Of a stretch of 31,504 nt of DNA, positions 1 to 31,504 are shown one piece after another. The first letter of the stretch is position 1. The number at the start of each line of letters is the position of its first letter. The translations under genes were made by a program, and so were the position numbers. The notes under the pieces are model-generated. The model saw only the letters and a program-made list of their open reading frames with translations, was not told the DNA's origin and did not search any database. The DNA comes from Miltoncostaeaceae bacterium (GTDB lineage: Bacteria; Actinomycetota; Thermoleophilia; Miltoncostaeales; Miltoncostaeaceae). The DNA lies in assembly GCA_030598075.1 (NCBI GenBank), contig JAUVQP010000001.1:1-31504 (forward strand), written 5' to 3'.

Positions 1-228
1 CACCCCTTTCGGCAGGGTATCGGGGCGTGTGGCGCGGTCGACCGAGGCTCCCACTGCGGCGCACGGGAGCATGTGACGGCCGCGAGCGCCGCCGGTCGCG
101 GCTCCGATGGGGCGCACGCCGAAAGACTTACCCGCGCGACGCCCCCTGACAGCCGCACGGGCGGAGGGAACGTGGGCGGTCCATCCGACGTCCGGTCTAC
201 GGTGCGAGGTCCGCCGCCGAGGAGCTCA

Positions 229-2304
229 GTGCCACCCGGATACCCACGCCATCAGGCTGCGCCGCCCACGTTGCCGCACATCGAGCGCCAGAAGGAGCGC
301 GTCGATCGTCAGGCGCCGCGCCGACCCCTCGACCAGGAGCCCTCGCGCCGCACCGTCTATCGTCTGCGCCCGCGCGAGCCCGCCGTGACGGGGCTGTCGG
401 AGCGTCTCGCAGAGACTCTCGATCCGGAGCAGCGCGCGGCGGTCGAGGGTGCCGCGGGCAGAACGCTCGTCCTCGCCTCGGCGGGGTCCGGGAAGACCCG
501 CACGATCGTCGCTGCGCTCGCGCACGCCCTCGACGGCGGGGCCCCGCCCGAATCGATCATGCTGGTCACGTTCACCCGCCGGGCGGCCCGGCAGATGGTG
601 AGCCGCGCCGAGGCCCTGGCCGGGGTTCCCCTCGACCGTCTGACCGCGGGCACCTTTCACGCCGTTTGCCATGGTCTGCTTCGAGCGAACGGGCGGCTCG
701 TGGGCCTCCCGTCGACCTTCACGATCCTCGACTCCGAGGATCAGGCGGATCTCGTGGCGGCGTCGCGCGATGCGGTGCTCTCGACGCTCGATCGCCGCCC
801 CTCGCTTCCCAAGCCCGCCTCCATCGCGGGCATGATCGGCCTCGCCGCCGAGCGCGACCGCCCGCTGGCCGAGGTCGTCGTCGAGCAGAACGCGCGTCTG
901 GTCGACCGTGTGCAGGAGTTGGTCGCGATCGCCGACGGCTATGCCGAGCGCAAGGCCCGCATGGGGGCGGTCGACTACGCCGATCTCCTCGTCCTCGCCC
1001 TCCGTCTCCTTCACGAGCACCCGGCGGTCCGGGAGCGCCTCGGGTACCGGTGGGTCCTCGTGGACGAGCTGCACGACGTCAACCCCATCCAGGCCCGCCT
1101 TGTCGAGCTGCTCGCGTCGGGTGGGGCCAACCTCGTCGCCGTGGCCGACCCCGACCAGTCCATCTACTCGTGGCGCGGCGCCGACCCCGACGTCGTCGAC
1201 CGCTTCGCCGCGGCGCCGGGCACGACCATCTTCCCGCTGTCGCGAAACTATCGATCAACGCCTCAGATCGTGGCCCTCGCGCAGGCCACCCTCCCCTGTG
1301 GCAACCCCTACGGCAAACGGTTACGTGCCGTGCGTCCGACGGGCGCGACGGCCCCCGTCGTGGCGCACTTGGCCTCCGTCGAGGACGAGGCCGCGTTCGT
1401 GGTTCAACGCATTGCGGACCTTCTCAACGAGCGGTACGAGCCCGGCGATATCGCCGTCCTCTATCGAGCCCACCACCACTCGATGGAACTTCAGCTCGCG
1501 CTCGCCGAAGCCGGAGTCGAGTTCGAGCTCTTCTCGGGCGCGCGATTCGTGGAGAGCGCCCACGTCAAGGACGTCCTCTCCTTCTGCCGCCTCCGGCACA
1601 ACGCCGCCGACGAGCTGGCCTGGTTGCGGGCTCTCAACCTATTCCCCGGCGTCGGGCGGCGCACCGCCGAGCGCGTCTTCGCGGCGTCGCGCGCCGCGGC
1701 CGAGCCCCTTCGCGCCGTGCCGGAGGGGTCCGGGCGCGCGGCGCGCGGCCTTGCGCTCGCGCGCGGGACCCTCGCACGCATCCGCGGGCTGGATCGTCCC
1801 GAGGACATCATCCTTCATGTGGCGCGCACCGAGTGGTACAGGGACCATTTGCGGCAGACCTATCCGAACTGGAAGGATCGCGAGGCCGACCTCGCGCGGC
1901 TCGCCGAGCTTGCGGCCCGCCGCGACCGCGTCGAGCGCTTCTTGACCGACCTCCAACTCGCCGAGCGCGTTGAGGCGGACGAGGACATCTCGGGTCCGGC
2001 CCGCCGGGTCGCGCTCAGCACGGTCCACCAGTCCAAGGGGCTGGAGTGGCCGGTCGTGTTCATCCTCCAAGTCGAGCCCGGATCGTTCCCCTCCGGCTGG
2101 GCGATCAGCGAGGGCCGGCTCGATGAGGAGGAGCGGTTGTTCTACGTGGCGGTCACGCGCGCTGCGGACGAGCTGTATCTCTGCCGCCCGATCGCGGCTC
2201 GGCGTCCTTGGGACACCGGAGCGGATGCAATGGTGATCAACTCGGGTCAGGGGTTCCTGGACCGCGACCTCGACGGTCTCGTCGAAGAGTGGTCGGTCCG
2301 CTGA
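229..2304 (+). CDS. UvrD/PcrA-family (SF1) ATP-dependent DNA helicase
   Basis: Motifs ASAGSGKT, VTFTRRAA, VDELHD, DPDQSIYSWRGA, RNYRS, STVHQSKGLEW, EERLFYVAVTRA. Start placed at GTG 229 behind GAGGAG (219-224); the ORF track extends to 73. Confidence 0.92.
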   Translation: MPPGYPRHQAAPPTLPHIERQKERVDRQAPRRPLDQEPSRRTVYRLRPREPAVTGLSERLAETLDPEQRAAVEGAAGRTLVLASAGSGKTRTIVAALAHALDGGAPPESIMLVTFTRRAARQMVSRAEALAGVPLDRLTAGTFHAVCHGLLRANGRLVGLPSTFTILDSEDQADLVAASRDAVLSTLDRRPSLPKPASIAGMIGLAAERDRPLAEVVVEQNARLVDRVQELVAIADGYAERKARMGAVDYADLLVLALRLLHEHPAVRERLGYRWVLVDELHDVNPIQARLVELLASGGANLVAVADPDQSIYSWRGADPDVVDRFAAAPGTTIFPLSRNYRSTPQIVALAQATLPCGNPYGKRLRAVRPTGATAPVVAHLASVEDEAAFVVQRIADLLNERYEPGDIAVLYRAHHHSMELQLALAEAGVEFELFSGARFVESAHVKDVLSFCRLRHNAADELAWLRALNLFPGVGRRTAERVFAASRAAAEPLRAVPEGSGRAARGLALARGTLARIRGLDRPEDIILHVARTEWYRDHLRQTYPNWKDREADLARLAELAARRDRVERFLTDLQLAERVEADEDISGPARRVALSTVHQSKGLEWPVVFILQVEPGSFPSGWAISEGRLDEEERLFYVAVTRAADELYLCRPIAARRPWDTGADAMVINSGQGFLDRDLDGLVEEWSVR

Positions 2305-2314
2305 CGGCCGCGCG

Positions 2315-3160
2315 ATGATCGTCTCTCGGCGCCCCGAGGGCCTGCTCATCGTCCGTCAGGTCGACCACCAGGTGCAGTGCGGCATGATGGCGGCGGCGTG
2401 GGGCGGTGCCGAGTTCCGCAGGCCGGAGCCCTACGGTCCCGTCCGCGATGCCGCCGCCTGGCACGACGAGGGCTGGCGAGCCTGGGAGACGTGGCCGTCG
2501 ACCGACGAGCGCGGCGCGCCGATCGACTTCCCCGATCTCGACCGGGCGGAGCACGTTCGTCTCTACTCCGAGGGAATTCGGAGGGTCGCGGCTCGCTCGC
2601 CGGCTGCCGGCCTCCTGGTCAGCATGCACGCCCAGGGGCTCTATGAGCGGCGCCTTGGGCTGGATGGGCCGCCGCCCCCGAGGGCAGGACGCAGATGTGA
2701 GATCGGAGCCTTCCTGGCGGGGCAGGAGGCTCTTCAGGCGCGGATCGCGGCTGAGCTCGGCGACGGTCCGCGGCTCCGCTCCTGGGCCTGGGCGGCCTAT
2801 CGGCTGCTGCAGGCCTGGGACCTTCTCAGCCTCTACCTCCTATGGAGGGCGCTGCCCTCCGGGCGTGCCGGGGCGCTTCCGGCCGTCCCGCGCGCGGTGG
2901 GCGACCCGGGAGTCGCGATCGCTCTGACGCCGACGGGCTCGGCCAGTTGCGCCGCGGAGCCGTTTCCATTTCGGGGCGACTCCGTGTCGCTTCCCGCCGC
3001 CGCGCGCCTCATCGACGACCGACCCTACCGCGACGACGCGGACCTTCGGCGAGCGCTCGGCTTGGCCGAGTGCATCGACCTCGACATCGTCGTGCACCGT
3101 GAGGGGCTTGGCAGAGGACCGTCCCGAGACGTGCGAGGACCCTCCGACTCCGGACGCTAG
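2315..3160 (+). CDS. DUF3891-family protein (putative metal-binding HD-like)
   Basis: N-terminal MIVSRRPEGLLIVRQVDHQ..AAAWG, then AAAWHDEGW and SMH patterns typical of DUF3891. Confidence 0.75.
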   Translation: MIVSRRPEGLLIVRQVDHQVQCGMMAAAWGGAEFRRPEPYGPVRDAAAWHDEGWRAWETWPSTDERGAPIDFPDLDRAEHVRLYSEGIRRVAARSPAAGLLVSMHAQGLYERRLGLDGPPPPRAGRRCEIGAFLAGQEALQARIAAELGDGPRLRSWAWAAYRLLQAWDLLSLYLLWRALPSGRAGALPAVPRAVGDPGVAIALTPTGSASCAAEPFPFRGDSVSLPAAARLIDDRPYRDDADLRRALGLAECIDLDIVVHREGLGRGPSRDVRGPSDSGR

Positions 3161-3320
3161 TGCCGTGTCAGGAAACCTTTGCCCCGTTCTTCCTCGCTGC
3201 AAACCATCGCGGATGCGGCGTCCTCGGTCATCGCCATGGGCTCAACCATGGCGATGACGCTGCGTCCTTGCCCCGCGGGGTTTTCGCGGCCAGAACACGC
3301 CATGGTTCCCTGACACGGCA
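3161..3320. mobile_element. 160-bp MITE-like element, copy 1
   Basis: 17-bp TIRs with 1 mismatch (TGCCGTGTCAGGAAACC / GGTTCCCTGACACGGCA), CTAG on both sides (3157-3160, 3321-3324), 157/160 identical to the reverse complement of 29282-29441, no transposase. Confidence 0.9.
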
Positions 3321-3536
3321 CTAGTCGCCCTTCTCGTACTTGAACGACAACGAGAGCCGTGCCCGAAACTGGTCGATGCGACCGTCATCGCCGACCGTGA
3401 CGTCGAGCTTCGCCACCTCGGCGACGCGGAGATCGCGCAGCGATCCGCTCGCCGTGCTGACCGCGTTGTTGGCGGCGTCCTCCCAAGATGTCGAGCTGGT
3501 GCCGATGACGTCGATGACGCGATAGACGCTTCCCAT
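3321..3536 (-). CDS. Dodecin (flavin-binding) family protein
   Basis: 71 aa, SVYRVIDVIGTSSTSWEDAANNAV...LRDLRVAEV...FRARLSLSFKYE; GGGGAG SD upstream. Confidence 0.92.
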   Translation of the reverse strand: MGSVYRVIDVIGTSSTSWEDAANNAVSTASGSLRDLRVAEVAKLDVTVGDDGRIDQFRARLSLSFKYEKGD

Positions 3537-3594
3537 GCTGTGAACTCCCCGCTGGTGGCCTCGGCGCCGGTCGGGCGCGCGCCCCTAACACCTA

Positions 3595-4440
3595 TCAGAA
3601 TCGCTCGTGGGGGAGGGGCGCTTCCCGAAGCGACACCGCGTCCGCACGCCGGAGTCGGGCGAGGTTCAGCGCCGCCCGCTCCCGGAAGAGAGCGTCTGCG
3701 GGAAGCAGGTACGGCCCTTCCGCTGCGCTCTCGAGCACGAGCGAGTGGGCGGGGCCGCGGCGGATCGCCCGATCCGCTGTGGCGGCGAGGGCCAGCGCGT
3801 CCAGCCGCGCCGCGTCGCGGATGGCCTGCCAGTCGTCCGGATCGGCCGCAGGGCGCCACCCGCCCAGGTCGATGGAGTCGCCGAGCAACGATGCGGCGTG
3901 GACCAGGCCACTCGGCGTCGCCCGGCCGCGCGCCTTGGGGCGGTAGCGGGGTGGACGGGCGGCCGCGAAGGCGGCGCGGTAGTCGCCGAGGTCGGCGATC
4001 GTCGCTCGGCGCGGGTGCCGCTCCCAGACGAGCTGTCGGAGGAGGAGGTCCGGAAAGGACTCCACGACGGGTCCGCGTCCGGAGAGGGCTTCCTCGACGC
4101 CGGGCCCGCGGAGGCCGCCGTGCAGCTGCCCAAGACGCTGCCGCGACGCGGGGAACGCGGGCACGTCGCACCAGGCCAGCATCCGCTCGATGTCACGCCT
4201 GCCGCGATCGTTCGGCACGCGCAGGGGAATGTCGACCGCGATGAGGCGGACGTCGGCGGGGGTGAGCGCGGCGAGGTCGGGATCCGTGACACCGGTCTCG
4301 ATGGAGACGAGGCGCCCGGATCGATCGACGGTCGCGACGACGGAGAGTCTGTCGCCATCGGGATCGATGGCGGGTTCGACGTGGACGCCCGCCACCGCGC
4401 CCGGCTCTGGCGGGCTGGCCGCTGGGCCACTACGCTCCAT
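3595..4440 (-). CDS. DUF429-like predicted RNase H-fold nuclease
   Basis: LIAVDIPL, GRRDIER, VVESFP, RLDALALA patterns; start uncertain (4440 or 4461). Confidence 0.65.
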   Translation of the reverse strand: MERSGPAASPPEPGAVAGVHVEPAIDPDGDRLSVVATVDRSGRLVSIETGVTDPDLAALTPADVRLIAVDIPLRVPNDRGRRDIERMLAWCDVPAFPASRQRLGQLHGGLRGPGVEEALSGRGPVVESFPDLLLRQLVWERHPRRATIADLGDYRAAFAAARPPRYRPKARGRATPSGLVHAASLLGDSIDLGGWRPAADPDDWQAIRDAARLDALALAATADRAIRRGPAHSLVLESAAEGPYLLPADALFRERAALNLARLRRADAVSLREAPLPHERF

Positions 4441-4463
4441 TGTCTCGGCGAGAGAGGCCATCT

Positions 4464-4757
4464 GTGGCGAGCATTCTCCTCCTCATCATCGCGGCGGCAT
4501 CACCATGGGTGGTGCATCTGGCTCCACCGCGGCAGCGGGCGCTGGCGCTGGTCGGCGTGGTCGCTGTGCTGCTCCTGTTTGGCATCTTCGCGCACAACCC
4601 CCTCACCGAATGGCAGTTCTGGGCGGGCCTCGGCGCTGGGATCGTCACCGTGCTCCTGGCGTCCGGCGCAGGACGCGGGGGCCGCGATCGCATGCTGGAG
4701 CGCCGTCGCCGGCGGGCCTTTCAGGATGGGCGCGACGAGCCCACGGGCGAGATATAG
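4464..4757 (+). CDS. Small multi-pass membrane protein, unknown function
   Basis: About three hydrophobic segments and an Arg-rich tail; GTG 4464 behind AGAGAGG. Confidence 0.65.
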   Translation: MASILLLIIAAASPWVVHLAPPRQRALALVGVVAVLLLFGIFAHNPLTEWQFWAGLGAGIVTVLLASGAGRGGRDRMLERRRRRAFQDGRDEPTGEI

Positions 4758-4774
4758 CGCTCCGCCAGCGGCCG

Positions 4775-6133
4775 CTAGGGGTCTGTCGGCTCCAGGTGGC
4801 GGGCGATCAGCCGCGCGGCCCGCTCCTCGTCGTCCAGCAGTAGCAGGCCGGTCCGCAGGCCGCGGACTCCGGCGGCGCGGTTCTCGAGGGCGAGCTGGGC
4901 AATGCCGTGGGGAAGGTGCGCGTCCGCGTACCGGGGGTCGATCCTGATGCTCCGTTGCGCGGCCTGCACGGCCTCCTCGCCGCGGTCGATCCGCAGCAGG
5001 ACGTAGGCCCGGAAGGCCGCTGCGGCGGCATCCTTGGGGTCGAGTCTCTCGGCGGCGCCGAACGCTCCGACGGAATCGCCGGGCCGCTTGAGCGCCGCGA
5101 GCGCGACGCCGCGTCCGAACGACGCTGCCTCGATGTTCGGGTCCCGCTTGCGGGCCCGGTTGTACGCGCCGAGGGCCGGCTTGTGCCGACCCTCGGCGGT
5201 CAGCATCTCGCCCGCGAGGAGGTGTCCGACCGCGCTCGCCCGCCAGCTTCGCGGCCACCCTGCGAGAAGCCGTTCGGCGCTCTCGGCCTCGTCGGCCTCG
5301 ATCCTTTCCCGCACGGCGGCCGCCGCCAGCGCGAGCGACTTCGGATCGCGTCGTGTGGCCACGCGGAGGGACCGGTCGTAGCTCGGCGCCGTCTCCCAGT
5401 CGGGCGGCGGGGTCATGCGGAGCTCCAGTCGCTCGCCGGCGCGCGTGACGACGACGGGGACCTCGCGGCCCGCGGGCAGCGCGCGCTGGGCGGCGACCAG
5501 CGACCCCGGGCTATCGATGGGACGCCCGTTGAGCGACACGAGGACGTCGCCGCGGCGAATGCCCGCCTTCGCGGCGGCCCCGCGCGGGGCGACCACGGCG
5601 ACGAGCTGACCGGTGCCCGAGAGCCCGGAGGTGCGCGTCAGGACCTTCCAGAGCGGAATGGTGTAGGCGTCGAAGCGGCCGCGGCCCCGCGCGAGGCGAA
5701 GGCGGAACGAGCTGCGCACCGGCTCGCTGGTGCCGGTCGTCTCGCTCGTGGCCTGAACCTCGACGCGGTAGGCGCCGCTCGGAAGCTGGAAGCCGTCGTC
5801 GTCGGTCGCGTCGACGAGGAAGTACGCCCGGCCGGCCGGGTGCGACTCGGACGCCTGGACCGTCTTGAGAAGCTCGCCCGACGACGCCGCGCTCACCCGG
5901 ATGATGATCTGCGCCGCGACCGACGTGCGAATGCCCACAAGAAAGCGCGCATGTCCGCGCTGGGCCCGGACGGTGCGGGCAAGGCGCAGTGACGTGAGCG
6001 CCGGAGGACCGGACGCCTCAGCCTCGGGCGGGTCGGGCTCTTGGGCGGCGGCGAGCGGGCTGACGAGGCCGGCGCCCAGGCCGGCGGCGAGGCCGGCGGC
6101 GATCAGCACGGCGCGCCGGGTGCGGATCGGCAT
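4775..6133 (-). CDS. Secreted protein with Ig/FlgD-like, PDZ and TPR domains
   Basis: Signal peptide (RTRRAVLIAAGLAAG...AAA), DATDDDGFQLPSGAYRVEVQA, PDZ-like GAAAKAGIRRGDVLVSLNGRPI, several TPR-like helical repeats. Confidence 0.75.
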   Translation of the reverse strand: MPIRTRRAVLIAAGLAAGLGAGLVSPLAAAQEPDPPEAEASGPPALTSLRLARTVRAQRGHARFLVGIRTSVAAQIIIRVSAASSGELLKTVQASESHPAGRAYFLVDATDDDGFQLPSGAYRVEVQATSETTGTSEPVRSSFRLRLARGRGRFDAYTIPLWKVLTRTSGLSGTGQLVAVVAPRGAAAKAGIRRGDVLVSLNGRPIDSPGSLVAAQRALPAGREVPVVVTRAGERLELRMTPPPDWETAPSYDRSLRVATRRDPKSLALAAAAVRERIEADEAESAERLLAGWPRSWRASAVGHLLAGEMLTAEGRHKPALGAYNRARKRDPNIEAASFGRGVALAALKRPGDSVGAFGAAERLDPKDAAAAAFRAYVLLRIDRGEEAVQAAQRSIRIDPRYADAHLPHGIAQLALENRAAGVRGLRTGLLLLDDEERAARLIARHLEPTDP

Positions 6134-6215
6134 CGGGCAGCACCCTAACCGCGACGCGGGTCCGAGCTGCATCCGCCCGGGTATCCGGCCGCCGGCGCGA
6201 TAGGTTGGCGGGCGG

Positions 6216-7544
6216 ATGACCGTACCCCCGCCACCCCTTGCCCCCGTCGAGGTTCTGGAGCGAGCGGCGCGCGGAGCCGTCGTCGACGCGGCGAGTGTGG
6301 GCGGTCTCGTGCGCGCGTGGGTCGATGGGATCGCCAGCGACGCTCAGATGGCTGCGTGGTGCGCCCTCGCGTCGGCGCGCGGACTCGACGTCGCGGCGGT
6401 GGACGAGGTCACGCGGGCCCTCATCGCGTCGGGCAGACGCCTCGATCTGACCCGCCTCGGGCCGGTCGGCGCGCCGCTTTCCACCGGCGCGGTTGGGGAT
6501 TCCAGCTCGCTGCTGGCGCCTCCGATCGCGGCTGCCCTCGGCGTGCGGGTCGCGACGATGGCCGAGCCGAGCCTCGGTCCGGCCGGCGGCGCGCTCGACA
6601 AGCTGGGGGCGATCCCCGGGTTTCGAGCGGATCTTCCCTTGGATCGTTTCGTACGGCAGGTCCGCGACGTCGGCATCGCGGTCGCCGGTGCCGGGGGGCG
6701 GTTGGCGCCCGCGGACAGCCGCCTCACCGCGCTCCGCGACCAAACCGGGAGTGCCCGGAGCGATGCTCTGGTCGCGGCGTCGCTCATGAGCCGCGCCATC
6801 GCCACCGGCGCGACAGCGATCGCCGTCAATCTGGGGGTCGGCGAGGGGGCTCTGCTCGGCCGAGCCGAGGACGCGGTGAGATCCGCGTCCGCCATGCACC
6901 AATTGGGCGAGTCCTGGGGCAGGGGCGTGCGATGGATCGTAACCTCCGCGGATCGCCCACTCGGGCGCTTCGTCGGCAATGCTTTGGAGGTGCGCGAGGC
7001 GGCAGCCGTACTCACCGGCGAGGGGCCGGACGATCTTCGGGAGTTGGCGGGGCGGCTCGCGGGCGATCTCGCGGAGCTTGCGGGCGCCGTACCCGAGGGA
7101 GAGGGCGTGGGGCGTGCCGCCCGGGTACTCCGCGATGGCTCGGCGCTGCGGCTCGCCGAGCGGTGGATCGAGGCCCAGGAGGGCGATCCGGACGTCTGGA
7201 CGAATCCCGCCGTCCTCGCGCGAGCTCCGGTCGAGCAGGCGGTCGGGGCGCCGGCGGCCGGGGTGCTCCGGTCGATCTCCGCCCGGCGTGTCGGCGAGGC
7301 TGCGCGCTGGCTTGGCGCGGGACGACTGCACGCCCAGCAGACCGTCGATCCCCTCACCGGAGTGGAGTTGCTCGCGGGCATCGGCGATGCGGTGCAGGTC
7401 GGCGATGCCATCGCGCTCGTGCACGCGCGGGACGCGGGCCTCGTCGGTCGAGCCGTGGAGATGGTCGCCGGCGCGGTCGCCATCGGCGACGAGGGCGAGC
7501 CTCCGGCGCCGCTGATCCTCGACGCGGGCGGATCCGGTGCCTGA
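6216..7544 (+). CDS. Thymidine/pyrimidine-nucleoside phosphorylase homolog with degenerate active site
   Basis: STGAVGD, GGALDKL.AIPG, LAPADSRLTALRD, GRFVGNALEVREA, C-terminal LGAGR domain; KH and K.S motifs replaced. Confidence 0.85.
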   Translation: MTVPPPPLAPVEVLERAARGAVVDAASVGGLVRAWVDGIASDAQMAAWCALASARGLDVAAVDEVTRALIASGRRLDLTRLGPVGAPLSTGAVGDSSSLLAPPIAAALGVRVATMAEPSLGPAGGALDKLGAIPGFRADLPLDRFVRQVRDVGIAVAGAGGRLAPADSRLTALRDQTGSARSDALVAASLMSRAIATGATAIAVNLGVGEGALLGRAEDAVRSASAMHQLGESWGRGVRWIVTSADRPLGRFVGNALEVREAAAVLTGEGPDDLRELAGRLAGDLAELAGAVPEGEGVGRAARVLRDGSALRLAERWIEAQEGDPDVWTNPAVLARAPVEQAVGAPAAGVLRSISARRVGEAARWLGAGRLHAQQTVDPLTGVELLAGIGDAVQVGDAIALVHARDAGLVGRAVEMVAGAVAIGDEGEPPAPLILDAGGSGA

Positions 7545-8370
7545 GCTTCCCGAGGTCGAGACGATTCGGCGGCAGCTCGACGTGCGTCTGCCCGGGCGTC
7601 GCATCGAGCGGGCGACGGTTCTCGACCCGAAGCTCACCGCTCCGGAGTCGCCGCAGAGCATCGAGGACGGCCTTGGGGGGCGGGTTGTGAGAACCGTGGC
7701 GCGCCGTGGGAAGTACCTCTCCCTGGTGCTGGATGGTGGGGACGAGCTCGTTCTCCACCTCCGGATGACGGGGCGGCTCCACTGGCGTTCCGGATCCGAG
7801 GTCGACGAGCGCTACCTGCGTGCCCTGCTGACCTTCGACGACGGAAGCACGCTGACCTTCGGCGACGCGCGCCGCTTCGGAACCGCCCGTCTCCTTCGCG
7901 CCGGCTCCGATGACCACGCCGCGTACTGGGATGGGCGCGTTGGCGTGGAGCCGCTCTCGGCGGACTTCACGGGCCGTGTGCTCGCCGAGCTGCTGGCCGC
8001 TCGGAGGGGCCCGATCAAGCCGCTGCTCCTGAACCAAGCCCTGGTTGCGGGTCTCGGAAACATGTACGTGGACGAGGCATTGTTCGCCGCGCGGGTACAC
8101 CCCCTCCGTGTGGCGGGGGGCCTGGACGCCGACGAGACACGCCGTCTTCATCGCGCGATTCGCGACCGGCTGAGGGTGGCCGTGGAGGCGGGCGGGGCCT
8201 CGATCGACAGCTATCGCGACGGGCTGGGCGAGCGTGGCTCGATGCAGGGCCTGCTCCGCGTGCACCTGCGCGCGGGCGACCCGTGCCCCCGCTGCCGGGT
8301 TCCAGTCCGCAAGACGAGCGTCGGCGGTCGCGGGACGTACTGGTGCCCGAGCTGCCAGGAGGACCCATGA
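7537..8370 (+). CDS. mutM: Formamidopyrimidine-DNA glycosylase / AP lyase
   Basis: PELPEV N-terminus, RRGKYL, HLRMTG, GLGNMYVDE, C-terminal CPRC..CPSC zinc finger. Confidence 0.97.
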   Translation: MPELPEVETIRRQLDVRLPGRRIERATVLDPKLTAPESPQSIEDGLGGRVVRTVARRGKYLSLVLDGGDELVLHLRMTGRLHWRSGSEVDERYLRALLTFDDGSTLTFGDARRFGTARLLRAGSDDHAAYWDGRVGVEPLSADFTGRVLAELLAARRGPIKPLLLNQALVAGLGNMYVDEALFAARVHPLRVAGGLDADETRRLHRAIRDRLRVAVEAGGASIDSYRDGLGERGSMQGLLRVHLRAGDPCPRCRVPVRKTSVGGRGTYWCPSCQEDP

Positions 8371-9323
8371 TCAGCGAGATCACGGGGTTTCGGGTCGGTC
8401 ATTGGACGGATCGCGCGGCCGGCACCGGGTGCACCGCCATCATTCCGCCGCCCGGGATCGTCGCCGCCGTCGACGTCCGGGGCGGAGGGGCCAGCACGAG
8501 GGAGACGGAGCTGCTTCGCGCGACCTCCTCGGTACGTTCGGCCACGGCCGTGATCCTGGCCGGCGGGAGCGCGTTCGGGCTCGACGCCGCGTCCGGCGCG
8601 GTGCGGTGGTGCGAGGAGCACGGGCTCGGGTACGACACCGGGGTTGTCCGCGTCCCGCTGGTTCCCGCCGCCGTCATCTTCGATCTGGGCGTGAGCGGCG
8701 GGGAGGGGCGCCCGGGCGTCGACGAAGGCTACGCGGCGTGCGTCGCCGCGGCGGAGGGAGCACACGACGTCGGGAGCGTCGGTGCCGGAACCGGCGCGAC
8801 GGTGGGCAAGCTTCGCGCCCGGGAGGGCTGGTGCAAGGGCGGGCTTGGCGCGGCGGGCACGACGACTCACGACGGGTCCCGCGTGGCCGCCCTCGCGGTG
8901 GCCAACTGCTGGGGAGACGTGCTGGACGAGGGGGGGGCGGTGCTCGCGGGCGCGTGGTCGCCGGAGCGCGGGTTCGTGGGCGCCGCCCACCAGGCCTTCT
9001 CGACCCCGCCGGAACACCCCCGGCTTCGGCCCGGCGAGAGCACCACGCTCGTGTGCGTGGCCACGGATGCCCGTCTCGCCCCGGATGAGGCCGGCCAGGT
9101 CGCCCGCATGGCCCAGGCGGGTCTCGGGCGCGCGGTGGCTCCGCTGAACACGCCGATGGACGGCGACGTCGTTTTCTGCCTCGCCTCTGGCGGCACGGAG
9201 GGGAGGCCGTTCGCGGTGGGCGCCGCCGCCGCGGAGGTCAGCGCCGCCGCCGTCAGAGACGCGGTCAGGCGGGCGACGTCCGTTCGTGGGGTACCGACCG
9301 CGGCCGAGCGGCGGGGGGACTAG
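8367..9323 (+). CDS. P1/DmpA-like (S58) peptidase
   Basis: VGHWTD, AVDVRGGG..TRETELL, LAGGSAFGL, GSVGAGTGA, STTLVCVATDA, DGDVVF; ATGA overlap with mutM stop. Confidence 0.9.
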   Translation: MISEITGFRVGHWTDRAAGTGCTAIIPPPGIVAAVDVRGGGASTRETELLRATSSVRSATAVILAGGSAFGLDAASGAVRWCEEHGLGYDTGVVRVPLVPAAVIFDLGVSGGEGRPGVDEGYAACVAAAEGAHDVGSVGAGTGATVGKLRAREGWCKGGLGAAGTTTHDGSRVAALAVANCWGDVLDEGGAVLAGAWSPERGFVGAAHQAFSTPPEHPRLRPGESTTLVCVATDARLAPDEAGQVARMAQAGLGRAVAPLNTPMDGDVVFCLASGGTEGRPFAVGAAAAEVSAAAVRDAVRRATSVRGVPTAAERRGD

Positions 9324-9574
9324 GCGAGCAGCGGGTCGAGCGCGCCAGCGTCCTCGAGAGCCTTGAGCTGGTCCCAGCCGCCGATGGCCGCGTCATCGAT
9401 GATGATCTGCGGCACCGTGTAGCGCCCCGTGAGCTCGGCGAGCCTGTGCCGGGCGTCGCCGTCGAACCGCGAGAGCCGGATCTCCTCGTACTCGGCACCC
9501 TTGCGGTCCAGGAGGCGTTTGGCCCTCGTGCAGTACGCGCACGCCCTGCTCGTGTACATGGTGATCTCGGCCAT
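9320..9574 (-). CDS. Glutaredoxin (GrxC-like, CAYC)
   Basis: CAYC active site, TVPQI, IGGWDQL; GGAG SD before ATG 9574. Confidence 0.9.
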   Translation of the reverse strand: MAEITMYTSRACAYCTRAKRLLDRKGAEYEEIRLSRFDGDARHRLAELTGRYTVPQIIIDDAAIGGWDQLKALEDAGALDPLLA

Positions 9575-9660
9575 CGTCTCCACTCGTCGTCGTCTTCAAA
9601 GCTGCGCTTGACCAGCGTGCCACACCGTGGTGCCCCGGCGCCCTGCGAGAATGCGCGGCG

Positions 9661-10413
9661 GTGGCGACATTCGAGACTGAGGCCGTCGTGCTCCGGGCGA
9701 TCCGCTACTCGGAGGCCGACAACGTGCTCACCCTGTACACGCGGGATCGCGGCCGGGCGTCGGCGATCGTCAAGGGTGCTCGCCGGCCGCGATCCCGCCT
9801 TGGTGGCCGGCTCCAGCCCGGCGTCGTCGTCCGCGTGACGATCGCGGAGGGAAGGCGCGGGCTCGGGGCGGTCAGGGACGCGAGCGTCATCGACCCGAAC
9901 GCCGGGCTTTGGGCCCACGCCACGCGCCTGCTGGCGGCCGGGAGCGTCTTGGAGGGAGCGCTTCGCACCCTTCCCGACGGCGACCCCAACGAGGCGGCGT
10001 TCCACCTGCTGCGCAACGCCGTAGCGCTCCTCGCGCGCTCCTCCGCCCATCCGGGTCCGCCGCGCCTCGACCCCCTCGTCCTCGGCGCCCACGTCAAGCT
10101 GCTGGTCGTCGCGGGGTTGCTGCCCGCGCTCGGATCGTGTGTCTCGTGCGGGTCGATCGGCACGTTTCCGGGCTTCTCCGCGTCGCGTGGGGGCGTGCTG
10201 TGCGGAGACTGCTCGGCGGGCGCCGAGCCACTGAGCAGGCGCGGCTACGAGGCTCTCGCGGGCCTGTTGGGTCGTCCTCTTTCCGAGGCGCGGGGCGCCT
10301 GCCCCCCCGAGGCGGCCGAGGACGTCGAGCGGGTCGTGGGCCTCGTGCTCCGCGAGCATCTCGGAGTCACCCTTCGATCCGCCCTCAGCCCCGAGGTCTC
10401 GTCACGCCGCTGA
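9661..10413 (+). CDS. recO: DNA repair protein RecO
   Basis: TEAVVLRAIRYSEADNVLTLYTRDRG, KGARRPRSRLGGRLQP, CVSCG...LCGDC zinc motif; upstream of glyQ. Confidence 0.93.
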   Translation: MATFETEAVVLRAIRYSEADNVLTLYTRDRGRASAIVKGARRPRSRLGGRLQPGVVVRVTIAEGRRGLGAVRDASVIDPNAGLWAHATRLLAAGSVLEGALRTLPDGDPNEAAFHLLRNAVALLARSSAHPGPPRLDPLVLGAHVKLLVVAGLLPALGSCVSCGSIGTFPGFSASRGGVLCGDCSAGAEPLSRRGYEALAGLLGRPLSEARGACPPEAAEDVERVVGLVLREHLGVTLRSALSPEVSSRR

Positions 10414-10463
10414 CGATCGGGAGCCCACCGTGTCCCACCAGACACTAGAGTCCTCGCCGAGAG

Positions 10464-11337
<874 letters not shown>

Positions 11338-11345
<8 letters not shown>

Positions 11346-13421
11346 TCTGCTCCTCGAGATCGGGTGCGAGGAGCTACCGGGAATCGCGTGCCGAGAGGCC
11401 ATCGAGCAGTGCCCGGCGCTCGTGCGCGACGCGCTCCGCGACGCCCGGTTAACATCCGGGGATGTCACGGTCTGGGTCTCTCCGCGGCGCATCGCGGTCG
11501 CCGTGGCCGACCTCTCGGACGAGCGCCCGGGGCGCACCCGGTCGAGCCGTGGGCCGTCGGAGTCGGCGGCGTACGAAGACGGCGAGCCATCGAAGGCCGC
11601 TCGGGGCTTCGCCCGGGGCCAGGGCGTTGCGGTCGAGGCTCTGGTGGTGCGTGAGCACGAGGGCCGTGCGTTCGTGTTCGCGGACGTCGAGGAGCCGGCC
11701 ACGCCAGCCGCCGAGCTCGTGCCGGGAGTCGCCGCGGCGCTGGTCGACGGCCTTCGCTTCGGAAAGACCATGCGCTGGGGATCGGGAAGGGGCCTGCGCT
11801 TCTCGCGACCCGTGCGCTGGCTGGTGGCGAAGCTCGGCGGGCGGACCGTCGAGTTCGAGCTTCACGGCCTCAGGGCGGGCGAGATCACGCAGGGGCACCG
11901 CTTCCTCGGCGAGCCGGGCGCGATCGCGGACGCCGCCGACTACCGCGAGACGCTCCGCGGGCTCGGGGTCGTGGTCGATCACGATCAGCGCCGAGACGAG
12001 ATCGTCGCGAGCCTCGACTCGGCCGCGGCCGCGGCGGGGGGGCGTTGGGAGGATCCCGGCAGCGCTCTGGACGAGGTGGTTTTCCTCGTGGAGCGCCCGA
12101 GCGTCATCGGCGGAGCGTTCGACGCGACGCATCTGCGTCTCCCGCGACGCGTTCTGGTGACCGCCATGCAGTCGCACCAGCGGTACTTCCCCCTGATCTC
12201 GGAGGACGGCGCGCTGATGCCGCGGTTCCTCGCCGTCAGCAACGGGGATCCGGCGCACGCCGAGCTCATCGCGCGCGGCAACGAGGACGTGCTGGAAGCG
12301 CGCCTTCAGGACGCGGCCTTCAGCTTCGACGTCGACCGGAAGGCAGGCCTCGCCGCGCTCGACGCGCGCCTTTCCGCGATCGTCTTCCATCAGCGCCTGG
12401 GCAGCATGGCGGACAAGCGAGATCGGCTGATCGAGGGCGTCGGTGCGCTCGCCGAGGCGGCCGGTGTTCCGGCGCTCGATCGCCACCGGGCGATCGAGGC
12501 CGCGCGGCTGGCGAAAGCGGACCAAGGTGCGGTGCTCGTGGCCGAGTTCTCGGAACTGGAGGGCTACGTCGCCGCCCAGTACGCGCTCCGCGAGGGCCAC
12601 GATGCCGAGGTGGCCGCCGCGATGGCCGACCAGTATCTGCCGGACGGCCCGGAATCGCCGCTCCCGGGCAGCGTGGCGGGGGCCCTGCTGGCGGCCGCGG
12701 ACAGGGTCGACAATCTGGTCGGCGCGTTCTTGGTCGACGAGGCCCCCACCGGGTCTCGTGATCCATATGGCCTGCGGCGTGCGGCGGCGGGGCTCGTGCG
12801 GATCCTGCTCGCGCACGGCTGGGACCTCTCGCTTTCCGCGGCACTGAGCGCCGCCGCGGCGAGACTTCGCCGCCAGGGCGCCGACCTCGTGTTCCACGAT
12901 GGCGACGCGGTCACGGCCGTCACCGCCTTCGTCACCGACCGCCTGGCTCACCAGATGGCTGCGGAGGGCGTGGGGGCGGAGGCGGTCGCGGCGGCCGATG
13001 GCGCCGCGCTGGACTCGGTGGTGGTCGTGGCGGACTGGGCGCGCGGCGTCCAGAGCGCGGGCGCCGATCCTCGGTTCGTCGCGGCTTGGACCGCGTGCAC
13101 CCGCCTGGCGAGGCTCGCGGCCCGCGCCGAGACCGATCAGGCGTTCAGCTCGGTGGGGGATCCGGGGGAGGATGCTCTTGCCGACGCCGTCGGGGCCGCC
13201 GGGCCGGCCATCGAGCGCGCGCGGGAGCGGCGCGACGTCGCGGGGGCTCTCGCCGCCGCGGGCTCCCTCGCCGAGCCGGTCGACAGGTTCTTCGAGGACG
13301 TCCTCGTCAACGCGGACGATCCGGCGGATCGGGCTCGGCGGTATGCGCTCGTGAGCCTGGCCGCGGCGACGCTGGCGCGCGCCGCGGACTTCAGCCGCCT
13401 CACCGAGGGGGGAGGGGTCCT

Positions 13422-13425
<4 letters not shown>
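11338..13425 (+). CDS. glyS: Glycine-tRNA ligase beta subunit
   Basis: [53 protein letters not shown]; overlaps glyQ stop. Confidence 0.97.
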
Positions 13426-16076
<2,651 letters not shown>

Positions 16077-16103
16077 GCCCGTCCGGACCCGTTCTGCTGA
16101 GCG

Positions 16104-16610
16104 TCAGGCCGTGCGGATGACGCAGCGCCCCGTCCCTCGGCACGACTCGCACTCGTCGGCCTCGCCGGCCGCGTGGGCCAGGCAGTGCTCCGCGCGCGAG
16201 CGCACGACGTCCGCCATCAGCGGATGCAGGCCGAGCGGAGACGACACCAGGTAGCGCACGGCCGGGTGCCGCTCCGCGGCCTCGCGCGCGAGGGCCGGGA
16301 TGTCCTGGCTCCAGTGGCGGCCGGGCAGGAGGAAGTACGGGCTGACGATGACGAGCTCGGCCCCCTGATCGACGCAGCGGTCGAAGGCGGTGCCGATGGA
16401 GGGCTCGGCCAGCTCCATGTGCGCCGGCTGGACGATGGGCCAACGGACCGACGCTCGGATCATCCTCGTCATCTCGACCAGCATCGCGTTGGACTCCTCG
16501 ACGCGCGAGCCGTGGTCGACGACGACGAGGCCGATGTGGCGCGAGTCCGGGAGCTCGTGCGGGTGTACCATCACGGGGCGCCGTGAAAGGACGTCACGAG
16601 GAGTCAGCAT
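16104..16610 (-). CDS. Sirohydrochlorin chelatase (SirB/CbiX-S type) with C-terminal Cys cluster
   Basis: VVDHGSR, AHMELAEPSI, PYFLLPGRHWSQDIP, tail HCLAH...ECESCRGTGRC; alternative start 16571. Confidence 0.88.
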   Translation of the reverse strand: MLTPRDVLSRRPVMVHPHELPDSRHIGLVVVDHGSRVEESNAMLVEMTRMIRASVRWPIVQPAHMELAEPSIGTAFDRCVDQGAELVIVSPYFLLPGRHWSQDIPALAREAAERHPAVRYLVSSPLGLHPLMADVVRSRAEHCLAHAAGEADECESCRGTGRCVIRTA

Positions 16611-16650
16611 ACCCCCCGATCAGGCGTACAGGCTGGGGAGCCTCGGTGAT

Positions 16651-17346
16651 GTGATCGAGCTGATCGTCGATGGCTGGGCCGTCGACCATCTCTCGTACGC
16701 GGACCGAAGCGGCGCCTCGGGCAGCGCGGGCCCGCCCGGTGCGCTCATCGCGTTGCGCCGGGGGCGGGAGCGCGAGTGGCTCTGCGTTCCCGATGACGCA
16801 CGCCACTACTCGCATCGGGCGCTCGTCGCGCTCTTTCGCGAGCGCCCGCAGATCTGGAAGTACCGCACGTCCGAGGGGGCGGCGGCGGCGGCGGCCGACG
16901 CGACCCCGCCGGACGATTGGGCCGATGTCTCGGAGCCCTTTCCCGAGACCGCCGGGATCTCGGCCAAGAGCCTTCGCGGGGTCGAGGCCGTCAACCTCAG
17001 CCAAGCGGTCGGCGGAACGATCATCGCGCTGACGGCCATCGAGCGCTACGACACCGCCGCGCGCCTCAGGCTCCTCCTCGAGGACGCCGAGATCGACCTG
17101 AGGCGCGACCCCCGCCTGCTCGACGTCGTCGCGGTCGACGACCGGGCGCGCCTCTATCGCGTCGCGACCGTGGAGCAGGTGCGCGGGGCGGGTCTCGCGG
17201 AGGGGGAGATCATCATCGGGCCGGCTCCGCCGCGCGAGATCGCGCTCCTGACGGTGGTCATCGGCTCGTTGGGCGACCGAGACCACGGGACCGCGCCCAT
17301 CGAGGGGCCGTGGGTGTTCCCCATCGTGTTGGGATCCCGGGGATGA
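16651..17346 (+). CDS. Hypothetical two-domain protein
   Basis: Coding-like codon usage, GGGGAG before GTG 16651, stop overlaps dgt start (ATGA). Confidence 0.65.
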   Translation: MIELIVDGWAVDHLSYADRSGASGSAGPPGALIALRRGREREWLCVPDDARHYSHRALVALFRERPQIWKYRTSEGAAAAAADATPPDDWADVSEPFPETAGISAKSLRGVEAVNLSQAVGGTIIALTAIERYDTAARLRLLLEDAEIDLRRDPRLLDVVAVDDRARLYRVATVEQVRGAGLAEGEIIIGPAPPREIALLTVVIGSLGDRDHGTAPIEGPWVFPIVLGSRG

Positions 17347-18341
17347 ACCCGGCGGCCGTCACGCGCGAGCCGGGCCTGGGGCCCAGGGCCGCGCGGGCCT
17401 CCGGCGCCGTGCGCGCCCGCCCGGAGGCCGCTCATGCCTACCGCACCGCCTTTCAGCGCGACCGCGACCGCATCATCCACTCCAAGGCGTTCCGCAGGCT
17501 AAAGCACAAGACGCAGGTCTTCGTGGCGCCCGAAGGGGACCACTACCGGACCCGGCTGACCCACACTCTCGAGGTGTCGGCGCTGGCCCGGACCGTCGCT
17601 CGGGCGCTCGCGCTCAACGAGGACCTTGCGGAGGCGATCGCCCTCGGCCACGATCTGGGCCACGCACCCTTCGGGCACGCCGGCGAGGAGGCGCTCGACG
17701 ACATCGTTCGCGGTCGAGCCGGCCGGCGCTTCGAGCACAACGTTCAGAGCGTGCGCGTGGTCGATGTGCTCGAGCGGGACGGAGCGGGTCTCAACCTGAC
17801 CGAGGACGTGCGCGACGGCATCCTTCATCACACCGGCGGCGGCTCGCCCGCGACGCTGGAGGGCCAGATCGTGCGTCTGCTCGATCGCGTCGCGTACGTC
17901 AACCACGACATCGAGGACGCGCTTCTGGCGGGAGTCATCGCCGCGGACGATCTGCCGGAGGACTGCGTCGCGGTTCTGGGCGAGACGAGCAGCGAGCGTC
18001 TCACGACCCTGGTGGGAGACGTGGTCGCGCAGAGCGCGAGCGGCGACGAGATCCGCCAGTCCCGCGAGGTCGGAATGGCCTTCGGCCGCCTGCGTGCCTT
18101 CATGTTCAGGAGCGTCTATCTGGCCCCTCCTGCGAGCGAGGAGGCCGCTCGTGCGCGGCGGGTGGTGCAGGCGCTCTTCGAGCACTATCTGGAGAGCCCG
18201 GACGACCTTCCGGCGTCGCCGGAGCACGATCCTCTGAGCCGCGTCACGGACTTTGTCTCGGGCATGACGGATCGCTATGCCCTTCGCGCCTACAGCGATC
18301 TCTTCCTTCCCCGCGAGGGCCCGGGCTCGTCATGGCGCTGA
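17343..18341 (+). CDS. dgt: Deoxyguanosinetriphosphate triphosphohydrolase-like HD protein
   Basis: RTAFQRDRDRIIHSKAFRRLKHKTQVF, RTRLTHTLEV, ALGHDLGHAPFGHAGE, DFVSGMTDRYA. Confidence 0.93.
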   Translation: MNPAAVTREPGLGPRAARASGAVRARPEAAHAYRTAFQRDRDRIIHSKAFRRLKHKTQVFVAPEGDHYRTRLTHTLEVSALARTVARALALNEDLAEAIALGHDLGHAPFGHAGEEALDDIVRGRAGRRFEHNVQSVRVVDVLERDGAGLNLTEDVRDGILHHTGGGSPATLEGQIVRLLDRVAYVNHDIEDALLAGVIAADDLPEDCVAVLGETSSERLTTLVGDVVAQSASGDEIRQSREVGMAFGRLRAFMFRSVYLAPPASEEAARARRVVQALFEHYLESPDDLPASPEHDPLSRVTDFVSGMTDRYALRAYSDLFLPREGPGSSWR

Positions 18342-20065
18342 TCGCCGAACGCAGCGTCGAGGAGGTCCGGGCGGCCGCCGACCTGGTCGAGCTGATCCGG
18401 GGGCGGGTCGACCTCGTGCGCCGAGGCGGGCGCTGGTGGGGCCGGTGTCCTTTCCACGAGGAGCGCACCCCGTCGTTCTGCCTCATTCCGCCCGAGAACA
18501 CGACGTACTACTGCCACGGCTGCGGCGCCAGCGGCGACGCCATCGCCTGGATGCAGGATCAGGAGGGCGCCGCCGGCTTCGTGGAGGCCATCGAGGGTCT
18601 CGCGGAGCGTTTCGGGGTCAACCTCAGCTATCAGGAGGAGTCCTCCGACGAGCGCGCCGAGCGGGCGGCGACCGAACGGCGCCGCGAGCTCCTCGCTCGG
18701 GCCGCAACCTTCTACGCCGAGTACCTCTGGCGCGGGGACGACGCGGCGCCAGCCCGCGAGTACCTCGCCGGGCGCGGCTTCGACGAGGCTCTCTGCCGGC
18801 GGTTCGGGGTGGGCTACGCGCCCGGGTCGGGCGATGCCCTCGCGGGCCGGGCGCTTCGCCAGGGCTTCACCCGGCAGCAGCTGTCCGACGCGGGCCTCGC
18901 CCGCCTGGGCGGTGGGCGCGCCACGGACTTCTTCGCGGCGCGCATCATGTTCCCGATCGCCGACGGCCGGGGCCGCGTGCAGGGTTTCGGCGGCCGAACC
19001 TTGGACCCCGGCGAGCGGGCGAAGTACGTCAACTCGCCCGAGGGGGAGGCGTTCCGCAAGCGCCGCCTGCTGTTCGGGCTCGCGTCCGCGCGCGAGGCCG
19101 CGGCGAGGGCCGGCGGCATCGTGGTCGCCGAGGGGTACACCGATGTCCTCGGCTTGGCGGCGGCCGGCATCGACGCCGCCGTGGCGTGCATGGGCACGAG
19201 CCTCACTTCGGACCAGCTCCGCCTGCTCGCGCGGTCGACGTCGGAGGTACGGCTCTGCTTCGATGCGGACCCCGCGGGGGAGGAGGCCGCCTGGCGGACC
19301 GTCGAGGCGGCGGCCGGCATACCCCTCCGCCTCTCCGCGGTGCAACTGCCCCACGGCCGGGACCCCGGAGACCTCGCGGCCGACGCCGACGGCCGCGTAG
19401 AGCTCGTCCGCGCGGTCGACGCGAGCGAACCTCTGCTAGCTTCCCTGATCCGCTCGCGCGCCGCGCGAGCAGGGGAATCCGCCCGAGCGCGGGATGACGC
19501 GGTTGCCGACATTGCCGGCCTGCTCGAGCGTTTTCCCGACTCTGTCGAGAAGGATGAGGGGGTTCGGTTGGCGGCAGGTTTGCTCCGACTGTCGCAGGGG
19601 ATGGAGCGGCGCCTGCTCGACGGGTTCCTCGTCGGCGCGCGCGAGACGACCCATCGGGGGAAAGCGGCGGATGGCGAGCCGCAGAGCCCACGGGCGGCGC
19701 GGGAGCAGCGCCTCCTCGCACTCGCGCTGGCCGACGAGCGCGGCGAGGCGCGGCAGATGCTCGACAGCCTTCCCGAAGGCGCGTTTGAGGAGCCCGCTCA
19801 CCGAGAGGCGTTTCGACGCCTGCGCGACGGAGTGCCGCCCGAGAGTTGGCCTGCCGAGGACGGGAAGCTCCTCATCCAGCTCCGGGTGGCTGTGGCGGAT
19901 GCGCCGCCCGGAGACGACGAGCTCTCCGAGGCCGTCTACCGCCTTCAGGAGGATCTGCTCCAGCGGCGCGTCCACGTGCTCCGCGAGCAGGGCGACGACG
20001 CAGAGCTCATGCGTGCGCTGGATCTCCTGGCACGGGTTCGCGAGCGACTGCGGAGCGTCGGATGA
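18332..20065 (+). CDS. dnaG: DNA primase
   Basis: [11 protein letters not shown]...CHGC zinc-binding domain, FGGRTL, KYVNSPE, TOPRIM EGYTDV and FDADPAG. Confidence 0.96.
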
Positions 20066-21129
20066 GCACCGAGGTCTCGGTCGGGGGGATCGAGGCGGTC
20101 CAAGCGCTCTTGGACGAGGGGCGTCAGGCGGGTGCCGTGGCGCTCTCGCGAGTCGCCGACGTCGTCGACGCCGCCGAGCTGTCCGAGGATCAGCAGGAGC
20201 GCCTGCTGCAGTTGCTGGCCGAGATGAGCGTGGAGGTCCTCGGCGACGAGGTCGAGCCGCCCGCTCCCGAGCGGCCCCGACTCGACCTGACGGTCAAGAG
20301 CCACTCCACCGACCCCGTGCGCATGTACCTGCGCGAGATCGGGCGCGTCACGTTGCTCACCGCGGCCGAGGAAGTGTCGCTCGCCAAGCGCATCGAGCGC
20401 AATGACGTGGCGGCCAAGTCCACCCTCATCGAGGCCAACCTACGGCTCGTCGTCTCGGTCGCCAAGCGCTATGTCGGGCGGGGACTGTCCTTCCTCGACC
20501 TCATCCAGGAGGGCAACCTGGGCCTCATCCGCGCGGTCGAGAAGTTCGACTACCGCAAGGGCTACAAGTTCTCGACCTACGCCACCTGGTGGATCCGGCA
20601 GGCCATCACGCGGGCCATCGCCGACCAGGCGCGCACGATCCGCGTCCCGGTGCACATGGTCGAGACCATCAACCGACTCAGCCGCATCCAGCGGCAGCTC
20701 CTTCAGGAGTTGGGCCGAGAGCCCACCGTGGAGGAGCTGGCGGAGGAGATGGACATAGGGCCGGAGCGCGTGCGCGAGATCCAGAAGGTGGCCCGTGAGC
20801 CCATCTCGCTCGAGATACCGGTCGGCGAGGACGAGGACTCTCAGCTTGGCGACCTGGTGGAGGACGGTGCCATTCTCGGACCGGCCGAGCAAGTGGCGGG
20901 CCTGGCGCGGCGATCGGAGCTCGACGGCGTGCTGGGCTCCCTCTCGGACCGCGAGCGCAAGGTCATCGAGCTGCGCTTCGGCCTGCGCGGTGAGGAACCG
21001 CGGACGCTCGAGGAGGTCGGTCGGCGCTTCGGCGTCACACGCGAGCGCATTCGGCAGATCGAGGCCCGGTCGCTGGCCAAGCTCGAGGGCTACCGCGACT
21101 GCCAGCCGCTGCGCGAGTTTCTGGACTAG
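20062..21129 (+). CDS. rpoD: Primary sigma-70 factor
   Basis: [74 protein letters not shown]; ATGA overlap with dnaG. Confidence 0.96.
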
Positions 21130-21665
21130 AGGGGGCCCCCATCCGACTGGGCGCCGGGGCCCGGGTCGCTCGATGCTCGTTCGCCGATCACCGACGCGGC
21201 TTCAGCGCGCCGCTCGGCGTCTCCGAGCCGTAGCGCGCATCGCGCGCTCAACCGGTGCTGGCCCGCCCCCGGCTCCGGGCAGCGCGGGGCGGGGCCGATC
21301 CACACGAGCGTGGGCGCCGGGCCGAGCATGGCGGCGCGCTGAAGCCACACCAGCAGGCGACTGAGAGCGAGCGCACCGGCGCTGACGCCGTCGGGGGAGC
21401 CGCGGGAGCGGACGTAGGCACGGTGTGCCGCCAGGCACGCGGCGAGCGTCAGGGCGTCCGGCGCACCCTCGTGGTCGAGGTCGAGCTCGCCGAGAATGGC
21501 GGCGCCGTCGTCGACGGACTCTCCGTCCGGTGTTCGCGCGAGCGCCGGGTGGAGCTTCGTGAGCTGCCCCGCCAAGCCGAGCCCGATGGCCTCGGCCGCC
21601 GCCCGGAGCTCCGCCGAGAGCTCGTCGATGCCGCTCTGGTGCTCGTCCGTGAGCCCGAGCGGCAT
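21126..21665 (-). CDS. Hypothetical protein
   Basis: 179-aa ORF with ATG start and typical codon usage; shares a CTAG stop overlap with rpoD; no motif recognised. Confidence 0.5.
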
Positions 21666-21850
21666 CGCTCAAGAGCCTTCGGCGTCAGAACCCGCCTCAC
21701 GACGACGGTCCACGGGCAGCGTCGCGCTGTGAGCGGCCGCGATGCGGTGTCCTCGCTCGGGGCGACGCGCTCCGGCATCGCGCCCGCCCCGCGTCCTGAC
21801 CTCGCTCGGTGATCGAGGCCGCCGCCCGCGTCTCATTCTGAAACAGGCTC

Positions 21851-22009
21851 CTAGTCGGCCGCGGGCGCGTCGGCCGGCGCCCCCTCGGACGGATCGCTTG
21901 CGGGCGGCGCCTCCGTGAAGACGAACTCCTCGGCGTCCCCGCCGATCCGGTCCTTCAAGAGCCAGTAGGCCAGCGCGGCCAAGGCGATCAGCAGGATCAG
22001 CTTTTTCAT
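21851..22009 (-). CDS. 52-aa single-pass membrane protein (absent from ORF track)
   Basis: Hand translation MKKLILLIALAALAYWLLKDRIGGDAEEFVFTEAPPASDPSEGAPADAPAAD; GGGA upstream of ATG. Confidence 0.75.
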   Translation of the reverse strand: MKKLILLIALAALAYWLLKDRIGGDAEEFVFTEAPPASDPSEGAPADAPAAD

Positions 22010-22085
22010 GACGTCATCCCGTTCTTTGCAGCGATGAGCAACGTTGGGTGCAAACTATCGCATCGCCGTCGGAACCTCGCCCTTC

Positions 22086-23084
22086 TCAGCGTGGTAGATC
22101 GCGCGGATCGGCGACCCGCAACAGCAACTTTCCGGAGGTGCTGTTGGAGTCGAGGAGCCGGTGAGCGTCGCCGGCTCGCTCGAGGGGCATGACCCGGTCG
22201 ATCCGTGGTCGGAGCACTCCGCTCGCCAGCAGCGGCAGGCCCCAGCCACCGAACTGCGACACCAGGCGCGCCTTCTCGTCGTGGCCAAGCGGGCGCAGCA
22301 GGGACCCGACGACGGTCGCGCCCAGTCGCATGAGTGCCGCCAGGTCCACTGACGCGCGACCGCCCCCGAGCAGGCCCACGACGGAGATCCGTCCGCCCGG
22401 CGCGAGGGAGGCCACCGTCTCGTCCCAATAGGACGCCCCGACGAGGTCCAGAACCACGTCGGCTCCGCCCCCGAGCGCCTCGATCGTGCGCGCGGCGAAG
22501 AGCCCGTCCGCCTCCACGAGGATCGGCACGGCTCCGAGCCCACGCACGACCGAGCGCTTCGCCGCCGTGCGCACCGTGCCCGCGACCGTTGCCCCGCGGG
22601 CCCGCGCGATCTGGATCGCCGCCGTGCCGACGCCCGACGCGGCTGCGTGGATCAACACGCGCCGCTTCGGCGCCACCGGGGTGAGCTGCGCCAGCGTCCT
22701 GAACGCGGTCAGGAAGGCCTCGGGGACGCCGGCCGCCTCGAGGAGTGAGAGGCCCGCGGGGACGGGGAGGGTGTGCGCGGCGGGGACGACCACGAGCTCG
22801 GCGTAGCCGCCTCCGGCGAGCAGGGCCATCGCGGGGTCCCCGACGCTCCAGGCGTCGACCCTCTCTCCGACGGCCACCACCACGCCCGCGACCTCGAGAC
22901 CGATGATCTCGCTGGCCCCGGGGGGCGGGGGGTAGAGCCCCTCGCGCTGAAGGAGGTCCGCGCGGTTGACCCCGGCCGCCACGACGCGGACGAGAAGGTC
23001 GTCCGGCCCCGGCGTGGGGTCGGCCAATTCCTGCAGCCGCAGGACCTCCGGCCCGCCGGGCTCGGCCGCGACGATTGCCCTCAT
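22086..23084 (-). CDS. NAD(P)H:quinone oxidoreductase (PIG3/zeta-crystallin, MDR family)
   Basis: [50 protein letters not shown]. Confidence 0.93.
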
Positions 23085-23260
23085 CCGCCGCGCGCCCGGT
23101 TGATGACGATCGCCACGATCACGCCGACCGCCGCGCCGACGGCCGTGGCGGCGGGCGATCCCGTCGCGAAGGCCGCCACCGTCCCGACGGCAAGGCCGAA
23201 GGCCGCGCCGTAGGAGGCCCAGGTCAGCCGCCGCATCGCGTTGGGACGGCGGGAACTCAC
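23081..23260 (-). CDS. Small two-TM membrane protein (about 51-59 aa; absent from ORF track)
   Basis: Hand translation (MSSRRPNA)[51 protein letters not shown]; its TGA overlaps the oxidoreductase ATG; TATCCT 8 nt upstream of GTG 23260. Confidence 0.7.
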
Positions 23261-23452
23261 CGTCGCCGAGGATAGCGTGGACGATCGCCGACCGCGCCCC
23301 GATCCACGGGCGGGCGCCGGGCGCCGGGCGCGGGTGCCCGCACGAACAGCCTCGCCGAGGACGTGATCGGCCTCCGACTCACTCTGCGGGGGATCACAGA
23401 GCCATCGAGAGTTGACCAGGATTGGGCCTCCGGATAGCTTGGCGGCGAGGCA

Positions 23453-25858
23453 ATGGCCACCGAAGGCGAATCGTTGAGGCTACGCCACCGGCGAGCGATC
23501 TTGGGAGGCGTCACCCTCGCGGTCGCCTTGAGCCTGCCGTTGGCCGACGCGGGCGCCTTCGGAACACCGGATATTCCAGCCAACCTCCCCTTCGGGCCGC
23601 AGAACCGCGAGCACGAACGCATGACGCGTGCCGCCCTCGCCTGCCCACCGGGAACGCCCTCGGACGGGACCTGCTTCGAGCCGCTCTCGATCGACCAACT
23701 GGCGGGCAAGAAGCGCACCAACGGCGGTGTGGGTGCCCCCGACTTCCCGCCGCCGGACAAGTGGTACACCCACTGCGACGACGCCGACTACGTCAACGCG
23801 GGTCTCTATCCGGGCGTGGCCACCTACCCGGTAACGCGGGCGGACGCCAGCAAACGGCTGCGCAGGTGCCGCAAAGAGCTCGTCACGCGGTTCAAGCAGG
23901 GGCTCAGGGCGGCGCCCGCCCTGCTCGACGCGGCCGGCCGGATCAAGCCGGGCGACGTCGACATCACCCCGAGCTGCACCTTCCTCGGGGGCTTCAGCGG
24001 GGCGGCGAAGTGCAACGTGTTCGACGGTTTCGGCCGCTCCCTGCACGGCGTTCAGGACTTCTACTCGCACTCGAACTGGTCCGACGGACGGGTGCCCCGC
24101 CACCTTGTGACGACGGCCAACCCGCCGGGCCTCGCCCGGCGCACGATCACCCCGTTTCTCGACCTCCGGCAAACGAGTGCGCCGGCGATCCCGAATGAGC
24201 TCAGCACGGGCTGCTTCAGCCTTTTCGAGAAGAACCTCAGACGCAGCGACGGATGCATAGTGGGTGGGAGGCGCAGTAAGAGCAGGGCCGGCAAGATAAT
24301 CGGCGGGGTTCGGCGCGTCGTTCATGCCAACTTGCAGAAGGACGCCGGCATGATCGACCCGGCAACCGGGGCGGCGACCGCCCCGCAGACGCGCCGCGGC
24401 AAGGTGGGAACCAACTTCGCCAACGCCGTGAGGCTCACCATCGCCGACACGCAACGCCAGTGGAGCGACCTCCGCTCCGAGTTGGTTCGGCTCAACGGCC
24501 CACGAAACGGGAACCTCATGATCTGCGCGCTCACGCGCGACGACCCGGTGCGCGACTGCCAAGGGCGCAAGCTCGCGATCGTCGTCGACAGCTCCGGCTC
24601 CAACACGAGCACCGACCCGAGCAACCTGCGAATCGCGGCCGCCATGCGGTTCAACCAAAACCTCATCTCGCAGGCCGAGGCAGGCCCCGGCGGCGTTCCC
24701 GACCGCAGCGCGGTGGTCGACTTCGACTCGAGCGCCTCGGTGATCTCGCCGCTTGCCGACCCCGACGCGGCGAGCTTCGGCGGCATCGACTCCAGCGGCG
24801 GCACCAACATCGCCTCGGGCGTCGACGCGGCCGTCGCGGAGCTCACGAAGGATCCTGCCGACCCCACCGCGAACCGGAGCGGCATCGTCATACTGACGGA
24901 CGGCCAGGACTCCGATCGCGCGGCGCTCATCGCCGCCATCGGGCGGGCCACCGGGTTGGGCATCCGCATCAGCGAGGGCTTCCTCCGGCCGCCGGCGAAT
25001 CCGGTGCCGGCGAGCGCGAGCGAGTTCCAGGTCGACGACGCGCCCCCGGACCTCGTGGCGGCCATCCTGGCCTCGGGCGGCTTCTTCGGCGTGATCGACT
25101 CCGCCGAGTCGCAGGCGGCCTTCGTCAGCGTCGTCGAGGCGCGCGGAGCCACCGCCCTCGACGATCCGGACGGGCCCGGCGACGGCGGTCGGCTCGCCGA
25201 CGGCGTCGGCGTCACGGCTCTCGCCGAGAACGGTCGGACCGACACCTTCGCCTTCGAGGCCTCGCGAGGCCGCGTCCTCGACGTCTCGGTGGCGTCGCTG
25301 TCCGGCCAGCCGCTCCGGGCGCGCGTGAGAGACGTCCGCACCGGCAAGTTGGTGGGCCGGGGGTCGGCGAGCGGCACGACGCCGGCTGAGATCAGGGCGC
25401 GTCCCCGCCGGGCGTCGTCGCTGGAGGTCCACGTGATCGGCGGTGGAGCCGGCGGGCCGTACGAGGTGAGCGTCGCCGAACAGGGTGTCGACCTCCCCGG
25501 CACCCGCAGGCGCAACACTCTGCGCTGCGGAGACGTTCCCACGTTCGTCGACGCCCGAGGCGGCAACGACCTCGTGACCTGCGGGTCGGGCGACGACATG
25601 ATCGTCGGCGGGCGCGGTCGCGACACGCTGCGGGGCCGCGACGGCGATGACATCTTCCAAATCCGCAACTCCGATCTGCACCGAGGCACCGAGCGCATCA
25701 ACGGCGGCGCAGGCACCGACCTCGTCGAGTTCTCCGGCCGGCTCCGGGCGGGAAGCACACGCTGCGTGCCGGGGCGGCAGGTCGCCTTCCGGCAGGGGGC
25801 GGCGCGATGGGTCATTCAGAACGTCGAGCGCATCACCTTCGCGGGGCGGCCCTGCTGA
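23453..25858 (+). CDS. Secreted CinY/HET-C/VWA7-like Zn-PLC-fold + vWA + beta-sandwich + RTX-repeat protein
   Basis: Signal peptide ending ADAGA|FG; EHERMTRAALAC, HCDDAD, FGRSLHGVQDFYSHSNW; MIDAS DSSGS..GGTN..LTDG; GGNDLV/GGRGRDTL/GGAGTDLV repeats. Confidence 0.85.
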   Translation: MATEGESLRLRHRRAILGGVTLAVALSLPLADAGAFGTPDIPANLPFGPQNREHERMTRAALACPPGTPSDGTCFEPLSIDQLAGKKRTNGGVGAPDFPPPDKWYTHCDDADYVNAGLYPGVATYPVTRADASKRLRRCRKELVTRFKQGLRAAPALLDAAGRIKPGDVDITPSCTFLGGFSGAAKCNVFDGFGRSLHGVQDFYSHSNWSDGRVPRHLVTTANPPGLARRTITPFLDLRQTSAPAIPNELSTGCFSLFEKNLRRSDGCIVGGRRSKSRAGKIIGGVRRVVHANLQKDAGMIDPATGAATAPQTRRGKVGTNFANAVRLTIADTQRQWSDLRSELVRLNGPRNGNLMICALTRDDPVRDCQGRKLAIVVDSSGSNTSTDPSNLRIAAAMRFNQNLISQAEAGPGGVPDRSAVVDFDSSASVISPLADPDAASFGGIDSSGGTNIASGVDAAVAELTKDPADPTANRSGIVILTDGQDSDRAALIAAIGRATGLGIRISEGFLRPPANPVPASASEFQVDDAPPDLVAAILASGGFFGVIDSAESQAAFVSVVEARGATALDDPDGPGDGGRLADGVGVTALAENGRTDTFAFEASRGRVLDVSVASLSGQPLRARVRDVRTGKLVGRGSASGTTPAEIRARPRRASSLEVHVIGGGAGGPYEVSVAEQGVDLPGTRRRNTLRCGDVPTFVDARGGNDLVTCGSGDDMIVGGRGRDTLRGRDGDDIFQIRNSDLHRGTERINGGAGTDLVEFSGRLRAGSTRCVPGRQVAFRQGAARWVIQNVERITFAGRPC

Positions 25859-25969
25859 CCGCTTGACGATCTGGCCCCGGCCGGAGCAGAAGAGGGATCA
25901 TGGCCTTGGGCGTCGGCCCCGAGGCGGCGCCGGTCTCGACGTGCGCGCGGGAGATCGCGCCTGCGGGCC

Positions 25970-26743
25970 CTATCCGGATGCGCTGAGCGCCAGGGTCTCG
26001 CCGTCAGCGGGCACGTGGACGCGATCGCCCACGCCCGCCGCGTCGGCCGCGTCGCGCACCGCGGCACGCGGCTCGACGCAGTGGTTGATCGCCTCCATGT
26101 GAACCGCGATGACGAGGGCGTCCGGCGCGGCCTCGGCGACGGCCACGACATCGGCCGCGTTCATCGTGATCGGCTCCGTACCGACGAACTGAGGGGCCCC
26201 CGCGTTGACGACGATCACATCGGGCCGGTGCCCCTCGATGATCTCCGCCACGTCGTCGCACCATACGCTGTCGCCCGCGACGTAGAGAGTCGGGCAGCCG
26301 TCGGCGGCCAGCACGAGGCCGAGCACGGGGCCCATCTCCCTCGCGATGGCACCGTGCCCGTGCTGTCCCCAGGTCGGCGTGACGGTCAGCGCTCCGATCA
26401 TGGTGGGCTCCGCGAGGGGCTGCGGACGAAGTCCCGCCCGGCTGAGGGCCGGCGCCTCCCGCTCCTGGCAGAGCACCGGCGGCCCGCCGACGAGCGCTGT
26501 GGCGCCCTCCCGGTCGAGGTGGTCGGGGTGCAGGTGCGTCACGACAGCGGCGTCCAGGTCCGCGACCAGCGACGCGGCCGACATCGGAAGGTCGACCAGC
26601 GGGTTGGGAACCTGGTTCGGTGTCTCCGGGATCGCGGGCTGCGAGCGGGCCGGCCCGAGCATCGGGTCGATCAGCAGCCGGGTGTCGGCCATGGCGACGT
26701 GGAGCGTGGCGTGCCGGGCGAGGGTCAGGCGGAGCTCGGACAT
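25970..26743 (-). CDS. Metallo-beta-lactamase-fold hydrolase
   Basis: LLIDPML, THLHPDHLD, HGHG, LYVAGDSVW, AVHMEAINHC. Confidence 0.92.
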   Translation of the reverse strand: MSELRLTLARHATLHVAMADTRLLIDPMLGPARSQPAIPETPNQVPNPLVDLPMSAASLVADLDAAVVTHLHPDHLDREGATALVGGPPVLCQEREAPALSRAGLRPQPLAEPTMIGALTVTPTWGQHGHGAIAREMGPVLGLVLAADGCPTLYVAGDSVWCDDVAEIIEGHRPDVIVVNAGAPQFVGTEPITMNAADVVAVAEAAPDALVIAVHMEAINHCVEPRAAVRDAADAAGVGDRVHVPADGETLALSASG

Positions 26744-27045
26744 GGGCGACCGCAGGGACGGGGGAGGGGCCGGCGTCCATCATCGCAGGACGGCCGGAGC
26801 GTCGCCCCCGGCGGACGGGTTCGCGCGGCGGGTTTCCCGCCGAGGCCCGGGCGGTGCGCACGGATGGCGCCAACGGCGAGCGGCGCGAGTATGGGAGTTA
26901 CCGCACGACGTGCGTCCGCTCGAAGGCGAGAAAGCCATGGCGGACCCGAGCGAGAAGCTTGCTCTGGCGGACCGGCGTCGCGATTCCCCGAGTGGCGGTC
27001 ACGCGGGCGCTGGCCGGCGAAGGCACTGAAGGTGAGGGGGGATGC

Positions 27046-27312
27046 ATGACTCGACCGGAGAAACAGCTCAGCATCGAGGAGATCTGCGCTGAGCTCCACG
27101 ACAAGAACGTGGAGGACGTCTCACTCGGGATCACGTGGTCCACGTCGATCGACGAGCAGGTGCTCGGGCTCCTCTGCGGCGGGATTCCGGTCGAGGAGGC
27201 CGCTGCGCAGCTGGGCGTGAGCGTCCGGGACGCCAGGGCCTCGTACGAGCGGCTGAGGGAGCAGGTCGTGCAGCGACGGTGGACCGAGGATCGGCGCAAG
27301 GAGTCGGCCTGA
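27046..27312 (+). CDS. Small protein with C-terminal LuxR/sigma4-like HTH
   Basis: GAGGGGG SD; DEQVLGLLCGGIPVEEAAAQLGVSVRDARASYERL resembles a LuxR-type HTH. Confidence 0.6.
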   Translation: MTRPEKQLSIEEICAELHDKNVEDVSLGITWSTSIDEQVLGLLCGGIPVEEAAAQLGVSVRDARASYERLREQVVQRRWTEDRRKESA

Positions 27313-27542
27313 CCGATCTCGCTCGCGCGCGCCCTCGACGTGCGCCGCGGACTCGGCCGCGCGATCAGCCTCGGCGCGGTGGAAGGGGAGGCGCGGCCTC
27401 GGGCGCCTACGCGCTCCGGCACTCGGGTGGTGTAGCCTCGCGCCAGTCCTGAGGACGGCTGCGTGATCGGCGCGTGCTCCTCACATGCGGCGCAGCCGTC
27501 CCGCTTCCCCGGGCAGTCGACACCATCGAGTGGGGTGTGCCC

Positions 27543-28433
27543 ATGGCGAGCTATGTCATCGAGACCGACGGGCTCACCAAGCAATGGGGCGATCTGGTTG
27601 CGGTCAACGAGTTGACCATCGCGATCGAGCGAGGCGAGTGCTACGCCTTCCTCGGTCGCAACGGCTCCGGGAAATCGACGACCGCGCGAATGCTGCTGGA
27701 CTTCATTCGCCCGACGCGCGGGTCCGCGCGCGTGCTCGGAGGGTCGGGCGCGGACCCGGCGGTGCGCGCCCGGGTCGGCTATCTGCCCGGCGATCTCAAC
27801 CTCGCGAGATCGATGACCGGTCGCGACGCGATCGAGTTCTTCGGATCGCTCGGCCCCGCGCCGGATCGGTCGGTGGTCGACTCGCTGGTCGAGCGGTTCG
27901 CTCTCGATCCCTCGCGGCCGGTGCATGAGCTGAGCACGGGCAACCGGCGGAAGGTCGGCCTGGTGCTGGCCTTCATGGGCGACCCGGAGCTGCTCATCCT
28001 CGACGAGCCGACGAGTGGTCTGGACCCCGTGCTCCAAGAGGAGTTCCGTGACCTCGTCGCAGAGAGGAAGGCCGCCGGCGTCACCATTTGGCTCACGTCC
28101 CACGTCATGGCGGAGGTCGAGCGGGTCGCCGATCGCGTGGGGCTCATCGGGGACGGAAAGCTGGCCCGGGAGCTCACGATGGCCGACCTGCGGCGCCAGA
28201 GCACCGGGCGCATCGTGTTCAGCTTCGACGGCCCCCGTCCGGCGTCGGCCTTCTCCGAGCTGCCGGGTGTCACGAGCGCCGAGGCCGAGGGCAGCGACGT
28301 GGCGGTCACCGTCGACGGGTCGACGGCCGCGGTGCTCCGCAAGGCGGGGGAGATGGGGGCGAGCGCCGTCCAGACGGAGCGGCGCGACCTCGACGACATC
28401 TTCCTCGAGCTCTTCGAGCACACGCAGTCATGA
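27543..28433 (+). CDS. ABC transporter ATP-binding protein (ABC-2/drug-export type)
   Basis: GRNGSGKST, LSTGNRRK, LILDEPTSGLDP, LTSH. Confidence 0.95.
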   Translation: MASYVIETDGLTKQWGDLVAVNELTIAIERGECYAFLGRNGSGKSTTARMLLDFIRPTRGSARVLGGSGADPAVRARVGYLPGDLNLARSMTGRDAIEFFGSLGPAPDRSVVDSLVERFALDPSRPVHELSTGNRRKVGLVLAFMGDPELLILDEPTSGLDPVLQEEFRDLVAERKAAGVTIWLTSHVMAEVERVADRVGLIGDGKLARELTMADLRRQSTGRIVFSFDGPRPASAFSELPGVTSAEAEGSDVAVTVDGSTAAVLRKAGEMGASAVQTERRDLDDIFLELFEHTQS

Positions 28434-29281
28434 ACGCCGGCCGCGTGGCCCACATCTATCGGCAGTGGTTTCGGGCCCGGCTTCTCTCCACGATCGCGTG
28501 GGCCGTCGGCCTGATCGCGGTGGTAACGCTGACGGCCGCGTTCTACCCCTCGCTGAAAGACATCTTCAACAACGTCGGGCAGGGCAGCGGCCTCGAGTCC
28601 TTCCTCGGCCTCTCCGGAGCTATCGATCCCTCGTCGCCGCTCGGCTTCCTCTGGTCCAACCTCTACTCCAACATCGTCCCGTGGATCATGATGGCGCTTG
28701 GCATCGCAATCGGTGCCGCGGCCATCGCCGGCGACGAAGAGAAGGGCACGCTCGAGTACCTGCTATCGAGGCCGGCTCAGCGCGCAGAGGTGGTCGTCGC
28801 CCGTTTTGCGGTCCTGCTAACGGTCCTCCTCCTGGTCGCTCTGGTCGTGGGCATCGCTCTCGCCGCGGTGGCCCCGCTGTTCGAGCTGACGACGGCCACC
28901 ACGACGACCGCGGCCGACGGCGCGAGCGTCACCAACCCGGGCGTGTCGGTCGGAGACATCGCGGCCGGCACGTTCGCCGCCCTGGCCGTCGGCATCGGCA
29001 CCGGCTCGATCGCCTTCCTCCTCGGGGCGGCCATCGGTCGGCACGGCGTGGCGGTCGGCGTGACGTCGGGGTACGCGATCGCGGGGTACCTGCTCTACAC
29101 GCTCTCGAACGTCACCGGCAGCCTCGGGTTCCTAACCTGGATCTCACCCTGGCGCTGGTACGTGCACGACGCCATGCTCATCACGGGGCTCGACTGGGAT
29201 GTGCTGCTCCCGTTCGGGCTCGCGACGATCTGCTTTGCCGCAGGCTGGTTTTTCTTCCAGCGGCGAGATCTTCGAAGCTAG
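28430..29281 (+). CDS. ABC-2 type permease
   Basis: About six TM segments, AIAGDEEKGTLEYLLSRPAQR motif; ATGA overlap with ATPase. Confidence 0.9.
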   Translation: MNAGRVAHIYRQWFRARLLSTIAWAVGLIAVVTLTAAFYPSLKDIFNNVGQGSGLESFLGLSGAIDPSSPLGFLWSNLYSNIVPWIMMALGIAIGAAAIAGDEEKGTLEYLLSRPAQRAEVVVARFAVLLTVLLLVALVVGIALAAVAPLFELTTATTTTAADGASVTNPGVSVGDIAAGTFAALAVGIGTGSIAFLLGAAIGRHGVAVGVTSGYAIAGYLLYTLSNVTGSLGFLTWISPWRWYVHDAMLITGLDWDVLLPFGLATICFAAGWFFFQRRDLRS

Positions 29282-29441
29282 TGCCGTGTCAGGGAACCAT
29301 GGCGTGTTCTGGCCGCGAAAACCCCGCGGGGCAAGGACGCAGCGTCATAGCCATGGTTGAGCCCATGGCTATGACCGAGGACACCGCATCCGCGATGGTT
29401 TGCAGCGAGGAAGAACGGGGCAAAGGTTTCCTGACACGGCA
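29282..29441. mobile_element. 160-bp MITE-like element, copy 2 (inverted relative to copy 1)
   Basis: Same TIRs, CTAG at 29278-29281 and 29442-29445; 3 substitutions relative to copy 1. Confidence 0.9.
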
Positions 29442-29725
29442 CTAGGGACGTGCGCGAGCGCCCCCAGCCCCCCTTTGACTTAAGGGCGCATTCCGCTCGG
29501 GGAGCCCCCGCATCGCCGGACGGCCCGGTCGTCCGCGCGGAGCGGGCATCTCATACGCGCCATGGGGCCAGCCCACAACGACAGGCACCGGGGGGGGGTC
29601 GCATTCGCACAGAAGGGAAACGGCGGCGATACCTACAGCGGCTGTCTCACGGAAGGCGGCGGGGGATGTGCACCGTGGGCGCGGTTGACCCCGGCTCCGG
29701 AGCGTCCGACAATGCGGCGATCCTC

Positions 29726-30853
29726 ATGAGACGCGCTGTCTTCATCGGATCGCTGATAGCCAGGGTCGTGGTGGCCGCGGGGTCCGCCGGCGCTGCGGTC
29801 GGCGCCGAGGCGGTCTTCTCCGACCCGAAATGGATCTTCGATCCCGAGGGGAACAACTTCACGCGCGGTGCCTATGCCTGCGGGCTCACCGGTGAGGGGT
29901 GCGCGGACGGGGGCTCCATCGCCGAGCAGGCCACGTACTGGTGCAAGACCCCTCGGATCGACTCAGGACTACTGCCGGACGGCAGCCCGCGCCCCCTGTG
30001 GGTGCGCAACGCCGGCCCCGCGGTGAGCTTCGACAGGTTCGATCCGGCCAGGACGCTCGTCCGCCCGGCCGGGGCCGACGAGCTCTGGAGGGGCCACAAC
30101 CTCGTAAACCTCGACAAGTCGGGAAAGGGCAGCCAGTTCGGCCCGGCGATGGTCTTCTCGCAGATCGTGTGCCTGAGCGACGAGGTCACGGCGGTGCGCG
30201 GCAGCATCTCCATCAACGCTGACAAGGACACCGTCGGACGCGAGACCAGCCGGAACTTCGCAAATGTGCTCGGAGGTGGCTACGTCCCGGTGCACGCGCG
30301 CCTCCTGGGCACCTTCAAGGTCGAGGCGAAGCTACGACAGGCTGGCGATGCCCGGCCGTGGGAGGCGGAGATCAGCGGACTCCGCACGAACGGGGCCAAG
30401 TTCTCCGGCGCCGGCCTGTTCCGGGTGACGCTAAAACGGAAGAAGGATCGGCTGACGGCGGACGAGACCCTGGCGATTCGTTTCAGGGTGGAGCGACGCG
30501 GGCGCCGGGGCCGTGGAGCCAGCCTGGCCCACTTCGCCCTGCGCAAGAAACGGTCCCTGCTCCTTGATTCGCGGTTCGACGGCTGGGCCGTTGTGCAAAT
30601 TCGGGTCACCGGAGGCAACGCTTTCGGCCGTAGCTGCCGCGGGCAGTACGGCCGGCTCCAGGTGTTCGACACCCTGTCGAGCGATGGTGCCCCTGCCCCT
30701 ATCGGGCGCTTACCGCGCCGCGGCGACAGGCGACGCGATATCGACCGCGTCATCATTGCGGTCTGCGGGATCCGCGCTCAGACGTGGACAGCCGAGAGGA
30801 ACTTGCGCGGCCGCAGCCGGGTCAAGTTCTTCGCGACCGGCCTCAGAAGGTAG
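29726..30853 (+). CDS. Hypothetical secreted protein, Cys-containing, basic C-terminal half
   Basis: MRRAVFIGSLIARVVVAAGSAGAAVG signal-like N-terminus; ORF track start at 29450 looks like a non-coding extension. Confidence 0.6.
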   Translation: MRRAVFIGSLIARVVVAAGSAGAAVGAEAVFSDPKWIFDPEGNNFTRGAYACGLTGEGCADGGSIAEQATYWCKTPRIDSGLLPDGSPRPLWVRNAGPAVSFDRFDPARTLVRPAGADELWRGHNLVNLDKSGKGSQFGPAMVFSQIVCLSDEVTAVRGSISINADKDTVGRETSRNFANVLGGGYVPVHARLLGTFKVEAKLRQAGDARPWEAEISGLRTNGAKFSGAGLFRVTLKRKKDRLTADETLAIRFRVERRGRRGRGASLAHFALRKKRSLLLDSRFDGWAVVQIRVTGGNAFGRSCRGQYGRLQVFDTLSSDGAPAPIGRLPRRGDRRRDIDRVIIAVCGIRAQTWTAERNLRGRSRVKFFATGLRR

Positions 30854-30866
30854 CCGCCGACTCCGC

Positions 30867-31332
30867 TCACCGGTTGATCTCGACCAGCAGCACCCAGGCC
30901 CCGTCGACTGCCATGAGATACGACAGTGTGATCGCGCCGGCGAACACGTAGAGGCCGTCGGAGAACCCCACGGCGAGCATCGCCCCCGCAACGAGATACG
31001 CCGCCGCGATCAACTGCCCGAAGAGAAGGCGAGAGACGAACAAGGCCCGCGTTCCCGGAGGAATCGCCCCCCGGCCGGCAAGGGCGGCCCAGCTCGTTGC
31101 CATCCACGCAAGCGCACCTGCGAGGAGTACCCATAGCCCAGTCAGCCAGCGGGGCTGGTTGGGCACCAGGAGCAGTGACGAGGCGAGGAGCACGACGCCG
31201 AACATCGCAAGGGTCTCGATCGCGCGCTCGGGCAGCCCGCGGTATCGGAGCACTCGGTCGAGGTTGATCGACACCCCGATGAAGAGCAGGCTGAGCGGTG
31301 CGGCGGCAGCGCCGACGTTCGCAGCAAGATAG
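30867..31332 (-). pseudogene. Membrane protein gene, 5'-truncated by IS3 (possibly rescued by an IS-derived start at 31352)
   Basis: GAAAA.L.LLFIGVSINLDRVL..LPERAIETL, multiple TM segments; its N-terminal codons are IS sequence. Confidence 0.65.
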
Positions 31333-31348
31333 TGAACCGCCCCGGGTT

Positions 31349-31504
31349 TCACGCAGGCTGTTTGGCTTGAGTCTCGGCCACCTCGGCCACCTCGGCCACC
31401 TCGGCTGACTCGTGTTGACGGTAGTAGTTGGCCTCGAACTCGGCCGGCGGGATGCGGCCGAGTTCATGAAAGAGCCGGCGGTGGTTGAACCAGTCGATCC
31501 ACTC
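31349..31504 (-). CDS. IS3 transposase OrfB, C-terminal fragment (not in ORF track)
   Basis: Hand translation EWIDWFNHRRLFHELGRIPPAEFEANYYRQHESAEVAEVAEVAETQAKQPA*. Confidence 0.92.
   Translation of the reverse strand, partial: EWIDWFNHRRLFHELGRIPPAEFEANYYRQHESAEVAEVAEVAETQAKQPA
31373..31405. repeat. 9-bp tandem repeat (CTCGGCCAC x3.7) in the transposase tail
   Basis: Directly visible; encodes AEV-AEV-AEV on the minus strand. Confidence 0.9.

Follow-up and report, generated by a model that had tools for sequence, protein, structure and literature searches.

The window analysed here, a stretch of 31,504 nucleotides from a Miltoncostaeaceae bacterium (GCA_030598075.1, JAUVQP010000001.1:1-31504; contig C152 of the assembly), contains two inverted copies of a short repeat, and these raise the question of what the repeat is, and whether the fold that it can adopt is maintained by selection, on which strand and at what level. 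A sequence-only reading had noted that the copies differ at three sites only, all compatible with a folded structure, and had proposed a strand-specific RNA or single-stranded DNA structure under selection on the plus strand of copy 1. The host MAG (Miltoncostaeaceae, class Thermoleophilia) comprises 1.37 Mb in 164 contigs, is 73% complete and has a GC content of 71%; the sequencing runs that contain the stretch are for the most part from marine sediment or seawater.

The gapless 168-bp alignment of copy 1 (3157-3324, plus strand) with copy 2 (29278-29445, minus strand), the CTAG at each end included, has three mismatches, at 3219 (C in copy 1, T in copy 2), 3232 (C and A, respectively) and 3253 (G and T, respectively), and the report of two inverted copies with three differing sites was thus right. 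Position 3232 pairs with 3253 in an apical hairpin, as C:G in copy 1 and as A:T in copy 2, and we could verify this compensatory pair within a perfect 13-bp hairpin (3227-3239/3246-3258, loop GCTCAA), as well as a 9-bp outer helix (3211-3219/3259-3267) with two wobbles, T.G at 3214/3264 and G.T at 3217/3261. The change at 3219, which had been read as C-G becoming U-G, has to be reversed: the consensus of the 24-copy family is T, the C of copy 1 is derived, and the step was one from U.G to C-G. The claim that the wobbles work only on the plus strand holds for the 9-bp helix and fails for the whole element, for which the RNA minimum free energy is -104.4 kcal/mol on the minus strand versus -96.9 kcal/mol on the plus strand. 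The features of the element are as follows:

3157-3160: left flanking CTAG, with TA 3158-3159 as the presumed duplicated target
3160-3182, plus strand: left terminal inverted repeat, matching the ends of an IS630-family IS
3183-3193: left spacer arm, whose partners in the long hairpin are 3293-3298 and adjoining bases (from folds and the pair list)
3194-3292: conserved core module, made up of an A-tract, helix, anchor 1, apical hairpin, anchor 2, helix and T-tract
3211-3219, plus strand: 5' half of the 9-bp helix, partner 3259-3267, with two plus-strand G.T wobbles
3218-3227, plus strand: anchor 1, GCGTCCTCGG, from pattern searches; its GCGTCCT is common to anchor 2
3227-3258: apical hairpin, with 13-bp stem 3227-3239/3246-3258 and loop 3240-3245
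3260-3268, plus strand: anchor 2, CTGCGTCCT, from pattern searches
3281-3284, plus strand: TTTT run 3' of the GC-rich core helix, pairing with AAACC 3201-3205
3299-3321, minus strand: right terminal inverted repeat, from alignment and BLAST against the IS
3321-3324: right flanking CTAG, whose complement TAG is the stop of a dodecin gene
29278-29445, minus strand: copy 2 of the MITE, inverted, whose flanking CTAG holds TAG 29279-29281

The 168-bp repeat is a non-autonomous IS630-type MITE, and its description as MITE-like is upheld by the fact that it is multi-copy and small and has ends matching IS630. An iterated nhmmer search identified 42 MITE loci in the 1.37-Mb MAG, many of them at contig ends; these included ~24 young copies (at least 93% identical; 12 full-length, the others truncated at contig ends) and ~18 older copies with 70-85% identity. 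In metagenome contigs the summed depth of the element was 30-60x that of its flanks, and flanks of many different sequences start exactly at 3157 and 3324. All full-length young copies have CTAG on both sides, except that in C111, one side of which reads CTCG. An autonomous IS with the same terminal inverted repeats, the search for which the sequence-only reading had suggested, was found in metagenomes as a 1.2-kb IS630-family element with matching ends. A transposase fragment from a related genome (L116) ends within an inverted repeat identical to the MITE end, and its use as a metagenome query yielded many full elements of ~1.2 kb; one of these (L173:199-1416) has 23-bp perfect ends starting CTAGTGCCGTGTCAGG, CTAG on either side, and an ORF of 377 aa with the domains HTH_32, HTH_28 and DDE_3. 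A BLAST match of the MITE consensus to this IS covers 23-26 nt at 91-92% identity at both IS ends; the similarity is confined to the terminal 23-31 bp, and the inner 100 nt of the MITE are not IS-derived. Partial IS copies in two further genomes (G073 and G093) have ends identical to the same terminal sequence, and CTAGTG ends also occur in other IS630-type elements of Miltoncostaeaceae. No DDE_3 or DDE_Tnp_1 transposase was found in this MAG (G000, 73% complete), nor any IS630-type transposase (DDE_3) in G008 (97% complete) or G011, both rich in copies; a cognate transposase in the same genome is not a defining feature of MITEs, although it is required for claiming current activity.

Coding explanations of the element were considered and rejected. 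Its reading frames are open only through high GC, and the frame is lost between subfamilies. A small protein encoded by a 46-codon minus-strand frame that ends in the flanking TAG was discarded, as the subfamilies differ in amino acids as often as their nucleotide differences permit; there are also stops in the subfamily G008b, and a 1-nt indel shifts the frame in IS5-type elements. The idea that the minus strand of the MITE corresponds to the sense strand of the transposase was likewise dropped, the IS ends being perfect repeats and both MITE ends matching both IS ends.

IS630 itself prefers CTAG as its target. The CTAG flanks are consistent with the TA target duplication of the IS630 family, the members of which insert at TA, duplicate the TA and use no hairpin intermediate (PMC2170065), bearing in mind that TA and CTAG duplication leave identical filled sites. 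A clean empty site was not recovered: the orthologous region of G001, a genome of the same genus, is occupied by ~185 nt of unrelated intergenic sequence, and no contig bypassing the element was identified in four metagenome runs. CTAG is ~eight-fold rarer than expected in the MAG (433 sites versus 3580 expected), and both copies in the window lie on one that holds a stop codon: copy 1 is located between a DUF3891 gene (2315-3160, plus strand), whose stop is the TAG at 3158-3160 within the left flanking CTAG, and a convergent dodecin gene (3321-3536, minus strand), while the TAG at 29279-29281 in the CTAG flanking copy 2 is the stop of an ABC-2 permease gene (28088-29281, plus strand). Among 149 elements of the family there were 111 cases of an incoming gene, and in 87 of these its stop codon was no more than a few bases away from the end of the element; a single element lay between divergent genes. 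The MITE usually sits exactly on a TAG stop because it inserts in CTAG, and the duplication preserves the stop. The two orientations of the element are both common, with a bias: for elements with an incoming gene on one side only, the plus strand is in the transcript of that gene in 51 cases and the minus strand in 30 in Miltoncostaeaceae (p = 0.026), with 22 and 7 cases, respectively, in other families (p = 0.008), giving a combined 73 plus versus 37 minus (p = 8e-4). In a metatranscriptome run (X18) there were contigs extending over a flanking gene and a fragment of some MITE copy.

With a family at hand, the differences between the two copies can be placed among those of their relatives. 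The 24 young copies have 42 private substitutions, and the multi-copy comparison of stem and loop change rates, proposed as a check on the sequence-only reading, went against it: paired sites are not depleted in substitutions (35/138, versus 6/22 at unpaired sites), and the central stem alone has 9 in 26 nt. Watson-Crick pairs were hit by a single substitution, with the partner covered, 15 times, producing 9 mismatches and 6 one-strand wobbles (4 on the plus strand and 2 on the minus strand), and both sides of a pair were altered in copy 2 alone; no further within-copy double changes were found in the subfamilies of G011 and G008. In a simulation with independent random substitutions at the frequency seen in the family (42 in 3235 nt), 4.7% of trials produced a copy with a compensated Watson-Crick pair anywhere in the element, and 1.2% produced one in the central stem. 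As proof of selection, a compensated pair from two copies is therefore suggestive, not compelling, and the three inter-copy differences are weak evidence of structure, since 15 uncompensated single hits stand against one compensated pair. Given the equal densities and the 15 uncompensated hits, the decay of inserted copies shows no visible constraint. The compensated pair in copy 2 would then be due to chance or to hairpin-templated (template-switch) mutation rather than to selection at that locus; hairpin-templated mutation would yield such a pair in a single step (PMC8794818, PMC7202029).

Comparison between lineages gave another picture of the pairing. The consensuses of three collinear subfamilies (those of this MAG, G011 and G008) differ at 21 of 73 pairs, and 7 of these 21 are double compensatory changes, five of them swaps from G:C to C:G. 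In an alignment of 40 sequences, 80% of the cells were Watson-Crick, and changes on both sides were seen at 27 of the 73 pairs, versus 13-18 after sliding the partners by 1-3 columns, and the observed pairing values were not reached in any of 300 column shuffles. One G008 subfamily has its central stem swapped for an unrelated sequence that still pairs. RNAalifold run on MAFFT alignments gave poor consensus structures because the variable stems were not aligned by pair, and for this reason pairs were counted on our own pair list and from per-sequence folds.

Searches also revealed that the interior of the MITE is not confined to this family of elements. Hits restricted to element positions 37-142 led to elements that have the same inner 100 nt and other ends, and 35 elements with different ends were used for an alignment of this core. 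Its most conserved part consists of GCGTCCTCGG, the hairpin and CTGCGTCCT; GCGTCCT is present in both anchors as a direct repeat, and the anchors are hence non-complementary and give the core module a polarity. A search with the core pattern identified ~190 matches in 40 of 111 Miltoncostaeaceae genomes (~2 for a reversed-pattern control) and ~750 matches in 138 of 401 sampled Thermoleophilia genomes (~25 for the control), with none in the 79 and 24 genomes of two families of the class sample; as this strict pattern recovers well-kept copies only, the anchor conservation is partly built into the search. The 179 distinct apical segments in the sequences analysed have a mean of 10.1 pairs, with stems of 9-13 bp and loops mainly of 3-6 nt, and fold better than their shuffles (median z -3.85; 149 of 179 better than 95% of shuffles), while their pairwise identity is 0.45 and every stem position shows all Watson-Crick types; A/T is enriched 3-5 positions from the apical loop. 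From these sequences the apical hairpin is shown to be free in sequence with its pairing kept. The core is surrounded by diverse ends: there are several IS630-like variants, one of them identical to the ends of an IS in L110, and an IS5-like type starting GAAGGTCTTTCAG, in which TAA duplications flank the element; a 0.9-kb IS (L279) that shares GAAGGTCTTTCAG-type ends encodes DUF4096 and DDE_Tnp_1 in two frames, and more IS5-like ends were identified in other families. The core is thus shown to be a polar conserved module inside MITEs of at least two transposase families, IS630 and IS5. The TTTT run at 3281-3284 is conserved in Miltoncostaeaceae copies and not class-wide, there being no T-run in other families. 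The Rfam scan that had been suggested as a check gave no match for the core: with Rfam 15 the best match of the window copy had an E-value of 0.35, and 12 loci from seven Thermoleophilia families gave no match at E-values up to 0.1.

As it occurs hundreds of times across the class, inside mini-transposons with different transposases, the core looks functional, and it may be a new functional nucleic-acid module of Thermoleophilia, either a structured RNA or a candidate binding site of a conserved factor of the host or of the element, that is read on one strand and carried or captured by different mini-transposons, a proposal for which we see the chances as evenly balanced. The sequence-only proposal of a folded single strand under selection is kept in part: pairing was retained in evolution (27 of 73 pairs changed on both sides; 179 different but paired stems), which makes some selected single-stranded fold likely, and it is selection at each locus that we find unlikely.

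Which strand, then, would be the one that folds? The anchors fix the polarity, with the plus strand of copy 1 as the family-plus strand. For the whole element, the better fold was on the minus strand in 40 of 47 type-A copies (plus in 7), in 132 of the 149 elements of the Miltoncostaeaceae family (plus in 17) and in 54 of 60 elements from six other families (plus in 6; mean difference -18 kcal/mol). When the outer arms were compared across 50 independent end classes, the minus strand was better in 41 and the plus strand in 9 (p = 6e-6; minus in 23 of 26 IS630-like and 6 of 6 IS5-like classes), the arms having ~3 G.U pairs on the minus strand versus <1 on the plus strand. The apical stem is neutral in Miltoncostaeaceae (minus 27, plus 25) and prefers the minus strand in other families (minus 49, plus 7). 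The core helix beside the anchors has the opposite preference (minus 8, plus 45 among 55 elements); this is a conserved part, however, and counts as one event. The plus-strand structure of the sequence-only reading is thereby limited to the 9-bp helix at the core anchors, the minus strand being better for the outer arms, the whole element and the apical stems of other families. A mutational skew from replication or transcription was also considered as the source of the wobble asymmetry and was set aside by reasoning, as the keto-rich strand is opposite to the usual coding or leading strand and copies occur in both orientations.

The overall explanation that we favour, and that we regard as probable, is that of an IS630-type MITE which lands on stop codons and has a polar core, the pairing of which is maintained in spreading lineages. 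Pairing would be maintained in master copies, i.e., in the lineages still spreading, individual inserted copies would decay neutrally, and the core would act as a folded single strand, the preferred strand being the complement of the copy 1 plus strand. More tentatively, and with somewhat less than an even chance in our estimation, the fold and a factor reading the anchors may serve the element's own propagation or persistence; the fold could bring the ends of the 165-bp element together, or let the element be processed as a hairpin. A role at the DNA level in mobilisation would suit the lack of constraint on copies, as well as the sharing of the core across transposases, the sequence-specific anchors and the A/T-rich apex, and it has a precedent in the IHF site proposed for Correia elements (PMC2229807). 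A strand-specific fold has no known role in DDE cut-and-paste transposition, because this uses double-stranded DNA and no hairpin intermediate (PMC2170065). Two observations run against the favoured explanation: the wobbles of the 9-bp helix next to the anchors are on the opposite strand, and the commoner orientation gives the transcript of the upstream gene the weaker-folding strand, contrary to what would be expected of a minus-sense read-through RNA. No single model accounts for all observations.

The main alternative to a role at the level of the element is an effect on the expression of neighbouring genes, a role in RNA 3' ends being ranked second. A plus-strand RNA structure selected at each locus, whether for intrinsic termination, as a site for RNase or to stabilise the 3' end of the abutting gene's transcript, would draw on the location of the element directly 3' of stop codons, and hence its co-transcription, on the commoner orientation (73:37) that places the plus strand in the upstream mRNA, on the plus-strand G.U pairs of the 9-bp core helix, and on the A-tract before and TTTT after this helix in Miltoncostaeaceae, an arrangement like that of a bidirectional terminator; in addition, transcripts of MITEs in bacteria are known to fold and influence adjacent mRNAs (PMC2229807). 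We nevertheless find this unlikely, as paired sites are not spared (15 uncompensated Watson-Crick hits), the other strand folds better for the outer arms, the whole element and the apical stems, the T-tract consists of four T only and is absent as a conserved feature outside Miltoncostaeaceae, and one third of the copies are in the opposite orientation. The suggestion that the element is a terminator was not borne out by a consensus scan of 3000-3500, which identified no intrinsic terminator, the TTTT at 3281-3284 falling below threshold.

The pairing itself could be produced without any function if the element were a palindromic MITE whose arms are kept alike by template switching in quasi-palindromes, the compensatory pair being one such event. 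It is known that a change in one arm of an inverted repeat can be copied to the other, resulting in 'compensatory' pairs (PMC8794818, PMC7202029); five of the seven subfamily double changes swap G:C for C:G, a step for which no wobble intermediate exists, and the decay of inserted copies is unconstrained. Templating, however, makes arms complementary, and would erase the direct-repeat GCGTCCT anchors and cannot keep them; it also leaves unexplained the constant polarity of the wobble asymmetry across 41 of 50 end classes, the orientation bias of 73:37, and the presence of the same core between the ends of two transposase families while stems and ends are at random-level identity, making this quite improbable as the whole explanation. 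We give even less credence to the core being the gene for a small minus-sense RNA (antisense or protein-binding) that is carried by MITEs and is active through a purine-rich internal loop, AGGACGC on both sides of the stem. The accumulation of minus-strand G.U pairs in outer arms, apical stems and whole elements would fit such an RNA, as would the minus-strand anchors, which can be read as two facing purine-rich AGGA-containing stretches, and in having no Rfam match it would be an undescribed one. No promoter-like site was found by consensus scan, though, read-through transcripts are plus-sense in the commoner orientation, and individual copies are unconstrained.

With the stop-codon MITE and its polar core as the preferred explanation, several known systems offer partial counterparts. 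RUP of Streptococcus pneumoniae and other IS630-derived MITEs, e.g., Nezha, are likewise short and non-coding with ends that match an IS630-family IS, and likewise insert at TA, have many dispersed copies and have long stem-loop potential (PMC2229807). The target here differs in being CTAG at stop codons in a 71% GC genome, and the inner 100 nt are not from an IS and are common to other end types, a feature not reported for RUP in PMC2229807. The Correia/NEMIS elements of Neisseria are similar in size (~100-155 bp), in their TA termini and in adjoining genes, their transcripts form hairpins that affect adjacent mRNAs, and a central IHF site in the longer form was proposed to aid transposition (PMC2229807); they have no sequence relation to the present element, in which we recognised no IHF-type site and the central module is instead kept across a whole class and across transposase families.

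Comparable too are the CGTC-tagged REPs (Di Nocera et al. 2013, PMC3733652), which are also short GC-rich palindromes with a variable stem and a conserved unpaired CGTC-containing tag, are located mainly 3' of genes where they often give or abut stops, and have no dedicated transposase known (PMC3733652). In these REPs the 8-9-bp stem opens with A/T pairs immediately next to the tag, the loop has 4-5 nt and there is a CCA tail; they are listed in five phyla, Actinobacteria not among them (PMC3733652). In the core module, CGTC is 6 nt from a stem of 9-13 bp, a second direct copy of CGTC follows the stem, and the unit forms part of larger elements bounded by terminal inverted repeats and target duplications; membership in the CGTC-tagged REP superfamily was therefore rejected, given the CGTC 6 nt off the stem and the mean stem of 10.1 bp. 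REPIN/RAYT systems resemble the present elements in their long, imperfect hairpins at the ends of genes, in strand-specific recognition of single strands and in effects of orientation, whereas the ends and duplications seen here are DDE-type. The Y1 transposase PF01797 was found in none of the module-rich genera (g37, 0/19; g13, 0/7; none in g8, g11 and g1) and is present in g24 and g19, the latter without the module; mobilisation by a RAYT/REP mechanism was excluded by this distribution, which does not track the module.

In sum, the MITE is an ordinary new member of its kind, and what is new is a polar interior that is conserved across end types and across a class, for which we found no description in the papers searched or in Rfam. 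Usually the ends of MITEs are conserved and the inside is free. Here the pattern is inverted: throughout a bacterial class it is the interior that is conserved, and the ends vary, as does even the transposase family. This offers a route to learning what MITE interiors can do for the element or for its host. It also adds a candidate structured element to the poorly studied and mostly uncultured class Thermoleophilia. The case also shows that conclusions drawn from a compensatory pair in just two copies of a repeat can be misleading: with multi-copy and cross-lineage data, the inferred strand was reversed, and selection was placed at the level of the lineage instead of the locus. Finally, these elements provide a clear case of transposons for which stop codons are safe places to insert in a genome of high GC content and, if the proposal of a functional core module is true, that module would account for the tolerance of these elements on stop codons.

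In most of the 179 elements carrying the core module, the central part of the MITE in which two direct GCGTCCT anchors surround an apical hairpin with a variable stem, A/T pairs occupied apical stem positions 3–5 from the loop, against a background of ~70% GC, and at position 4 the pair was TA or AT in ~85% of the elements. In copy 1 this part of the stem lies as follows:

3233-3238/3247-3252: part of the apical stem of copy 1

These A/T pairs near the loop could make the centre of the palindrome easier to melt, or they could offer a TA target for nested insertion. The string GGATGCGGCGT (window 3211-3221) appears also to be present in the Escherichia coli REP consensus, a match that is probably a coincidence.

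Core modules were also seen head-to-tail in three genomes, at G431:C1:705168-705539, G257:C1:4230702-4230915 and G250:C1:403490-403633, with spacings of 161, 165 and 95 bp, respectively; this arrangement suggests either that an element inserted into another's duplicated target or that the modules were amplified in tandem.

A 0.9 kb IS5-family IS with a TAA duplication was identified on contig C12 of the Miltoncostaeaceae genome G093 (L279:51-951), and its transposase spans two overlapping frames, the first matching DUF4096 and the second DDE_Tnp_1, as programmed frameshifting would predict. This IS is likely the partner of the IS5-type MITEs that have the same core module. In addition, a soil metagenome contig (L185:27-1423) holds a full-length IS directly adjoined by a 166-bp pair of its inverted repeats, which are the same as those of the MITE; the pair forms a MITE-like unit beside its likely parent IS.

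Shorter forms were seen in G000, the MAG holding the window: a CTAG-flanked 45-bp mini-element outside the window, consisting only of the two inverted repeats (contig C91, ~2270-2330), and solo left inverted repeats adjoining the 3' ends of ordinary genes (C45:4156, C54:3867 and C131:5255). All four resemble either derivatives produced by deletion or remnants left by excision.

Directly downstream of copy 2, a 467-aa ORF (29450-30853) gave no Pfam match at E ≤ 0.001. In a genome of another genus (L215:1-1700; L069, from contig C44 of the family genome G011), the locus orthologous to that of copy 1 holds only the right half of a MITE, adjoining the dodecin stop, and the intervening 1.5 kb contains a 423-aa coiled-coil-like ORF. 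This arrangement reflects either an old shared insertion or repeated strikes at the same CTAG.

Follow-up and report, generated by a model that had tools for sequence, protein, structure and literature searches.

A mutM-linked paralogue of pyrimidine-nucleoside phosphorylase in Miltoncostaeaceae that has probably ceased to be a phosphorylase

Why would a phosphorylase-like gene be kept at full length, overlapping the start of a DNA repair gene, when the residues of its active site have been replaced? This question was raised by an open frame found at positions 6216-7544 (plus strand) of the window, which designates here the whole stretch of 31,504 nucleotides analysed, belonging to a metagenome-assembled genome of Miltoncostaeaceae (Thermoleophilia) of 1.37 Mb and 73% completeness. 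The frame comprised 442 codons without an internal stop in translation, and its product (P0001) resembled pyrimidine-nucleoside phosphorylases (PyNP) and thymidine phosphorylases (TP). The results described below indicate that this ORF is probably a member of a clade of mutM-linked PyNP paralogues of Miltoncostaeaceae, which would no longer act as a phosphorylase and whose folded protein would have been kept by purifying selection.

The PyNP-like ORF is immediately followed by mutM/fpg (7537-8370, plus strand), encoding a 277-aa protein whose catalytic residues (P2, E3 and K59) are intact, as are the four cysteines of its zinc finger. An N-terminal Pro-Glu is obligatory in Fpg, and the start of mutM was placed at GTG 7537, from which GTG-CCT-GAG is read as M-P-E. 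The TGA of the PyNP-like ORF ends at 7544, and the 8-nt overlap between both genes (GTGCCTGA, 7537-7544, plus strand), already pointed out in the initial annotation, proved to be real: it consists of the mutM start codon and the Pro2 codon CCT, which creates the stop of the upstream gene. A peptidase S58 (DmpA-like) gene (8367-9323, plus strand), whose ATG shares nucleotides with the stop of mutM (ATGA) and follows closely on a GGAGGA, is the third in this coupled run. The run is flanked by a divergent PDZ/TPR protein gene (4775-6172, minus strand), a neighbour conserved in Miltoncostaeaceae, and by the glutaredoxin gene grx (9320-9583, minus strand) and recO (9661-10413, plus strand), both of which are members of a conserved block. 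A UvrD-like helicase gene was also observed, together with recO, in the vicinity of the PyNP-like/mutM pair.

The GC3 of the PyNP-like frame was 0.83, a coding-type value identical to that of mutM. Two antisense ORFs on the minus strand (6018-7661 and 6344-7483) were considered and rejected as high-GC artefacts, since it is the plus frame that shows coding GC3 and low dN/dS. The region of the degenerate motifs was recovered with 0-2 differences in contigs of independent marine and marine-sediment metagenomes from three studies, which rules out an assembly artefact. In a metatranscriptome run, one contig of 230 nt lying within the gene (6333-6562) was observed, for which DNA carry-over is possible; it is at most a weak hint that the PyNP-like gene is transcribed.

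The Glycos_trans_3N, Glycos_transf_3 and PYNP_C domains all scored above the Pfam cut-offs in the product of this frame, in agreement with the full-length, three-domain protein of 442 aa that had been initially proposed. At the family level, P0001 passed the NCBIfam equivalog NF004490 'thymidine phosphorylase' (314.9 bits vs a cut-off of 269), missed the PyNP models TIGR02644 (302.9 vs 409) and NF004747 (264.7 vs 559), and scored 222.9 against TIGR02643, whose cut-off is 570.7; the match to the trpD model was marginal (E 0.0047). The best solved relative found by HMMER was the Geobacillus PyNP 1BRW (E 1e-70, 35% identity). An AlphaFold2 model built from 60 orthologues reached a pLDDT of 95.7 and a pTM of 0.94, and its comparison by Foldseek gave TM scores of 0.91 with 1BRW and 0.90 with human TP. 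With a net charge of -10 and a pI of 5.0, the protein is acidic, a property shared by the whole degenerate clade to which it belongs (median net charge -18).

Residue numbers used here follow 1BRW and correspond to the P0001 number minus 6 from P0001 residue 87 on. In the PyNP active site, D80, K81, H82, K108, Q153, Y165 and K188 are strictly conserved, with K81 and K108 binding phosphate and H82 being catalytic (PMC13629066). None of these seven residues was kept in P0001, and four of the 13 residues of the extended pocket remained. In the HMMER alignment to 1BRW, the Gly-rich phosphate loop (GAPLSTGAVGDS, 12 residues; 6468-6503, plus strand) had changed from DKHSTGGVGDT to APLSTGAVGDS over residues 86-96, in which D80, K81 and H82 were replaced by A, P and L and G86 by A, and S83, T84, G85, G88 and D89 were kept. 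In the phosphate/ribose loop (6552-6593, plus strand), the consensus AKMSGRGLGHTGGT had become ATMAEPSLGPAGGA (residues 113-126), the positions K108, S110, G111, R112 and G113 being occupied by T, A, E, P and S, and H116, T117 and T120 by P, A and A. Further along, D122 and K123 were kept, and Q153 and Y165 had been replaced by A and T. The LRD motif (6732-6740, plus strand) kept the base-binding Arg (R174, which is R168 of 1BRW) and the Asp (D169), and SLMSRA (6780-6797, plus strand), corresponding to SIMSKK, kept S189 (S183 of 1BRW), M185 and S186, with K187 and K188 replaced by R and A. These substitutions, as well as the retention of LRD, were exactly where the initial annotation had placed them. 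Considering their functions, S83 alone was retained from the phosphate-binding set (K81, K108, S83, S110 and T120), the catalytic His82 was absent, and, among the nucleoside contacts, R168 and S183 were retained, K187 had become R, and Q153, Y165 and K188 were replaced as above. From this alignment, we infer that P0001 has lost phosphorolysis and is no longer a phosphorylase.

The association with mutM extends across the family. A search of 40 related genomes revealed a homologue of the PyNP-like protein in all 24 genera of Miltoncostaeaceae, which are actinobacteria of marine and freshwater origin, and, wherever the contig permitted this to be checked, that homologue immediately preceded mutM in the same orientation. 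Considering all fetched loci, the pair was present at 85, in which the commonest overlaps were of 8 nt (24 loci), 1 nt (16 loci) and 17 nt (13 loci), and the Pro codon CCT supplied the TGA in all 24 loci with the 8-nt overlap. At some loci, the PyNP-like gene had no normal stop and its frame read on into mutM. The conserved block across Miltoncostaeaceae was composed of PDZ/TPR (minus), PyNP-like, mutM, S58, grx (minus) and recO. In the sister family Gaiellaceae, the block comprised pdp, mutM, grx (minus) and recO, with a canonical pdp retaining 13 of 13 pocket residues and representing the only PyNP copy of these genomes; such linked copies are presumably active enzymes. In other Thermoleophilia families and in other phyla, canonical copies were found and were not linked to mutM. 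Since the linkage accompanies a canonical enzyme in Gaiellaceae, it is ancestral and was already in place before the active site was lost. A literature search for PyNP/TP pseudoenzymes and for pdp-mutM or TP-fpg operons found no description of either in the library searched.

The degeneration of the linked copy was graded. In Miltoncostaeaceae, it was canonical in three genomes (G020, G024 and G005), presented K81 as the sole change in some others, and had lost both LRD and the Gly-rich loop in G012, G022, G003, G010 and G018. Among the full-length nearest homologue clusters, the seven core residues were complete in 6/115, and two or fewer were found in 51/115. In a maximum-likelihood tree, a fully supported branch split the Miltoncostaeaceae linked clade from all canonical sequences, and P0001 was placed among 27 rows that were all degenerate (SH-aLRT 96). 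At least three changes were required on this tree to account for the degenerate state, and this points to at least three independent degenerations of the linked copy within Miltoncostaeaceae; the most diverged members had branches 0.8-1.4 long and had lost R168. The nearest relatives of P0001 (P0002, P0120 and G001) presented the same A-E-P in place of the S-G-R loop, which dates the degenerate state to the origin of the genus or earlier. Orthologues were, in this way, found to have the degeneration and the mutM linkage in common.

Many Miltoncostaeaceae genomes carried another copy, not linked to mutM, whose pocket was canonical and of the TP type. Three loci of this copy were examined, and its context there was adenosine deaminase (add), HAD, cytidine deaminase (cdd), TP, PnrA/Bmp and ABC, an arrangement that constitutes a standard nucleoside-salvage locus. 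This second copy was found in one of about seven genomes whose linked copy has at least 11 of the 13 pocket residues and in 11/18 of those in which it has nine or fewer, counts that are descriptive only, as the genomes are related. Five genomes with completeness of 93-99% (G002, G008, G012, G015 and G019) harbored the degenerate linked copy alone. With regard to the source genome, the search for a canonical deoA/pdp elsewhere, suggested in the initial annotation, returned no second copy, and neither adenosine deaminase nor a salvage-type PnrA cluster was found, although at 73% completeness their absence is unproven; its sole Bmp/PnrA gene was located in an unrelated GntR-amidohydrolase context.

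Given its position, the protein could be a dedicated accessory of MutM or of base-excision repair, which would bind MutM itself, DNA carrying damage or the oxidised base after its excision, in the manner of YbiB, and the linkage had indeed been initially taken as a sign of a repair role. The stop/start overlap with mutM is found across the family, and the rare Pro codon CCT, present at every locus with the 8-nt overlap, preserves it; the gene is retained even in genomes without the active paralogue, recO and the UvrD-like helicase gene are found nearby, and the superfamily offers a precedent in YbiB, a TrpD2 protein that binds DNA (PMC10123104). However, the same arrangement carries a canonical enzyme in Gaiellaceae, within a conserved housekeeping block, and predates the loss of the active site, so the linkage does not speak for a new repair role. 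The analogy with YbiB found no support either, because the protein is strongly acidic (pI about 5), unlike a nucleic-acid binder, and has the three-domain layout of PyNP rather than that of TrpD2. The prediction of a complex between the PyNP-like protein and MutM, from alignments of 60 rows each, gave a score of 0.00 vs a mark of 0.32 and is neutral on binding. We thus regard a dedicated MutM accessory as unlikely, and its more specific form, in which a dead PyNP made in stoichiometric amounts with MutM would trap the oxidised base once excised, or gate the activity of MutM through its retained base-binding subsite, is given an equally small chance. If this were true, it would add to bacterial base-excision repair a new protein component that originated from a salvage enzyme.

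A different perspective is given by the residues that have remained constrained. Positions conserved in at least 90% of the canonical proteins and in less than 50% of the degenerate group were mostly located in the pocket (K81, H82, S110-G115, T117, T120, K123, Y165 and S183-K188), and K201 and F207 also fell in this class; about 49 positions, mostly structural, were conserved in both groups alike. Across 36 degenerate sequences, the phosphate subsite had become small or hydrophobic (K81 to I/V/L, K108 to S, S110 to G, and T120 to V/L/A), D80 (29/36), S83 (29/36), D89 (31/36) and D122 (32/36) were mostly kept, and, in the base subsite, R168 was retained in 28/36 and K187 had become R in 28/36. 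The canonical clades showed a conservation of 0.97-0.98 in the pocket and of 0.65-0.70 in the rest of the protein, values that were 0.82 and 0.68 in the degenerate subclade with the motif D-I-R-S, and 0.32 and 0.36 in the most diverged group. When P0001 was compared with its relatives in the genus, the loops that had once bound phosphate differed about as much as the remaining protein, and LRDQTG and S-x-MSRA were common to them. We read these patterns as an abandoned phosphate/catalytic subsite together with residues of the base-contacting helix of the alpha domain that would be held for ligand contact or for structure, and as a whole fold under selection. The base sensor put forward in the initial annotation is weakly backed by them: R168, D169 and the K187 to R replacement occur in about 78% of the degenerate members, whereas Y165, Q153 and K188 are lost, and, within the genus, conservation in what was the phosphate pocket does not exceed that of the remaining protein. 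A specific role as a damaged-base sensor or base-excision-repair partner is possible, if unlikely. One ligand-binding role shared by the entire degenerate clade is doubtful, because in the most diverged members the pocket is conserved no more than the other regions and R168 is gone.

The same patterns bear on whether the protein could still be an enzyme, whose remodelled pocket would serve another chemistry or substrate, such as phosphate-independent glycosyl transfer or hydrolysis, or a modified nucleoside. The strong purifying selection described below is in keeping with an enzyme, conservation in the D-I-R-S subclade is higher in the pocket than elsewhere in the protein, and the Gly-rich loop, D80, D89, D122 and R168 are widely retained. 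On the other hand, the replacing residues vary by subclade and most of them are small or hydrophobic (K81 to I/V/L/P, K108 to S/T/A, S110 to G/A, and T120 to V/L/A), so that no new shared polar constellation is formed; pocket residues differ even between P0001 and genus relatives 62-69% identical to it, and the lost residues are present in every characterised NP-II enzyme found among the solved structures (cf. PMC13629066). It is improbable that P0001 has such an activity, and the best case for this possibility is offered by the D-I-R-S subclade and not by P0001.

Selection was evaluated by the Nei-Gojobori method in unsaturated pairs. The degenerate pairs L082/L086, L090/L098 and L103/L109 gave dN/dS of 0.14, 0.08 and 0.15 (dS of 0.11, 0.37 and 0.26, respectively), and the canonical pairs L078/L081 and L089/L092 gave 0.17 and 0.13 (dS of 0.11 and 0.29). 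The constraint on the degenerate copies is equal to that on the canonical ones. Within the genus of P0001, in which 187-258 codons of G001 and P0120 could be compared, dN/dS was 0.094 between G001 and P0120 (187 codons) and about 0.2 between G000 and G001/P0120, the latter at a dS of 1.3-1.4, near saturation, so that it is probably an overestimate. The identity of G000 to outgroups was the same as that of its sister sequences, indicating that its branch was not accelerated. Strain variants in metagenome contigs comprised four synonymous and three non-synonymous changes in the PyNP-like gene vs seven and five in mutM, numbers that are small but follow the same trend. Due to the near-saturated dS and to this tiny variant count, selection on the exact G000 lineage is less firmly supported than in the other degenerate clades.

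With dN/dS so far from 1, both simple decay and the retention of a bare frame merely feeding ribosomes to mutM are rejected. Although the overlap of the three genes (-8 and ATGA), through which premature termination would cut the translation of mutM and S58, the drift of pocket residues, the loci reading into mutM and the very long branches of some members might suggest a decaying relic, such a relic would predict dN/dS near 1, as opposed to the 0.08-0.2 observed here as in active orthologues, and is further contradicted by three detectable Pfam domains, an AF2 model of very high confidence and structural positions conserved across both groups, so that this reading, largely refuted by dN/dS, is very improbable. 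Decay, which had been named in the initial annotation as the outcome that would contradict it, was in this manner not what the orthologues showed. Its proposal of a catalytically dead pseudoenzyme was instead borne out at the level of sequence, as the phosphate pocket and the catalytic His are missing and the fold appears intact. Homology, loss of catalytic residues and purifying selection, which define a pseudoenzyme, were all found in a clade with at least 36 degenerate sequences, and, at least as far as phosphorolysis is concerned, the PyNP-like protein fits this definition of a conserved pseudoenzyme.

Returning to a non-phosphorolytic paralogue kept by selection, the tree and the synteny suggest the following history. 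An active pdp would have been ancestrally part of a pdp-mutM-grx-recO block, as it still is in Gaiellaceae; a second, canonical TP would then be present in many Miltoncostaeaceae genomes within the add-HAD-cdd-TP-PnrA salvage cluster; the mutM-linked copy would subsequently have lost the phosphate pocket and the catalytic His, several times and to varying degrees; and some lineages with small genomes, probably including that of the source genome, would later have lost the salvage cluster, leaving only the dead copy. At the molecular level, the PyNP fold, the Gly-rich loop and the Arg/Asp/Arg of the alpha domain that contact the base would be kept, and the small or hydrophobic residues filling the phosphate subsite would no longer permit phosphate to be positioned for phosphorolysis, from which it would follow that the selected role is non-catalytic. 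The likeliest roles would be the binding of a nucleobase or nucleoside-like ligand, or that of a structural subunit, and the overlapping stop and start codons would keep its production in lockstep with that of MutM and of the S58 peptidase.

These observations are relevant to annotation, since pipelines will name this gene 'thymidine phosphorylase', as NF004490 is passed, and pyrimidine-nucleoside salvage would then be wrongly attributed, in metabolic reconstructions of Miltoncostaeaceae, to genomes that are probably devoid of it. The clade also spans a clean natural gradient, with an active enzyme at one end and a completely stripped pocket at the other. Since the independent losses number at least three, a redundant paralogue can be identified, and purifying selection has not slackened, it is a good system for asking why a pseudoenzyme is kept. 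If the retained role concerns MutM, an unknown partner would be added to a textbook repair enzyme.

In comparison with known systems, P0001 shares with the PyNP 1BRW the three-domain architecture and fold, the STG.VGD loop, D122-K123, R168 and S183. It differs in the replacement of D80, K81, H82, K108, S110, R112, H116, T120, Q153, Y165 and K188, and these eleven substitutions leave it without the phosphate pocket or the catalytic His. The thymidine phosphorylases DeoA (E. coli 1TPT/1AZY) and human TYMP have the same NP-II fold, and P0001 passes their equivalog NF004490; the active-site losses are the same as those relative to PyNP, and the true TP-type paralogue of Miltoncostaeaceae is a separate gene in the add-cdd-TP-PnrA cluster. 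The Gaiellaceae pdp-mutM locus resembles the present one in its gene order (pdp and mutM, followed by grx and recO), its tight spacing and its class, Thermoleophilia; in contrast, the Gaiellaceae copies keep the complete pocket and are the sole PyNP of their genomes. Finally, E. coli YbiB/TrpD2 is also a non-enzymatic offshoot of the NP-II/TrpD superfamily, and illustrates how this fold can be put to a non-catalytic use. Nevertheless, YbiB is a two-domain, TrpD-like protein with basic grooves that bind nucleic acids, features that P0001, an acidic three-domain PyNP with PYNP_C and a trpD match at E 0.0047, does not present. On these grounds, we class the gene as representing a conserved and, judging by its residues, non-phosphorolytic branch of the NP-II phosphorylases.

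The S58 (DmpA-like) peptidase gene begins at ATG 8367, within an ATGA overlap with the mutM stop codon, and the sequence GGAGGA lies immediately upstream of this start (window 8358-8370). Since the PyNP-like gene in turn overlaps mutM, the three genes form a single overlapping run, and the S58 gene was the next gene after mutM in 67 of the 85 loci in which the PyNP-like gene lies directly upstream of mutM. A 230-nt contig from a marine-sediment metatranscriptome (run X20, word depth 166) matched the PyNP-like gene at window 6333-6562 with one difference, which was synonymous; this single contig hints weakly at in situ transcription of the gene.

In all loci with the 8-nt overlap between the PyNP-like gene and mutM (24/24, including window 7537-7544), the second MutM codon (Pro2) was CCT, from which the upstream TGA stop of the PyNP-like frame arises; other spacings (-17, -1) were found in loci where Pro2 was encoded by CCG or CCC. 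With a GC content of 72%, the genome of the window probably uses CCT rarely, and the presence of this codon in every one of these loci suggests that the overlap itself is under selection. In several relatives (L011, located at G014:C27, L085, L090, L096, L062 and L124), the PyNP-like frame lacked its usual stop and extended 85-830 nt into mutM, and in G014 an apparent frameshift near the middle of mutM generated a 713-codon open frame. Such extended frames may stem from errors of assembly, or they may represent genuine read-through products or gene fusions.

The surroundings of the PyNP-like gene (window 73-2304 and 10464-20065) were of housekeeping and DNA-metabolism nature, comprising a UvrD-like helicase, glyQ, glyS, pyruvate phosphate dikinase and the dnaG primase. 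Two long antisense open frames over the gene, 6018-7661 (-) of 547 codons and 6344-7483 (-) of 379 codons, were unsupported as genes and are typical for high-GC DNA.

The Miltoncostaeaceae-type block PDZ, PyNP-like, mutM, S58, grx and recO was also present in lake-metagenome MAGs (L094, L103, L117, L109, L075) whose records bear the names 'Bifidobacterium breve', 'uncultured Bifidobacterium sp.' or 'Acidobacteria bacterium'. These labels look wrong, since the sequences fall inside the degenerate D-I-R-S clade, named by its pocket motif.

The unlinked canonical TP paralogue was found in a cluster ordered adenosine deaminase, HAD hydrolase, cytidine deaminase, TP, PnrA/Bmp and ABC ATPase (L034, L039 and L043, from genomes G007, G014 and G013). 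Its loop reads V-P-Q-L-S-G-R rather than A-K-M-S-G-R, matching TP-type enzymes.
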